Origin: Pseudomonadota bacterium
GTDB taxonomy: Bacteria; Bdellovibrionota; Bdellovibrionia; Bdellovibrionales; Bdellovibrionaceae
Reading direction: 5' to 3'
NCBI GenBank assembly: GCA_041178425.1
Contig: JBEGVH010000010.1
Coordinates: 32,001 to 96,000 of the forward strand
DNA: 64,000 bases
Part shown: positions 1-64,000 of the stretch, piece after piece
Layout of the letters: each line of letters begins with the position of its first letter
Numbering within the stretch: position 1 is the stretch's first letter
Position numbers and translations under genes: made by a program
Notes under the pieces: generated by a model
The model's input: only the letters and a program-made list of their open reading frames with translations
Told to the model about the DNA's origin: nothing
Databases searched by the model: none

Positions 1-798
1 GTCTTCGACCGTGCTCGGAGCACCACTCATGCTTGTCACGAATTCATCGCTAAGCTCAGGAAGAACTTTTTTACGGAGCTTTTTGAGAGTAACTTCGAAG
101 TCTACAGCCTTACCTGAAAGATCCGCATGGTAATTTTCTGGGAACTTGAGGTTAAGAGTCTTCGTTTGCCCAACTGTCATTCCAATAATTCCGTCTTCAA
201 AACCCTCGATAAAGCTCTTAGTACCCAATTCAAGAGGGTGATCCGTGCCCTCACCTCGATCGAGAGGTTTTCCATCAATGATTCCTTTAAAATCAATGAC
301 AGCAATGTCACCTTTTTGAGCAGGTCGATTTTCAGTAACATCTTCAGACGACGCTCTCGAGTTTCTTATGTTCTCCAAAATAGATTCCATCTCTTTTGGA
401 TCCACTGAGAAAATTTCTTTCTCAACTTCAAGTCCCTCGTATGTCTTAAGCTCAATTTCTGGCCTTACCTCGAAATTTGCACTAAAAGTAAAATCTTTGC
501 CATCGATGACTTCGTCGAATTCGAATTCGGGATAGTCAACAGGCTCCAATTTATGCTCTTGCAAACCTTTAGAGAATCCAACCTTAAGAAGCTCTTGAGT
601 AACGTCATTCTTTACCCGATCGGCGTAGAGATTTTTAATCATTGCGATAGGTGCTTTTCCCTTACGAAAGCCTTTTAATTCAACTTGCTTCTGCACGCCA
701 TGATAGAAATCGTTCAAGGTTGATGTTACAAGCGCCGCGGGGACTTCGATATTTAATTTACGTCCTAAAGTGGACACTTTCTCTAATTGAGTTTTCAT
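1..798 (-). CDS. tig: Trigger factor (3' end truncated by the window edge; absent from the ORF track)
   Basis: Manual translation from ATG at 798 (AAGGAG RBS upstream) gives MKTQLEKVSTLGRKLNIEVP...ELKGFRKGKAP, with the GFRxGxxP ribosome-binding signature; an FKBP-like segment follows. Confidence 0.95.
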   Translation of the reverse strand, partial: MKTQLEKVSTLGRKLNIEVPAALVTSTLNDFYHGVQKQVELKGFRKGKAPIAMIKNLYADRVKNDVTQELLKVGFSKGLQEHKLEPVDYPEFEFDEVIDGKDFTFSANFEVRPEIELKTYEGLEVEKEIFSVDPKEMESILENIRNSRASSEDVTENRPAQKGDIAVIDFKGIIDGKPLDRGEGTDHPLELGTKSFIEGFEDGIIGMTVGQTKTLNLKFPENYHADLSGKAVDFEVTLKKLRKKVLPELSDEFVTSMSGAPSTVED

Positions 799-937
799 TA
801 ACGCTCCTTAGCCAAAAATTGGGCACAAATTTAGGTGAGACAATGGTGAAAATCAATGAAATACTGCCACTGCATCGGATTTTATAGTGGATTTCTCAAT
901 TCTATAGTATCTGATCAATTTTAAAGGTGATTCAGCA

Positions 938-1807
938 ATGATTGAACAGAAAATAATTTTTGTGACCGGAAAAGGAGGGGTGGGTAAATCCACGGTGGCC
1001 CTCGCTTTGGCCCAGAATATGGCTGAATCCAAGCGGGTTTTGCTCGTGGAACTAGGCCTCAGAAGCTTTTATGGGGATTTTCTCAATACCACGGTGACCT
1101 ATCAACCGAGGCCATTAAGTAAAAACCTCGATATTGCCCTCTGGTCGGGAGCCGAGTGCCTCAAAGAATATGCTATTCACCTTCTTAAAGTTGAGGCTCT
1201 TTATAACTTATTTTTTGAAAATCGAATTAGCCGAGCCCTCATCGAGGTCGCGCCCGCATTATCCGAACTAGCTATCCTTGGAAAAATTACAAGTGGGATT
1301 CGACAGATCGGACCACCTCTCGATTATGATGCCATAGTCGTCGACTGCTACGCTACAGGCCACATGCTCGCATTATTGCGAGCTCCCAGAGGAATGGCAG
1401 AAGCAGTCAAATTTGGCCCCATGGCAGACCAAACGGCCACAATGTTAGCCTGCATTCGAGATCCCAAAGTTTGCCAATACACCGTCGTCTCGCTTCCTGA
1501 GGAACTTCCTGCCGTTGAAGCTGACGAACTTTTTCGAGAAATAAAGACTGAAGTGGGAATCACCCCGACTCTCATTTGCAATAAAGTTTGGGATACCGAG
1601 GACGAAGTAAAAATTAAGGGGACCCAAGTAAAGAACCTGTCGGCGGCGGAGACGACCTTTATTAATGATCTCAGAGATTTCTCTCAGCGACAGCTTGGAT
1701 GGATTAATTTTCTTCGGCATCGACATCCCGACCTAAAAATTCTACCCATGATCTTCAGCTCTGACAGCGGCATGATCATTAGCAGCCTTCGAGAGGCCTT
1801 AAAATGA
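938..1807 (+). CDS. ArsA/Get3-family ATPase, subunit 1
   Basis: Deviant Walker A GKGGVGKS; APALSELAILGK; VDCYATGH switch II region; LPEELP. Confidence 0.85.
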   Translation: MIEQKIIFVTGKGGVGKSTVALALAQNMAESKRVLLVELGLRSFYGDFLNTTVTYQPRPLSKNLDIALWSGAECLKEYAIHLLKVEALYNLFFENRISRALIEVAPALSELAILGKITSGIRQIGPPLDYDAIVVDCYATGHMLALLRAPRGMAEAVKFGPMADQTATMLACIRDPKVCQYTVVSLPEELPAVEADELFREIKTEVGITPTLICNKVWDTEDEVKIKGTQVKNLSAAETTFINDLRDFSQRQLGWINFLRHRHPDLKILPMIFSSDSGMIISSLREALK

Positions 1808-2856
1808 ACTATTTAGACTCAGAAATAATTGTTTGTATCGGTAGCGGGGGTGTCGGTAAGACCACAATATCGGCATCACTAGGAGTATGGGGAGCCCTTG
1901 CCGGTAAAAAAGTTTTGGTTTTAACAGTCGATCCTGCGCGCCGCTTAGCCACAACTTTTGGTCTTAAAGCTGATGGCAGCGACCAGAGAATTGATTTTCC
2001 AGAGGCCCCAGGAGAACTATGGGCCAGCGTCCTTAATTCAAAACAAACTTTCGATGATTTCGTCAGAAAAGTCGCCAACAAAGGGATAGATCCTAACCCT
2101 ATTCTTCAAAATAAACTTTATCAACAACTCTCGACCACTCTCAGCGGATCTCAGGAGTTCACATCACTAGAAAAACTCTTCTCGGCATTCGAAAGTAAAA
2201 AGTATGACCTCATCATACTGGATACTCCACCTACAAAACATGCCATTGATTTTTTAAGAGCTCCCCAGAAAATATCATTTTTATTTAGTGAACCCATTGC
2301 CAAGTGGTTCAAACAATCCCGTGCAACTAATATTGTGCAACAGATTGTTCAGCTTGGGACCCAAAAGGTTCTCCAGGCACTTCAGACTCTCACCGGCTCC
2401 GAATTTGTAATGGAACTAAAGGATTTTTTTGTTAGCATAGATAGCTGGCAGGAACGCCTCGAAGAAAGAACCCAGAAAGTTAACCGGCTTCTCCTAAGCG
2501 AAAAAACCGTATTCAATTTGGTGACCGCCTTTGATGCAGCAAAAATCGAAGAAGCAAAGGCCTTTGCCATTGAAATTAAAAAAAATGGATATAATTTAAA
2601 ATTAGTTACAATTAACAGGTCCTATCCCAATTGGCTCCCCAAACCCTTTAACTCGGGGAGTAAAGCCGATTTGTTTTGCATGAAGTTAAATGCCTATTAC
2701 GCGAATCGATTGAAGTCGCTCGAATTACTTTCTGGTTCCATTAAAGATTTGGATATTTTAATGTTACCAGAGTATGATCAAGACATTGCTGATCTAGAGG
2801 GACTTCGCCAACTTGTAAGGGACTACAAATGGATCGAACCAAATCCGCCAACCTAG
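1804..2856 (+). CDS. ArsA/Get3-family ATPase, subunit 2
   Basis: GSGGVGKT, TVDPARRL (switch I) and DTPPT (switch II); ATGA overlap with the upstream paralogue. Confidence 0.88.
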   Translation: MNYLDSEIIVCIGSGGVGKTTISASLGVWGALAGKKVLVLTVDPARRLATTFGLKADGSDQRIDFPEAPGELWASVLNSKQTFDDFVRKVANKGIDPNPILQNKLYQQLSTTLSGSQEFTSLEKLFSAFESKKYDLIILDTPPTKHAIDFLRAPQKISFLFSEPIAKWFKQSRATNIVQQIVQLGTQKVLQALQTLTGSEFVMELKDFFVSIDSWQERLEERTQKVNRLLLSEKTVFNLVTAFDAAKIEEAKAFAIEIKKNGYNLKLVTINRSYPNWLPKPFNSGSKADLFCMKLNAYYANRLKSLELLSGSIKDLDILMLPEYDQDIADLEGLRQLVRDYKWIEPNPPT

Positions 2857-4028
2857 TTTTCTTTTGCTGCGTATTTTTTTTGACGGTCTTCCTCTCAATA
2901 GGATGTTCCACGCTCAATGTTTTTGGACTTAATTCCCTAATGGGTTTCGATACCGCAACTCACTACGATGAAGACGAAACTAAACTTCGAATTTGGGAAG
3001 CCGAAATTGAAAAAAAGAACTATCAAACTGTCACTCAAGAGATTGTAGCCTTTCTAAAACATAACCCGGCCTCCCAACACTGGTATGCTATCCTCTTTAC
3101 CTTAGGCAGAGCAAAGGAAGGTATGGAGGATTGGCAAGGGGCTATCGAAAGTTATCGTGAAATCATACAACGATCTACAGATAAACAAATGGAATTTGTG
3201 GCATTAGCCTCTTACCGTATTGCCTATTGCAATGAAGTTCTTCTCGAAAATGAAAAAGCCCTGGCCGCTTTAAGTGATGCTTATAAACTCAAGCAGTATT
3301 TGCCCATCGAAATCAGTTTGGCAGAAATTCCTGCAAGGATTGCCTCAATTCACTCCAGAATGAATCAAGGCCATTTGGCCGATTCCTACACTACCCGAGC
3401 AGAAAAAGGACTGACAAAGCTAAAAGCAATCAAAAAAGGGTCGGACCCAGAATGGGTCAGTCGAACTCTCGTTCGGATGGGAAGCATTTCACTTAGCCAA
3501 ATCGATTCAGAAAGTTTTCGTCAAAGCCTTTCAACGCTTAACCGAAACCAAAAATTCCTTCTTCAGGCGATTGAAGTTAATCATCCAGCCTGGGCGCCTG
3601 CGGCTCAGTCTATGCTACTAAACACTTACACTAATTTATGGCAGTTCATTGAAAATTTCAGGCTTGAAAGCACTTATGATTGGGAAACTGATTTGGTCTC
3701 TCAATCTCAGCAAAAATCCTTCTTTTTAGCAACCTACCTTGAATCATTGGAAAGACTAAAAAGCTATAGACCGCCCGAAGAAACTTCGGTCTACGTAAAA
3801 AGTGCACCCCTCTTTGAGAAACTAAGTATTCTAGAATCCAAGGCTTCATATTTATTGAACTCTGAGATGCTAAAGAAACCATGGAACCTTGATTCAACCT
3901 TGGCCTCTGAGGTCTCCCAGACGCCAGCGGGAGCATCAACTAATTTGAAAGTCCAAACGTTTGAAGCTGATAGCCGTCCAGAGTATATCCCTACGCAGCT
4001 TCCTAAAAAGAAAGTACCAACGAGGTAA
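2829..4028 (+). CDS. TPR-repeat lipoprotein
   Basis: Hydrophobic N-terminus with lipobox LSIGC; TPR-like helices (LGRAKEGMEDWQGAIESY; IAYCNEVLLENEKALAAL). Confidence 0.65.
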   Translation: MDRTKSANLVFFCCVFFLTVFLSIGCSTLNVFGLNSLMGFDTATHYDEDETKLRIWEAEIEKKNYQTVTQEIVAFLKHNPASQHWYAILFTLGRAKEGMEDWQGAIESYREIIQRSTDKQMEFVALASYRIAYCNEVLLENEKALAALSDAYKLKQYLPIEISLAEIPARIASIHSRMNQGHLADSYTTRAEKGLTKLKAIKKGSDPEWVSRTLVRMGSISLSQIDSESFRQSLSTLNRNQKFLLQAIEVNHPAWAPAAQSMLLNTYTNLWQFIENFRLESTYDWETDLVSQSQQKSFFLATYLESLERLKSYRPPEETSVYVKSAPLFEKLSILESKASYLLNSEMLKKPWNLDSTLASEVSQTPAGASTNLKVQTFEADSRPEYIPTQLPKKKVPTR

Positions 4029-4031
4029 TTC

Positions 4032-5288
4032 ATGTCACAAACGGTTATTCACGAGAAAATTTGCCTTTCCTCAGAAAAACTTCATTCGTGGTATGAATCA
4101 AAAACTGAAAAGTTAGCTTACCCGATTTATTCGAGTTACGATGTTCGAGACTCGGGTTTTAAGGTTGGAATTGTAGATGCTAACATCTACCCAGCTGGGT
4201 TCAATAACATTTGCCCTTCTGACCTTGAAGAGTGCCCAAAACTCCTGAATACCTATCTAGAGAAACATTACCAATCCAACCCCAAAAGAATCCTCCTTGT
4301 TACCGAAGAACATACCCAAAACTCTTTTTATTGGGAAAATGTAGCCACTATCAAAAAACTTTTCGAAGAAGCTCATTACGAGATTTTAGTTGGTATCCCC
4401 AAAGTCTTAGACGCACCTTTGGAGGTGACGTCAGCGAGTGGAAAATTATTAACTATTCACTCTGCCTTTCCTGATAATCCACATGTTATCCAATTCAATC
4501 CTGATTTGATTGTTAGCAATAATGACTTTTCTGATGCCAAAGACAACTGGGCCCAGAGAATTGCCCTCCCGATTAATCCACCTCGTGAACTCGGATGGTA
4601 TCAAAGAAAGAAAAGTAACTTTTTTAAATTTTATAACGAGCTAGTAGAAGAGTTCTGTGCCATCGCGGATCTAGATCCTTTCCTTTTGCGCGTTAAAACA
4701 GAAGAATTCAGGGACTTTGATATCACCAATGATGAAAGCGTAAACTTAGTCGCCGAAAGAATTGATCGAATGATTGACGAACTCAAAGTCGAATACACTG
4801 AGCGCGATATTAAAAGAGATCCATTTATCTTTGTAAAAAACAACTCTGGCACTTACGGCCTTGCAGTTTTGAAAGTCAGCTCAGGAGAGGAATTTAAGAG
4901 CCTAAACTATAAATCAAGAAAAAAAATGAAGGCCGCAAAAGGCGGCAGAGATGTCGAAGAAGTTGTGATTCAAGAGGGAATCCCATCCGTGATTCGCGCC
5001 GAAGAGGCCACTGCAGAGCCAGTCATCTACATGATCGGTTGCCGATTGGCTGGCGGATTCTTTAGAACCCACAAGGAGAAATCAGAAAGTGAAAGTCTCA
5101 ATAGTCCGGGAGCGGTCTACAAGAGAATGTGTATATCAGATCTCGCTTTTCGACAAAATGAGTGTCCTAGCGAAAATGTCTACGGATGGACTTCTAAACT
5201 CGCTCTTCTCGCAATTGCTCACGAAGCCGATCTTATGAACGTGACGTTTAAAGATTTCGTCTTGGCGAGTTGTTCCGATTCAAAATAG
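4032..5288 (+). CDS. gshA: Glutamate--cysteine ligase (GshA family, ATP-grasp type)
   Basis: YSSYDVRDSGFK..VDANIYPAGFNN, EEHT.N.FY, KNNSGTYG, VIQEG, AEPVIY and GGFFRTH...LNSPG, which are characteristic of this GshA family. Confidence 0.88.
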   Translation: MSQTVIHEKICLSSEKLHSWYESKTEKLAYPIYSSYDVRDSGFKVGIVDANIYPAGFNNICPSDLEECPKLLNTYLEKHYQSNPKRILLVTEEHTQNSFYWENVATIKKLFEEAHYEILVGIPKVLDAPLEVTSASGKLLTIHSAFPDNPHVIQFNPDLIVSNNDFSDAKDNWAQRIALPINPPRELGWYQRKKSNFFKFYNELVEEFCAIADLDPFLLRVKTEEFRDFDITNDESVNLVAERIDRMIDELKVEYTERDIKRDPFIFVKNNSGTYGLAVLKVSSGEEFKSLNYKSRKKMKAAKGGRDVEEVVIQEGIPSVIRAEEATAEPVIYMIGCRLAGGFFRTHKEKSESESLNSPGAVYKRMCISDLAFRQNECPSENVYGWTSKLALLAIAHEADLMNVTFKDFVLASCSDSK

Positions 5289-5291
5289 GGC

Positions 5292-7226
5292 CTATTTCTT
5301 ACGAGCTTTGCTCTGACGTTTCTTTTTGTAGTAAGCACTACTTGCTATTTCAAAGGACTTAGGAACATAAAGCTTTAGAGATCGACAGTTTATATCTCCA
5401 CCTAACAATGGTAAATTTTCAAAAACCAAACCTTTTTTATCTGAGTGTGTGCCCGTCACTCGCATAAATGATGGCATCGGTTGCAACCTCCTTACAAATC
5501 CTAAGTCGGTCTTGGGGCCATGCGTGTAAAAATATGGAACAACTCTCTTTGACCCCTGATAAAAACGATAGGTGTTGGCATAGCCATAATAATCATTCAC
5601 CACCTGAGTTGCGACCTCTAAAGCCTTTTTGTAACCAACGGGGTTTGGACACAAAACTTTTCTTTGAGCAGGATCTAATTCAGACCCAACGGGAGCCGAT
5701 ATTGAAGTTTTGAAATCTTGGGGGTAGCCGAGATCCTTGGGCCACTGAATCCAACGAGCAACCTCAAATTCCTGGGTGCGACCTATCTTCCAAACGGAAA
5801 ACTGAATAGGTCTTGAAACCACCTGCGCTGGAGTTGTCATACCAATGATTTCAGGATTGGCATGACTCTGCCTAATTCGGCCAAAATCTGAAGCTCCACG
5901 ATCATAAGAACTGAGTGGAGCTATCTCAATCGGCGATAGTTTATTGAGCGTCGTTATTGCGTAATCAATAATGGTGCTAAAAATATTTCTGCGCTGGTTT
6001 TCTTGATCTACGCTTATTGATCTCGCCGCAATGACAGCGCCAATGGCTTCGAACTGATTGGCTCCCGCCGCTTGACAGCTTTCAGCCTCACCATAAATAG
6101 TTCGCGCGACGCCGTCGATAGATTTCTCTAAATCAGTACCCTCTTGACCTCTCCAAACAAAGTGATCAAAGGCATTTTCTAAAACTCTCTCCTGAGTGAG
6201 AACATAGTTAAAGAGCTTGGCTTCGGGGGTCGACTCTTGTTTCGCTTTTTCGTCTGTTTGAGCCTGTTTTAGAATTATTTTATAATTAGGATCATTGCGC
6301 ATCCAAGCTACGACCAATGGCAGGGTCAAACCGTTTCGACTGAATAAGAAGTCTTCAATGGACCTTAAATAAAAATGATCCACGAGTTGTTGACCAACAC
6401 CTGAAGACCCTGCACTCAAACGCGGATAGTTCACCCGATTCAATGCCGGCAACCTGGGAAGCACATCAGCTTCGAACTCTTCCGGAGTTATCAGGTGAGA
6501 CTCACTAGCCCATTCTTTTAATAGTTTCTTATAGCGACCGGTCATCTCAAGACAGTTTTTACACTTTTCTGGAATAATCTTCGAACGGAAAAATCGCTCT
6601 AATTCAATCCATTGCCCGATCGTACGAGGATCGAGAGGCGTGCTGCCGATGGAAGCCTCCTGAATGTGGTCATAAAAGTCTCCCAACGCATCTTTTACTC
6701 TTTCAGAGTCGACCGCGACCCTCAGCCGATTAACTTTCTGGAGGTGCTCCTCTTGATGGGAAACCTGCTCACCTAAGTATTTTATTAGGCTCTGCAAATC
6801 TAATTTATCAGTTTCATCTTCAACTTGATAGCCAGGACGATAGGGGCCATCTACCTCAGCCAAGGCCAAGTGCCCTGAAGCACCACTGAGATACTCCGCA
6901 ACTTTATTTAGGGCTTCTGGGCGCTCCTTTTCAAGAAATTGAAAAATCGAATCAAAATCATCGAGCACTGGCTTTAGAACGATCAAATCATAAATGAGGC
7001 TCGTGGTATCATAATTCCATTTTATCTGAATAAGGTTATGCTCGAGACCAAACTTTTTGATGGCTCCCTTCGCGAGGGCAACATTTTTATAATCTTTGAG
7101 TGACTGATCAAAGGATTCAGACCGATCGAGAAGGCATTGCCCATACTCAAAGCCAAAGGAGGGCATTGACGTTAACGTCAGGCCGAAGGCAGCCAACATA
7201 ACCCCAATAAAGGACCGCACCCTCAT
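5292..7226 (-). CDS. Large secreted protein with a C-terminal SleB-like (cell wall hydrolase) domain
   Basis: Signal peptide; ARTIYGEAES...AIGAVIAARS...QVVSRPIQFSVW resembles the SleB/Hydrolase_2 catalytic Glu motif and the QFS motif. Start could be 7232 (GTG). Confidence 0.6.
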   Translation of the reverse strand: MRVRSFIGVMLAAFGLTLTSMPSFGFEYGQCLLDRSESFDQSLKDYKNVALAKGAIKKFGLEHNLIQIKWNYDTTSLIYDLIVLKPVLDDFDSIFQFLEKERPEALNKVAEYLSGASGHLALAEVDGPYRPGYQVEDETDKLDLQSLIKYLGEQVSHQEEHLQKVNRLRVAVDSERVKDALGDFYDHIQEASIGSTPLDPRTIGQWIELERFFRSKIIPEKCKNCLEMTGRYKKLLKEWASESHLITPEEFEADVLPRLPALNRVNYPRLSAGSSGVGQQLVDHFYLRSIEDFLFSRNGLTLPLVVAWMRNDPNYKIILKQAQTDEKAKQESTPEAKLFNYVLTQERVLENAFDHFVWRGQEGTDLEKSIDGVARTIYGEAESCQAAGANQFEAIGAVIAARSISVDQENQRRNIFSTIIDYAITTLNKLSPIEIAPLSSYDRGASDFGRIRQSHANPEIIGMTTPAQVVSRPIQFSVWKIGRTQEFEVARWIQWPKDLGYPQDFKTSISAPVGSELDPAQRKVLCPNPVGYKKALEVATQVVNDYYGYANTYRFYQGSKRVVPYFYTHGPKTDLGFVRRLQPMPSFMRVTGTHSDKKGLVFENLPLLGGDINCRSLKLYVPKSFEIASSAYYKKKRQSKARKK

Positions 7227-7370
7227 CTGCACCTCTTCTGTATCGCTTCAAATTGAGACTCCGCGACAACTTTAGGGGGAGCAAAAAATAGGCCAAACCA
7301 GACCCTTGATCTTGCCTTTCCGAGGCATTGCCTCTAAACGTAAAGAATACCCTTGAGGAACGAGGAAATA

Positions 7371-8753
7371 ATGATTCCAGTGATTTTATCCGGCGGAAGT
7401 GGCACCCGCCTTTGGCCATTATCTAGAACTAAACTACCAAAGCAATTCTGTGACATTTTTGGGGCATCACTGCACACCCTCACCGTTCAGCGACTTTTAA
7501 AGTTAAATCAGCCCTGGATTGTCACTTCTGAGTCCCTGCGTGATTTAACGTTGCGCGAAGGCAAAGCCTTGGGTTTAAACAAAACACAATTTATTTTTGA
7601 ACCAATGGCGCGAAATACGGCACCAGCAATAGCCCTTCTTTGCCTCATTTTAAAGAAAAATGGTTTATCAGAGCGCGTTGTTGGTGTGTTTCCGGCGGAT
7701 CACCTCATCGAAAAAGAACTTAACTTTCATGCTGCGCTTGAGCTCGCCAGTCAGGAGGCGGAGGCTGGGCACATAGTCACTCTCGGTATTCAACCAATAT
7801 TTCCTGCAACCGGTTATGGCTACATTCAGATTGACCAAACATCGGTTCGAGCAGCCCACGGAATTTCTAGTTACACAGTTAAAAAATTTCATGAAAAACC
7901 CAATCTTGAAACGGCCCTCTCTTTTATTGAAGCAAAAAACTATTTTTGGAATGCGGGCATTTTTGTTTTCAAGGTTGAAGAGATGATCAGAGCTTTCATT
8001 AAGCACCAACCTCAGATGTGGAATGCAATTAATCTTCTTAGAGATGACTTATCTAATTTGCGTGAGGTCTACGAATCATTAGAAGGCATCAGTATCGACT
8101 ACGCCATCATGGAAAAACTTGATAAAGAAATCCTGACCTGCATTCCCTGTGATATTGGCTGGAGCGATGTGGGATCTTGGGATGCTATCAGCGAAATTCT
8201 AGGTTCAACGAAAAATCCAAACGTACAAGTTCGTTCGGAAAATAATTTTGTTTTTTCAAATCTAGAAAAAAAATATGCGTTCATTGAGTCAAACGACCTA
8301 CTCGTTATTGATACGAAAGATGCATTATTGATTTCAAAGAAAGGCTCTTCTCAGTTAGTAAAAGACGTCTATGAGTCGATGAGCCTGCGCTTTCCGAAGC
8401 TCGTCACTGATCACGTTTTTGAATATCGTCCTTGGGGTCAGTACGAAATTCTTAAAGATACAGAAGTCTTCAAATCGAAAGTGATCGAAGTACTTCCTCA
8501 TGAGCAGCTTTCGTACCAAAGCCACACAAAGAGAGAAGAACACTGGATTGTCACTAGAGGCGAGGGTGAAGTTGTCCTGAACGATGACATCGTGCCCGTT
8601 AAAAAGGGTAGCTACGTTAAGATTCCGCTCGGCAGTAAACACCGCATGAGAAACACCGGATCAGAGGTTTTGGAATTCATCGAAGTCCAACTGGGCAGTT
8701 ATTTTGGAGAGGACGACATTACCCGCTATCAGGATGACTACCAGAGACAATGA
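7371..8753 (+). CDS. manC: Mannose-1-phosphate guanylyltransferase / mannose-6-phosphate isomerase
   Basis: ILSGGSGTRLWPLSR, PKQF, EPMARNTAPAI, WNAGIF and WSDVGSW, plus a C-terminal cupin (RPWG, EEHW, EVQLG). Confidence 0.95.
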   Translation: MIPVILSGGSGTRLWPLSRTKLPKQFCDIFGASLHTLTVQRLLKLNQPWIVTSESLRDLTLREGKALGLNKTQFIFEPMARNTAPAIALLCLILKKNGLSERVVGVFPADHLIEKELNFHAALELASQEAEAGHIVTLGIQPIFPATGYGYIQIDQTSVRAAHGISSYTVKKFHEKPNLETALSFIEAKNYFWNAGIFVFKVEEMIRAFIKHQPQMWNAINLLRDDLSNLREVYESLEGISIDYAIMEKLDKEILTCIPCDIGWSDVGSWDAISEILGSTKNPNVQVRSENNFVFSNLEKKYAFIESNDLLVIDTKDALLISKKGSSQLVKDVYESMSLRFPKLVTDHVFEYRPWGQYEILKDTEVFKSKVIEVLPHEQLSYQSHTKREEHWIVTRGEGEVVLNDDIVPVKKGSYVKIPLGSKHRMRNTGSEVLEFIEVQLGSYFGEDDITRYQDDYQRQ

Positions 8754-9997
8754 TGCGAATATCTCAATTCTTACTGATAGGCTGTTTTTTAGGCTTGGTG
8801 GCTTCACAAAGCCTTATGGATTTGTTCTTTGGACTAGCCACGCTTTTTGGAGCCTATCTGCTGCTATTTGTTGATAGGAGAGAATCTAAAGCTATTCCCT
8901 TTCCTCTTTGGCTCCTGCTTGCCGTCCCCTGGATTGCATGGATAGGCGTTGGATTTTATGTAACTCCCGATAGTAGATTCAGCACAAAGGCCATGGGAGA
9001 TTTCATCTGGCTGGCGCAGGTCCCTCTGATTAGTTTGCTTTGGTCAAAGGTCGATCCCAAAAAGGACGTACTAAAGCCTTTTTTAACTATCCTCTCGATT
9101 GTTTGCATTTACGCCATAGCTATCTACTTTCTCGGGTTTGACCCTCTTTATGAGGGATGGGACGCGAGAACCAAGAATTTAGAAACTTTCTGGCGAACTG
9201 GCGGACTATTTTCAAACCCAATGCCACTCGCCCACTCCTATGGCCCTCTAGCACTAATTTTTTTGCCGATCTCTCTTTATTACTTTCAGAAAAAAGATTT
9301 CAAGCTTATTGAAGTACCCCTCAATTTTATACTTTTGATTTTGACAGTACTATTTAGTTTTACAAGGGGCGTATGGATTGCCCTTGCATTAGCCACCATT
9401 TCTGGTGCCTTTATTTTTAAAAAACGGGTCGGTTTGATCGCAATTGCAGTTACTCTTATTGGTGGTGGTTTGATGATGACCGCTTGGCCCAAGTTCCGAG
9501 AACGAACTTTACTCGTCTTTGACTCTCAAAAAAGCTATGATTCAGAGAGAATCATCCTTTGGAAAACAAATTGGAGAATCTTTACTGACAACCCAATCGC
9601 AGGAATAGGATACGGGGAGAATAAACGACGACTCAGAGAATTTTATGACCAATTCAAAGTTCCTCAAGGTCAGTTTGAGGGTCATGCTCACAATCAGTAC
9701 CTGCACTTTTTGGCGGGCACGGGTTTGGTCGGGCTTCTATTTTATGTTATCTGGTGTGGGCTATTTCTAAAGTTAACCCATGAACTTTATGTAGTGAATA
9801 GAGACTCTGGCCATAAAGAATTAAGTTTTTTAATTCTTGGACTATTATTAGCTCAACTTGCTTTTCACTTTGGATCGCTGACTGAGTCGAACTTCTCAAT
9901 TTCCAAGAACAGAATGTTATTGGTTTTTATTTGGGGATTCCTTATTCATCTCAAAAGGCATCCCCATCAACTTCCTGAAAATAATTCTTCACGGTAA
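8750..9997 (+). CDS. waaL: O-antigen ligase family protein
   Basis: Many TM segments; FSFTRGVW, ERIILWK, PIAGIG and HAHNQYL (Wzy_C motifs). Confidence 0.8.
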   Translation: MMRISQFLLIGCFLGLVASQSLMDLFFGLATLFGAYLLLFVDRRESKAIPFPLWLLLAVPWIAWIGVGFYVTPDSRFSTKAMGDFIWLAQVPLISLLWSKVDPKKDVLKPFLTILSIVCIYAIAIYFLGFDPLYEGWDARTKNLETFWRTGGLFSNPMPLAHSYGPLALIFLPISLYYFQKKDFKLIEVPLNFILLILTVLFSFTRGVWIALALATISGAFIFKKRVGLIAIAVTLIGGGLMMTAWPKFRERTLLVFDSQKSYDSERIILWKTNWRIFTDNPIAGIGYGENKRRLREFYDQFKVPQGQFEGHAHNQYLHFLAGTGLVGLLFYVIWCGLFLKLTHELYVVNRDSGHKELSFLILGLLLAQLAFHFGSLTESNFSISKNRMLLVFIWGFLIHLKRHPHQLPENNSSR

Positions 9998-11485
9998 AAT
10001 CAAGATTTGACCAACTTTAATACTCGAGGCGTCGTCTATTTTATTGAGACTAAGGATGGCGTCAACACTAACTCCATATCTCACTGATATCCTAAATAAG
10101 GTTTCGCCTAGTACCACCGTGTGATATTTTTCTTTTGTCTTTTTTTTTTGATCGGAATCATCCGAAGGAATGGCAGATGGTTTTCTAATCATGCTTCCCA
10201 TCCGCGCATTATCATGACCTATACTGGCAAGCAGTTTCTCTGCCTTTTTTTGAAGACTTTTAGGAATCATAAGATGACTTTTAGAGTCGAGACCAAAGTG
10301 ATCGGCATAAGCCAGGCTATTCAAGTGTGGATTATACTGCTGAGCCATTTCACGATCACCGCCAAATACCTTTACCAGATCTCTAAAGTAAATGGGTTTA
10401 CGAATGTTTAGCTCTTCGAAGGGAACTTCTTTTGCCTTTCTTATACCCGGAAAATACTCTCCGGCATTACTTTCAACCTCGAGAGCGGCTAGAAAGCTTG
10501 CATAAAAATTCCGAGAGGCAAAACCAAAACTGCGACCTTCTCCTCTTTGAATAAGCTCACCGAGATCTCTCGTGTTGTATTTTTCAACTATGCGTCTCAC
10601 CCCATAGGGGCCATGGTTATACCCGGTTACGGCCAGTGGCCAAGCTCCTAGCATTTGATAATTAAACTTAAGCATCCGAGCCGCGAGTTCGGTCGCTCTC
10701 TTTGGGTGATTTCTTAAATCATAGACCTTATTTATTTTTAGGCGCCCACGTGCAGCCGATGGCATTATTTGCCAAAGTCCACTCGCCCCCACTTTTGATT
10801 TGGCGGACACATCAAAAGAACTCTCAACAAATACTAAACGAGTTAGCTGTATGGGTAGACCTTCTTCTTTGAAGATCTTCTCCATCATTGGCAAATATCT
10901 TCCGGATAAAAATATTGCTTCCTGAATTCGATCACTCTGCCCCAACTGAAACCGAATACGATTGGTGTCAGCCGCTTTCTTGATAGCCTCAATTCCACCT
11001 TCTTTTTCCCATGCTTCTTTGATTGCTTTATCGAGGGCCGTAGGCTCGATATTTCTATCTTCTGTGGCAATTCTTTGAAGTGATGTGAGAATCGCTTTTT
11101 TTCTTTCATCAAGATAACTATCCCGCATCTTAGCCTTCTGCCGATCATCTAACGATGCGTCTCGATTGATAGAATCAAAATCAACTTTTTCATAAACAAT
11201 ATTGAGGTTTTCAGTATCGTGAATCACACCCTGTGTGGTTTTATATTGGGTATAAATCTTTGTCCAAAAAGCTACGGCATTTACCATGTTTTCCCTGGGC
11301 TTGAAGACGTTTTCCTCTAAACCAAGAGCTTCTTTTTGAGATTTAAAATTAGTAGCCTTCCACTCAACACCATCACGTTCAATGATCTGCGAATTGGGAA
11401 TTAAGCTTCGTAAAATAGGAACCTCGGCTCGAAGGAAACTGTGCGAGAAAAAAATGAGCAACATGAGGGTTATTCTGATCTTCAT
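9989..11485 (-). CDS. MltD-like lytic transglycosylase with a C-terminal LysM domain
   Basis: VESSF, AKSKVGASGLWQIMP and YNHG (SLT motifs); HTVVLGETLFRIS..YGV LysM; signal peptide. ATG at 11485 has an RBS. Confidence 0.9.
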   Translation of the reverse strand: MKIRITLMLLIFFSHSFLRAEVPILRSLIPNSQIIERDGVEWKATNFKSQKEALGLEENVFKPRENMVNAVAFWTKIYTQYKTTQGVIHDTENLNIVYEKVDFDSINRDASLDDRQKAKMRDSYLDERKKAILTSLQRIATEDRNIEPTALDKAIKEAWEKEGGIEAIKKAADTNRIRFQLGQSDRIQEAIFLSGRYLPMMEKIFKEEGLPIQLTRLVFVESSFDVSAKSKVGASGLWQIMPSAARGRLKINKVYDLRNHPKRATELAARMLKFNYQMLGAWPLAVTGYNHGPYGVRRIVEKYNTRDLGELIQRGEGRSFGFASRNFYASFLAALEVESNAGEYFPGIRKAKEVPFEELNIRKPIYFRDLVKVFGGDREMAQQYNPHLNSLAYADHFGLDSKSHLMIPKSLQKKAEKLLASIGHDNARMGSMIRKPSAIPSDDSDQKKKTKEKYHTVVLGETLFRISVRYGVSVDAILSLNKIDDASSIKVGQILILP

Positions 11486-11623
11486 AATCGTCCCTTCGAT
11501 ATACAAAATCCATTTGTACCATTTTCTAAATTTTACACGAGCCTAAGTATTTTCTCAACAAGGGCTCTTAAAGTTTGTCCAAAGTCGATTCTCAACTAAA
11601 CTTCAGACCAAAGGCAGTCTCAA

Positions 11624-13042
11624 TTACGGTACTAAGAGTATATCCGATATTATTTGGTCATAGGCCGTTCGAACAGACGCACCGTCTTTATTTCCATTAT
11701 AGATAAACGCAAAAGAAAGGACTTCTCCATCTTCCATTCCGATGTAGCCCGCTAAGGAGGCCACCCCGGTCAATAGACCGGTTTTTGCTCGAACCCACCT
11801 TTGTGCACGTTCATTTTTCATACGATTTTTCAAAGTCCCGTCAACACCCGCGATTGGGAGACTCGAAACAAACTCAGGAAACAATCGAAAGTCTCTTCTC
11901 ACTTTTTCAAGAACTTTCACAAGAGCTCGAGACGAAAATTTATTATCTCGGGTTAATCCTGAAGGATTATATATTTCAAACTCTTGATCTGAAACCCCAG
12001 CCTTCCTCACGCTTTCTCTAATAAAGTCTAAACCCGTAGCCAAGTTTCCTTGAACTTCGTTGTACGCACCCAACTGTTTGGTCAGCATCTCGGCAACATA
12101 GTTACTAGAGAATTTATTCATGTCCGCCAAAAGCTGTTCAATCGGCTTACTTGGAGCCTCTGCTAACAACTTCGATCCAGCCGGTGCTTTTCCTGACCTG
12201 GTTTTTCCTTTAACACTGATTCCTCGCTGAGAGAGGAACTCTTTTAAATTAGCACCTGTCCAGGCGATTGGATCGGTGATTCCTTTGTAAGAAACCACTT
12301 CTTTGCTATCATTATCGATTTTTCCCCTCACGATAATTTGATCCCTCCCCTCTGAATCTCGCTGGCGAGAGACGTTGAAATCAGACTTTTTTGCCGTCGT
12401 GAGTTCGGCTTTTAACGTGATGTATTCGTTGACAGGGTCAATGAATACTCGTGCTGGGTCTCCTATTTTCTCACCTGGTCGCAGGAACACATTAACCGCG
12501 TTCCAATTTAAGGACATCGCTCCCACCGGTGCATCGTAGGCTCTATCTACGCGAGCATCTTCACGTGACTCATCAAATCTCTTTTCATCGAAGAGGCTGT
12601 CGTCGACGACAATGTCCCCCTCAATAGTTTTGATTCCTTCTCTTTTGAAGACATTTACTAAATACCACATCGTTTCAGATACGAAACCAGAATCTCCACC
12701 TCCAACAAGGTAAAGATCGCCCTTTAATTGTCCGTCCTCCACTTTTGCTGTAGATACTAAGCGAGTTGAAAATTTGGTGCCGGGAGGAATGTGTTCCAAA
12801 ACCGCAAGGGCGGTAAATAACTTCGTGACCGAGGCAGGGATCAACTTTTTATTAGCATTGATATCGACAATCTCTTTGCCTTTTTTGAAGACAGAAACGC
12901 TGAGGCTAGACCCACTCATGCCATGCTTTTTAAATGCCTTTTCGACCCTATTTGTGAGATCGGTCTCTGTTTTTGCCAACGCCCAGTGCTCCTGAAATAT
13001 CAAGAGTCCGATACAAACTGCTACCAATCCTTTGATAGTCAT
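11624..13042 (-). CDS. dacB: D-Ala-D-Ala carboxypeptidase/endopeptidase (PBP4, peptidase S13)
   Basis: PASVTK (SxxK), SSN (SxN), SGL and AKTG; signal peptide. Confidence 0.93.
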   Translation of the reverse strand: MTIKGLVAVCIGLLIFQEHWALAKTETDLTNRVEKAFKKHGMSGSSLSVSVFKKGKEIVDINANKKLIPASVTKLFTALAVLEHIPPGTKFSTRLVSTAKVEDGQLKGDLYLVGGGDSGFVSETMWYLVNVFKREGIKTIEGDIVVDDSLFDEKRFDESREDARVDRAYDAPVGAMSLNWNAVNVFLRPGEKIGDPARVFIDPVNEYITLKAELTTAKKSDFNVSRQRDSEGRDQIIVRGKIDNDSKEVVSYKGITDPIAWTGANLKEFLSQRGISVKGKTRSGKAPAGSKLLAEAPSKPIEQLLADMNKFSSNYVAEMLTKQLGAYNEVQGNLATGLDFIRESVRKAGVSDQEFEIYNPSGLTRDNKFSSRALVKVLEKVRRDFRLFPEFVSSLPIAGVDGTLKNRMKNERAQRWVRAKTGLLTGVASLAGYIGMEDGEVLSFAFIYNGNKDGASVRTAYDQIISDILLVP

Positions 13043-13150
13043 ATGTCCTCCAAAAATTACCCACTAATTCTAGACCAAAGTGTGTCTTTATTTTCAGTGT
13101 AACCATTCCGAAAAGTAAACTGAATATCTAATTTGGGATGAAAAAAAGGA

Positions 13151-15025
13151 ATGAAGCGTAAAGATTGGTTTTTAAATCTACTACCTCTTTTTTTAGTTTG
13201 GCTGACCGATGGTTTTTCCAAACTATGGGGAGATTCGCTTACCCAATCGCTGGATTGGGGAGTTCTTCACTTTCAATCTCATTATTCTTCCAGTGTTTTT
13301 TTAGGATTCTTCTCTGAACTCCCCCCTTCCCTAAGAATCTTTTCCCTCTGCACAATCGCCCTATTCCTGGCACTCTCCTACGGGACCACTCAAATCATGT
13401 GGCCTATCAAGTCAGTCAAATTTAAAGTAGGCCTTTCTCTTGTATCCGGAGCCCTTATGGGAATTCTGACCGAATGGATTTACCGAGGATACGGCAGCAC
13501 CATTTTGACAATTCAAATTGCGAATTTTAAAAGCCCCGAATTTAGCCTGGCTCACTTATCTTTTTGGATTGGCTTAGGATCCATTGGGATTTCCCTCTTT
13601 ACCGACAAAGAGCTCTTTGTGCCCAATGATAATAAACGGCGAAAAAGGCTATGGATCAATCACGACTATCAACTTAGATTTATTTTTCTTCTTCTGGGGA
13701 GTGCTCTTTCAATAACTTTGATTGGCATGATTTTTTCCTACACCTACCTAAGAATGACTATAAGCGCATTTATCGGCGACAATATGGCCTTAACAAATAA
13801 GCTTTTAGTCCCTTATTTGCTTACGTTTTTTATTATATGCCTCAATTTTTGTGGCCTCTTGATTTTCTGGGGGCGTAAAATCTCCCATCGACATGCGGGA
13901 CCGATCTACGCTTTTGACAAGTATGTTAACGACCTTATTGAAGGTCGAAATCGAAGGTTCGCCCTGCGCACCAACGATGAATTCAAGCTCTTAGAGTCAA
14001 CGGGAAGAAATATTGCTGAACACTTTTTGGAAAATGGTCTCATCGACTCAGATGATGAAATTAAGGTGTTAACAACTCATAAAAGTAATTCAGAGGACTT
14101 TTCCCTGGGAGCTATTCCCATGGAAGGACAGAACCCGGATTATTCTGAAAAAAGTAATAATCTTCTTCATAATCTAAAATTGAGTATCAATGCCAACCAC
14201 GTAAGATCAGACTGTCCCCTTTGCAAAGAAGTATCGTCGATGCATTTCCAAAGCTCAATTGGTGATCATCTTGCCGAATGTGTTCATTGTCATTTTATTT
14301 TTGATCCGTCACAACACTATGTCACCAAGAGAAAAAAAAGCGCCATCGTCTCAGATTCAGAAAAAGAATCTTACTACCGACAGCTTAACGACGTTCTTGT
14401 AAATTCTGATTCAACGATAAAATCCAACGAAAGTTTGGCCCGCATCTTTTCCCTCTCCTTAGGTTCGACAAATAAAGAATGGCTTTACGAATTCAATAAT
14501 TCTCCTGGATGGCAAATTTTTTCCCACGATGGACTAACCACTATTGACGCAAATCTATCCCCTCCGCATTTTGACCTTATGGCTCTCAACAATATCATTG
14601 AATGGAGCCAAGACCCTCATAAGCTCTTGGATTTTTGCTACCAACAGCTTAATACAAATGGGTTATTGTATATCGTCACACCCAATCGGGAATCATTTAT
14701 TGCAAGGTGGTTTCCAAAGTACTGGCTAATAGCAACAGAGGAACCTTATGGGATTTTCAATTTTGAACTTCTTGCCAAAACCCTCAACAATCACTCGTTT
14801 GAAGTCATCTCTCATGAAGCACACCTCACAAAGATAACTCTTGAAGAGCTTTTGACCAAAATGAGCAAACACTCTTCTTTTTGGCCTCAGCTTTTATTAA
14901 GTATAATTCCTAAAATGGTGGCTCAAAAATTGACGATCCATCTCCCACTGGGACAAATGGCCTTAGTTGCAAGAAAATTGGTTAAGTCGACAAGCCTGCC
15001 GATGGACAGGGCATCGAATCTCTAA
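13151..15025 (+). CDS. Membrane protein: degenerate LspA-like domain, TM/HAMP-like segment, Zn-ribbon and degenerate class I methyltransferase-like domain
   Basis: N-terminus aligns by eye to LspA motifs with the catalytic Asp residues lost; ISHRHAGPI...LRTNDEF is HAMP-like; CPLC..CVHC followed by FDL...IEW..DP...L...GLLYIVTPN. Confidence 0.6.
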   Translation: MKRKDWFLNLLPLFLVWLTDGFSKLWGDSLTQSLDWGVLHFQSHYSSSVFLGFFSELPPSLRIFSLCTIALFLALSYGTTQIMWPIKSVKFKVGLSLVSGALMGILTEWIYRGYGSTILTIQIANFKSPEFSLAHLSFWIGLGSIGISLFTDKELFVPNDNKRRKRLWINHDYQLRFIFLLLGSALSITLIGMIFSYTYLRMTISAFIGDNMALTNKLLVPYLLTFFIICLNFCGLLIFWGRKISHRHAGPIYAFDKYVNDLIEGRNRRFALRTNDEFKLLESTGRNIAEHFLENGLIDSDDEIKVLTTHKSNSEDFSLGAIPMEGQNPDYSEKSNNLLHNLKLSINANHVRSDCPLCKEVSSMHFQSSIGDHLAECVHCHFIFDPSQHYVTKRKKSAIVSDSEKESYYRQLNDVLVNSDSTIKSNESLARIFSLSLGSTNKEWLYEFNNSPGWQIFSHDGLTTIDANLSPPHFDLMALNNIIEWSQDPHKLLDFCYQQLNTNGLLYIVTPNRESFIARWFPKYWLIATEEPYGIFNFELLAKTLNNHSFEVISHEAHLTKITLEELLTKMSKHSSFWPQLLLSIIPKMVAQKLTIHLPLGQMALVARKLVKSTSLPMDRASNL

Positions 15026-15842
15026 TGTCTTTTAAATAAAATCGTTTTTTTTGATTTTCAATCAAGCAATGAGCCGCAAGATAGTCGCCATCTGGATTTC
15101 TTACAATGCCCTGAGGGTGAGCTTTGCGCGTTTGTCCCTTGCGCGAACCACCCAAATAAACAAATTCAATGTCTTGATCTTTTTCTAAGGCTTCAATTAA
15201 TCCGCGGAGGTCATGATTATGCTTTAAAGCATTAATAGAATAGTTTTTCCAAGAAAGATCCTTGCCTTGAACCGACAAAATACTCCTTAAATTCGCGGTT
15301 TCGCCCAGGAGGCGAAAACAATGCAAAGCCACCTCAAGACAGGCTCTGGCATCACTTTCCGCTCGATGTGCTGGACCAGCTTCAATCTTCAAATGCTTAA
15401 TAAGTGTCTGAAGCTTATGGTTATCTGATCCTTTAATTAATTTTCGAGAAATAAGACTGCTGCAAAGGGGAGGCGTTAAGGGAAGACTATATCCGAATTT
15501 CTCCATCTCCCAAACTAAGAAACCAAGATCAAAGGGCGCGTGATGGGCGATGAGAATTCCATCTCCAATAAACCTAACCACATCTTCAATCACAGCATTC
15601 ATCGACGGAGCATTTGCCACCATTTCATTGGTGATTCCGTGAATCTTGATGACCTCTTCTCCCATCGGCTTACGAGGACGAATCAATTGATTAAACGACG
15701 CGATTTCCTTACCGTTTTGCCACTTAACGAGTCCCACCTCAACAATTTCATTTCCCAAAGGGTATGCGCCTGAGGTTTCTGTATCAAAGGCAATAAAAGT
15801 TAGTTCCGACCATGGGGTGTCAATTAGAGATTCTTTTTTCAC
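14982..15842 (-). CDS. DEDDh 3'-5' exonuclease (DnaQ-like) with a C-terminal WYL domain
   Basis: DTETSG, HHAPFD and HRAESDA exonuclease motifs; C-terminal FVY...RKAHP...YLAAHC..ENQKKRFYLKDI is WYL-like. Confidence 0.85.
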   Translation of the reverse strand: MKKESLIDTPWSELTFIAFDTETSGAYPLGNEIVEVGLVKWQNGKEIASFNQLIRPRKPMGEEVIKIHGITNEMVANAPSMNAVIEDVVRFIGDGILIAHHAPFDLGFLVWEMEKFGYSLPLTPPLCSSLISRKLIKGSDNHKLQTLIKHLKIEAGPAHRAESDARACLEVALHCFRLLGETANLRSILSVQGKDLSWKNYSINALKHNHDLRGLIEALEKDQDIEFVYLGGSRKGQTRKAHPQGIVRNPDGDYLAAHCLIENQKKRFYLKDIRDSMPCPSAGLST

Positions 15843-15876
15843 GATTTAGATCCCGCACAAATTTTAATTATAATGA

Positions 15877-16773
15877 CTACTTCTTACGAACTTCCCGTAG
15901 AAACGACTCATTGAGTTCATCATATAGTTCTCTGGTCTCGGCGGGTCTGTCAAAGTTTGACTCTTTGGGCATCTCTTTTTTCTCTTGTTTTGCGGGTTCA
16001 GAGTCTTTCAGTCGACGAATATTGAATTTAATATATCCAGTTCCTGGACCTGGCGCCACTTGAGGCCCTCTAGGCTTCACGTCTGTTTTCCCATCTACCT
16101 CTGTTGAGTCATGTTCAAGACTTGATTTAACCTTCATCTGAATAAGATCTAATCGCGATGTCGCAACGGTGTTGGCTAAATTAGGGTCTGAATCACGAAC
16201 TCCTTCGAGATAGAGCTCCGAAGTGATACTAATATTTGCATTGGATAGCCCTCCAACAGCTTTTTTTACATGATTCATTATTGTTATGAACTCACTGGTC
16301 ACATCGCTGGTTCCAGGAAGAAACAACTTATTGTCTGGAATTACAAAATTAACTTCACTATGGTTAACCTCAAGTTTTTCAGCATCGCTTCCTACGGCGT
16401 CAGCCAAAAAGGCAAGAGCAATTTTATCATCCTGAAACTCAAAAAGATTGGGGGTTTTATCCATTGGCTCAAAGAGCTTTGAAACTGTGTCGAGGGGTTC
16501 ATTCAATAGATCTGTAAATAGCTTTTCTAGAGTCAACTCTACTCCGAAATTACGAAATTGATACTCGATCACACTAGGAGTAGAAAAATAATCTGAAATA
16601 CTTTGCCTTGCCTCAGGACTAATACTTAAGAGCCACATACAAAGAAAAAAGGCCATCATAGCGGTCATAAAGTCGGCAAATGCCACTTTCCAAGCTCCAC
16701 CATGGTGTCCTCCACCGCTGATGGTAATCTTTTTTATAACCGTCATTGATTTCTTTTCTTTTTCTGCAGCCAT
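15877..16773 (-). CDS. motB: Flagellar stator protein MotB
   Basis: [21 protein letters not shown] with the conserved Asp; lies downstream of motA. Confidence 0.9.
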
Positions 16774-16776
16774 TTC

Positions 16777-17640
16777 TTATGCAGCTTTCTTCTCTTTCAG
16801 TTTTACTTCTAATTCTTTGAACGTTGGTCTTTCATGGGGCGCAATTGTTCGTCGAGCGAACTCGACACAGGTATTAGGGTTCGCTCCTCTTTGTAAGGCT
16901 ACCAGTGCGGCCTTTACCACGCTTAGAAAGCGTCCCTCAGCTTCGATATCGTTGAGGATCTTAGTCGCAATCGGACCAAAAAAACCGTAGGCAAGAAAAA
17001 CCCCTAGCATCGTACCAACCAGGGCGTGACCAACAAGCGATCCGATTTTTTCAACCCCCGCCGTCAAATAACTCATCGTTTTAACGATACCCAAAACCGC
17101 GGCAACGATACCCAGGCCAGGAAGACCATCGGCAATCGCTTGCACAGCGTGCTGAGCCGCATGTTCTTCTGCGTGGGCAGCCTTCATGTCTCCATCTAAT
17201 AAATCATCCACATCATAAGGCGATAAATCGGCTGCAAGAGTTGTTTTCATGGTGTCACAAATGAAGTCGATGCAATGGTGATTCTTCAGGATCTTCGGAT
17301 ACTGAGTGAAAATTTCACTTTTCTCAGGATTTTCAACGTGAGATTCAACCGCCTGCGGTCCCTCTTTTCTAAACTTTTGAAAGAGGGTAAAAAGGAGTTG
17401 CATGAGTTCGATGTATTCGTCTTTTTGCGGACCTTTTGCCGTAAGTGAGTGAACCGTCATTTTAATAGCAAGCTTGATAATTTTCATTGGGTTACCAATG
17501 ATAAAACCACCGATCGCCGCTCCAAAAATGATAACGAGCTCGAGAGGGGCAGCATGGATGACAGGAGACATGTTACCGCCTCCGGCCATAAACCCACCGA
17601 ATACACAGATCATAACTATGATTGCACCTACAAATCCCAT
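16777..17640 (-). CDS. motA: Flagellar stator protein MotA
   Basis: LPGLGIVAAVLG, ALVGT.LG...AYG..GP and EFARR motifs. Confidence 0.95.
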   Translation of the reverse strand: MGFVGAIIVMICVFGGFMAGGGNMSPVIHAAPLELVIIFGAAIGGFIIGNPMKIIKLAIKMTVHSLTAKGPQKDEYIELMQLLFTLFQKFRKEGPQAVESHVENPEKSEIFTQYPKILKNHHCIDFICDTMKTTLAADLSPYDVDDLLDGDMKAAHAEEHAAQHAVQAIADGLPGLGIVAAVLGIVKTMSYLTAGVEKIGSLVGHALVGTMLGVFLAYGFFGPIATKILNDIEAEGRFLSVVKAALVALQRGANPNTCVEFARRTIAPHERPTFKELEVKLKEKKAA

Positions 17641-17670
17641 TTCGCCTCCGAAATCCAGAGATTCAATCTC

Positions 17671-17697
17671 TTTTCGGCTTAATTTCTGTATTTTTAA
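17671..17697 (-). promoter_or_regulatory. Putative sigma28 (FliA) promoter of motAB
   Basis: TAAA-N14-GCCGAAAA about 30 nt upstream of motA (consensus TAAA-N15-GCCGATAA). Confidence 0.55.
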
Positions 17698-17833
17698 GGG
17701 GTTTGCGGGTTTTCTAGACCATCATCAAGAACCGAATTCCTTCCGATTGCGCCAGGCTCTTGCCTTTTTTGTGTTTATGAGCGAACTTGACTCGTTAAAC
17801 CGATAGACGGATCGAATGCTTTGCGAGGCTGGT

Positions 17834-19438
17834 ATGAAGAGATCAATATTGCTCATGTTAGTGACTGTCCTAATGTCCGTTTTCTCTCTTGAGAAAAGTT
17901 GGTCCTTTGAAAATGAGGACCTACCATTAAGCATAACCCAGATCTCGATCTCCCCCCATCATGCCCCGGCTCTCCAGCAAAGAACTTTAAAACTACAACT
18001 TTCCCTTAAACCAGGCTTCAAGGCTTACGTTGATAAATTTCAGCTCACGATCCTAGAGCCCTATCCAAGCGCTCACTCAGCCCTCGACCTAAGTCCGATT
18101 CATGATTTTTTCGACAAGTTCTCTAAAACTAATAAGCAGGGCATACGTGAATCCGGCACATTGAGTACTAACCTTGAAATTCAAAAGCCTCTTCAAGAGG
18201 GGGTGAACAGATTAGATTTTGAATTAAAGTTTCAGGCTTGCTCAGAGACGGTTTGCTATTTTCCTCAAACAATCAAAGGGGAAACAGAATTTATTGTCAG
18301 TGGTTCCAAAACTCCAGTTTCTGAAAACCAGAAACCTTCAAGCTTGCTCGAAGACAACTTTAAGAGCGCCAAAGATAGAGGCTCATTTTACCTTTTTGTT
18401 TTTGTTTTCTTGGCGGGTGTTTTGACCTCTCTCACTCCTTGTCTTTTGCCAATTCTACCTTTGACAATTGCAGTTATTGGAAAAGGGCACGGGCACGATG
18501 CCAAACTGAAAAAGCTTCTCAATGCACTTACCTATGTCTTAGGAATTGCCACCACATACTCTGTTTTAGGGGTTGCGGCCGCTTCAAGCGGTGCGCTGTT
18601 TGGCAATATTTTAAGTAATGTATGGGTACAGGTTGGTTTTGGAACTGCTTTCGTTGCTATGGGATTAGCACAGTTTGGACTCTTTGAGTTCCAAACCCCC
18701 TTATGGCTACAGAATAGATTTAATAAAATGAGTTCAAACACCGGTGGTATTTACGTTTCGGGCCTACTGTCTGGATTTATCGCAAGTCCTTGTGTGGGGC
18801 CCGTTCTGGTTGGAATTCTGACTTTTATTGCTCAATCGCAAGACCGCTTGATGGGATTTTGGTTGATGTTTACCTATGCCTTCGGGTTAGGCCAACTTCT
18901 GATAATTTTAGGTGTATTTTCAAGCCTGCTTTATCGTTTTCCAAAATCAGCCACTCTCATGAAAACATCGAAAATTGTTTTAGGATTGGCTCTGATTGCA
19001 AGTGGCTTATTTTATCTCAGTCTTCTTTGGCCCGAATCACCAAAAATCCACAAGGGACCCTCAGCGTTGGCTGAACCCCTTAAAAACTCTTTGAATTGGC
19101 AACCCTATTCAGAGGAACGGCTTCAACTCGCTCGGAAAGAGGGAAAACCAGTTCTCATCGATTTCTATGCTGACTGGTGCATTGCCTGCCATGAGCTTGA
19201 AGAAAAGACTTTTAGTGATCAATCAGTGCAAGTAGCTCTTAAGGACTTTGTTCTTTTAAAGTTCGATGCAACAGAGGAAACCACTCAACTTCAACCGCTA
19301 AAAGAAAAATATAAGATTGTTGGACTTCCTACCCTTTTATTTTATGGAAAAGATGGTACGTGGAGAGAAGAACTTACCGTTAACGAATTCGAGTCTCCAG
19401 AAAAGTTCATTGAGAAAATCAAGCGAGCGCAACAGTAA
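17834..19438 (+). CDS. dsbD: Protein-disulfide reductase DsbD
   Basis: QACSETVCY, SLTPCLLP, SPCVGP and a thioredoxin domain (FYADWCIAC). Confidence 0.93.
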   Translation: MKRSILLMLVTVLMSVFSLEKSWSFENEDLPLSITQISISPHHAPALQQRTLKLQLSLKPGFKAYVDKFQLTILEPYPSAHSALDLSPIHDFFDKFSKTNKQGIRESGTLSTNLEIQKPLQEGVNRLDFELKFQACSETVCYFPQTIKGETEFIVSGSKTPVSENQKPSSLLEDNFKSAKDRGSFYLFVFVFLAGVLTSLTPCLLPILPLTIAVIGKGHGHDAKLKKLLNALTYVLGIATTYSVLGVAAASSGALFGNILSNVWVQVGFGTAFVAMGLAQFGLFEFQTPLWLQNRFNKMSSNTGGIYVSGLLSGFIASPCVGPVLVGILTFIAQSQDRLMGFWLMFTYAFGLGQLLIILGVFSSLLYRFPKSATLMKTSKIVLGLALIASGLFYLSLLWPESPKIHKGPSALAEPLKNSLNWQPYSEERLQLARKEGKPVLIDFYADWCIACHELEEKTFSDQSVQVALKDFVLLKFDATEETTQLQPLKEKYKIVGLPTLLFYGKDGTWREELTVNEFESPEKFIEKIKRAQQ

Positions 19439-19488
19439 ATAGAAAAAGAAAAACTACAGGCTTGCACAAACAGGTGATCAGCTCGTTG

Positions 19489-20274
19489 TTAAACAACATC
19501 GAGCTCACCTGAGCTCAACACTTGATTAAGTTTGACTCTTAATCTTTGAACCGCTTGAGCGTGTAATTGGGAAACACGGCTTTCGGTGACCCTCAAAACT
19601 TGCCCAATTTCTTTGAGGCTCAACTCTTCGTAATAATAAAGCGAGAGCACCATTTTTTGTCTCTCGGGCAATTCTTCTATTGATTTGGCGACAACATCTT
19701 TAACCAGCTTAATATTGAGCTGATTAAAGGGGCTCGCTAGTTTACAACCCTCTAATATATTAAGAATAGATTTTTTATCATAATCGCTAAACGAAGGTGA
19801 TTCATCGATCGACAATAAACTCACAGGCTTTGTTTGGTTAATGAGGTCATGATATTGCTCAACACTAATACCTAGCGCTGTCGCCATTTCTTCGTCAGTC
19901 ACCTCACGACCAAACTCTGCTGATAACTGAATTTGCTTACGATCGATTAGCTTTGCCTTATCGCGCACTGATCGCGGGATCCAATCTTGAGAGCGAAGCT
20001 CATCTAAGATGGCTCCTCTGATTCTAAACTCCGCATAGGTTTTAAATTTGTTGTCTCTGCTCGGGTCGTACTTCTCGATCGCATCCATTAACCCAATAAC
20101 GCCAGCAGAAATTAAATCATCTAACTCAATATTTGCAGGAAGTCGGACTGCGATTTTCTGTGCGATAAATCGGATTAGAGGGGAGTATTCCATGATTAGA
20201 CGGTCTTTCTGCTGAGCTGTCAGACGAGACGGGTCTTCTTTGTATTTTTTCAAAAGCGCCGAATGCTTTGACAT
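19489..20274 (-). CDS. fliA: RNA polymerase sigma28 factor FliA/WhiG
   Basis: DLISAGVIGL, RIRGAILDELRSQDW and LSLKEIG.VL.VTESRVSQLH; ATG at 20274 with a GGGGAG RBS. Confidence 0.96.
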   Translation of the reverse strand: MSKHSALLKKYKEDPSRLTAQQKDRLIMEYSPLIRFIAQKIAVRLPANIELDDLISAGVIGLMDAIEKYDPSRDNKFKTYAEFRIRGAILDELRSQDWIPRSVRDKAKLIDRKQIQLSAEFGREVTDEEMATALGISVEQYHDLINQTKPVSLLSIDESPSFSDYDKKSILNILEGCKLASPFNQLNIKLVKDVVAKSIEELPERQKMVLSLYYYEELSLKEIGQVLRVTESRVSQLHAQAVQRLRVKLNQVLSSGELDVV

Positions 20275-20368
20275 TAGTTTCTCCCCTAAGAGGAACAAAA
20301 ATTGATTTAGTTCCTCACACGTATTTCAAGATACCATTTTGAGAATTTCACTGAAAGTCCAATTAAAT

Positions 20369-21175
20369 TCATGCCACACCTACAACCTGCGACCAAAACA
20401 GCTGAAGGCCTTTTGACTGGCTAACTTCAGGACGATCGTCTAATACTTGGTCAGCAATTCCGCGAATGTTATCACCAACAGGATTGCGAATACGGTCTTT
20501 CATGATAAGCCGCCTGTGTAGGCTGGCTTTTCTTAGACCTTGCTCAAAGGGAATTGTTCCTAAGTAGTTCATGCCGACATTCAAAAAACGGTTTGTTACT
20601 TCTGAGAATCTTTTGAACAAGAGACTTCCTTCTTGTTCATCTCTAGTAAAATTACTAACGATTGAAAATTTCTGTACTCTGTGGCTTTGGTTCAAAACTT
20701 TAATTAGAGCATAGGCATCAGCAAAGCTTGATGGATCGGGCGTTATTATTACCACCGTCTGATCAACAGCCGCGTTCAGATAGAGCACGTGCTCTGCAAT
20801 TCCTGGTGCCGTATCTACTAGGAGATAGTCGTAGCGCTGAGACAGGTGATCCATGACATCAAGGAGATTTCTTCGTTCAAAAGAATTGATACTGTTCACC
20901 TCAATGAGACCACTCCCTCCCGGTACGAGGTCAACACCAGGCATGACTTTAGTAACAACGTTGTCGATGGATGCTTCACCTTTGATAACATCAATAATAT
21001 TCTTCTCTGGATTAGCACCAAAGAGGATATGTAGATTACCCATTCCAACATCACCATCAAAGAGCAGAACTTTATTTCCTCTCAAGGAAAGCTCTTGGGC
21101 CATGTTTGCTACCAATGTTGACTTTCCTACTCCACCTTTTCCAGATGTGATGCTAATGCTTTTAGTTCTACGCAT
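20369..21175 (-). CDS. flhG: MinD-like ATPase FlhG/FleN
   Basis: SGKGGVGKS, DTAPG and PSSFADAYALIK; located between flhF and fliA. Confidence 0.92.
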   Translation of the reverse strand: MRRTKSISITSGKGGVGKSTLVANMAQELSLRGNKVLLFDGDVGMGNLHILFGANPEKNIIDVIKGEASIDNVVTKVMPGVDLVPGGSGLIEVNSINSFERRNLLDVMDHLSQRYDYLLVDTAPGIAEHVLYLNAAVDQTVVIITPDPSSFADAYALIKVLNQSHRVQKFSIVSNFTRDEQEGSLLFKRFSEVTNRFLNVGMNYLGTIPFEQGLRKASLHRRLIMKDRIRNPVGDNIRGIADQVLDDRPEVSQSKGLQLFWSQVVGVA

Positions 21176-21186
21176 TTTCTTTCCTT

Positions 21187-22602
21187 TCAAAATAGATCCT
21201 GGTTGAAATTAAAATTAAGATGTTGTTCTGGGCCCTGGTTGAGGAGTAAATCGATGACTCGCTCTTTCGTTGCACGCTCGAAATCTTCCGGAACCCTTGG
21301 ACCTGTTCCAAATGAGTGGAAGGGTTTTCCCAGTGCCATTTGAAAGTTGATTAAAACTCCGTGCTGAAAAGACTCATCAAGGGCACTGAAAATGACATCA
21401 TCAAATCCAATCGATGAAAATCGCTTTCCAATTTCAATGGCATCTTGATCTTTTGAGACAGCCGAAATTACAAGGTGAACATGAGGCTGAAGATAGCCCG
21501 GTGGCAAAAGTTCTTTCAGCTTTTGCATTTCATCACCGATGCGAAAACGAACACCCGGCGTATCTATCAAAATCTTGTCAAAAGATCCCGACTCAGCCGA
21601 CACGACTTCCCACTGAGAGTAATCGTTGATGACCATGAAAGGAATATTGAGGATTTGCGCGTAAATCTTTAGTTGTTCTATAGAGCCAAATTTTTGTTGA
21701 TCCGCAGTTAAAATTGCCACGCGCTTTTGCTGGTTCAGTACAAGATCTGCAGCGTACTTAACGAGAGACGTTGTTTTGCCATGCCCACCCGCTCCCACGA
21801 AAACTTCGAATTTAGATTCTATATTACCCTCGGTAACGTCAATTCTCCGAATAAGTGCATTCGCAATAAGCGCATGAATAATACTGCTTTTTTTTGCTCC
21901 ATTCTCTGGCAAGCGTTCTTGAACTTCTTTAAGAATCTCAACCGCAATAGGAGAAGCTATTCCGACTCCCAACAACTTCTCATAGGAAGAGGCTAATTCA
22001 TACTTGAGACCAAATTCCGAACCTGGGTGTCCCTGAATAATGTTTTGTGGCACTTCTTTGAAGTTTTTGAAAATTTCACGCAAACCTTCGATTTCTTCTT
22101 TTAATGCATGGATTTCACGACTTCCACCCGAAGCTTTTTGCTCCTGCATTTCGCGCCATGCCTTTTGTGCTTCTTTTCTCAAACGATCGTTCGTTCCATT
22201 CGGCAAAACTGCGGGCTCTACATCGTCTTGAATATCGATGTAACGTTGTTTTCTATCGACCGGACCACTCGATTTGGCTTGAACCGGCTCCAGTCGCTCT
22301 CGAGGCTGAACTCTCGTCTCATTGCGCTCGATAGCTTTTTCGATCAGTTCACGGTGGGCCTTGGCTGAACCACGATGAACTTTCTCTCTTAAATTGGCAG
22401 GGATTCGTGACTCGGCCAATAATTTCTTTTGTAATTGTTCAGGTTTTATAGCGGCCGTTATTTCTACGCTTCCCTCACCGACAAGCCCATATCTTTTACT
22501 ATTATCTTTAGCGGCCATAATTATGGCCTCTGGCCCCATTTCGGATTTCACCAATTCGAGGGCTTCCTTCATTGATCGGGCTTCAAATTTTTTAACGACC
22601 AT
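21187..22602 (-). CDS. flhF: Flagellar biosynthesis SRP GTPase FlhF
   Basis: VKKFEARSMKEAL..VK.EMG N-terminus; G..GHGKTT, DTPG, LDE and GPRVPED. Confidence 0.93.
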   Translation of the reverse strand: MVVKKFEARSMKEALELVKSEMGPEAIIMAAKDNSKRYGLVGEGSVEITAAIKPEQLQKKLLAESRIPANLREKVHRGSAKAHRELIEKAIERNETRVQPRERLEPVQAKSSGPVDRKQRYIDIQDDVEPAVLPNGTNDRLRKEAQKAWREMQEQKASGGSREIHALKEEIEGLREIFKNFKEVPQNIIQGHPGSEFGLKYELASSYEKLLGVGIASPIAVEILKEVQERLPENGAKKSSIIHALIANALIRRIDVTEGNIESKFEVFVGAGGHGKTTSLVKYAADLVLNQQKRVAILTADQQKFGSIEQLKIYAQILNIPFMVINDYSQWEVVSAESGSFDKILIDTPGVRFRIGDEMQKLKELLPPGYLQPHVHLVISAVSKDQDAIEIGKRFSSIGFDDVIFSALDESFQHGVLINFQMALGKPFHSFGTGPRVPEDFERATKERVIDLLLNQGPEQHLNFNFNQDLF

Positions 22603-24691
22603 TGCTTAACTCCACGATTGCTATAGATTTAACGTTTACATCACTTGAAAGCTCACTGTGTGAGAGAACTACCAACTGGGGAATAAATCGATGTGTCAAC
22701 TTAAAGAGGTGCCGCCGAGCTGTGGGACTCGTTAGTAAAATTGGCTGACCGGCAATTTCGGGATGCATCTCAACCGAGCGAGCAATTTGAGAAATCATTT
22801 TTGAGGCCGTTTGAGGATCCATAACAAGTTGAACTCCTTGTTCTGTTTGCAGTAAGGAATTCGCAATCAAATCTTCCAAACCAGGATGCAATGACAACAC
22901 TGGGATGGTATTTTCTTCATTTCTATATTTAGACGAGATAGCTCGAGCCAAACTTTTTCGAACGGCTTCAGTGAGAACCTCGATATCTTTCGACTTGGTC
23001 GCTTCGTCGGCGAGTGTTTCAAAAATAGTGAGTAAATCTCGAATTGACACTTGTTCCTTAAGAAGACTCTGCAGCACTCGCACGACAGCCCCAAGAGGTA
23101 ACAAATCGGGAATGAGTTCTTCGACCACTTTTGGATGTGTCTTCTTGAAGTTTTCAACCAAAGTCGAGGCTTCTTGGCGACCGAGAAGTTCGTGCGCATG
23201 AGTTCGTACAACTTCTGTAATATGAGTGGCCATAACAGTTGGAAGGTCCACCACAGTATACCCGGAACTTTCAGCATCATCTTTGAGTGTTGGCGAGATC
23301 CAGATAGCATCAAGTCCGAAGGCTGGCTCTTTGGTTTTAATACCCGCGATGGGAGAAATAACAGTGCCAGGATCCATCGCCAAAAGAGCATCGGGGCGCA
23401 AGTCTCCGCCTGCGACTTTATTTCCTTTGATTAATAGCCTGTATTCACCGGGTTGAAGTTGTAGATTATCGCGAATGTGAATGCTTGGAACAACCACTCC
23501 AAGATCGAGAGCAAATTGCTTCCGGATTGATACAATCCTCTCGAGCAAGTCTCCTGATTGTTCTGAATCAACAATACTGATAAGTCCATAACCAACTTCC
23601 AACTCAATAAGATCCAACGGTAAGAGATTCTCTATGTTTTCTTTTACCGGAGCTTTCGCTACTTCTGCCTCCGTGCGCTTCTTAGTTTCTTTTTCCTCGA
23701 TCTGATATCTATTGATGAGCCATGAGATTCCACCAAGAAATCCACCGATCATAAAAAATGGAAAGGTAGGCAATCCTGGAATAATTCCAAGCAGCCCAAG
23801 AACGCCGCCCGTGATTCCAATTGCTCTGGGATTTATGAATAGCTGTCCGACGAGTTCAGATCCCATATTCTCGTCAGTACGCGAACTCCTGGTCACCACC
23901 ATACCAGCCGCAGTCGAAATGATGAGCGCTGGAATCTGGGCGAGCAAACCATCTCCGATGGTTAACATTGTATAGTTTTTGGCTGCCGTTGCGACATCGA
24001 GGTTCTTTTGAAGGACCCCAATCAAAAGTCCCCCAAGAACGTTAATCACTGTAATTAAAATTCCGGCAATAGCATCTCCACGCACGAACTTACTGGCACC
24101 ATCCATAGCCCCGTAAAAATCTGCCTCAGATTCAATTTCTTTTCTTCGACGTCGGGCCTCTTGGTCATTGATAACTCCGGCATTGAGGTCGGCGTCAATC
24201 GACATTTGTTTACCTGGCATAGCATCCAAGGTGAATCGAGCTGCCACTTCCGCCACGCGTCCAGCACCCTTTGTGATTACCACAAAGTTAATCACAACGA
24301 GAATCACGAAAACAACTAATCCAATGACGTAATTGTTTCCGATGACGAAATCACCGAAGGCATGAATGACCGCACCTGCAGCATTTGGTCCTTCGTGCCC
24401 TTTGGACAGAATCACTCTTGTAGTCGAGACGTTCAGAGCTAGGCGAAAGAGTGTTGTGATCAAGAGCAACGAAGGAAAAACACTAAATTCAAGGGCTTTA
24501 GTAATATAAATTGAAATCAAAAGAATAAGAATGCTGATTGCCAGTGAAAATGTAAGGGCAATGTCTAAAAAGAAGGCTGGCATTGGAATGATCATCACTG
24601 CCATGATACCAAGAAGACCGAATGCGATCAGAAGATCTGTATTCTTGGTGTACTTTTCAAATCGTTTGAGAAATTGGAATAATTGCTCCAT
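22592..24691 (-). CDS. flhA: Flagellar export protein FlhA
   Basis: RVAEVAARFTLDAMPGKQMSIDADL and FYGAMDGASKFVRGDA. Confidence 0.98.
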   Translation of the reverse strand: MEQLFQFLKRFEKYTKNTDLLIAFGLLGIMAVMIIPMPAFFLDIALTFSLAISILILLISIYITKALEFSVFPSLLLITTLFRLALNVSTTRVILSKGHEGPNAAGAVIHAFGDFVIGNNYVIGLVVFVILVVINFVVITKGAGRVAEVAARFTLDAMPGKQMSIDADLNAGVINDQEARRRRKEIESEADFYGAMDGASKFVRGDAIAGILITVINVLGGLLIGVLQKNLDVATAAKNYTMLTIGDGLLAQIPALIISTAAGMVVTRSSRTDENMGSELVGQLFINPRAIGITGGVLGLLGIIPGLPTFPFFMIGGFLGGISWLINRYQIEEKETKKRTEAEVAKAPVKENIENLLPLDLIELEVGYGLISIVDSEQSGDLLERIVSIRKQFALDLGVVVPSIHIRDNLQLQPGEYRLLIKGNKVAGGDLRPDALLAMDPGTVISPIAGIKTKEPAFGLDAIWISPTLKDDAESSGYTVVDLPTVMATHITEVVRTHAHELLGRQEASTLVENFKKTHPKVVEELIPDLLPLGAVVRVLQSLLKEQVSIRDLLTIFETLADEATKSKDIEVLTEAVRKSLARAISSKYRNEENTIPVLSLHPGLEDLIANSLLQTEQGVQLVMDPQTASKMISQIARSVEMHPEIAGQPILLTSPTARRHLFKLTHRFIPQLVVLSHSELSSDVNVKSIAIVELSNGR

Positions 24692-25756
24692 CTATCTTAG
24701 AGCCTTTCTTTTTAGTTTGTAGACGTAGGACAGTACTTCAGCTACTGCCTGAAATAGCTCACGCGGTATAAACTGACCGATTTTCATCGTTTTAAAAATC
24801 GTGCGTGCCAAAGGTTTGTTTTCAATCACCGGAACCCTATTATCTCGAGCGATTTCTTTTATCTTTTCAGCCACCAAATCAGCTCCCATCGCAACCACTC
24901 GGGGAGCTGGGTTGCCCTGATCGTATTGGATGGCTACGGCGATATGGGTAGGGTTGGTAACAACAAAGTCAGCCTTGGGTACGTCTTGCATCATGCGACG
25001 CTGAGCCGTTTCGCGCTGGATTCGGCGAATCCGAGATTTAATCATCGGATCCCCTTCTCGGCTTTTATGCTCTTCTTTGACTTCTTGCTTTGTCATCATC
25101 ATCTGCTTTTCTAAATCCCACCACTGGTAAAAATAGTCAGCCGCGGCAAGAACAAAGAAAAGTCCGGCCACAGACCCCAGAAGTTGTCCAACCTTCGCGG
25201 CCATATAACTGAGAATCGATTCGACCGACTGATCCATAAGGTGAACAATTGTTTTGAACTCGGACTTGAAGACAAGATAGATAACGAAGGCCACCATGAA
25301 GATTTTGACAAGAGCCTTGAGGGCCTCAACAACACTTTTCAGGCTGAAAATTCTTTTTAGACCACCGAGTGGATCAATTTTTTCGAGTTTTGGTGTAAGA
25401 GCATCTTCAACCTGCATAAAGCCGATCTGCACCACGATTGAAAAAACGGCAACAAACGACAGAACTATTCCAATAGGAAAAAAGATGAAGGCAATAGACT
25501 TTCCAGCTAACATCGTCATTTTTTTGACGTCATCTTGGGCTATAGATTGGAGAAGGCCCTCTACAAAAAAAACATTAAAGAGAGAAATGATCTGCTGAGT
25601 GAAATAACGACCAGCAAAATAGATCATAAAAAAACCAAAAAGTAGGACCATCGCAGAGCCTAGCTCTCGCGTCTGGGCGATTTGACCTCGCTTTTTAAAC
25701 TCTTCACGACGAGCTTGCGTTGCCTCTTCCGTCCTCTCGCCTGCTTCTTCAGCCAC
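24692..25756 (-). CDS. flhB: Flagellar export protein FlhB
   Basis: ERTEEAT, EGDP and the VTNPTH autocleavage motif. Confidence 0.97.
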   Translation of the reverse strand: MAEEAGERTEEATQARREEFKKRGQIAQTRELGSAMVLLFGFFMIYFAGRYFTQQIISLFNVFFVEGLLQSIAQDDVKKMTMLAGKSIAFIFFPIGIVLSFVAVFSIVVQIGFMQVEDALTPKLEKIDPLGGLKRIFSLKSVVEALKALVKIFMVAFVIYLVFKSEFKTIVHLMDQSVESILSYMAAKVGQLLGSVAGLFFVLAAADYFYQWWDLEKQMMMTKQEVKEEHKSREGDPMIKSRIRRIQRETAQRRMMQDVPKADFVVTNPTHIAVAIQYDQGNPAPRVVAMGADLVAEKIKEIARDNRVPVIENKPLARTIFKTMKIGQFIPRELFQAVAEVLSYVYKLKRKALR

Positions 25757-26539
25757 CTACATCTCCTTCATAATGCGGAACAGATTCTCCCCCATCTCCT
25801 TTTCCATTTCGTGAACTCCCTCGAGAAAAAAGGGCAGTGTCACAAAAATGACAAAAAGACCGATTATGATTGATAAATGCAAACTTGTGACCAACACGTT
25901 AATTTGAGGAACAACCCGACCAATGACCCCCATCGCAACCTGAGTTAGGAACATGGCAACCAGCACCGGAGCACTAATCTTAAGACCTAAGACGAGAATA
26001 TCAGACCCCATGGCTGCAACAGTTTTGACACCTTCCCACTTAATCATGTCAAAAGACATTGGAATCAGACGGAAGCTCTCATGCATTGCCATCAGTAAAA
26101 GGTGATGTCCGTTGAATCCTAAAAATAAAAGCATGGCGAGAGTAACTTGAAACTGTTCTAAAATATTCGATTGGGTACCCATGAGGGGATTAAACATTTG
26201 TGCAGCAGAGAGCCCCATCGCATTGCTGGTAATTTGCCCGGCAATGTTGATGGCCATAAAGTAAAAGCGAGCGATAGATCCTAAAATCAGTCCTATCATC
26301 ACCTCCCGAGCGGCAAGCCACAGAAAGCCGGAATTTAAATCATGAAGAAAACCCGAATTAATGGTTTTCACCGACGGAAACATTACCGTCGCTAAAATTA
26401 AAGATAAAAGCACTTTCGTCGAGTTAGGCACGGACTGAACCCCGAATATTGGAAAACTCGTTATGAGTGCAGTGATTCTCAAAAACGCGAGAATGAAAAG
26501 GAGCATCTCAATTTCGGACCACTGGTATACTGATGGCAT
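25757..26539 (-). CDS. fliR: Flagellar export protein FliR
   Basis: Hydrophobic protein with AGQ...MGL, GHH and GVIGRVVPQIN; operon position. Confidence 0.93.
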   Translation of the reverse strand: MPSVYQWSEIEMLLFILAFLRITALITSFPIFGVQSVPNSTKVLLSLILATVMFPSVKTINSGFLHDLNSGFLWLAAREVMIGLILGSIARFYFMAINIAGQITSNAMGLSAAQMFNPLMGTQSNILEQFQVTLAMLLFLGFNGHHLLLMAMHESFRLIPMSFDMIKWEGVKTVAAMGSDILVLGLKISAPVLVAMFLTQVAMGVIGRVVPQINVLVTSLHLSIIIGLFVIFVTLPFFLEGVHEMEKEMGENLFRIMKEM

Positions 26540-26548
26540 CCCAATTTC

Positions 26549-26821
26549 CTACTCTCTTACAAGCTCTGCTATTTGTTCAAAAAGATCCGTAGTGTAGTTG
26601 GTCAGCAGGTCAAGCATCCATGGACCTGCCAAAACAAGTACGATTCCAACAACTAACATTTTCGGTATAAAGCTCAATGTTGCTTCGTTAATTTGGGTGA
26701 GTGCTTGAAAGATACTAACCACAAGACCAATAACAAGCGTACTGATCAGAATAGGGGCGGCCACAAAAGCTGTCGTCTTTATAGCTTCTTGCGCTAATCG
26801 AAGCACAATATCTTCATTCAT
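26549..26821 (-). CDS. fliQ: Flagellar export protein FliQ
   Basis: GLVVSIFQALTQINEATLSFIPK. Confidence 0.96.
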   Translation of the reverse strand: MNEDIVLRLAQEAIKTTAFVAAPILISTLVIGLVVSIFQALTQINEATLSFIPKMLVVGIVLVLAGPWMLDLLTNYTTDLFEQIAELVRE

Positions 26822-26845
26822 TCCGATTCTCCAATCCTATTTGTT

Positions 26846-27628
26846 TCAGCCAAAGCTTTTTACCATCGATCCGATCAGTAGGCCCCAGCCATCAACAACA
26901 ATAAACAGCATTACTTTGAGGGGCAGTGAAATTACGGTTGGTGGCAACATCATCATTCCCATGGCCATCAGACTGCTCGCAGCAACCATATCAATAACTA
27001 AGAATGGCAAAAAAATAATAAAGCCGATCAAAAAAGCTGTTTTTAATTCGCTGACGATAAACGAAGGAATCAATACCATCGTTGGAACATCGGCCCTGGT
27101 TTTAGGACTCTCAATGCGCGAGAACTTAAGAAACAGGCTGAGGTCGCTATCTCGAGTTTGATTGAACATGAATCGACGGAGCGGTTTTATTGACACATCA
27201 AATGCCGCTTCTTGACTTATTTGCCCTTTTAAATAGGGCTGCAGACCTTTTTCATTAATTTCCGTCAGAGCTGGATTCATGACAAAAAAGGTGAGGAAAA
27301 GAGCTAAGCCGATAAGCAATTGATTTGGTGGCATTTGCTGCAGACCGAGTGCTTGTCGAAGAAAAGACAGAACAATTATAATGCGAGTAAACCCAGTCAT
27401 CATAATCAAAATCGCTGGGGCGAGCGTTAAAACTGTGAGCATCATCAAAATTCGAATGACGTTCACCATTTCACTTGGATTATCGACACTCTTAAATCCG
27501 AGATTAACGGTTGGAAGTGTGACTTGGGCGTTGGCAACTCCAGTTGTCAATAACAAGGCGATAAAACAGAAGATGGAAAAACTCAGAAACCCTAAAAATC
27601 GCCCTCTTAAACTCAGAGAGACGCTCAT
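26846..27628 (-). CDS. fliP: Flagellar export protein FliP
   Basis: FTRIIIVLSFLRQALG..Q.PPN, SELKTAF and MGMMMLPP. Confidence 0.97.
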   Translation of the reverse strand: MSVSLSLRGRFLGFLSFSIFCFIALLLTTGVANAQVTLPTVNLGFKSVDNPSEMVNVIRILMMLTVLTLAPAILIMMTGFTRIIIVLSFLRQALGLQQMPPNQLLIGLALFLTFFVMNPALTEINEKGLQPYLKGQISQEAAFDVSIKPLRRFMFNQTRDSDLSLFLKFSRIESPKTRADVPTMVLIPSFIVSELKTAFLIGFIIFLPFLVIDMVAASSLMAMGMMMLPPTVISLPLKVMLFIVVDGWGLLIGSMVKSFG

Positions 27629-28599
27629 ATCAATCTCCTTAAAAGAGGAATTTTCTTAGAGAAACTTGTTTTAACAGCAGGTCCAAAAGAAAATTCCTCG
27701 TCTAAAGCAACTTCACTCTCAACATCAGCTACTTTTTTTGACGCTTTAGGCTTTACCTTTTCTTCGAGGGCCTCCACAAAAGATTCATTCGAAATTTCAG
27801 GGAGATCTTCATCTAAAAGAGCAAGCGTCTTAATCAAGTTGATATTGTCTTCGGAGACTCCGAGAAGAAGCGACTCTCCAGCTACACGAATCACGAGAAG
27901 ACTTTTTTTGGGGCCAAGATGAAATTGAGTAAGTACCTTGATCTTCATGAGGGATTCCGGCCCGTTGACCATTTTACTACGATTCTTCAGCCACCAAATG
28001 AGATAGCCGCCCAAGAGGGTGACTCCCATAACCATGAATATGATTTTTCCGAAACCAGAGCTTTCGTTTGAGCGATTCGCTTTTTTATCAAAAAGTGGAA
28101 TCTCTTTTTCGTTTGACGCTTTTGTTTCAATCTTTACTGGTTCAATGCTGCTGAGATTCTGATTCTCTTTGACGGGAAGAGACTCAGCCAGAGAAGGCTT
28201 ACTCCAGATGGGTGGAAGAATCTCGACAATTAGGCTGTTGCCGGCAGCTTCCATAGTAAGATTCTCTTTCATTTGAGCGGCCTGCATATCCACGAAAGTA
28301 AACTGAACGGCAACCTGCTTATCTTTCGCTGCCACAATTCTAATATCATTGATATAAGAAACTGATGGCGATAATTCCGTCGAAGACTTTTTGTAGGTCG
28401 CCTCGGGGATCATAATCGTCATCGTCTTTTCTGCAAATTGTGGATTCAATTTTGAGGCGTCTACTCCTTGGTCAAAGAGCAACTCAAGCCTAATTACATC
28501 TTGCTCTCCAGAAGTACTTGCTGACAAAAGACGATTAAGGGCCCAACTGCTAGTTTGAAAAAAGAAAACAAGTAAAAAAATAATAACAAATTTATTCAT
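27625..28599 (-). CDS. fliO: FliO with an extended periplasmic N-terminal domain
   Basis: Signal peptide and TM segment, then LGPKKSLLVIRVAGESLLLGV (FliO core); located between fliN and fliP. Confidence 0.85.
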   Translation of the reverse strand: MNKFVIIFLLVFFFQTSSWALNRLLSASTSGEQDVIRLELLFDQGVDASKLNPQFAEKTMTIMIPEATYKKSSTELSPSVSYINDIRIVAAKDKQVAVQFTFVDMQAAQMKENLTMEAAGNSLIVEILPPIWSKPSLAESLPVKENQNLSSIEPVKIETKASNEKEIPLFDKKANRSNESSGFGKIIFMVMGVTLLGGYLIWWLKNRSKMVNGPESLMKIKVLTQFHLGPKKSLLVIRVAGESLLLGVSEDNINLIKTLALLDEDLPEISNESFVEALEEKVKPKASKKVADVESEVALDEEFSFGPAVKTSFSKKIPLLRRLI

Positions 28600-28620
28600 G
28601 TTGGCCCCCTACCCCATTTA

Positions 28621-28992
28621 CTAAGAAAGCTGCTCGACTCTTTCAGATTGCGAAATAATGTCAGTCAGCCGCACACCAAATTTCTCGTTCACAACAACTG
28701 CCTCACCCCGAGCAATGAGCTTATCGTTGACATAGACCTCAAGTGGCTCACCAGCCAACTTATTCAATTCGACGACACTTCCTTGGGCGAGATTAATTAA
28801 CTCTTTCACCGGCATTCGCGTTCGACCCAGCTCCACAGAAACTTTGAGTGGTATATCTAAGATCATCAGCAAGTTACGATCTTTAACCTCATCAGCAAAA
28901 TTCTGACCGCCTTCATTTGAACTACCAGCTGCCGCAGCCGCTGCGCTCTCTGCAGATAACTTTTCGGCTAAGTTGTCAAAACTATCTCCCAT
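28621..28992 (-). CDS. fliN: Flagellar motor switch protein FliN
   Basis: ILDIPL.VSVELGR, LAGEP and GEAVVVNEKFGVR. Confidence 0.96.
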   Translation of the reverse strand: MGDSFDNLAEKLSAESAAAAAAGSSNEGGQNFADEVKDRNLLMILDIPLKVSVELGRTRMPVKELINLAQGSVVELNKLAGEPLEVYVNDKLIARGEAVVVNEKFGVRLTDIISQSERVEQLS

Positions 28993-29004
28993 ATGAACCT
29001 CCGA

Positions 29005-30048
29005 TTAATTTTCAATGACTCTTGTTAATTGAACAGCAACAGATCCGTGATGAATACCATAGAGGCCCTTAAATTTCGGCACACCTTCTATTTGTAGATT
29101 AAATTCACCGCTAGCATCCTGATCCAACGGAATTACGTCTCCTACTTTAAGCTCCATCATTTCGGCCAAACTAATTTGGGACTCGCCAAGATTCACCTTG
29201 AGTTCAACGTTGGTTAGCATCAACTGTTCTTTAATAATTTGATACCAAAGTTTACGATCTGTTTGGTCAGACTCCACCTGAAAACCCGTCGAAAGCTTCT
29301 GCTTGATTGGCTCAATGGTAGCATAGGGAATCACTAGAGTGATTGTTCCGTTTGCATTCTCTAATTCAACATCAAAGGTTGTTGCAATCACCACATCCGT
29401 CGGAGGAACGATACCAACAAACTGTGGATTCACTTCGGTTCTCTGAAAACTGCAATCAATTTTTTCGATAGGAGCCCAGGCGGCTTCTAAATCTTCTATT
29501 GCGATGTCGACAATTTTTCTAACAATGGCTAGCTCGATTTGAGTAAAGTCTTTGCCTTCAATTTTTGTGTAGGGACGATCAGACCCTCCAAAAAAACTAT
29601 CAACGAGAGCATAGGCTAATTTGCTCTCGATCACTAACAGGGTCGATCCACGAAGAGCATTGAAACGCAGAACGCTCATACACGTCGGCATTGGAAGAGT
29701 GTTTACGAACTCTCCAAACTTTAAAAAGTCCGTACTTGCTAAATTCAATGTGGCAATCTTTCTGAGAGCCGAGGATAAGCTGATGCGAAAAGATCGCATG
29801 AATTTTTCGTAAATGACTTCAAGCTGAGGCAGTCTTCCACGAATAATTCTATCCTGGCTGGTGAGATCATAAACAACAACAACCTTGTCATCGGCTAACT
29901 GAGTGGAACCATTTCCCCCACCCTTTCCACTACCACCGCCCCCAGAAACACCTCCAAAGGAAGGCTTATTATTAAGAGCGCCCGTGTCTCCTTCAGAGAC
30001 TGCTGCCAACAAGGCATCAACTTCACTTTGGCTTAGTATTTGATTCAT
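29005..30048 (-). CDS. fliM: Flagellar motor switch protein FliM
   Basis: ILSQSEVDALL CheY-binding N-terminus; FGG; C-terminal SpoA domain. Confidence 0.96.
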   Translation of the reverse strand: MNQILSQSEVDALLAAVSEGDTGALNNKPSFGGVSGGGGSGKGGGNGSTQLADDKVVVVYDLTSQDRIIRGRLPQLEVIYEKFMRSFRISLSSALRKIATLNLASTDFLKFGEFVNTLPMPTCMSVLRFNALRGSTLLVIESKLAYALVDSFFGGSDRPYTKIEGKDFTQIELAIVRKIVDIAIEDLEAAWAPIEKIDCSFQRTEVNPQFVGIVPPTDVVIATTFDVELENANGTITLVIPYATIEPIKQKLSTGFQVESDQTDRKLWYQIIKEQLMLTNVELKVNLGESQISLAEMMELKVGDVIPLDQDASGEFNLQIEGVPKFKGLYGIHHGSVAVQLTRVIEN

Positions 30049-30059
30049 TTTTACCTCTC

Positions 30060-30587
30060 CTAATTATAAAGGAGTTCAGTGAAGTAAACTTTTTTAATTT
30101 TTCCTTTGGTTAGAAATCCGCTCACGGTATCTCGAACCTCATCACGTAATGCGTCTTTTCCCGCTTTATCCGCGAGAGATTCGTACGTTTTGCTTGAGAG
30201 AATAATAATGATAATGTCCCGGATCTGAGCAGAGCGGCCTTCGATTTCGTCTTTTACCTTTTCATTTTCGACCTCGAACTCCATGGTGACTCGCGCCAGA
30301 CGTCGCCCACGCGAGCCCGCAAGATTTACAACAAAAGGCTCCAGTCGAATCATTTCCTTAACAAAATTTCCTGTTTCTTTTGCTTCTTCGGCTTGTGCCT
30401 CGTGTTCTCCTTTAATAACATGCTCAATTTTAGGCTCAGCCGCTTCTTTCTTCTTACCCATATAAAGCATAAATCCTACGGCACCTACGATCGCCATATT
30501 GATTACAGATAGAATGATAAATAGCGTTGGTTTAGAACCTTTAGGTGCCTGACTGGCCCCTTGCGCTTCTGCTTTCTCCTCTGCCAC
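30060..30587 (-). CDS. fliL: Flagellar basal body protein FliL
   Basis: Single TM; LEPFVVNL, IRD and VYFT; first gene of the operon. Confidence 0.92.
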   Translation of the reverse strand: MAEEKAEAQGASQAPKGSKPTLFIILSVINMAIVGAVGFMLYMGKKKEAAEPKIEHVIKGEHEAQAEEAKETGNFVKEMIRLEPFVVNLAGSRGRRLARVTMEFEVENEKVKDEIEGRSAQIRDIIIIILSSKTYESLADKAGKDALRDEVRDTVSGFLTKGKIKKVYFTELLYN

Positions 30588-30621
30588 AATTACCCCCAGT
30601 GATTATCTCAACAGGAGAAAC

Positions 30622-30637
30622 AGCAAAGCCGATGCCA
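30622..30637 (-). promoter_or_regulatory. Sigma54 -24/-12 promoter of the fliL operon
   Basis: TGGCATCGGCTTTGCT has the exact GG-N10-GC spacing, 35 nt upstream of fliL. Confidence 0.8.
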
Positions 30638-30755
30638 ACACGACCAAGTGGTAGTAAACTGTAAAACTGAAATCGTTTTTGATAAATTTAGGAATTTTTC
30701 AAAACATAAGTCTTGAGACGCCGTCACTTTTTTGACTGACAAAGGTCGTTCGGGA

Positions 30756-31556
30756 TTAACTCTTGGAGATTATTTTGACGATGTCTTGATGGAAATATCC
30801 GTTGCTGGCGAGGATTGTCTTGTTCCATGGGTTGTAGACTCCCCCATCGAAGGTACTAAGCGAACCACCCGCTTCTTCAACGAGAATCTGTCCGCCCGCC
30901 ACGTCCCACGGACTAAGGTCCTGTTCCCAAAAAAAATCAAAAACACCTGATGCAACCATACAAAGATCAAACGCCGCGGAACCCGGCCGACGTATTCCTC
31001 TTGTGTTTTTTACCAGCCGCTCGAAGATGGGCAATTGCTCATTAAGAGTTTTCTCTTTTTCAGCGTTGAAACCAGTGGCGGCAAGCGACTGACTCATCTT
31101 GGACGTTTTACTGACTTCAATACGATGACCATTTAAATAGGCACCATGCCCCTTTCGCGCCCAGTAGGTTTCATTTAAGATCGGCACATCAATCACACCA
31201 ACAACAGGATGATGATTAATAACTAAGGCAATACTTATACAGAAAATAGGAAAACGATGAACATAATTGGTTGTACCATCTAATGGATCAACGACCCAGA
31301 TGCCTTTTTGGTCGCTCATTTGAAGCTTCGTGGGGTTGGCGTAAGCCTCTTCTTCACCTAAAAAACCGTATTCAGGAAAGGCATCCATTAAGTGGGTTTT
31401 AATGGCCAATTCAGAAGCGCGATCGGCTTCGCTCACTAACCCTGCCTGATGTTTAAACTCAACTTGGGAAAGGTTTCCATAATGATCTAATAGAATCGAT
31501 CTCGCCTTTTGGGCAGCTTGTCGAGCTGCAGCTAGCTCATGGTCATAAGAATTCAT
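30756..31556 (-). CDS. suhB: Inositol monophosphatase family protein
   Basis: GEE, WVVDPLDGTTNY, RRPGSAA and WDVAGG. Confidence 0.9.
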   Translation of the reverse strand: MNSYDHELAAARQAAQKARSILLDHYGNLSQVEFKHQAGLVSEADRASELAIKTHLMDAFPEYGFLGEEEAYANPTKLQMSDQKGIWVVDPLDGTTNYVHRFPIFCISIALVINHHPVVGVIDVPILNETYWARKGHGAYLNGHRIEVSKTSKMSQSLAATGFNAEKEKTLNEQLPIFERLVKNTRGIRRPGSAAFDLCMVASGVFDFFWEQDLSPWDVAGGQILVEEAGGSLSTFDGGVYNPWNKTILASNGYFHQDIVKIISKS

Positions 31557-31701
31557 AGTGACCCCTTCAAGATAACTTCCATCGTGCCTAGACCAAAGTT
31601 CGTAGTCAATTCAAATACTACAAATGAACTTGGGAACACGCCCTCCATCACGGTAATATCTTAACGGGGACACACCTCTCGAAAAATAGGAGAATTATAA
31701 A

Positions 31702-32574
31702 ATGAACGACTATAGAAATTCAGGGACGGATACCGTAGTTAAGATTGTGCTAGTTTTCTTCATTAGCTTACTCTCTTTCTCTATTGGAACTTTTGTTGGA
31801 AAAAAATTCAGCGACAACCAACATAAAATGGTTGCTTTAGAACCTACAAAACCAGCTGGAGAAGAAGTAGCTGAAGAGTCAAAGTCGCATGAAGCAACTG
31901 CTGCCGGTCATGAAACAGAGACGGCCGCTGCAAGTCATGAAACTGAATCGATCAACGATGATCAAGTAGCAGAGCTCGAACAGGAAATGACCAATCACGA
32001 AGAACTCGCGTCAGCGACTTCTCCAGAAAAGCATGATGGTTCTGAGGCTCAAGGCCACGAACGCACTCCTGCAAGTGCAGAGGCTACTGAAACTGAGAAG
32101 ACTACAGAAACTGCCGCAAGCCATGAGACCGAAAAGCATAGCGAGAAAGTCGCTGACAAACATAGCGCAAAAACAGCCGAAAAAGCTGTCGTCGAAAAGT
32201 CTATTGAAAAGCATGAGAAGCCTGCCGCTAAGACAGCTGAAAAAGCCGTGGAAAAGCCTGTGGAAAAAGTGGTTGAAGCTCCTGCCGCTAAAAAGACGAG
32301 TATTCTTGCCAAGGAACTTGCCGCTCAAGGTCTAGGAAAATTCACGATTCAAATCGCATCTTATCCTTCACTCGAAGAAGCAGAAAAGAAAGTGCATGAG
32401 CTTAGAGCTTTGAAATTTGAATCCTTCGCAACGGAAGCCAGTGTTAAAGGCCACTCTTGGTACCGCGTAAACGTGGGAATGTTTACAACGGTAAAGGAAG
32501 CCCAGGCTCATAAAAATCTTCTCTCCGAACGTGCTAAAGTTTCTACTGCTATCATCCAAAAGATCACTAAGTAA
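31702..32574 (+). CDS. Membrane-anchored SPOR domain protein
   Basis: N-terminal TM, a Glu/His/Lys/Ala-rich linker and a C-terminal FTIQIASY...WYRVNVG.F SPOR domain. Confidence 0.85.
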   Translation: MNDYRNSGTDTVVKIVLVFFISLLSFSIGTFVGKKFSDNQHKMVALEPTKPAGEEVAEESKSHEATAAGHETETAAASHETESINDDQVAELEQEMTNHEELASATSPEKHDGSEAQGHERTPASAEATETEKTTETAASHETEKHSEKVADKHSAKTAEKAVVEKSIEKHEKPAAKTAEKAVEKPVEKVVEAPAAKKTSILAKELAAQGLGKFTIQIASYPSLEEAEKKVHELRALKFESFATEASVKGHSWYRVNVGMFTTVKEAQAHKNLLSERAKVSTAIIQKITK

Positions 32575-32577
32575 CCA

Positions 32578-33414
32578 ATGTCTGATAATTTTTCAAAAGG
32601 CTCGGGGGATTCTGACAAGTCCCCCTACGCTTTAAGTCGAAGCGAAAAAAAAGGCATTGCTGGCTTTCTTGAGACCCTACTGAGAAAATTCAAAACGCTG
32701 ATGCAACTAACATTGATCATTCCTCTCTATGGGGTGGCCTCCGTCATTTTAGGTATTTCGATTGTTCCAGGGGTCATCATCGTTCGAGAAGCTCATCTCT
32801 TTTCAGCGTCGTACTCTCCACTTATCAGTGCATTCATTATTGGTGCAGCCTTGGTAGCTTCCTTCTTTGCCTGCGGTTTTACAGCAATGATTGTACTACC
32901 CATTATCAACAAGCTGTTTGTGGGCAAGCTCAAGCAATGGAAGGGCCCATACTATTCGCTCGAAGCGATTCGCTGGTATATTCATAATGGCATTTTATAC
33001 TTGCTTAGATATTCCTTCTTGGAATTTGTTACGCCTTCGCCGTTTGGGCTTTGGTTTTATACGGCCATGGGAATGAAGGTCGGAAGAAACTCAGTTATTA
33101 ACTCTACGCACATCTCCGATCCCTCTCTCATTCAAATTGGCCATCGAGTCACCATCGGTGGCTCTGCAACGATTGTTGCTCACTATGGGCAAGCAGGGTT
33201 TCTTGTACTTTCTCCAGTTTTGATTGAAGACGATGTCACCATTGGCCTACGAGCCACCGTGATGGGTGGAGTTAAAATCAGAAAAGGCGCAAAAATTTTA
33301 CCCAATTCGGTAGTGATGCCAAAAACTGAAGTGCCTGCGGGAGAAATTTGGGGGGGCGTACCCGCCCACAAACTGGATCTCAAAAAAATGGTATCTCCAG
33401 AACATTCCGAGTGA
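32578..33414 (+). CDS. Membrane-bound hexapeptide-repeat (left-handed beta-helix) acyltransferase
   Basis: Two TM segments, then MGMKVG..., IGHRVTIG, IEDDVTIG and WGGVPA. Confidence 0.75.
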   Translation: MSDNFSKGSGDSDKSPYALSRSEKKGIAGFLETLLRKFKTLMQLTLIIPLYGVASVILGISIVPGVIIVREAHLFSASYSPLISAFIIGAALVASFFACGFTAMIVLPIINKLFVGKLKQWKGPYYSLEAIRWYIHNGILYLLRYSFLEFVTPSPFGLWFYTAMGMKVGRNSVINSTHISDPSLIQIGHRVTIGGSATIVAHYGQAGFLVLSPVLIEDDVTIGLRATVMGGVKIRKGAKILPNSVVMPKTEVPAGEIWGGVPAHKLDLKKMVSPEHSE

Positions 33415-33424
33415 TTAAACTAAT

Positions 33425-34753
33425 TCAAAGAACGGCGCCAGGGAATTGGCCCGTGCCGCTCGTTACGTTGCCATTTCCATCAAAGATTGATGACCACCCG
33501 GAAGTGTCTTCCCAATCATAGAAATCGTGGTTAGGAAAGGAAGGGAAATCAGTTTCGTTACCACTTTTGTTATCTTCGCTAGACGACGGCTCCGTTAAAT
33601 TTTCCACTGCAGTTTTAAGCTCCGAATACGTATTCCATTCTCTGATCTGAAGCTTAATTCTGGCTGTAATTTCGAACGCATGGTCCGCACATAGCATCGT
33701 ATAATAGCGTGGATCTGCATAATTGGCGCGCCATAAATATCCGGGTGGGTAGGCAGAATCATAATAATTCAAAATATCAGAAAAAGCCCTGGGTACCGCA
33801 CCATTTTTATAGGTGGCTAAATAACGGGTGGTGCCTAAACCTTTTGTAATCAGACTGGGAACATCAAAACTGCCAAAATTTTTGGTCGGGGTAGAATCAG
33901 CTAATTTAATTTTGATCCCGTCAAGAATCTCAAGAGGCGATTGAAAGGTATTGTCGTTGTCATTTTTAAACTGACTACCAACTTGTTCTTTCATTCTCCA
34001 AACAAGCACAGCTGGCCAACCTTCGGCATTCAATGGATTGAGACTCATTGCTGGTCCATTGAGGCAATTGCTATGCTTTCCACCCCAATTTTTAGTACTG
34101 AGGGTCTTGGTCGTTATTCCACCGGATTTCACTATTGCTAATTCGGTGTATTCACCCTCGCAGCAATTAGGTCCGTAGGGAGCATAGTTATAGGAGCAGG
34201 TGTATCCACCCTCAATCATTTCGATATAAGGATTGGCTTTCACTTTTCCGGAGTCGTAGTAACCCGCAACAGATGTTGTTCCGGCATCCGTATCTTGATT
34301 GTATTCTACGTAAATGGGCTCAATATGGGGTTTTGCTGGTATAGGATTATCTGCCGAATCATTTCTAGGAGGTTCATACTGAAAAAAATAAGGCGCCATC
34401 GTTGCAGCATAAGGGCACTTAATATGGGCTGGCACATTGTATTCAATATTCATCCCGATGTGCATCAAATCGAGCTCAGTGCTCTCGACGACGCAAGAAA
34501 TATCTCGTTCTGCCGGATTCGTCGAATCTAGATCAACCTTACATTGTTTAGACCAGTCTCCCGATTGGTGAGTGAATCGGAGGGCCCCCGTCTCTGCTTT
34601 GTGATGCAGCCAAAGATAGTTATTAGCGGGTGGGGTATCAACGACTGGCACGTCGGTAGAACCTGTTTCAAAGGTATCCACTGTTTTTTTGGAACAACCA
34701 GCGGCCAAGGCCAAAATAGAAATTGTCGAAATGAACTTGTTTCTTTTTCTCAT
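33425..34753 (-). CDS. Hypothetical Cys-containing lipoprotein
   Basis: 442-aa ORF with lipobox LAAGC; no recognisable domain. Confidence 0.65.
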   Translation of the reverse strand: MRKRNKFISTISILALAAGCSKKTVDTFETGSTDVPVVDTPPANNYLWLHHKAETGALRFTHQSGDWSKQCKVDLDSTNPAERDISCVVESTELDLMHIGMNIEYNVPAHIKCPYAATMAPYFFQYEPPRNDSADNPIPAKPHIEPIYVEYNQDTDAGTTSVAGYYDSGKVKANPYIEMIEGGYTCSYNYAPYGPNCCEGEYTELAIVKSGGITTKTLSTKNWGGKHSNCLNGPAMSLNPLNAEGWPAVLVWRMKEQVGSQFKNDNDNTFQSPLEILDGIKIKLADSTPTKNFGSFDVPSLITKGLGTTRYLATYKNGAVPRAFSDILNYYDSAYPPGYLWRANYADPRYYTMLCADHAFEITARIKLQIREWNTYSELKTAVENLTEPSSSEDNKSGNETDFPSFPNHDFYDWEDTSGWSSIFDGNGNVTSGTGQFPGAVL

Positions 34754-34922
34754 ATATAAAGTGAAACCTAATCCCAGCTCTTTGGCTAGTCTGGAGATTA
34801 TCTCGACTCATTGAACAAAAAATATTTGGTAAATACTCCTTAACCCTCAGCCACATTAGACCTTGATCTTAGTCTTTAGAATTAGACTCCCCTGACGGTC
34901 GGGAGCCCTTTAACCTATAGTT

Positions 34923-35789
34923 ATGAAGCAAGGACTGCGAGCGTTTTTTATCTTATTATTTTCATTGAGCAATCTTCAATGCGCTAATATTTTGGAGCCC
35001 TTGTCAGAAAAAGACTCCGACAAAATGCTCCTTTATGAAGCTAAAAAAAATATCGATGAACGCGATTTTTCTAAAGCGATAGAAAATCTCGATCAATTGA
35101 GCGACGCCTATAAAAGCCAAAATGACGTTAAGATAACGTATGCGAGTGCTTATGCTGGTGCCTGCGGAATGGAATTTATTCCATTTTTCAACAGCATCTC
35201 GAATGTTGATGGCTCAATGACAATATTTAAATTTCTCCGAAGTTCTTTTACCGATAAGGCCGCTTATCCCGATTCGTGCAAAAATGCAGAAACAAAAATA
35301 AGAGAGATTGGCACTACAGAGGCCCTTCGATTAACCGCCATGAATGGAGCCAAAGACATCAACATGCTCATGGCCCTTGTTTCAATGGCAAAGGTTGGAG
35401 GCCTTCTGAGGAACAAATCAGATGTTGATGGAACGAATTCAAATGGAGATGGCACTACCGACGCTAGTTTTACCGCCTGCGATAGTAACAAAATTTCTGA
35501 TGATGAAATCATCGAAGTGGCCACTGGATTTGGTCTTCTCATCGAGAACCTGCCCTCACTTCTCGGAGCCAGTAACTCAACGTCGACCAATTTAGATTCA
35601 GTCGCGACCGCCATAAATACCCTTTGTGCCCCAGAAACCTGTGTGATTCTCAACGAAAGCGACATTGCTGATAATACTCAACGCACTAAAATTCTTACTA
35701 ACTATCGAAAGCTCCTAGAAAGTACTGATGCTGGTCTGGAAGGATCAAGCGCCTGTACTTTAACGACTCCGCCGGGATGTTGCCCTTGA
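34923..35789 (+). CDS. Hypothetical lipoprotein with a TPR-like N-terminus
   Basis: Signal peptide ending NLQC; helical repeat; several Cys; overlaps the next gene. Confidence 0.65.
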   Translation: MKQGLRAFFILLFSLSNLQCANILEPLSEKDSDKMLLYEAKKNIDERDFSKAIENLDQLSDAYKSQNDVKITYASAYAGACGMEFIPFFNSISNVDGSMTIFKFLRSSFTDKAAYPDSCKNAETKIREIGTTEALRLTAMNGAKDINMLMALVSMAKVGGLLRNKSDVDGTNSNGDGTTDASFTACDSNKISDDEIIEVATGFGLLIENLPSLLGASNSTSTNLDSVATAINTLCAPETCVILNESDIADNTQRTKILTNYRKLLESTDAGLEGSSACTLTTPPGCCP

Positions 35790-36910
35790 CTAAACCGAGC
35801 CTTTTTTGTTTGATCATCACTAGTTTAATCTCGACGACTGTTAAATCAGCCGAGTTTTTTGAATACGGACAATCCATCCGAGCCCTCGGCATGGGCAATG
35901 CTTACTCAGCTGTTGCCAAAGATGGCGATTCCTTATTTTACAACCCTGCCGGACTGGGGCGATCTTCTGGCATCAACTTAACTCTTCTCAATATGAACCT
36001 CGGCCTAAATGGTGAAAATGCTTATAACACCGTACAAAAGGTTTCTCAGTCGACGGGAACTGGGGTTGATAAATTTTCAGAAATTTTTGGTGAACAGCTT
36101 TGGCTCGGTGCTGGAGGAAAAGTAACCCTGACACTCCCTAATTTCGGAATGGGGATTTATGATTCTGGCAGCTCGGGGATTGAATTAAAAGATCCAATCT
36201 TGCCTTATTTTGATATCAACTATGTGAATGATTATGGAATTGTTGTGGGTAGTGCTTTTAAAATTGGGCCTCATTCGCATTTTGGAATCAATGCAAAAAG
36301 AATCAACAGAACCGGAGGACAGCAAGATTTTGGAATCTCAACCTTTTTGAATGGCGACACGCAAACAATTCAAGATAACATTCAAAAAAAGGGTGTTGGT
36401 TACGGAGCCGACATTGGCTTTAGCTGGGAGATTCCCGCTCCTTTTAATCCTGTTGTCTCAGGTGTTTGGAAAGACATTGGAACGACCACTTTTTTGAAGG
36501 TGGGTGGTTCAGAAAAACCACCAAGAATCCTCGACGATCAGACCATTGGGGTGGCTGCTGGTTTTGATTTAGCACTCTTCGGACTTACCACCGCCATCGA
36601 TATCAAACATATCAATGCGACCTCGGAGCCCTTTGGTAAAAAGCTTCACATGGGACTTGAACTTGATCTTCCTCTCCTTGATCTTCGAGGCGGATTCAGT
36701 CAGGGATATTATTCCATAGGAGCTTCTGTTGATTTGCTCTTAATGCAGCTTGATTTGGCCTATTACGGCGTAGAACTCGGAGAGTATCCTGGACAGGATG
36801 AAGATCGTCGAATCTTGCTCGCCCTCACCATGGATCTCGGATTTGATGCTAATCTTAATTTCTTGGACTTTAATTCGAGCAAAGGTAAAAGGCTCAAGCG
36901 CCGCCGATAA
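35777..36910 (+). CDS. Outer-membrane beta-barrel, FadL/PorV/TraF-like
   Basis: RALGMGNAYSAVA.D..SLFYNPAGL N-terminal motif; alternating beta-strand pattern. Confidence 0.7.
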   Translation: MLPLTKPSLFCLIITSLISTTVKSAEFFEYGQSIRALGMGNAYSAVAKDGDSLFYNPAGLGRSSGINLTLLNMNLGLNGENAYNTVQKVSQSTGTGVDKFSEIFGEQLWLGAGGKVTLTLPNFGMGIYDSGSSGIELKDPILPYFDINYVNDYGIVVGSAFKIGPHSHFGINAKRINRTGGQQDFGISTFLNGDTQTIQDNIQKKGVGYGADIGFSWEIPAPFNPVVSGVWKDIGTTTFLKVGGSEKPPRILDDQTIGVAAGFDLALFGLTTAIDIKHINATSEPFGKKLHMGLELDLPLLDLRGGFSQGYYSIGASVDLLLMQLDLAYYGVELGEYPGQDEDRRILLALTMDLGFDANLNFLDFNSSKGKRLKRRR

Positions 36911-36976
36911 AAAAGTCTATCAGCATCAGCGCCTCGGTCTCTTGATTTTTCAAACAAAACATGAGCTAAGTGAATC

Positions 36977-39619
36977 ATGTTAGAGTTGAAAACCTATCAA
37001 TCACTTCACGATAAAAATTCTTTTCTAAAGTCTCAAGACTTCAGTAAGACCTCCCTTATTGTTTCCGATTTATCTACTAAACTTTTTTGGCAAGACTTCC
37101 TCCTTAAAAAAAATGGATTCATCGCCGGACCGCAAATCCTAAGAGCAGAAGACTTTTGGAAGCTTTTATTGCAACGATCCTCACCCGATATTGAAATCGT
37201 TAGCAAGAGCTGGCTTATTGCCTATTTGAAGAAAACCCTAACGCCGGACTTTTTAAGCCAATATGGCCTCCCGTTCACAAAGCCTGCATCCGTGTTCAAT
37301 GCGATCAATGAGCTGCTTCCCATTTTATGTCATCCCGATTCGAATGAAATAATGTTCCACTGGTTTGGCGAGGTGATGAACAACGACTGTACCTGGGAGT
37401 CTTGGTATCGAATCTCTGCGGCCCTTTGGGAAGATTTTAAAAAACATCAAGTTCTGCTATCTGACTGGGCGTCGGCCTATCTCATCCAGTCTTCTTTTCA
37501 CCATCAGTTTTGGGACAGGAATCTTATCATTGATTTAGGGCCAGAGATTAGAACCATTGAAGTTGAACTGATTAACACTCTGGCCACCAAGCTAAATATT
37601 TGCGTTCTAACCCCTCAACCCAGCTTTATGTCAGAATTTCATTGGATTAAATTTCCTTATGAGGACTTTCACCTTAAAGCTCATCATCGAAGTGAATTGC
37701 CTCAAGCGAAACGCTCCACTCCAGTGCGCCTCTACCGTCGATTCACAAGTCAGTTGGCGGAAGTAAAATTCGTGGTGGGTCAACTACGCACCTGGTTGGA
37801 TCAGGGAATAGCGCTCGAAACCTGCGCAATCGTCGCACCCGATATTGAAGCCTACTGGCCCGTCCTTCGCTGGCACTTGAAAAAAGAAGGACTGGAATTC
37901 AACAAAAAACACACGATCATTGCCAGCACTTTAGGCTCTATTGTTGCCTGGGTTTCAAAAATAAAAAAACTATCAAAAGCCTCCTTAAAATCGGAAGAAC
38001 TTGAACTGGCTGACTTTCACCCGCTCAATCACAGTGATGCAAAATACCTTGAACACCGAAAGCTTTGGTCAAAACGTTTGCCACCAATAGATATCAAAGG
38101 CGATGTGGTTAGTAGTTCGATTGATTGTAATCAATTTATCGACTGGGCTATTAAGTTCGCAACACCAGAACTTTTTTCTAATGGCAAAATAGAAGACCTT
38201 CTGAAGCGTTGGCTTATTGAGAGCCAAAGTTTAGGACTACTCTCATTGCGCCAATGGGTTGAATACCTCGAAGATTATTTGGGTAATACTGAAATCACAT
38301 TAGATAATGAATTGGATTATGGCTTGGGAATCTATTCGCTGATGAATGGAATTCCCGAGGAAAGAGAGAATCTGATTTTTCTTGGCTGTTCCGAATCACA
38401 ATTAAAATCCAGTGCTGGCCTCCTCAAGGGCGCTGAAGTATTGAGTCTTAAGCATCACACAGGCCACCTTCTCCCACATCCAGATAGAGATTTTCGAGAA
38501 TACCAATTAAATATGCTGCTCGCCCATGGCAAGGAACAAGTTTTTTGCTTTCCTGAGTCTACTTTTAGTGGCGCAGAATTAGTGCCTTCTATTTTTTGGT
38601 TGAATGGACGCGAATTGAGTAACGAGGGGCTTAACAAAATTGATGGGTGGAGAAACTCAGCCTGGGAGCAATATCTTCTGCACAGCGAATCAATAGAACA
38701 AAGACCTGTCGAAATTGCGACAAGATTACCATTGGCATTTACTCTTTCACCAGGTTCAGTTCAAAACTATCAAAAATGCCCTTTTTTATTCTTAGCAGAA
38801 AAAGGCCTCCGTCTCGAAGATACTCCGATCGTGGATCTCGACCTCAACCCAAGGACGAAGGGTTCGATTCACCACAGACTCATTGAGCTTTTAGTTGTCG
38901 AGCCATTTGACGCCATTGAAATCGAAAAAAACCTACCAGATTTTGTAGACCTTTGCCTAAAGGAAAATGACCAGTGGTTTTTCTCTGAATCATCGAAGCG
39001 GCTAAGTAAAAAACAATTGGAAGATTTTGGTCGCCGCTTTATAGCTTTCGAAGCTCAGTACAGAAAAGAAAATAAAGATTTTTATACCTTTGCAAAGGAA
39101 GCCTGGTTCAAACGAGAAATAGAAATAAATGGGCAAAAGATTCTGTTTCGTGGAAAAATTGATCGCATTGACATCTCAAAGGACCACAAATATGCCGTCG
39201 TGATAGACTATAAAAACGATTTGGCAAAGCTCCATCACTTTAATAAGTGGTTTGATTTTTTGGAATTTCAGTTGCTCGCGTACACATCCAGTGTTGAACG
39301 GGGTTTTGCGTTGGTCTCCGAGACCGAACCGATGCCCCCAACCACTGTAGTGGCCGCCCACTATATGGGACTCAAAGACTTTTCGCGAAAAGGATTTACG
39401 CTTCAAGACATTCCCGAAGGAATAGTTAGCGGTACTACGACCTCTGCTAGCCTATCTCCAGTCGGGAAAGAAAAACTTTTAGAGGAGTTTGAAACTCTTC
39501 TCCATGACACGGCCATAAAGATTTTAAACGGACATTTTCCTGCAAATCCGCACCCAACAACCCAATGCCAGAATTGTGCATGGAGATACTTGTGTCGAGC
39601 TCAAAATCCGAATTTGTAA
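36977..39619 (+). CDS. addB: AddB-like PD-(D/E)XK nuclease subunit with Fe-S cysteines
   Basis: LSPGS...Y.KCPF, RGKIDRID, IDYK and QL..Y; C-terminal CQNCAWRYLC. Confidence 0.8.
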   Translation: MLELKTYQSLHDKNSFLKSQDFSKTSLIVSDLSTKLFWQDFLLKKNGFIAGPQILRAEDFWKLLLQRSSPDIEIVSKSWLIAYLKKTLTPDFLSQYGLPFTKPASVFNAINELLPILCHPDSNEIMFHWFGEVMNNDCTWESWYRISAALWEDFKKHQVLLSDWASAYLIQSSFHHQFWDRNLIIDLGPEIRTIEVELINTLATKLNICVLTPQPSFMSEFHWIKFPYEDFHLKAHHRSELPQAKRSTPVRLYRRFTSQLAEVKFVVGQLRTWLDQGIALETCAIVAPDIEAYWPVLRWHLKKEGLEFNKKHTIIASTLGSIVAWVSKIKKLSKASLKSEELELADFHPLNHSDAKYLEHRKLWSKRLPPIDIKGDVVSSSIDCNQFIDWAIKFATPELFSNGKIEDLLKRWLIESQSLGLLSLRQWVEYLEDYLGNTEITLDNELDYGLGIYSLMNGIPEERENLIFLGCSESQLKSSAGLLKGAEVLSLKHHTGHLLPHPDRDFREYQLNMLLAHGKEQVFCFPESTFSGAELVPSIFWLNGRELSNEGLNKIDGWRNSAWEQYLLHSESIEQRPVEIATRLPLAFTLSPGSVQNYQKCPFLFLAEKGLRLEDTPIVDLDLNPRTKGSIHHRLIELLVVEPFDAIEIEKNLPDFVDLCLKENDQWFFSESSKRLSKKQLEDFGRRFIAFEAQYRKENKDFYTFAKEAWFKREIEINGQKILFRGKIDRIDISKDHKYAVVIDYKNDLAKLHHFNKWFDFLEFQLLAYTSSVERGFALVSETEPMPPTTVVAAHYMGLKDFSRKGFTLQDIPEGIVSGTTTSASLSPVGKEKLLEEFETLLHDTAIKILNGHFPANPHPTTQCQNCAWRYLCRAQNPNL

Positions 39620-42600
39620 ACACCATCGTAAAGGCAGGAGCTGGGGCGGGAAAAACCTATGGTCTTATCCATAAAATTGTTGATCTCGTTCGTGAATTCA
39701 CGCAGCAAAATAACGGAGAGCTTCCCCGTTTTGTTGTAACTACTTTTACTCGTAAGGCCACACAAGAGGTACGCGAGAGACTTTTGGCAAAGGCACTTGA
39801 AATTCGTAAAGTAGACCCTATCTTTGGCGATCTCTTTCTGAAATTTTTGAGAACATCAGGACTCCTTCTCGTCTCCACCATTCATGGCGTCCTAAACCAG
39901 TTTCTGCGCGCTCACGGCTCTTTGATCGGCCTTGATCGACAATTTCAAATCGTAAAATCTCATGACCGATTGATCACTGACATTCTCCATCATCAGCTAG
40001 AAAATCAATCCAAAATGGATGATTTGGTCATGGCGTATGGTTGGAGCCAAATCAGGTTTCTTTTTCTCTCCTATCACCGCGCCTCCATGTTTAATCCTAA
40101 TATTTTACAACTATCAAAAAGCTCACTAGAATCATATTGGGACAACCAAATTGGTACCCTTCAGAACCTCACCAACAGCTTGCTCCCTTATGTTTCACAG
40201 TTGGCTCTTTCAAAAAAAACTGAGACTCTCAGAAAACTGGCAGATTCCTTGGAAGCCTTGTCTTCCTGCTTAAATGCCCCCTCTGATCGATGGAGTAAGC
40301 TGCAGGCTCTACCGAGTCTTCAAAAACAAATTCCAACCCGTTTAGGCTCGCTCGCCAACTGGGATGAATCGGCAAAGGCAACTCGTGAAGAACTAATGAA
40401 AACTCTCAAGGATATTTCAGATAACCCCTGGACTGATCTGCAAAAAATTATAGATCACCAGACCTTCGAAAAAGAGGTCATTGAGCTAGCTAGAGATTTT
40501 TCTCATCAATTTATAAAGAAAAAGATAGAACTTGGTGAAATCGAACTCGAAGATCTCGAGTTTTTATCTCTCTACATTATTCGAAATTTTTCACCTCAAA
40601 CAGAAGCGTTTTCCAAAAACTGGAATTACTGGTTTATTGATGAGTACCAAGATACAAGCCCCATTCAAGTTGAAATTCTGCAACGGCTAATCAACGATTG
40701 TCCTCACTACGTCGTTGGAGATCCTCAGCAATCTATTTACTTTTTTAGGGGAGCTCGAAGCAAAGTATTTAACGAAAAAATCGAATCTTTTAGCCAGTCG
40801 ATGGCAAAGGTTGAGATCAAGACGATCAACCGAAGATCCATGACACCAACGCTTCACTTTATCAATGACCTTATGGATGTCGTAAATCGACATCAATTTA
40901 GCGCCATGGATTCCATCGAAAGCAATCATTCCGACCAATTGCTTGTTGGACATTTTTACCTTGTCACCGATGAAGAGAAAAACCGAGGACAGGATGTCTT
41001 AAAAGCCATCGAAAAACTACTTCATAGCGGCGTATTACCGTCTGACATTGCTGTTCTCTGCCGTGAAAACAACGAGATTTTTGAATTATTTAAAGATCTT
41101 AGCGAATCAGGCGTCCCGGTCCAGATTTTTTCTCAAGGTCGCTTTACAGAAGACCGAGAAGTTCGGGACGCTTTATGCCTCTGGCATTTTTTAGTAAATC
41201 CATTTGATAATCAAAATCTTATCGAGCTTTTACGATCTCCGGGATTTCTTGTAAGGACTGAGCTTTTGCTGGAATCTTCAAAACATAAAGACAAAGAACT
41301 CTGGAATTCATTGAAGGGCTCGAATGATCCAGTGATTCAGAGACTGCAAACGGCTCTTGAACAGCTCAATACCATTGGCCACCTTGAGGTTTGGCAAAAA
41401 CAAATTCTCGAATCTAAACTTTTTGAATTATGCAATCACGAAGATCCCACTGGCCGTAAAGAGGGCAATCTTTGGAAGTTAATCACTCATATCCAAGAGC
41501 ACATTCATCAAGGAACTCTCAATTATACCGATCCTCTTTCTTTGAAGGTCAACACTGAAGAGGCAGGAGAGAGCGAAGCTCGCTCTCTCCGCGAATCTAA
41601 TCAGGTTAAATTAATGACCATTCACGCTTCAAAGGGATTAGAATTTGATCATGTATTGATTCCTTATCTCAATCATCAACGAAAAAAAGAATCCGCTGAA
41701 CTACTAACTACTGATTTAGAAAATTCAACCTGGTCTCTCAGTCTATTAGAAAAGGATACCGGAAAAAAAATTCCAAGCTACTTTTCGCAGCAAGTGGCTG
41801 AGGATATTTCACGTCTGTTGAGCGAAGAGGATGAACGACTCTTTTACGTAGCGATCACTAGGGCAAAGAAAACTCTCCATTTTTTTCCTCCGGAGCGATC
41901 CGAGGACACCTCGAATACGGGCTGGGCTCGGCATCTCACCGACTTTACATCAAAGGGGCCAGGACACTATCAATCGAAAACTGCGGGGCACTACGAGTTT
42001 GCCGCAGAACGATCTGCCGATCTCCTTCGCTATGACTGTTCGATTGCTCCAGAAACGTCCCAGAGAGAGCGGCTCCCTTTTATCGTCAGCAAGGAGATCC
42101 TGAAAAAACGGTCAGTGTCCATTACTCAACTTCTCAGAGCAGCTGAATCGACATCTTCAAATACCGGTAACAATCGATTTGATGTTTCGAATATCGTGAA
42201 AGGAACATTTACCCATAAGCAGATGGAAAGTTTTGGAAGCGCACGAACAATAGATATTTTGCCGCCTGAACTAAAACTTTTTATATCGAATTCAGAGATT
42301 CCCTTTCAACGAATTATTGCCAACGGATATGTGGAATGGCCTTTTAGCCTTTGTGACTCCGATCAAGTCATCGAAGGGCAGATAGACCTTTGGGGAAGAG
42401 ATGATCAAAATCAAATTTGGATCATCGATTATAAAACTGGATCTCCGAATTTCGCTGCCAAGGCTTTTGAGCAAATGAAGCTCTATGCTTGGTGCCTGCT
42501 AAAAATGAGACTTATTAATGAGAATGACAGCATCACCCTTACCGTATGCTATCCTTTTGCCAACAGGAGTCTTACCGAGTCAATTAAGGGTAGTGAATTA

Positions 42601-42627
42601 GCTTCGCCTAGTAACAAAAATGACTAA
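39580..42627 (+). CDS. addA: AddA-like UvrD helicase/nuclease
   Basis: AGAGAGKT, TFTRKA, DEYQD, VGDPQQSIY.FRGA, MTIHASKGLEF and YVAITRA; C-terminal GQIDL..IDYKTG. Start uncertain (39565, 39580 or 39592). Confidence 0.87.
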   Translation: MEILVSSSKSEFVNTIVKAGAGAGKTYGLIHKIVDLVREFTQQNNGELPRFVVTTFTRKATQEVRERLLAKALEIRKVDPIFGDLFLKFLRTSGLLLVSTIHGVLNQFLRAHGSLIGLDRQFQIVKSHDRLITDILHHQLENQSKMDDLVMAYGWSQIRFLFLSYHRASMFNPNILQLSKSSLESYWDNQIGTLQNLTNSLLPYVSQLALSKKTETLRKLADSLEALSSCLNAPSDRWSKLQALPSLQKQIPTRLGSLANWDESAKATREELMKTLKDISDNPWTDLQKIIDHQTFEKEVIELARDFSHQFIKKKIELGEIELEDLEFLSLYIIRNFSPQTEAFSKNWNYWFIDEYQDTSPIQVEILQRLINDCPHYVVGDPQQSIYFFRGARSKVFNEKIESFSQSMAKVEIKTINRRSMTPTLHFINDLMDVVNRHQFSAMDSIESNHSDQLLVGHFYLVTDEEKNRGQDVLKAIEKLLHSGVLPSDIAVLCRENNEIFELFKDLSESGVPVQIFSQGRFTEDREVRDALCLWHFLVNPFDNQNLIELLRSPGFLVRTELLLESSKHKDKELWNSLKGSNDPVIQRLQTALEQLNTIGHLEVWQKQILESKLFELCNHEDPTGRKEGNLWKLITHIQEHIHQGTLNYTDPLSLKVNTEEAGESEARSLRESNQVKLMTIHASKGLEFDHVLIPYLNHQRKKESAELLTTDLENSTWSLSLLEKDTGKKIPSYFSQQVAEDISRLLSEEDERLFYVAITRAKKTLHFFPPERSEDTSNTGWARHLTDFTSKGPGHYQSKTAGHYEFAAERSADLLRYDCSIAPETSQRERLPFIVSKEILKKRSVSITQLLRAAESTSSNTGNNRFDVSNIVKGTFTHKQMESFGSARTIDILPPELKLFISNSEIPFQRIIANGYVEWPFSLCDSDQVIEGQIDLWGRDDQNQIWIIDYKTGSPNFAAKAFEQMKLYAWCLLKMRLINENDSITLTVCYPFANRSLTESIKGSELASPSNKND

Positions 42628-43510
42628 GAAAAGAGCCATTATCGAACTCATTCTCGCAGATCTTTTTTGGGGTTTTTCCTTCGTTGCCATTCCTATGGCG
42701 CAAGAGCTATGGACCAGCTCGCAAATAACTTTTTTGCGATTTGCTGGTTCTTCGATTGTCGGTGTTATTTATTTTATTCTTTTGCAAGCAGAGCGACCCA
42801 CGCGCAAAGAACTCTTTTTAGGTTTAGGCCCGGGCCTTATGTTTGTTTTAACGATTTTTTTTCAAACTTTGGGCCTTGAATACACGACCCCATCGAAAAG
42901 TAGTTTTATTACTGTACTCTACGTTCTCATTGTTCCAATGATTGAATCTAAGGTACTTAAGAGACCCCTTGGAACCTCTTTTTGGATGTTTCTGCTGGGC
43001 TCGCTCGTCGGTTTATCACTCCTTTTAAAATTACAATTTAACGATTGGAATTGGGGAGATTCAATCACTCTTATTTGCGCCCTATCAGCCAGTTGGCATA
43101 TTCACCAAGTTGGTCACTTGTCGAAGATCTTCACGAATCCAATTAAATTTAATTTTATTCAGTGTTTCTGGGCCGCTGTCTTTATTTCACCACTGAGCCT
43201 ATCTGAAACAAAGTCATGGATACCCGCATCCCCCAAGATTGCAGGGATTTTTAGTCTACTTATGATTATTTTTGGCGCGACGATAGTGGCTTTTGCAATT
43301 CAGGTGCGGGCCCAGAGAACTCTCTCTTTATCTACAAGCGCTACTCTGTTTTTATTAGAGTCACCATTTGCGATGATTTTCTCTTGGCTTGTTTTGAAAG
43401 AACAAATAACTCTCGTTCAGATTACAGGCGCTGCCGTTATTTTTATCTGCTGTTATGGAGCTATCAGAACAGTGGGAGACAAAGTTGCCTTGCAGGATCT
43501 ACCTAAGTAG
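42620..43510 (+). CDS. DMT/EamA family transporter
   Basis: About 10 TM segments in two repeats; WG.SF, FLRF and LESPFA. Confidence 0.88.
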   Translation: MTKKRAIIELILADLFWGFSFVAIPMAQELWTSSQITFLRFAGSSIVGVIYFILLQAERPTRKELFLGLGPGLMFVLTIFFQTLGLEYTTPSKSSFITVLYVLIVPMIESKVLKRPLGTSFWMFLLGSLVGLSLLLKLQFNDWNWGDSITLICALSASWHIHQVGHLSKIFTNPIKFNFIQCFWAAVFISPLSLSETKSWIPASPKIAGIFSLLMIIFGATIVAFAIQVRAQRTLSLSTSATLFLLESPFAMIFSWLVLKEQITLVQITGAAVIFICCYGAIRTVGDKVALQDLPK

Positions 43511-43515
43511 AGCCT

Positions 43516-44886
43516 TTACGCGGCAACCTTCGTGTTAAGCATTACTCTATTTCTACCGCTTCTTTTGGCTTCATATAATGCCTCATCCGCATTCCCAATC
43601 AGATCGGTAGGAGTTTTACCATGATTAGGGAAAACGCTTAAACCAATACTCGCAGTAATTTTGAGTGGTTTTTCAAGCCCTGGCGCTGGTATGACCATAC
43701 TCTCAATCGCAGCTCTCAACCGCTCGCCAATAGATTGCAATGTCGGCTCATCGAGATTGGGAACTATTATTGCGAACTCTTCGCCACCATATCTTGCGGG
43801 GACGTCGGTCGATCGACAAAATGCTTTAAGACACTGTGCCATCGCTTTTAGAACAATATCACCAACGAGGTGACCGTAGGTATCATTCACTTTCTTAAAG
43901 TGATCGACATCTAACAACATCAACCCAAGGGTTTTTTTACGCTCACCGTGCTCTCTTAGTTCATTCTCCAGACGAACTTTAAAATAACGGTGATTATAAA
44001 GCTCTGTCATTTCGTCGGTCATGGCTTTCTTAAATAATTCACGGTTATCCATCGAAAAGCTCAGCGGCTCGCAGATGGTCTCCAAAAGATTTTCATCTTC
44101 GTAAAGAAACTCAGCCTTTTTAGCAAAAACAAAGAACTTCTGTCGCTCAGAGTCGTCGAGGTAACGGAAGCTCAACCAACTGTACCCACCGACAGTCTGA
44201 TAAGATAGTTCATTGCCCAAAAGGGGTTCCTTAATTAACTCTGATAGATCTCTAATACCACGATGATCTAAATTTCCATTGTCGGAGTAGGCAAGTAGGC
44301 TCGGCTGGGCCCCAGGCTCATCCTGTTTTAAGTAAAGAGCCAAATCCATTTTTAAAATACCAGTTAAATGGCTGAAGAGATTTCTCAACATCACCAAGGG
44401 GTCATCAAAAGTGGTTGTGCGCTCGAGCACATCACGAATAAGAGAAATCTGAAAAAGATGCTGATCGAGAGCCTTAATAGTCTCTTCTTTTTTTTCTAGC
44501 TCTTGATGATATTTTCGATTGAGTACTTCTTCGAGCGATACGTCTTTAAAGTAAAGAATGACTTTATAACTACCAGTGTTCTCACGTACACTTTTCCAAG
44601 TGACCTGCATTCGCCCTTCACGGGTCTTCGTTCGAAAAGGAACTTCTCTGACTGGAGATTCAAGCGATGTTCTCGTTGCTGACTTTACTCGATCCCAGTC
44701 GAATTCTTCAATTTGAAGCAGTTCAAAAACCTTTTTCTTACGAATACTTGCCAAAGAGGTTTCTTCTACGAGATTTGCAAAACTCGGATTAAAATAAACA
44801 GCCTGTAGATCTTCATTGACAATGCAGATTGCATCTACAAAGTTATCGAAAACATCGGGTCTTAGATCAAACTTCACAAAAACCAC
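43516..44886 (-). CDS. PAS-domain diguanylate cyclase
   Basis: DVDHFKKVNDTYGH..GD, RSTD I-site and RYGGEEF; N-terminal PAS-like region. Confidence 0.92.
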   Translation of the reverse strand: MVFVKFDLRPDVFDNFVDAICIVNEDLQAVYFNPSFANLVEETSLASIRKKKVFELLQIEEFDWDRVKSATRTSLESPVREVPFRTKTREGRMQVTWKSVRENTGSYKVILYFKDVSLEEVLNRKYHQELEKKEETIKALDQHLFQISLIRDVLERTTTFDDPLVMLRNLFSHLTGILKMDLALYLKQDEPGAQPSLLAYSDNGNLDHRGIRDLSELIKEPLLGNELSYQTVGGYSWLSFRYLDDSERQKFFVFAKKAEFLYEDENLLETICEPLSFSMDNRELFKKAMTDEMTELYNHRYFKVRLENELREHGERKKTLGLMLLDVDHFKKVNDTYGHLVGDIVLKAMAQCLKAFCRSTDVPARYGGEEFAIIVPNLDEPTLQSIGERLRAAIESMVIPAPGLEKPLKITASIGLSVFPNHGKTPTDLIGNADEALYEAKRSGRNRVMLNTKVAA

Positions 44887-44901
44887 CTTACAGTTGTTTT
44901 A

Positions 44902-44928
44902 CTATCGGTAGTTAAAAATTAAAACTCA
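44902..44928 (-). promoter_or_regulatory. Putative sigma28 promoter of the diguanylate cyclase
   Basis: TGAG-N15-ACCGATAG immediately upstream of the start codon. Confidence 0.45.
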
Positions 44929-45015
44929 ATGGAAGAGCAGGAAAACTAGACCTGGTTTATCTTTCTTAACTGGGGGGATGTCTGTCTTGGCATTCGCCTG
45001 GCCTTAGCTCCAGAT

Positions 45016-46815
45016 TTAACTGGCAGCGTTTTGTCGCTGATTCAAAGCAATACCGGCCGTATTGAACCAATCGACCACACTCGGGTTTAACTCATTTACG
45101 AAAGGCACAATGATATCAAACGTTGTACCCATTCCTACTTTCGACTTTACTGAAAGGCTTCCACCCATGCTTTCAATGTGCTTTAACACGGCTGTTAAAC
45201 CAACGCCTCGTCCAGAAGTTACAGTCGCACTCGATCGAGTTGAAAAGCCCTGATCAAAAATGTGCATAATAACTTGGTCGTCGGACTCATGGGCAGTCTC
45301 AATTCCTCTTTCGGCTAACTTATTCCTAATAGCCTCTGGGTTGATACCGCGACCATCGTCACTAATCGAAATATGAATATTTTGTGTTTTATCTCGCATG
45401 CTTTCGAAAACGGCTAACTGAATAACAATCTTCGCCTGAGGTTCTTTATCAAACGCAACTCTCTCTTCAGACGTCTCGATCCCGTGATCAATAATATTAT
45501 TAAAGATGTGAACCATTTGCTCGAACAGCGCGCTATAAAATTCGGGAATGACCTTAATTTTATGAGTATCAATCACTTTGAATTCGACAGGCTTATCCTG
45601 ACTCAACGACTGCGAATATATACTGGCCTCAATGGGAGCAAAAAGACTTGCAAACGGAACGGCAACAATTTCGTCGACATAGTACTTTAATAAGTCTGTA
45701 AGGCCCATCTTGAGGAGTTCAGCACAAAACTTGTAGATGTTATTTGTAGGAATTTCTTTTGTAATTGATTCTTTGCCTTCGAAATTAAAGATTCTTTTAT
45801 GTTTTTGTAAAAACTCATCCAAAGAAACCTGCATCTCTTGCCCAAGAAAATGAATTAAATTTTCACTCTCAACCAAGTTGCTATTATTCTTACAGTAAGT
45901 GAGTATTTCATCTTCGGTTTGATGAATCTTATATCCAAGAGCATACATAGAAAGCGTGTTCAGCCCACCCTTTAGAGTGTGCAACTGACGAGTGAGATCT
46001 TCGAATTGGGCCCTCATGTCTTCTTGGCTAAAAACCCACGATTTCATTGAGTCTGTTGTCTCACGGTACATTTGAATCATTCGACTAAAATTCGACTTGC
46101 TATTCAGGTACTTTATCACCATGTCAGTAAAAAGCTTTTGTTCCCCAAGCTTACGCTCAGCCTCAGCTTTTTCCGATACGTCGATAAGTATGACCACCAG
46201 TTCTATGACTTTATTATCATCTGGGTTTCGAATTGGCTTGTATTTAATTTCAATTTTTTGATTTTCATGATTCTCATCTTTTGCAGACGGAAGAATTTTT
46301 GGAGCCAGATCAATAAGATCGTCGAATGGAATTATCTCTTCGAAAACCATGTTCATCCACTCGCTAAAAGATTCTTTTTCGTCTGAGGGAATATTTAATA
46401 TATCACTCAAATGCTCGCCTACGGGTTCTCTACCCAAAAAGTTTTTGGCGGCTAAAGATACAACCTGACCACACTTTCCAGCCTTATCGATGACAAGAAA
46501 CCCTTCATCGAGGCTGTTCACCATTGCCGTAATTGCGTTGTTTATGAAGCGAAATCTTTCATTCGCTTCATAAAGTTCTTTTGTCGAAACCTCTAAACTC
46601 CTATTAGCCAATTCCAGCATGGTTTCGTTCTGTGAAAACGAATTGTCAATGCTGTCAAGAAAAGCCCCGAATTGAGAAAATCTCTCAGCCCAGACGGATC
46701 CATCATTGATGGCTGTCCCGGCTTTAAGAGTTTCAACAACCCCGAGGAGTTCACTTTCGAATTCCTCGGTGCCTAGGGTCTTCTTAATTTGTCTTTGGAG
46801 TTTCTTACTTCGCAT
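45016..46815 (-). CDS. CheA-like histidine kinase (PAS-like, HPt, HATPase; no CheW domain)
   Basis: LHTLKG (HPt); HIFNNIIDHGIE, DDGRG, IFDQGFST and SGRGVGL (class II kinase boxes). Confidence 0.85.
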   Translation of the reverse strand: MRSKKLQRQIKKTLGTEEFESELLGVVETLKAGTAINDGSVWAERFSQFGAFLDSIDNSFSQNETMLELANRSLEVSTKELYEANERFRFINNAITAMVNSLDEGFLVIDKAGKCGQVVSLAAKNFLGREPVGEHLSDILNIPSDEKESFSEWMNMVFEEIIPFDDLIDLAPKILPSAKDENHENQKIEIKYKPIRNPDDNKVIELVVILIDVSEKAEAERKLGEQKLFTDMVIKYLNSKSNFSRMIQMYRETTDSMKSWVFSQEDMRAQFEDLTRQLHTLKGGLNTLSMYALGYKIHQTEDEILTYCKNNSNLVESENLIHFLGQEMQVSLDEFLQKHKRIFNFEGKESITKEIPTNNIYKFCAELLKMGLTDLLKYYVDEIVAVPFASLFAPIEASIYSQSLSQDKPVEFKVIDTHKIKVIPEFYSALFEQMVHIFNNIIDHGIETSEERVAFDKEPQAKIVIQLAVFESMRDKTQNIHISISDDGRGINPEAIRNKLAERGIETAHESDDQVIMHIFDQGFSTRSSATVTSGRGVGLTAVLKHIESMGGSLSVKSKVGMGTTFDIIVPFVNELNPSVVDWFNTAGIALNQRQNAAS

Positions 46816-47963
46816 TAATCCATCTCTGTGTAATAGCTTACTGTCATTGTTTGATTGTGCAGTTTACAGTCTGAGACGAAACCAAATGGGCAAATTTCGC
46901 CGTAAGAGTAAAAGCCAGTTACTGTTCCTTTTTGCATAACAGCTTGAACAGCATCCACTTCTTCCTCGATATCATCTGCCATGACTAGTTTGCGCCCCAC
47001 ACAGCTAACAAGAATTGCAAACGCATCTTGAGGCTTGCCGTCGCCCATGCTGCTTAACGCCCACTGAGCTGCACCCGAAGCTCCGTTGACCAGATTGGCC
47101 GTTTTAGCGCTCATCAAACGAACTATGCTGTTCTCTGGCATATCGCCCGCAAAAGTGAGTGAACCTTCTTTTTCGTCAACAGCCAGAATTGTTCTGATAA
47201 GACCAGTTTGGTCACCATTTTCTTTCAAGATCGCAAATGGGAACAGCAATCCTGAAGCAGGAAGACCCTTCGCGTGGTCACCGAGGTATTTTTTGTAAAG
47301 CTCCAAAGCTGGTTCTCCATCTAAGGTGTAAAGAACATTAGCTTTAGACTTTGTCACACGACGAACTGGTCCAAACGGCTCCCAGCCCCCCATTGATCCA
47401 AAACCAATTTTCACGGCGTTGTCATAAAAACCAATTCCAGCCGCAATGTTTGATCCTACTTTTTCATTACAAAGAACATATGTTTTTTGGAAGGCTCCCG
47501 CGTCGCCAGCAAGTCCACCAGTGATGACTGTTTCGCTGCTCACTTGAGATTTAATGCCCGCGATGAAATCGCTACCATTAACATTAACACCCTGAGAAAG
47601 AACAAATACGCCATTGAGACCTTGTTTAGAAAGGCTACTTGCTAGTTGGCTTCCAGAGTTTCTTGAACCTTCAGCTCCAGTGATTTCGCACCATGCAGCA
47701 CGAATATTTGGTCGCTTAAGATTAACACCTGTCACAACCAATCGGTTGTCATGAACCCCATCATTACCAATTTCTCCGGCTGTAGAACAACCAATAATTT
47801 CCGCCTTAGGAAAAATGGCTTTCAAACGTTGTCCCAAAGATCCATCTTCAAAGTAAGATGGATGACCAAACACTGTAATCCAGCTTGGTTGCTCCGCTTG
47901 AACTTTACTGAGGTCGGCTGCCGTAAAGTCTTTTTTAGTTAGTGTAACCTGACATGTCTTCAT
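46815..47963 (-). CDS. FIST-domain sensor (NosP-like)
   Basis: IGCSTAGEI, GGLAGD, SCVGRK and GFYSYGEI..LHNQTM. Confidence 0.92.
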   Translation of the reverse strand: MKTCQVTLTKKDFTAADLSKVQAEQPSWITVFGHPSYFEDGSLGQRLKAIFPKAEIIGCSTAGEIGNDGVHDNRLVVTGVNLKRPNIRAAWCEITGAEGSRNSGSQLASSLSKQGLNGVFVLSQGVNVNGSDFIAGIKSQVSSETVITGGLAGDAGAFQKTYVLCNEKVGSNIAAGIGFYDNAVKIGFGSMGGWEPFGPVRRVTKSKANVLYTLDGEPALELYKKYLGDHAKGLPASGLLFPFAILKENGDQTGLIRTILAVDEKEGSLTFAGDMPENSIVRLMSAKTANLVNGASGAAQWALSSMGDGKPQDAFAILVSCVGRKLVMADDIEEEVDAVQAVMQKGTVTGFYSYGEICPFGFVSDCKLHNQTMTVSYYTEMD

Positions 47964-47979
47964 CAAATCCTCCTTGGAT

Positions 47980-48489
47980 CTATCGTTTATGTAAAACTAA
48001 TTCAACAATCGCTTCATCGCCATCAAGGTCATAGTTCATTATGAGTTTTTGGCCGCTTAAAGCGTTAACAACTACGTGGTTCTCGCCGATTATTACAACC
48101 GGTAAGCACATTTGGTAATGGTACCCCTGAAGATTCAAATCTTCTTTGGCAATACCATGAATGACATTGGCCAATTCAGCCACGCCGCCAATAACTCTGT
48201 TATCAACGACTGAAAGTTCGTCTCCATAGACACGACTTAAAAGTCGCAATACGGATTCTTGACGAAATCGAATGGCAAGAGTGCCCTCAACCTTATCTTG
48301 AATGAATGCTATAATCCCTGAAATTTCAAATCGATCGCTGATATTTTTATCGGACCGTTCGACATGCTTTAAAATAGGATTGAACCCCATAAACGAGCTG
48401 AAAGTTTCAAGCATCGCCTTATCGATTATTTTTACCATTTCATCATCAAGATGGAGTTGAGCTTCGCTCTTTTTTCTAACAGCACTCAT
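47980..48489 (-). CDS. cheX: CheX phosphatase
   Basis: ISGIIAF...EG, GVAELANVIHG.AK and LPVVI.G. Confidence 0.85.
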   Translation of the reverse strand: MSAVRKKSEAQLHLDDEMVKIIDKAMLETFSSFMGFNPILKHVERSDKNISDRFEISGIIAFIQDKVEGTLAIRFRQESVLRLLSRVYGDELSVVDNRVIGGVAELANVIHGIAKEDLNLQGYHYQMCLPVVIIGENHVVVNALSGQKLIMNYDLDGDEAIVELVLHKR

Positions 48490-48507
48490 CGAATCGACCC
48501 TCAAATC

Positions 48508-48912
48508 CTAAGCAGCAGACGCTGAAGTTAAAATTCGCTCGATTTTACTTGCTAACTGACGGGGTGAAAAAGGTTTGATTACATAGTCGGAAACACCCGC
48601 TTTTAAGGCCGTCACTACGCTTTTTTGCTCTCGCTCAGCGGTGATCATGATAAAGGGAATATTTTTGAAGTTCTCATCAGCTTTACATTTTTGAACAACT
48701 TCAATCCCAGTCATTTTGGGCATATTCCAGTCGAGGAATACAAGATCAAATGGTTGACCCGCCTCTTTAGCTTTAGAAATTTTATCGAGAGCATCAAGTC
48801 CATCAACAGCCTCTGTAAGATCGGTATAGCCGAGTTGCTTCAATGCTTGTTTTAACAAGGATCGTATCATTTCGAAGTCATCTACTAATAAAATTCTAAG
48901 CTGTTTACTCAT
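48508..48912 (-). CDS. cheY: CheY-like single-domain response regulator
   Basis: LVDD, DWNMP, MITAE and KPF. Confidence 0.85.
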   Translation of the reverse strand: MSKQLRILLVDDFEMIRSLLKQALKQLGYTDLTEAVDGLDALDKISKAKEAGQPFDLVFLDWNMPKMTGIEVVQKCKADENFKNIPFIMITAEREQKSVVTALKAGVSDYVIKPFSPRQLASKIERILTSASAA

Positions 48913-49063
48913 CTATCCTCCAACCTTTAAATCAACTCTTCTCCATGTGAGCAGACTATCACAGTAGAGAGAGCAACAAAGGGCCAATTTACAAAAACCA
49001 ACCAATTGCCAGCAGGCTTTACTCCAGTCTTGAATCAAGACAGTTGAAGTCTGCCGCCCCTTT

Positions 49064-49091
49064 TCTTCGGCGATTCAAAAGGAAACCTTTA
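49064..49091 (-). promoter_or_regulatory. Putative sigma28 promoter of the cheY operon
   Basis: TAAA-N16-GCCGAAGA about 150 nt upstream of cheY. Confidence 0.4.
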
Positions 49092-49266
49092 TAACTTTAT
49101 CAAAAAAAATATTCTTCGGACCCGTGAACATTTCTTGAAACGACCCAAAACTGGCCCATCGTATAGAACTTAAACAACCAAAGAGTCTTTAATCTCAATT
49201 AGTCTCAATTTGAGACGGCATTCGCCGTGCAAGGCTCTCAACTTAAGTTTTGGAGGTCGCGACTCA

Positions 49267-50301
49267 ATGACAAAAAAAGCAATTTTAGTATTTTCACTTT
49301 TGTTCAGCTCTTTGATTGCGCCCTTTTCTTTATTGCACGCTCGCGCAAAGACTAGCTCCAGTAGCCTTGCCAAAGGAGTTACGCCCATCAAAAATGGAAA
49401 AAAGAAGGGTAAACCAAGAAGACTCTACCTCGACTTTTCTGAACAAAACGACAGCCTAAGCAAGCCGACAACAACCAATGAAACTAAAGTAAGCACTCCA
49501 TTGCAGTCCTCTTCTGGCACCTATACCCGCCCTAAGACATTACAAGCAAAAACGCCAATCCAGAGGGTCGGTTTTTCAAATGATTTGCAGATTGGGTACA
49601 GCAATTCGGCCTATCGGTATGCAGGCGAAGACTATCCAGAGAGAAGTATTGGTTTCCTACTTAATCCAGTTTTGGAATCGAGTTGCTTTGATTTTACCTG
49701 CAGATACTACGTGAAAATGACAGGAGAACTGAATCTCAATGATAACTCGAAGGGTGAGATCAGTTTATTTCAGTTTGGAATAAAAATTCCTACGGAAGCA
49801 TGGCTGGGATCTTTTCGCCCAACCTATGCTTTATTTGGTGTGATTCCCACAACCAAAAGACAGCTTCAGGTAGAACAACAATTGTACGGTGTTGGAGCGA
49901 GTTTAGGTCTAACAACCACGCCCTCACTTTTTGACAATAATTTTTTAAAGTTCACTGGCGGTTTAAGCTTTAAAAAGAACGTTAATGAGTCATCTATTGA
50001 TAAAGCGCAGAGCTACGTAGGAAGGCAGTTTCTTATGACTGATTTTATGTTCTCAGAAAATTTTTATGCGGAAGTCATTTTCGGACATATTAATGGAGTC
50101 AGTTATGATGGCTCCGAAAATGAACTCATAGAGATGAGCCAATCCTTGAACTGGCAGGCCACGGAAATCTTCAGTTTTAGCATAGGCCACGGTAATACGG
50201 GCCCCATGTTTAATAATGCCAGTCACAGGCTAGACCCTTCTCTCGTGAGCATCGACAATTCGGTGCTATCGTTCGCTTTGGGAATCACAAATCAATTTTA
50301 A
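49267..50301 (+). CDS. Hypothetical exported protein, probable outer-membrane beta-barrel
   Basis: GGAGG RBS before ATG 49267; signal peptide; beta-strand-rich; C-terminal Phe (LGITNQF). Confidence 0.6.
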   Translation: MTKKAILVFSLLFSSLIAPFSLLHARAKTSSSSLAKGVTPIKNGKKKGKPRRLYLDFSEQNDSLSKPTTTNETKVSTPLQSSSGTYTRPKTLQAKTPIQRVGFSNDLQIGYSNSAYRYAGEDYPERSIGFLLNPVLESSCFDFTCRYYVKMTGELNLNDNSKGEISLFQFGIKIPTEAWLGSFRPTYALFGVIPTTKRQLQVEQQLYGVGASLGLTTTPSLFDNNFLKFTGGLSFKKNVNESSIDKAQSYVGRQFLMTDFMFSENFYAEVIFGHINGVSYDGSENELIEMSQSLNWQATEIFSFSIGHGNTGPMFNNASHRLDPSLVSIDNSVLSFALGITNQF

Positions 50302-50407
50302 ACGGCTTAGACCGCGTTATATCATCTTGATACGCTTTCTTTAATGTACTTTAGCTCTGAACTATTGAGGACTATGATAGGGAAAACGGAAATCCGGGGG
50401 TTTTTCT

Positions 50408-50824
50408 ATGTTTAAAGCATTGTGTTTTTTGTTCACTGTCGCCTTTTCATCGGTTCTCATCGCGGGTTCCGATCAAGCCGTAGATGATGCTATGAGGGAC
50501 ACTCAGGATTTGTTAAAGGACCAAAGCAAGAGGCAAGAATTGTTTAAAAAGGATTCCCGAGCACGATCAGCCGACGATAAGGTACAATCCTTAACCGGAG
50601 GAGATGCGTCTCAATCTCAACAAATATACAATATTTCCTCTGATGCCTTTAGTGCGGTAATGCAAGGTGTAGGCAATGATCCAAACAAAATGATGGAACT
50701 TCTTCAAAAGGCTCAAGGTAACCCTGAGGCTTTTTACAATAGCCTTCCACCGGACATAAAAGACAAGATTCGCGGAGTCGCTAGCGATATTGAAAAGAAA
50801 GGGGCTGCCAAGAACTCGCCCTAA
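50408..50824 (+). CDS. Hypothetical secreted helical protein
   Basis: 138-aa ORF with a signal peptide and an RBS-like GGGG. Confidence 0.65.
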   Translation: MFKALCFLFTVAFSSVLIAGSDQAVDDAMRDTQDLLKDQSKRQELFKKDSRARSADDKVQSLTGGDASQSQQIYNISSDAFSAVMQGVGNDPNKMMELLQKAQGNPEAFYNSLPPDIKDKIRGVASDIEKKGAAKNSP

Positions 50825-51057
50825 GAGTGAGACTTTTCACCCTACCTCTAAAGCGTTGTAGTTCTCGTCTTTTGGAATTCACTTTAAAGTTTTCTTCACA
50901 AAACTTTGTCGTCGTACAAATTTATGGACCACCTTTGGATTTTTTTCCTTATGTGTGGTTTCGTGTCAATAATCACTAAAAACCGTTTGCCTACATCTAA
51001 AAACTGACTATTTTCTATTAGGGTCAAAAGTTTTCTCTTATCCTCAAAGGAGTTGAT

Positions 51058-51648
51058 ATGCGTTTCATCGTTAATTTATCAGTTATTTTTTTCTCAGCGA
51101 TCCTTACAGTTCAAGCTAAGGCAGAGGGCATTTCTTCGCTTAAGGCGGCAGAAGTCGCTTGTCATCGCATTGAGCGATTGGTTGTACTGAAGAAAATCGA
51201 TAAGGGATTTGTTTCTAAGTTTCAAAAAATGGATTTAGAACTATTGACCGCCGGCGACCCGACCGGGGCCAAATTCGCAGTGACCTCTTTTCAAAATGCA
51301 CCGGCCGATGGATCTCCATTGAGTGTTACTCTATTTGTCGAAGGTTCAGGGAAAGTTTTAAACTATTTAGTCAATCAGGGGGGTACTGCAGGACCTAACG
51401 TCGAATGGACGGGAAAAGACCCTGTTTCACTTGTTGAATCTGCTATGCACTTTGTTCTGGACGAACATGAATCGAATCATCAACTACATCCATTCGCGAT
51501 GGACTTTGAATCTTTGACGATCGAAAAGAAAACTCAAGGTGGCAAGGCATTGGCTGAGCTTTTAATGAGAGCCAAAACAACTACGAATAAATTAGTCTTA
51601 ACATTGGATTTGAACGGTAAAATTCTAAAGAATGAAATCGTTCCTTAA
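51058..51648 (+). CDS. Hypothetical secreted protein
   Basis: AAGGAG RBS; signal peptide ending AKA; first gene of a three-gene operon. Confidence 0.7.
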   Translation: MRFIVNLSVIFFSAILTVQAKAEGISSLKAAEVACHRIERLVVLKKIDKGFVSKFQKMDLELLTAGDPTGAKFAVTSFQNAPADGSPLSVTLFVEGSGKVLNYLVNQGGTAGPNVEWTGKDPVSLVESAMHFVLDEHESNHQLHPFAMDFESLTIEKKTQGGKALAELLMRAKTTTNKLVLTLDLNGKILKNEIVP

Positions 51649-52429
51649 GGTAATGAATTCAAGAAATCTAATTTTCATTTTTATCCTTCTTGTGAGTGCC
51701 CAGTTTTTAACAACTGGGTGCTCCTATACTCGCTATAGAAATTCTAACTCAGACCCTAAAAACGGTTCTCCCATTGGTGTGAGTGAGGCCGAAGCCATCG
51801 GTTATGCCCAGGTCTACACCGAAGTCTTTGAACCCTATTGTATCGCTTGCCATCGTGGTGGAAAGTATCCTCTCAACAACTACGTCGAAACTCGAGGGCT
51901 CGCGGATCAAATTAAATCCAGTGTCTTCACACTCGGTAGCATGCCACGAGATCGCGTCTTACCGAGCAAGGAGCGTCGATTATTGCTTGCGTGGCTGGAG
52001 AATGGCCTGCCTGAGTTTGGTAAGCTTCCACCGTCTAAGCCTAAACCGCTTGAACCAACGTTTACATCCATTCGGGATAGAATCTTCAGTGTGCGCTGCG
52101 GAGAGTGTCATGTGCCTACGAGCTCATACTGCCAAAAGGCAACTGACTCACGGGCTACCAAAGTCGATCCTTTGGATGAATATCGCAATCGGGAATCTTG
52201 CCGCATTGAGCTTACGAATTATCAAGAGTTACTTTTCGGAGAGGAAGCGCAATTGAAAGAGTTTGTAATTCCAGGAAACGCAGCCGAGAGTCAACTCATC
52301 CTCGCGATAAAGGGCTCGGAAGATACAAGCCCCTCGATGCCTCCCAAAGAGGACGGTTTTGAATGGCTTTTACCAGAAGAAATTAAGGTCATCGAAGAAT
52401 GGATAAATAAGGGTGCTTTAAATAATTAG
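51632..52429 (+). CDS. Di-heme c-type cytochrome lipoprotein
   Basis: Lipobox LTTGC; CIACH and CGECH, each followed by an SMP motif and a W..G helix. Confidence 0.75.
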   Translation: MKSFLKVMNSRNLIFIFILLVSAQFLTTGCSYTRYRNSNSDPKNGSPIGVSEAEAIGYAQVYTEVFEPYCIACHRGGKYPLNNYVETRGLADQIKSSVFTLGSMPRDRVLPSKERRLLLAWLENGLPEFGKLPPSKPKPLEPTFTSIRDRIFSVRCGECHVPTSSYCQKATDSRATKVDPLDEYRNRESCRIELTNYQELLFGEEAQLKEFVIPGNAAESQLILAIKGSEDTSPSMPPKEDGFEWLLPEEIKVIEEWINKGALNN

Positions 52430-52450
52430 GTCTCTTTTGGGAGAATTTTT

Positions 52451-53533
52451 TTGAAAACCTATAGCCTACTTTGCTCGTTTTTTTTGGCACTTACTTTACC
52501 ACTTTCGGCTCTGGGATTTCCAGAAACCGCACGACATGGCTATGTGAGTTGTTCTACTTGTCATTTTAGCCCCAGTGGTCGAGGCCTATTAACACCCTAC
52601 GGAAAAACAATTGCAAAAGAACTCTATTCTTCCCTGAGAAACTTAGCGGATTCGCAAGAGACGGAGGCACCAAACTCTCCTTGGCATGTCGGAGGTCAAT
52701 TTCGCTTGCTCCAGTGGTTTTCTCAAACTCCGTCAATCGAGAAGGCTCGTTTTTTTCCTATGCAATCGGAGCTCGAAGGTGCCTATGATCAAAACACTTG
52801 GGCCCTCATTGCTAGCGTCGGAGCCTGGAGGCCAATGGATTCGACTCAGAAGGCTTATAGAGCCTACTCACGAAACCACTTTCTGCTCCTGAGGCCTAGT
52901 GAGGAGTTAATTTTGCGTTTCGGCCATTTTCGCGTGAATCACGGCCTCGGATTACCAGATCACACAATATTAACAACAGAATCACTGGGCTGGACTCATT
53001 CTCATGAGACTTATAATTCAGAATTCACCTATCTTTTGGATGATCTGGTTTTCCAAGCAACTCTTCTTTCTCCGTCGAAGCTTCTTGTTAATGATGAGTC
53101 ATTCGAAGGCTTATCATTGGCCTTTACGAAAGCTTTTAATTCAAAACACAAATTGGGTTTGAATCTTTCTCAGTTTAATCGAGAGGGAATTGCCGAAAAC
53201 CAATTCAACTTGCATGGTATTGCGACTCTCAGCGAATCCTCTTTTTTTCAGGCGGAAGCCGCCTACAGGCATTTTAGAGATAAAACAAAGTCCGAACAGG
53301 CAGCTCTTTTTAGCCGTCTGTCTTATGAACTTCGCCAACGATTGAGACCCTTTGTTCAATTGGAGGCTGCCGCTGTTGAACCTAATAAAAATAACATCAC
53401 TCATCGTGGATCGATTGGATTTGAATGGTTCCCGATAAACTATTTTGATTTGTTTTTTTCTGCGGGAAAGCAGTCTTCGCCGAACGCCGATGACAGTACG
53501 ATCATCACTGCCATCGGACACTTTTACTTTTAA
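52451..53533 (+). CDS. Outer-membrane beta-barrel with an N-terminal CxxCH motif
   Basis: Signal peptide; HGYVSCSTCH.SP.G.G.LTPYG; amphipathic strands; C-terminal GHFYF. Confidence 0.7.
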   Translation: MKTYSLLCSFFLALTLPLSALGFPETARHGYVSCSTCHFSPSGRGLLTPYGKTIAKELYSSLRNLADSQETEAPNSPWHVGGQFRLLQWFSQTPSIEKARFFPMQSELEGAYDQNTWALIASVGAWRPMDSTQKAYRAYSRNHFLLLRPSEELILRFGHFRVNHGLGLPDHTILTTESLGWTHSHETYNSEFTYLLDDLVFQATLLSPSKLLVNDESFEGLSLAFTKAFNSKHKLGLNLSQFNREGIAENQFNLHGIATLSESSFFQAEAAYRHFRDKTKSEQAALFSRLSYELRQRLRPFVQLEAAAVEPNKNNITHRGSIGFEWFPINYFDLFFSAGKQSSPNADDSTIITAIGHFYF

Positions 53534-53535
53534 TA

Positions 53536-54420
53536 TTAAGAGACCTTGAGCTTTTTATTGCTCAGGGGGTGACGAGCTTCCATTGTTCGCGCTAGCTGGT
53601 CCATGCTCAGATGCATGTATTTCTCGGTAGAGGCTAAACTAGAGTGACCCATTAATTCTTGAAGAGTACGCAAATTCATTCCAGCCGATACCAAGTGTGT
53701 CGCGTAGCTATGTCGAAGAGCATGCGGGTTAAGGGGTGCCCGCAGTCCCGCCTCTTTTCCCATGTTGCGAATCCATTCAAAGGCTTGCCTAACATTAAGA
53801 GGCTGTTCACCCCAAATAAAATCCCCAGTTCGAGGCAGTACTCTCACTGATTCAATGACCACCTCAGGAAGAGCCACCCACCGCTCCTTGCTTCCTTTAC
53901 CTAAAATACACACCTCGCGGGTGTTCAACCGCCATTTATCCCAACGAACTCCACAGGCCTCTGAAATCCGCAATCCACCGCCGTATAGTAAGCTTAGGAG
54001 TGCCCTGTAGCGGACTTTATTGGGATGCTCAGTTGGCAAACCTCGCACATAGCTAAAGAGACTTAATACTTCATCAAAGGCCAGAAAGTGAGGGATGTTT
54101 CGTGGCACTTTCGGTGCTTCTACCCTCTCGTTAAGTGGAGTGCCAATATAACTATTCACATAGAGCCAATTTAGAAATGCCTTCACCGTAGCAGCTTTTC
54201 GTTGCCGGGTTGATAGCTCCAAAGAGCCCCATCTGATCTGAGCTTCTTTGATTATTCGCAAAAGGAGTGACTCTGTGGGAAGCGCTTGGTTTTTTTGTGA
54301 ACCAAAGGTCTGATGGAGATCTATTCGATAAGCCTTCAAAGTATTGCCACTAAAGTGACCAATTTCGTCCATTTCGCGCAAAAACATTCCCAAAAGCGTC
54401 TCTATTGACTCTGATGCCAT
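53536..54420 (-). CDS. xerC: Tyrosine recombinase XerC/XerD family
   Basis: GLRISE, GKGSKER, HALRHSYATH, MGH and TEKY catalytic residues; SAM-like N-terminus (NTLKAYRIDL). XerC versus XerD is not resolved. Confidence 0.75.
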   Translation of the reverse strand: MASESIETLLGMFLREMDEIGHFSGNTLKAYRIDLHQTFGSQKNQALPTESLLLRIIKEAQIRWGSLELSTRQRKAATVKAFLNWLYVNSYIGTPLNERVEAPKVPRNIPHFLAFDEVLSLFSYVRGLPTEHPNKVRYRALLSLLYGGGLRISEACGVRWDKWRLNTREVCILGKGSKERWVALPEVVIESVRVLPRTGDFIWGEQPLNVRQAFEWIRNMGKEAGLRAPLNPHALRHSYATHLVSAGMNLRTLQELMGHSSLASTEKYMHLSMDQLARTMEARHPLSNKKLKVS

Positions 54421-54574
54421 CTACAACAGGGTAAACTGATGAAAAACTTTTATGTAGTGCAAAATTTTTCTTGAATTTTTTCTCTACCTGATTATAACTT
54501 GTGCACTAACGCACTGCATTTCTTGCATTGCGTAACATTAGTGTGTGCAATTTCTTCATTGAAAGGTGGAAAGC

Positions 54575-55654
54575 ATGACAACGACGCCCACGAATTCATC
54601 ACCTGTTTTGCCTGGGTCACAAAACCCTTATCAGTCTTACTGGAATCCTACTCAAAGCCAACGTGTTATCGAGCCCAAGACTATGGTCTTTGCCTCAGAG
54701 AGCATGTCCAATTTAATGAAAATGATCGACAAGGTCTCAACCTCTAGCGCTTCTGTACTTATTCTTGGAGAGTCTGGCACGGGCAAAGAGCTTCTTGCTC
54801 ACGCTATTCACGACCGAAGTAATCGTAGAAACAAACCTTTTGTGGCTATCAATTGTGGTGCGCTTCAAGAGGCTCTTTTAGAAAGTGAGCTCTTCGGACA
54901 TGAAAAAGGTTCTTTTACCGGAGCTTATAATCGTAAGATTGGTCTCGCAGAAATGGCAAATGGCGGAACCCTTTTTCTTGATGAAATTGGAGAGCTCACT
55001 CCAGGAATTCAAGCCAAGCTGTTACGCTTTCTACAAGAAGGCGAACTCTACAGAGTCGGTGGAAAAGAACCTATTATGGTTGATGTTCGTATCATCAGTG
55101 CGACCAACCGAAATATCGAAAAAGATGTGACCCAAGGTAAGTTCAGAGAAGATCTATTTTATAGAATCAATACTATTGTATTGAGAACTCCAGCTTTACG
55201 CCAAAGACGTGAAGATATCCCTGTTCTTGTTAATCACTTTTTAAATAATGGTTCACAAGCTTTTCTTGGCCGGGGCCGACAAGTGCATGATGAGGCAATG
55301 AAGATCTTAAGTGATTATGATTGGCCAGGAAACATTCGTGAACTTCAAAACATCTGCGAGAGACTACAAATCCTCTGTGATGGTCACATGATTATGCCAA
55401 ACGACCTACCGGAGCATATCAGAGCTCCTCAACAACGATTATTGCTTACCGAGTATGATGCGAAGCTCACTCTCTATGAACTAGAGAAACGATATATCTT
55501 AAAGGCTTTATTGCACTTTCATGGCAATAAGACCCAAGCTGCTAATGCGCTGGGTATTACGATTAAGACTCTTTATAACAAACTTCATGAATACGGCGAA
55601 TTTGATAAGTTTGCTGTATATCCTAGAGAAGGAAAAGACGGATTTAAAGAATAA
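54575..55654 (+). CDS. Sigma54-dependent activator lacking an N-terminal regulatory domain
   Basis: GESGTGKE, ESELFGHEKGSFTGA, FLDEI and WPGNIREL; Fis-type HTH; only about 30 residues precede the AAA+ domain. Confidence 0.9.
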   Translation: MTTTPTNSSPVLPGSQNPYQSYWNPTQSQRVIEPKTMVFASESMSNLMKMIDKVSTSSASVLILGESGTGKELLAHAIHDRSNRRNKPFVAINCGALQEALLESELFGHEKGSFTGAYNRKIGLAEMANGGTLFLDEIGELTPGIQAKLLRFLQEGELYRVGGKEPIMVDVRIISATNRNIEKDVTQGKFREDLFYRINTIVLRTPALRQRREDIPVLVNHFLNNGSQAFLGRGRQVHDEAMKILSDYDWPGNIRELQNICERLQILCDGHMIMPNDLPEHIRAPQQRLLLTEYDAKLTLYELEKRYILKALLHFHGNKTQAANALGITIKTLYNKLHEYGEFDKFAVYPREGKDGFKE

Positions 55655-55657
55655 ACT

Positions 55658-55694
55658 AACAAGAAAGGCGCCAAAAGGCGCCTTTCTTGTTTTT
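55658..55694. terminator. Bidirectional intrinsic terminator
   Basis: Perfect 15-bp stem AACAAGAAAGGCGCC-AAAA-GGCGCCTTTCTTGTT with a T run, between convergent genes. Confidence 0.9.
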
Positions 55695-55701
55695 ACCGCA
55701 A

Positions 55702-56478
55702 CTAATCCTTGGCCACCGGATTCGAGCTTAAGATAGCCCTCATCATCAGTGCTCCCGAAATGACCAACATAATCGCAATCCAAAAAGAAACACCAAAACC
55801 TAAAATTAAAGGTCCCCGAGGATCGTCGCGAAGAAGTTCCATAATCATTCGATTGAAACCGTGACCAACAATCCACAGGCAAAAGATAACGCCGGGTCGA
55901 ATTCGGCTTTCTCCTCGTTTCTCAACCAGGAGTAGAACGAGCACCAAAAAAAACTCCAGCCCTGCCGTAATTATTTGAGTAGGGTATCGTCCGAAGGACT
56001 CACCAGAAAATTCTATGTTATGAAAATGAACTCCAAAAATAGAATCAGTTTGTTTTCCGTAGCAACAGCCTTGAAAAAAGCATGCCCAACGGCCCATCGA
56101 ATAGCCCAATCCAATCAGGGGAGCAAAAAGATCCAGCCAGGGCAGTAGAGGTAACCTTTTTTTCTTCAACCATAAAATACCAACACCGATGCCCGCAAGT
56201 ATTCCGGCTAAAAAAACGAATCCACCCTCCCACAATTTGAATATAAAACTAGGATGCCTAAAGTAAAAATCTGGATACTCATATAAAACATGAAATAATC
56301 GGGCACCAATCAAGCCGATGAAAGAACTAAAAAGCCCCACATCTAAAGCTGTTCTTACATCAAGGCCCAGCGACTCGCTTCGAAAACGCAACCATAGAAG
56401 TAACAAGCAAAAGTCGAAGCTAATGACCACGAAGTACGTTGGAATCGACCAAACTCCGAACTCGATTATGGGATACAT
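55702..56478 (-). CDS. lgt: Prolipoprotein diacylglyceryl transferase
   Basis: IGARLFHV, WEGG, GRWACFFQGCCYG, YPTQ and ELLRDD. Confidence 0.9.
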   Translation of the reverse strand: MYPIIEFGVWSIPTYFVVISFDFCLLLLWLRFRSESLGLDVRTALDVGLFSSFIGLIGARLFHVLYEYPDFYFRHPSFIFKLWEGGFVFLAGILAGIGVGILWLKKKRLPLLPWLDLFAPLIGLGYSMGRWACFFQGCCYGKQTDSIFGVHFHNIEFSGESFGRYPTQIITAGLEFFLVLVLLLVEKRGESRIRPGVIFCLWIVGHGFNRMIMELLRDDPRGPLILGFGVSFWIAIMLVISGALMMRAILSSNPVAKD

Positions 56479-56490
56479 ATCGATGGAGTC

Positions 56491-56997
56491 CTAAGATTTT
56501 GCTGGTTGTTCAGACTGACTTTTACCTTCAAGCCACATGAGCACCATCAGAATCATTACACCAACGACGATGGCACAGTCGGCGATATTAAACGCAGGCC
56601 AATTATATTTATGGTACAAATGGAAATCGAGAAAATCGATGACGTAACGGAGACGTAAACGATCGATGTAATTTCCGACGGCTCCACCAAAAATGCTACT
56701 CAAAGCGAAAATCTGCCAGCGATCCTTATCGGCCACACCTTTCAGAATCACTAAAATAATAATCATCGCTACCGGAGGAACAGTTAAAAAGAAGGCTTCT
56801 CTGAAATCAGGGTGAGACTCAGCCAAAAAACCAAAGGCTGCACCTGGATTCCGAACGTAAGTGAGATTGAAAAAGTTTTCGATGACTGAAACGGATTCAC
56901 CCAGTTGAAAACGCGTGTGCACATATACTTTAGTAAGCTGATCTAATGCGACGGCAAAAGTAGACCAAGCGATCAAAAAAACATATTTAAATTTCAT
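56491..56997 (-). CDS. lspA: Lipoprotein signal peptidase II
   Basis: DQLTK, RNPGAAFG, GGAVGNYIDR, VIDF and PAFNIAD; catalytic Asp residues intact. Confidence 0.96.
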   Translation of the reverse strand: MKFKYVFLIAWSTFAVALDQLTKVYVHTRFQLGESVSVIENFFNLTYVRNPGAAFGFLAESHPDFREAFFLTVPPVAMIIILVILKGVADKDRWQIFALSSIFGGAVGNYIDRLRLRYVIDFLDFHLYHKYNWPAFNIADCAIVVGVMILMVLMWLEGKSQSEQPAKS

Positions 56998-57064
56998 GTT
57001 GAGCCTCAATATTCTCAGACTCTCTCAAAGTTCTCAAAAAAGTTCAAAGGAAACAGCAAGGTAA

Positions 57065-57688
57065 TTAAAATTGAGAGCGCATTTTTTGATATCCCATAGC
57101 CACAAGCAATCGAATCGCTTCATGCTCCGAGCTTAAATTGAAATGATTTTTAACTTCCTGAATCATTGTCCAACTTCGAGCATCCACCAAATTACGGAGA
57201 TCCGTAATTGTAGGGCTCGAGCTCATGGAGGCGCTGAAAAGTGGGAGACTGGGATCGTTTAGCGGATTTGGCACTCCCCCCAAATAGGAGGCATTGACCA
57301 TGGAACTTGAAGAAGAAACCGGCTGCGGAGAGTTGGAAGAGCTATTTTGAGCGACGAATTGAGAATTTGTAAATCCACCTGGCTGCATGGTTGCAGCTGC
57401 AGTATTGCTGGGTGGATATTTTGTATTCCCCCCCCCAGTTTTATTGGCACTTGGAGATTCTTCAAGATCGCCCATCATACTCGCAAGATTTTTCAGCTCG
57501 GATTTAAAGCCCTGGAGGTTCATTCTACTCAAAGATGTATCACCATGCATTTGGGCGCGCGTATAGAGAGCCACCAACGCTTCGGGAGACTTCGCCAACT
57601 CCTGCACATTGGCGGGCTGTGACCTCAGCCAATTATAGGCCTGAATCAATGTTTCTTTTGTATAAGCCTGTGGTGGCAAATGCATCAT
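57065..57688 (-). CDS. Hypothetical protein with a low-complexity linker and a possible C-terminal ribbon-helix-helix
   Basis: 207-aa ORF; Ser/Pro-rich middle; C-terminal DARSWTMIQEVKNHFNLSSEHEAIRLLV. Confidence 0.6.
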   Translation of the reverse strand: MMHLPPQAYTKETLIQAYNWLRSQPANVQELAKSPEALVALYTRAQMHGDTSLSRMNLQGFKSELKNLASMMGDLEESPSANKTGGGNTKYPPSNTAAATMQPGGFTNSQFVAQNSSSNSPQPVSSSSSMVNASYLGGVPNPLNDPSLPLFSASMSSSPTITDLRNLVDARSWTMIQEVKNHFNLSSEHEAIRLLVAMGYQKMRSQF

Positions 57689-57893
57689 TTGAGTAATTCT
57701 TAATCAAAGTTAAAAGTGGTTGTAAACTTAGGGGTTGTAACGCTCGCCGCAAAGAACAGCAACTAAAAGTCCCTGTACCCCCAAAAACCTCTGGAAACGC
57801 CGTTCCATGCGGCTTTCATAGTTTTAAAGCTCAATCTCAATGTCTACAGAGCTGACCATTTAAATCAGGTACTTACGCCCAATTAGCCTTAAG

Positions 57894-59390
57894 TTAAAGA
57901 TTATAATCTTTGGCGTTAATTCCATATTTCTCTATTTTTCTCAATAGAGTCTTCTTAGGAATATTAGCATGGAGTGCCGTTTGATTGATTCTTCCGTTAA
58001 AGGCTTTTAGAGCCCTAATAATGAACTCCTTCTCAAAAGCTTCCTTTTGCATATTAAAATCGAGAGCCGAGTCTGATGAGAGCGTACCGATGTCCCCGAT
58101 CTCGTTATCGTCTTCTTCAGCCTCTTCGAAAGAGTGACTGTCGAGAGCTGACACCTCTAGGGGTCCATTCTTATCTGTATCTAAAGTTAGATTCTGCCAA
58201 GTTTTGAGATTGACTCCCACGGATTGTAAAACAAATTCGGGCAAGGAACCTAATGTGACTCGCTGAGAATTTTCCATGACAAAAGCATGCTCGATCACAT
58301 TCTCAAGTTCACGAATGTTTCCAGGCCAATCATAGCGGCTCAACACCTGCATGGCCGCAGGATCGACTCCAGTCAATTTTTTACCATGCATCTGATTAAA
58401 TTTACGAACAAAGACATTGATCAAGGTTGGAAGGTCCTCGCGCCTCTCGGCAAGCTGAGGCAAAAATATCGGAATAACATTGAGACGATAAAACAAATCT
58501 TCTCTAAACTTACCCTGTTTAATCATGTCTTCGAGAGGCCGATTCGTTGCTGCAATGATGCGGACATTCGAATGAATCTCTCTCAAAGATCCCACTGGAG
58601 TAAACAGTTTCTCCTGAAGAACCCGAAGTAGTTTTACTTGCATATGCAGTGGCAAGTCTCCCACTTCGTCTAAGAAAAGGGTCCCACCCTCGGCAAATTG
58701 AAATTTACCAATCTTTCTTTGATCAGCCCCGGTGAATGAGCCCTTCTCGTGGCCAAAAAACTCCGATTCAAAAAGGTTCTCCGGTATTGCGGAACAATTC
58801 ACAGCAACGAACTTTTCGTCTTTTCTACCTGAATTAAAATGGATAGCTTTCGCGACCACTTCTTTTCCGGTGCCTGAAGCTCCTCGGATCAGTACTGGGG
58901 TGTCGACTTTTGAGACCCGGTCGATGATATTAAAGACTTTTTGCATCTGTGCTGTATTGCCAATAATTTTGCGACCCTGATCCATGAGCACAGGCGCAGA
59001 AACAGCCACATTCGAAATAAGAGAGTGCGCCTCCAGAGCCTTGTCGAGGATCATTATAAGATCATCACCGCTTACCGGCTTTGCTAGGTAATTATAGGCT
59101 CCATCTTTGACAGCCTGAACGGCACTATCGATAGTGGCAAACGCCGTCATGATTAGTACAATTATTTCTGGATTCTTTGCTTTAATCTGACGAAGGGCCT
59201 CAAGGCCATTCATGCGAGGCATGTCTACGTCGAGAAGGATCACGTCATAGGGTTGCTGTAGGTTTTTTTCAACGGCGTCTATTCCGTCAAAGGCTTCATC
59301 GATCTCAAAACGTCCAGAGCTCTGCAAGATTCCCCGCAGACCTTTTCTAAGACCCTCATCATCATCAACCACTAAAACTCTCAGAGCCAT
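57894..59390 (-). CDS. Sigma54-dependent response regulator (NtrC/AtoC family)
   Basis: REC domain (VVDDD, DVDMP, KP), AAA+ domain (GASGTGKE, GSFTGA, WPGNIRELEN) and a Fis HTH. Confidence 0.93.
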   Translation of the reverse strand: MALRVLVVDDDEGLRKGLRGILQSSGRFEIDEAFDGIDAVEKNLQQPYDVILLDVDMPRMNGLEALRQIKAKNPEIIVLIMTAFATIDSAVQAVKDGAYNYLAKPVSGDDLIMILDKALEAHSLISNVAVSAPVLMDQGRKIIGNTAQMQKVFNIIDRVSKVDTPVLIRGASGTGKEVVAKAIHFNSGRKDEKFVAVNCSAIPENLFESEFFGHEKGSFTGADQRKIGKFQFAEGGTLFLDEVGDLPLHMQVKLLRVLQEKLFTPVGSLREIHSNVRIIAATNRPLEDMIKQGKFREDLFYRLNVIPIFLPQLAERREDLPTLINVFVRKFNQMHGKKLTGVDPAAMQVLSRYDWPGNIRELENVIEHAFVMENSQRVTLGSLPEFVLQSVGVNLKTWQNLTLDTDKNGPLEVSALDSHSFEEAEEDDNEIGDIGTLSSDSALDFNMQKEAFEKEFIIRALKAFNGRINQTALHANIPKKTLLRKIEKYGINAKDYNL

Positions 59391-59460
59391 AAATCCCCCG
59401 CTCTTAACCCACTGTTGGGATGGGAGATAAATATCTCAATACCTTAAAATAACAAGAATA

Positions 59461-59488
59461 AAAAAGTTGGGACAAAGCCCAACTTTTT
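59461..59488 (-). terminator. Intrinsic-terminator-like hairpin between the kinase and regulator genes
   Basis: AAAAAGTTGGG-ACAAAG-CCCAACTTTTT inverted repeat. Confidence 0.6.
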
Positions 59489-59571
59489 CTAATGGCGAGA
59501 GCGAATCAAACTGACACTTTTACCTTGAATACGGATCGGCCATGCATTTTTTTCAGCTTTTGTCGTTCAAA

Positions 59572-61449
59572 CTAGGTTAAAACAGGCAGCTCGATCGTAA
59601 ACGTTGAGCCTTTATTTTCGGCACTTATCGCTGATATTTTACCTTTATGAAGCTCCACAAAATATTTTGATAAGTAGAGTCCCAATCCCGAGCCTTTAAC
59701 AGGAGAGTTCTTAGCCTTTCGGCTTCGAAAGAATTTCATGAAAAGGCGAGGCATTTCGTCATCTGGGATGCCGATACCCTGATCAGAAACTTGAATAAGA
59801 ACGCGGTTGTCTTTTTCCTCTGTTCTAATCTTAATTTTTGAATCATTGGGGCTGTACTTGATAGCGTTCTCAATCAAATTGAGAAGCACTTGGCGGATAA
59901 GATCTGCGTCCAATCTCAAGCTAAAAAGTGGTTCCAGCTCTTTTACTATTTTTATTTTTTTCTCTTTGGCCAAATAATCTGTCTTTTGTAGAACTTCTTC
60001 GATGAGAGCATTGATATCTTTGCTCTTTAAATTTAACTGAACCCCTTCACTCTCAATCCGACTGAAGTTCAAAATTGAACTAATAAACCCAAGCAAATCA
60101 TCCGTCGATTTTTGAATCGATTTCAACGCTTGCTTTTGATCATCACTCAAAGGATTTTTATCCCTGAGGACAATTTCTAGCATGCCACTAATTCTTGCTA
60201 GAGGAGTCTTTAGATCATGTGACATCATTCCAATAAAGTTTGATTTAAGCTCCTCCACTTGAGTGAGTAGCTTATTTTTGTGATAGAGCTCCCAACTGCG
60301 ACGATTCTCAACAATAAGGCGATAGGGGATCAAAAAATAGTAGGCCACAAAGATTCCCAGGAGGGGCTGTGCCATGTTCACCCAGTAACCATAGGGCCAA
60401 AATGCAACAAATGTTGCTACCGCAAATAGTAAAACTGACAAGCCAAGAACCATGAGGCCTTTTACTGGAGTCATCGACAAAACGACTTCGACGGTCAGCA
60501 GAACCAAAGTGACAAGCAACAAGATATTAAGCCATTGCGGAACCTTTTGCACACCCGAATTGTGAATCATGGTATTCAACATATTGGCATGAGCCTCGGT
60601 GACTGTCATGGCAGTGACATCGCGGGAGTAAGAGGTGCGGATGTATTCGTGAGTGCTTTCACCCAACTCCGTCCCGATAAAAATGACCTTATTGGTGAAT
60701 TGACCGCTTTCAACCTTACTATTTATGACATCAATAAAATTTGATCGAGAAAAGGATCCCGTGGGAGCCATGTCGATATAGGATTGCTCGCTATCGTAGA
60801 AGTCGAACTTTCCATGAACGGCCTTAATTGAACCTCGCTCGGGAAACAACTGACCTGCCAAGTAGGGATGAAACATCGTTGTACCCTGATAACTTAACAT
60901 CATTCGACGAGTTACACCATCTTGAGCGAGAACTTTAGTATCTGATGTGATCGGACCTGACATAACATGAATTTTATTGAATGGCTCAGGTAAATCTAAT
61001 TTACCTTGTTCGCCTTTCATAGCTAACTCATTAGTAACAAAGTAGACATTTTGCAGACTATCAATCACTGCAACGAAAGCCGCCTTTTCCTCTTCTGTAC
61101 CAACGAGTTCTGCTGGATTCACAACGTAAACAACGGCCTTGGGACCTTCCTCTTTGAGCTTCGAAAGAAGAGCCGTATGATCGGCAATAGTGGGCACTCT
61201 TTTAAGGGCTTCTACAGACGACGGTTCGATCAAGACCAGTTCAATCAAGCCGGTGGTCAGAGGTGCTGATCGAATCACTGTTCGAACGTCATAAAGATAC
61301 GATTCAAAAAAATCGAGGGGTAAGAAAATTATACCGACAGCTAACGCTACGGCCATAAGCCATCGAACGAGTCTGGTCGAAAGTTTCTCTTTAGCATCCA
61401 TACTAATATTTTCAACGCGTCCTTGTGTATTTTCCAAAGTATTACCCAT
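59572..61449 (-). CDS. CHASE2-domain sensor histidine kinase
   Basis: N-terminal TM; CHASE2-like region (DGVTRR, KVIFIG, EAHANMLN); three TMs; MSHDLKTPL H-box; NLIENAIKYS, DQGIGI and GSGLGL. Confidence 0.9.
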   Translation of the reverse strand: MGNTLENTQGRVENISMDAKEKLSTRLVRWLMAVALAVGIIFLPLDFFESYLYDVRTVIRSAPLTTGLIELVLIEPSSVEALKRVPTIADHTALLSKLKEEGPKAVVYVVNPAELVGTEEEKAAFVAVIDSLQNVYFVTNELAMKGEQGKLDLPEPFNKIHVMSGPITSDTKVLAQDGVTRRMMLSYQGTTMFHPYLAGQLFPERGSIKAVHGKFDFYDSEQSYIDMAPTGSFSRSNFIDVINSKVESGQFTNKVIFIGTELGESTHEYIRTSYSRDVTAMTVTEAHANMLNTMIHNSGVQKVPQWLNILLLVTLVLLTVEVVLSMTPVKGLMVLGLSVLLFAVATFVAFWPYGYWVNMAQPLLGIFVAYYFLIPYRLIVENRRSWELYHKNKLLTQVEELKSNFIGMMSHDLKTPLARISGMLEIVLRDKNPLSDDQKQALKSIQKSTDDLLGFISSILNFSRIESEGVQLNLKSKDINALIEEVLQKTDYLAKEKKIKIVKELEPLFSLRLDADLIRQVLLNLIENAIKYSPNDSKIKIRTEEKDNRVLIQVSDQGIGIPDDEMPRLFMKFFRSRKAKNSPVKGSGLGLYLSKYFVELHKGKISAISAENKGSTFTIELPVLT

Positions 61450-61481
61450 TCTTAGGTTTACTTGAAAAATAACTAAGAGGC

Positions 61482-61643
61482 CTAATCTCGGTCAATGATA
61501 TTCCCTGTAGGAATGCAACCCAGGCCTTCGGTCGTTGGGATGAAAGTCTTAGCACTCTCTCCTGATTTGATAACCCGACTCGATGAAGGGGTAGCTTTTT
61601 TCTTGCTCGTCAATTTTGGTTTACAAATCTTAATATGCTTCAC
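61482..61643 (-). CDS. Putative RiPP precursor peptide, 53 aa (MKHIKICKPKLTSKKKATPSSSRVIKSGESAKTFIPTTEGLGCIPTGNIIDRD)
   Basis: AGGAG RBS (61652-61656) 8 nt before GTG at 61643; 14-nt overlap with the radical SAM 3' end; ranthipeptide-type MKHIKI leader. The ORF track overextends this ORF to 61805. Confidence 0.7.
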   Translation of the reverse strand: MKHIKICKPKLTSKKKATPSSSRVIKSGESAKTFIPTTEGLGCIPTGNIIDRD

Positions 61644-62922
61644 CGTTAAAACTCCTGTATTTTTCATAGTAAATAAATAGTGTTGAGATTGTATTTTTAG
61701 TTCTATCGCAAAAGTCCTGATCGACACGATCTTTGGAATGGGTACCCCGACTATGGATATACTGACACCCTCCGCCACATAGGAAGCGCGCCCAACAGCT
61801 TCCACAGTTCCGACTTTGCAGTTGAGACTGAGCGTATTTTGGGAGATTCACCAAAACACTCTCTCTCTCCTGACCTAAGCTTAATTGCCTATCACTGATC
61901 TCCCAAGGACAACTGAACAAAGAGCCCCTTGCATCCATCGAGAGCATGGACTTTCCGGCACCGCAGAAATTTTCCACCCGCACCTGATCGTCTAATCGCT
62001 GGAAGATCGAATCAAAATGACGAATCTTGCGTAACTCACACTCTCCGCCAATAGCATCGGCCAATGCAGCGACCTCCGACAATTCTTTTGCAAAACTTTT
62101 ACTGGCTTCCGAATCGAAATCCGTATGAGAGAAGTTCAGTTCATAAAAATCGAAGTTCCATCGGCGAAAATAATCATAAGTCTGAACAATCTCGAGATGA
62201 TCCTTATGAAAAACTGCAGACAGTCCTACGCTTGGAAGCTGTTCTTTTATTAATGAGAGTTGTTTAAGGCCAGCCTCGAGGATAGAACTTGAGGGAGTGC
62301 CAGCCTTGGTTGGACGAAACTTATCTTGAACGTGCGGTGGACCATCTACGCTGACTGTGACTGCTATTTTAAACTTTATCAAGAGGGCTAAAACAGAAAC
62401 GTCTAAAAGACGCGTCCCATTCGTCACTACAGCAAACCGAACATTGATTTTATTAGTGGCCCCAAAATCTTGGGCCCATTGCGCCACTTGGCTAATAGTC
62501 TCAGGATAGAGGAGAGGCTCCCCTCCTAAGAAGTTTATTTGAAAACTTGTGCCCTCTTCACATTGGCGGATCAGCCACTCTAATTGCGGAAGTCCTTTTT
62601 TTAAATCAAACTTAACTTGAGGGTCGCCATAGGTGCCGTCACCCCCCGCCGCACAATAGGTGCATTTTAAATTACAGAGTTGGGTTGCATTTACGGTGAT
62701 GGTTCGAATTTTTTGAGCAAGCGTAGAGGTTTTGCAGCTCTCACTAACAGATTCAGACCAAGACTTTAGTTCAGTTAATTCTTCAGATTGCTTACCCGCT
62801 TCAAAGGAATCGACAAGCGAAGGGCTCAAGCGAGCCACCTCAAGATTCACATTGTGAAACCCTACAAATTCATTTGGCCCCGTTTTAAAGATGGAAACAT
62901 TTCCGAATTGAGCTGGTGTCAT
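61630..62922 (-). CDS. Radical SAM/SPASM peptide maturase (CteB/QhpD-like)
   Basis: CNLKCTYC, FLGGEPLL, VTNG and SVDG; SPASM CGAG...C and CGSCWARFLCGGGC...C; about 70-aa N-terminal extension consistent with an RRE. Confidence 0.88.
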   Translation of the reverse strand: MTPAQFGNVSIFKTGPNEFVGFHNVNLEVARLSPSLVDSFEAGKQSEELTELKSWSESVSESCKTSTLAQKIRTITVNATQLCNLKCTYCAAGGDGTYGDPQVKFDLKKGLPQLEWLIRQCEEGTSFQINFLGGEPLLYPETISQVAQWAQDFGATNKINVRFAVVTNGTRLLDVSVLALLIKFKIAVTVSVDGPPHVQDKFRPTKAGTPSSSILEAGLKQLSLIKEQLPSVGLSAVFHKDHLEIVQTYDYFRRWNFDFYELNFSHTDFDSEASKSFAKELSEVAALADAIGGECELRKIRHFDSIFQRLDDQVRVENFCGAGKSMLSMDARGSLFSCPWEISDRQLSLGQERESVLVNLPKYAQSQLQSRNCGSCWARFLCGGGCQYIHSRGTHSKDRVDQDFCDRTKNTISTLFIYYEKYRSFNGEAY

Positions 62923-62965
62923 TTTGACTTCGAATTCCCCTTCTTCATTGCTGCTTTACCAGAAT

Positions 62966-62981
62966 TGCAAAAAGAGTGCCT
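62966..62981 (-). promoter_or_regulatory. Sigma54 -24/-12 promoter of the radical SAM operon
   Basis: AGGCACTCTTTTTGCA has the exact GG-N10-GC spacing and matches TGGCAC-N5-TTGCW, 44 nt upstream of the ATG. Confidence 0.75.
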
Positions 62982-63039
62982 CGCATTTTAGAACAATTGG
63001 CTCCGGGGACTGAGAATATGACCATCAGCCCTGTCTTCA

Positions 63040-63057
63040 TTTCACGAGCCCATGAAA
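63040..63057. promoter_or_regulatory. Candidate enhancer (UAS) palindrome
   Basis: TTTCACG-AGCC-CATGAAA (one mismatch), about 60-75 nt upstream of the -24 element. Confidence 0.35.
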
Positions 63058-63074
63058 GTATTATCATACAACGA

Positions 63075-63095
63075 AGGGGCAATAGGATTGCCCCT
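63075..63095 (-). terminator. GC-rich hairpin after the upstream gene
   Basis: AGGGGCAAT-AGG-ATTGCCCCT just past the stop codon at 63101; weak U tract. Confidence 0.5.
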
Positions 63096-63100
63096 GAGTG

Positions 63101-63490
63101 TTAATTCATCTTGGTTTTGACTTTAAAGCTCGCCGAGGAAGAGCAGACATGCCCCTCTGCGCCTGAGGACACACAAGACATCTTACCGCAGTCCATAGAG
63201 ATGATTTTATTGTCTTTATTAAGCTCTTTTAGTTCCTTTTTCCAATCGGCACAGGCTTTTTTCCAAGAGCCGCGGGCTTCCTTAATTAAAACACTCGGAT
63301 CGCCTTCGATCTCTGCGCTTCCGCTGACGATCTCGAACAATCTGTCTCCCTTGGCGACTGAATCGCCCTTTCGAATAGAGATTGTCGTCTCTTCGTTCGT
63401 TGGTATATCGGTTACGGCCGTCTTTTGCGCCAAAGAAAGAGTCGCATTTAAGCTGATTGCAACACAAATCCAAACACTTATTTTTCTCAT
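63101..63490 (-). CDS. Hypothetical secreted protein with four Cys in the mature part
   Basis: AGGAG RBS; signal peptide ending SLA; follows the PBP gene. Confidence 0.7.
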   Translation of the reverse strand: MRKISVWICVAISLNATLSLAQKTAVTDIPTNEETTISIRKGDSVAKGDRLFEIVSGSAEIEGDPSVLIKEARGSWKKACADWKKELKELNKDNKIISMDCGKMSCVSSGAEGHVCSSSASFKVKTKMN

Positions 63491-63502
63491 TGAAACTATC
63501 TC

Positions 63503-64000
63503 CTATTTTTTAAAAATCAGGTCGATTTCTTCTGGCTCTTGCGTCTCTTTTTCAGACCAGAAACCTTGGGTTTTTAACTCAGACGTAGAAACTTTTCTTA
63601 ATTCGACTTCGTCGGTCCATGGAAAATCTCTCACCTGATCAAATCTCGTGGCTTCGTTCATAAAGGCCAGCCATGCCGGCAGCGAGCCACTTGCTCCTGT
63701 TAAACCGGTAGACGTATTGTTATCGAACCCAGTCCATACGACAGTTAATAAATCGGGGGTGAAGCCGACAAACCAGGTGTCGCGATTTTCGTTCGTCGTA
63801 CCGGTCTTACCTGCAACAACCTTAGGAAATCCCGATAAGGTAATTCGTCTCGCCGTACCACTAATAGAGGTCTGCTTTAGCATACCAATCAGAGTTTGAG
63901 TTGCTGTCGAAGACAATTTGTTGTCAATGGGACGATCGTTTCCATCCCAAACAATTTTTCCCTCTGGGTCAGTGATATAATCCAAAAAAGTAATATCCAG
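63503..64000 (-). CDS. Class A penicillin-binding protein, C-terminal transpeptidase part (5' end outside the window)
   Basis: GTA, AGKTGTTN, DTWFVGFTP, VWTGFD and TGASG.LP.W..FM. Confidence 0.9.
   Translation of the reverse strand: MDITFLDYITDPEGKIVWDGNDRPIDNKLSSTATQTLIGMLKQTSISGTARRITLSGFPKVVAGKTGTTNENRDTWFVGFTPDLLTVVWTGFDNNTSTGLTGASGSLPAWLAFMNEATRFDQVRDFPWTDEVELRKVSTSELKTQGFWSEKETQEPEEIDLIFKK

Follow-up and report, generated by a model that had tools for sequence, protein, structure and literature searches.

The window, by which we mean the whole 64,000-nucleotide stretch of DNA analyzed here, originates from a relative of Bdellovibrio in the order Bdellovibrionales, which fits the preliminary description's guess that the host is a predator. 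On the minus strand, it carries a gene encoding a radical SAM/SPASM enzyme (hereafter referred to as the maturase), followed by a very small gene for a peptide, and then by genes for a CHASE2 sensor histidine kinase, an NtrC-type response regulator and a protein of 207 residues; a sigma-54-type promoter-like element precedes the row (Table 1). The frame of the peptide gene overlaps that of the maturase gene, the TAA stop codon of which occupies positions 61632-61630, by 14 nt. The 53-codon GTG-initiated ORF, its own AGGAG sequence and this overlap, all reported previously, were recovered from the sequence, and the choice of start codon is borne out by same-genus relatives, in which the same codon is ATG and lies behind GGAGG. 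As had also been pointed out, the mechanical ORF list opens this frame at 61805, yielding a product of 107 amino acids. The peptide gene is therefore hidden in the ORF list of the window, but the term does not extend to the copy in B. bacteriovorus HD100, which has already been deposited, under accession CAE78161.1, as a hypothetical protein.

Table 1. Positions of the genes and sequence features of the locus, numbered from the first nucleotide of the window.
Feature	Position	Strand	Details
Sigma-54-type -24/-12 promoter-like element	62966..62981	-	AGGCAC-N5-TTGCA; about 45 nt upstream of the maturase start codon
Radical SAM/SPASM peptide maturase	61630..62922	-	430 aa
RRE-like N-domain of the maturase	62737-62922	-	residues ~1-62
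CX3CX2C motif of the maturase	62653-62676	-	C83-x3-C87-x2-C90
Seven-Cys SPASM domain of the maturase	61708-61965	-	C320, C338, C373, C376, C382, C386, C405
Ribosome-binding site of the peptide gene	61652..61656	-	AGGAG; 8 nt ahead of GTG; read from the sequence
Putative precursor peptide gene	61482..61643	-	53 aa + stop; GTG at 61643, TAG stop at 61482-61484
Leader of the peptide	61617-61640	-	K-H-I-K-I-C-K-P; residues 2-9
Core of the peptide	61509-61526	-	G-L-G-C-I-P; residues 40-45; invariant Cys43 at 61515-61517
CHASE2 sensor histidine kinase	59572..61449	-	625 aa; Pfam CHASE2 (6e-21), HisKA, HATPase_c; starts 32 nt past the peptide stop
NtrC-type response regulator/sigma-54 enhancer-binding protein	57894..59390	-	498 aa; Response_reg, Sigma54_activat (9e-72), HTH_8
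207-aa protein, last conserved member of the row	57065..57688	-	no Pfam or NCBIfam family

The peptide gene is present as a single copy in its own genome. Its product contains two Cys residues, C7 and C43, and the residue numbers previously given for these two positions and for E39, T46, N48 and D51 are correct, as is the assignment of C7 to the leader: V, I or L occupies that position in other genera. The window peptide matched no NCBIfam or Pfam family at E values up to 0.1, and its relatives matched none at E values up to 10 (10 peptides against NCBIfam and seven against Pfam), one chance-level CPL match aside; a profile of the peptide retrieved no chain from the Protein Data Bank at E values up to 10. 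Given the presence of lspA and lgt downstream, the possibility that the G-L-G-C sequence is a lipobox was considered, but this assignment was rejected, as the peptide has no hydrophobic signal segment and the corresponding sequence is GEGC, GDGC or GNGC in other genera.

A conserved peptide downstream of homologues of the maturase gene, for which the preliminary description had suggested a search, was found at 95 of 100 fetched loci (drawn from overlapping genome sets), corresponding to at least 73 distinct peptides, and the small ORF can be regarded as a genuine conserved partner of the radical SAM/SPASM enzyme. The five remaining loci comprised four cut by contig ends and one with a distant Nif11-type homologue. 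The peptides had in common a leader motif, K-H-I-K-K-[VIL]-K-P, and a core motif, G-x-G-C-[IVL]-P, and 66 of 73 contained exactly one Cys. In a logo built from 72 distinct peptides aligned at the Cys, this residue was found in all sequences (72/72) and a Pro at +2 in 69, whereas H, I and the first K of the leader were retained in 60, 64 and 65 of 71 leaders, respectively. The tail after the Cys ranged from 3 to 20 residues and was four residues long in about half the peptides (32/72). The +3 position, occupied by T46 in the window peptide, was V, T, L, I or S elsewhere; at +4, a G, R or K was found, with G the most common (28/72) and R or K, often as the last residue, in 21 of 72. None of the 72 Cys-anchored peptides revealed a conserved acceptor residue. 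Among the acceptors put forward previously, E39, N48 and D51 are not conserved, and approximately half the peptides stop four residues beyond the Cys, leaving the +3 position (T46) as the sole general candidate.

Synonymous codons drift at the fixed residues (Cys is encoded by TGC in 44 cases and TGT in 25, and Pro by four different codons), and the constancy of the first and second codon positions, together with the variability of the third, implies that the ORF is translated. A purine-rich sequence (GGAG, AGGA or GAGG) precedes the start codon in most of the 73 relatives. The leader-plus-C.P pattern was matched 68 times among 26,602 six-frame fragments from the 100 loci, and the correspondence goes beyond chance, because 66 of these matches lie directly 3' of the radical SAM gene and only two elsewhere. 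These observations support translation of the peptide gene and its inheritance together with the maturase gene throughout Bdellovibrionales. The overlap with the maturase gene and a stop codon just 32 nt ahead of the kinase start could also suggest an ORF acting in translational coupling or upstream regulation of the kinase, or a chance frame, rather than a substrate. We consider this extremely improbable, given the retention of the motifs in at least 73 distinct peptides with drifting third codon positions, spacings to both flanking genes that differ between loci, the near-absence of the pattern elsewhere (2/68) and a modeled binding to the enzyme well above that of controls (see below).

The radical SAM system was near-universal in one family (23/24, 26/26 and 12/12), and the maturase-peptide module appears, from these genomes, to be nearly universal in Bdellovibrionaceae. 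In the order sample, the kinase was present in all 31 genomes bearing the maturase, which was never found without it. Conversely, 26 of the 81 genomes (26 of the 57 carrying the kinase) had the kinase but not the enzyme, indicating that the peptide is not required for the existence of the kinase/regulator pair. Eight loci lacking the maturase retain the PBP..kinase-regulator arrangement, and no consistent peptide family was found at these eight loci; at two of them (L115 and L117), the kinase gene is preceded by small, Cys-free ORFs rich in Lys.

The N-terminal extension (about 70 residues), CX3CX2C motif and seven-Cys SPASM domain attributed to the maturase were all confirmed, and C83, C87, C90 and the seven SPASM Cys residues were invariant in 109 homologues. 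The Pfam Radical_SAM model scored 42.5 bits (cut-off 29.5). The highest bit score for a curated peptide-maturase family was obtained with the nif11-like model TIGR04064 (159.1, covering the N-terminal half of the enzyme; cut-off 518.7), followed by the PapB model NF047865 (153.9 over the full length; cut-off 340), the QhpD model TIGR03906 (122.9; cut-off 453), the SCIFF maturase model TIGR03974 (102.5; cut-off 425) and the anaerobic sulfatase maturase (anSME) model TIGR03942 (70.5; cut-off 349.45). Judged by such scores, the clade lies under every curated family cut-off. Among 20 family members scanned, PapB gave the best match (7.9e-56) and the best value for SCIFF was 4.2e-44; in all 20, the nearest curated families were PapB, nif11, QhpD, SCIFF and CcpM, all of which are thioether formers or peptide maturases. 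A profile of the family had CteB as its top match by sequence (E value of 1.3e-45), with a value of 4.4e-17 for anSME. The SPASM Cys residues align with those of CteB, and a single Cys occupies the column flanked in anSME by Cys255 and Cys261. A nearly invariant Pro339 follows the third ligand, at the position of anSME Asp277, an Asp that acts as the catalytic base in anSME.

The AlphaFold2 model of the maturase (pLDDT 91.5) also identified CteB (5wgg_A) as the top match by fold, with a Z score of 33.5 and an rmsd of 3.0 over 393 residues (model 7..423 on chain 2..450) and a TM score of 0.78, at 16-18% identity. The superposition on anSME (Z 28.6, rmsd 3.1, 330 residues aligned) was limited to residues 71..426 of the model. 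In the full-chain alignment, the N-domain, modeled as some 60 residues folded into four strands and two helices, superposes on the peptide-binding domain of CteB, in agreement with the CteB-like three-part layout proposed previously. Folded alone and compared with 48,161 chains, this domain gave a best Z score of only 3.8, with 6jx3_B (3.5), CteB (3.2) and 5v1u_A (2.9) tied with unrelated folds, and no PqqD Pfam match was found in the maturase at E values up to 10.

The model of peptide plus enzyme that had been suggested previously placed the leader on the CteB-like N-domain, with a score of 0.89 versus 0.32 for the best control; this score may partly reflect memory of the solved CteB-CteA complex. 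The score mark adopted is attained by most solved complexes (116/157) but by very few mismatched pairs (2/215). The runs, made with self-made alignments, shared at least 43% of contacts, with a partner pLDDT of at least 44 but under 50. In the model, residues 1-10 of the leader touch the enzyme at residues 21, 28-33, 35-36, 47-55 and 419-425, which supports a leader lying as a strand against N-domain strand 28-33, in the invariant FH..NLEVA region, and on helices 35-55. Core residues 38-47 contact residues 74, 76, 130, 132, 166, 189, 235, 261-266, 301-326, 339, 381-386 and 408, supporting a predicted position of the G-x-G-C-x-P core within the barrel, beside the SPASM cysteines.

PMC6231123 provides the definition of the seven-Cys SPASM motif and describes auxiliary cluster I as fully ligated in anSME, but with an open site in CteB that is occupied by a Cys of CteA. 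In the enzyme studied here, auxiliary cluster I would probably also have a free iron, because only seven SPASM Cys residues are present, as in CteB, and this iron would bind the thiolate of the sole invariant Cys of the peptide, which we infer to be the reacting residue. The 5'-deoxyadenosyl radical might then abstract a hydrogen from a nearby carbon, most likely within the three to four residues after the Cys or at the conserved Gly in position -3 or -1. The product would be a small-ring thioether, with a link to an alpha-carbon (sacti-type) more likely than a side-chain link, given the lack of conservation of any acceptor side chain.

The lack of a conserved acceptor residue would be equally consistent with an alteration of the Cys itself. 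The enzyme might, like anSME, oxidize the Cys of a C-x-P-x-(R/K/G) core to formylglycine or a group derived from a thioaldehyde, generating an aldehyde peptide with no cross-link. The Cys and the Pro at +2 are the only near-invariant core residues, R or K is found at +4 in some peptides, the core thus recalls C-x-P-x-R, which is the sulfatase signature, and anSME is a strong match by fold and by sequence. Nevertheless, we judge such an oxidation decidedly unlikely: the anSME model scores well below those of PapB, QhpD and SCIFF, one Cys in place of Cys255 and Cys261 leaves seven rather than eight ligands for the auxiliary clusters, Pro339 replaces Asp277, and the commonest residue at +4 is G, not R or K. 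Moreover, anSME has no leader-binding N-domain, whereas, in this family, conservation of the leader goes hand in hand with that of the N-domain.

Other radical chemistry, such as epimerization, a C-C or ether link, or trimming to a cofactor or metabolite, as for mycofactocin or PQQ, with the Cys serving only for recognition or cluster binding, is on the whole unlikely, if readily conceivable. The near-universal, single-copy occurrence of the system in one family is reminiscent of a housekeeping cofactor pathway and unlike the patchy distribution of antibiotic clusters, the core is found at the very C-terminal end, with just four residues past the Cys in many peptides, the enzyme falls under every curated cut-off, and the preliminary description was right that no transporter or protease gene is adjacent. 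However, there is no conserved aromatic residue, Lys, Glu or Tyr of the kind used by SPASM enzymes forming C-C or ether links, the best-scoring relatives form thioethers, and the conserved gene row contains no further tailoring enzymes.

The preliminary description had overlooked the conserved operon of CHASE2 kinase and sigma-54 activator, together with its sigma-54-type promoter. The kinase gene lies directly downstream, on the same strand, at 71 of 80 loci, and the regulator gene comes next at most loci long enough to show it. The 207-aa protein, for which the Atlas neighbors are hypothetical proteins of Bdellovibrionota, follows the regulator at many loci. The promoter element of the window has one mismatch to TGGCAC-N5-TTGC, a pattern not in itself enriched in the window (six occurrences versus 3.0 expected). 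The strict pattern GGCAC-N5-TTGC was absent from all 75 upstream windows of orthologous loci and a looser pattern was present in 28 of them; a scored consensus with controls was used in place of the strict pattern, and a score of at least 9 of 12 was obtained for 54 of 75 upstream windows, as against 16 of 439 control windows. The genome encodes rpoN (452.9 bits), so that a -24/-12 element (GG-N10-GC), RpoN and an activator, the features of a sigma-54 operon, are found together. A scan for sigma-70 promoters and terminators across 61200..63300 yielded fewer sites than shuffled sequences. RNA-library contigs of a B. bacteriovorus-like relative (locus L028) covered the maturase, peptide and kinase genes in 4/4 runs from four studies; these contigs, which come from a relative, cannot prove transcription or a single transcript, and their depth cannot rank the genes. 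Two of them begin at 4001 and 4003, at the maturase ATG and a few nucleotides beyond the start expected from the position of the -12 element, and one run gave a contig of 38 kb, suggesting DNA or read-through. The coincident 5' ends and the coverage may be taken as a weak hint.

The row from the maturase through the peptide, kinase and activator to the 207-aa protein would be read from the sigma-54 promoter, and the modified peptide would most likely be the output of the CHASE2 two-component system, with positive feedback, because the operon encodes its own sigma-54 activator. The mature peptide might, instead, be an exported autoinducer, sensed by the periplasmic CHASE2 domain and driving the sigma-54 promoter via the activator, in a quorum or self-sensing loop, a role compatible with any chemistry. 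We regard this as unlikely. The grouping of peptide, kinase and activator in one row (71/80 loci), behind a sigma-54-type promoter and with its own activator, and the presence of the kinase wherever the enzyme is found (31/31) are in keeping with such a loop, but the row has no exporter or leader protease, and 26 of the 57 genomes with a kinase orthologue lack both enzyme and peptide, the eight loci with no consistent peptide being among these cases; there, the kinase must have another input. It is quite unlikely that these predators make a tiny peptide cyclized by the radical SAM enzyme (perhaps the last five residues, the Cys plus four) that signals to their own CHASE2 kinase and activator, in a peptide-based autoinduction loop of a Gram-negative bacterium possibly gating the predatory cycle, and that would constitute an undescribed single-Cys thioether scaffold.

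The locus thus contains a real, previously uncurated peptide gene behind a CteB-like radical SAM enzyme and next to a sensor kinase and a sigma-54 regulator. The ranthipeptide-like locus initially proposed is upheld as regards the gene, its partner enzyme, the CteB layout and the non-SCIFF core, but not for most of the suggested acceptors or for the genomic context, the operon having been missed, and the thioether is an inference. The most likely interpretation of the sequences and models is a new peptide (RiPP) with a single Cys modified by a radical SAM enzyme, through a thioether or another Cys-centered modification, and expressed under a two-component system. For the fuller proposal, in which a dedicated radical SAM/SPASM maturase acts on a ribosomal precursor peptide to generate a Cys-derived small-ring thioether as the output of the CHASE2 system, the balance tips modestly in favor. 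The locus appears to encode a novel type of peptide, modified by an enzyme and integrated into a signaling circuit. No published description of the system was found in the full-text literature searched, in which subscription journals are thinly covered, and large surveys of radical SAM RiPPs may list it; the same literature yielded neither a signal nor a regulon for the CHASE2/sigma-54 operon. Peptide maturases of the radical SAM/SPASM type offer abundant new chemistry. As the substrates of this clade have only one Cys and a core that is very short and includes Pro, whatever product is formed would represent a new, minimal scaffold. The system is a clean one for asking how an open auxiliary-cluster site is used, and it provides a testable handle on signaling in predators studied as living antibiotics. 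The same genes are carried by B. bacteriovorus HD100, which is genetically tractable.

The best match to the maturase among known systems, by both sequence and fold, is CteB, which acts on CteA, the SCIFF ranthipeptide of Clostridium thermocellum (PDB 5WGG and 5WHY). Both enzymes have a three-part layout and a seven-Cys SPASM domain in which one Cys occupies the first cluster-I position. The peptide leader may resemble the M-K-H-I-K leader of SCIFF. It is modeled on the N-domain sheet, much as, according to PMC6231123, the leader of CteA adds to the sheet of the leader-binding domain (RRE). The family nevertheless differs from CteB in its low sequence identity and shorter N-domain. SCIFF is spread across clostridia, and the system described here is similarly lineage-wide rather than sporadic. 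Unlike SCIFF precursors, with their six Cys residues, the peptide has one, and its gene is found in a Gram-negative predator, alongside a two-component system and behind a sigma-54 promoter. Consistent with the earlier statement that the core is not SCIFF, the six-Cys-in-45 model TIGR03973 matched neither the window peptide (E values up to 0.1) nor 10 relatives (E values up to 10), and a search for SCIFF precursors in the host genome and control genomes, the latter including no SCIFF carrier, gave no match over the cut-off.

PapB (freyrasin) and QhpD (the maturase of the quinohemoprotein amine dehydrogenase gamma subunit), which also form Cys thioethers, rank in the top three NCBIfam scores, behind nif11, but far under their cut-offs; their substrates contain several Cys residues with Asp or Glu acceptors, whereas this peptide has one Cys and no conserved acidic residue. 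No amine dehydrogenase gene was found among the conserved neighbors. The nif11-like maturase model gives the top bit score, but the leader here is short and basic (K-H-I-K-K) rather than a Nif11 domain. The most distant homologue fetched, from an Anaerolineae locus (27% identity), is followed by a small ORF that, by eye, presumably encodes a Nif11-type leader. The SPASM fold is also shared with anSME (PDB 4K36-4K39), the substrate motif of which begins with C-x-P, as does this core; the differences lie in the seven rather than eight cluster Cys residues, the Pro replacing Asp277, and the presence of a domain for leader binding and of a small peptide as the dedicated substrate. The agr, com and streptide (shp/rgg) systems are peptide-signaling operons with their own two-component system. 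The operon described here stands apart from them in its radical SAM maturase, CHASE2 sensor, sigma-54 activator, Gram-negative host, lack of an exporter and the occurrence, in related families, of the kinase pair without the peptide, but resembles them in having a peptide, a processing enzyme, a kinase and a regulator in a single row with a fitting promoter.

The small reading frame downstream of the radical SAM/SPASM gene has, as the preliminary description proposed, a GTG start, its own AGGAG and a 14-nt overlap with the enzyme gene in the window sequence. The mechanical ORF list does open the peptide frame at 61805, within the enzyme gene, and the residue numbers assigned earlier (C7, E39, C43, T46, N48 and D51) are correct for the window peptide. 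The GTG start is supported by same-genus relatives, which have an ATG at the same codon with GGAGG ahead of it. The window genome has a single copy of the peptide. At one locus from a relative (L008), two tandem precursor genes follow the enzyme gene (L008:2788-3057), with unlike cores (..GFGCVPTG.. with a long tail vs ..GVACVPQG..).

Features of the peptide-enzyme locus and its flanks (window coordinates)
Feature	Position	Strand	Details
lspA and lgt	55702..57009	minus	signal peptidase II and prolipoprotein diacylglyceryl transferase; same strand, after the operon
Peptide gene	61482..61643	minus	GTG 61643, TAG 61482-61484, 53 codons, read from sequence
Enzyme gene	61630..62922	minus	430 aa, TAA 61632-61630
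AGGAG	61656-61652	minus	8 nt upstream of the peptide GTG
Sigma-54-type element AGGCAC-N5-TTGCA	62966-62981		precedes the enzyme start by ~45 nt
G+C-rich inverted repeat GGGGCAAT..ATTGCCCC	63076..63100	minus	immediately after the stop codon that ends the 129-aa gene upstream
129-aa protein gene	63101..63490	minus	N-terminal signal-like segment; separates the rSAM operon from a penicillin-binding protein gene

Source names place the window organism in the Bdellovibrionaceae/Pseudobdellovibrionaceae. The 100 loci compared came from relatives' genomes (20) and from a collection of species representatives (80), two sets with overlapping genomes. A leader-plus-C.P pattern matched 68 of 26,602 six-frame fragments, 66 of them directly downstream of the enzyme gene; a profile made from these matches recovered further peptides, and the rest (L011, L064, L067, L082, L084, L087 and L096) were read by eye. 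The conserved peptide sought downstream of homologous enzymes was thus found at 95 of the 100 loci; loci L053, L065, L095 and L098 are interrupted by contig ends. From the 73 distinct peptides, logos were built for the leader (n = 71) and the core (n = 72). The leader reads K, then H (60), I (64), K (65), K (58), [VIL], K (46) and P (54). Counting from the Cys (C43 in the window peptide), the core has Cys in 72/72 and Pro at +2 in 69/72, with I, V or L at +1 (52), V, T, L, I or S at +3 (68), G (28), R (13) or K (8) at +4, and Gly at -3 (48) and -1 (36). The tail extends exactly four residues past the Cys in 32 of the 72. Exactly one Cys is present in 66 of the 73 distinct peptides, and C7, peculiar to the window organism's genus, occupies the [VIL] leader position, in agreement with the earlier view of C43 as the single core Cys. 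A few relatives (L084, L085 and L096) have Pro-less cores (..EC-R-I-L-N-S-L and ..EC-K-R-I-N-I-I), which leaves Cys, not Pro, as the sole universal core residue.

Codon positions 1 and 2 are fixed at the conserved peptide residues (Cys as TGC in 44 and TGT in 25, Pro as all four codons, His as CAC/CAT, Ile as ATT/ATC/ATA), a pattern indicating that selection acts on the peptide as a protein. Judged from these sequence comparisons, the small ORF is translated and, as a conserved gene, is inherited together with a CteB-like enzyme. Neither Pfam nor NCBIfam contained a model matching the window peptide or the ten relatives scanned; the peptides of B. bacteriovorus HD100, 109J and Tiberius are already deposited as hypothetical proteins. 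A metagenome-bin contig labelled Streptomyces griseus (L067) has the full Bdellovibrio-type enzyme-peptide-kinase row and is probably mis-binned.

A CHASE2 histidine kinase gene lies directly after the peptide gene, on the same strand, at 71 of 80 loci, usually followed in turn by genes for a sigma-54 activator of the NtrC type and for a 207-aa protein without assigned function. Among the nine loci without a kinase directly downstream, seven end soon after the enzyme gene; the others are L101 and L023, the latter with a kinase-regulator pair upstream, on the opposite strand, beside a run of N. The bare sigma-54 pattern is unenriched in the window (6 found vs 3.0 expected). A scored -24/-12 consensus (at least 9/12) was present in 54 of 75 upstream regions of the loci, as against 16 of 439 control windows, and the window organism's genome contains rpoN. 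In a B. bacteriovorus-like relative (L028), RNA-library contigs span enzyme, peptide and kinase in 4/4 libraries from four studies, which is a hint only, since such contigs leave transcription, its strand and a single transcript unproven. Two of these contigs (5,416 and 5,280 nt), one with adapter sequence ahead, begin at 4003 and 4001, at the enzyme ATG and a few nucleotides past the start that the -12 element (3980-3984) predicts. The sigma-54-type element here finishes 17 nt ahead of the ATG (L028:3969-4003); given this short spacing and the contig starts at the ATG in two studies, the enzyme message of this relative may be leaderless or nearly so.

On the upstream side, the inverted repeat, missed by a simple scan because it has no T run, looks like a terminator that would part the 129-aa gene from the rSAM operon. 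The 129-aa protein gave no family match except a weak adhesin-lipoprotein one, and a counterpart was seen at one other locus only (L022). No tie between lspA/lgt and the peptide was found, as the peptide has no signal segment.

The enzyme was present in 23 of 24 same-family genomes of the relatives sample and in 26 of 26 of the phylum-wide sample. In the latter as a whole, 35 of 251 genomes had it, all but one within the same order; the lone match beyond the order is partial, on a 1.1-kb contig. Sampling of 81 genomes of the order gave 31 with the enzyme, in the window organism's family (f1, 12/12) and in f12 (12/12), f13 (2/2), f4 (1/2) and f6 (3/12), and in none of eight other families. The CHASE2 half of the kinase was found in 57 of the 81; 31 genomes had both, 26 the kinase alone, none the enzyme alone and 24 neither, which indicates that the two-component pair is older and wider than the enzyme-peptide pair. 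Eight kinase-only loci retain the PBP..kinase-regulator order and have no consistent peptide; in some of them a sigma-54-like element stands immediately ahead of the kinase gene. On this genomic distribution, the enzyme-peptide pair is an insertion ahead of the two-component pair, never retained without it. The simplest reading of the row is that the CHASE2/sigma-54 system drives it as an output, with feedback. The mature peptide might itself be sensed by the kinase, but the 26 genomes with a kinase and no enzyme make such a role less likely. Two rSAM-less loci (L115 and L117) have small Lys-rich, Cys-less ORFs with a leader-like K-I-K-K / K-K-I-K stretch in the 200 nt before the kinase gene, that of L115 after a sigma-54-like element and AGGAG; these could be remnants of a lost peptide, or chance frames.

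Pfam recognized only the radical SAM core in the enzyme. NCBIfam matches were to peptide-maturase families, each far under its cut-off: nif11-type (159 bits, cut-off 519), PapB (154, 340), QhpD (123, 453), SCIFF maturase (102.5, 425) and anSME (70.5, 349), with the same ranking in 20/20 family members scanned. The most distant homologue fetched (L101, Anaerolineae, 27% identity) is followed by a different ORF (L101:3400-3500), which by eye resembles a Nif11-type leader, a likeness that fits the top match of the enzyme. Across 109 homologues, the CX3CX2C motif (C83, C87, C90) and seven SPASM cysteines (C320, C338, C373, C376, C382, C386, C405) are invariant, as are H23 and W55 in the N-terminal part, with N26, L27, E28 and A30 nearly so.

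In the AlphaFold2 model (pLDDT 91.5), residues 4-57 form four strands and two helices before the barrel. The top Foldseek match was CteB, the SCIFF maturase (TM 0.78), which VIA-align superposed from the N-terminal residues onwards (Z 33.5, rmsd 3.0, 393 residues aligned, model 7..423 on chain 2..450), whereas ChlB (Z 29.4) and anSME (Z 28.6) covered residues 69-426 only. Folded alone, the N-domain (pLDDT 86) gave structure-search matches with Z <4, RRE proteins being listed but tied with unrelated folds, and the grounds for its RRE homology are thus the superposition of the full chain and the mode of binding seen in the complex model. The modelling of peptide plus enzyme suggested earlier, with three 4Fe-4S clusters, SAM and our own alignments, scored 0.89 vs 0.32 for the best control, although part of this score may be memory, as the CteB-CteA complex has already been solved. 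Of 157 solved complexes, 116 attained that mark, as did 2 of 215 mismatched pairs; runs shared at least 43% of contacts, with a partner pLDDT of at least 44. Peptide residues 1-10 contact enzyme residues 21, 28-33, 35-36, 47-48, 51-52, 54-55 and 419-425 in the model, placing the leader on the N-terminal region, and residues 38-47 contact the barrel and SPASM regions, among other places at 318-321, 339 and 381-386. The model favours predicted binding through leader and core, in a CteB-like mode; according to PMC6231123, the RRE is the domain that binds the leader, and the CteA leader extends its sheet.

We rate the locus as that of a radical SAM/SPASM RiPP in which the single-Cys precursor family and the regulatory setting are both new. 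Literature searches found no account of the system; supplements of rSAM-RiPP surveys and most subscription-journal papers, outside their scope, may list the cluster. The invariant Cys would be the reacting residue, probably binding the open iron of SPASM cluster I and ending in a thioether bond with a carbon close by. Rival outcomes would be a small molecule derived from the peptide, or radical chemistry of another kind. With no conserved acceptor side chain and many peptides ending four residues past the Cys, an Asp/Glu/Asn link appears less likely than one to an alpha-carbon, to +3 or to Gly at -3/-1. Among the acceptors proposed earlier, E39, N48 and D51 cannot be general, and T46 (+3) is retained as a candidate. 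The sulfatase-like C-x-P motif might instead point to oxidation of the Cys itself, a reading weakened by the differences from anSME. In the family profile (CteB E 1.3e-45, anSME E 4.4e-17), one Cys stands at the first cluster-I position, as in CteB, whereas two flank this column in anSME, and Pro339 replaces Asp277 of anSME. As described in PMC6231123, cluster I of anSME is fully ligated by Cys255, 261, 276 and 330, and the open site of cluster I in CteB is occupied by a Cys of CteA.
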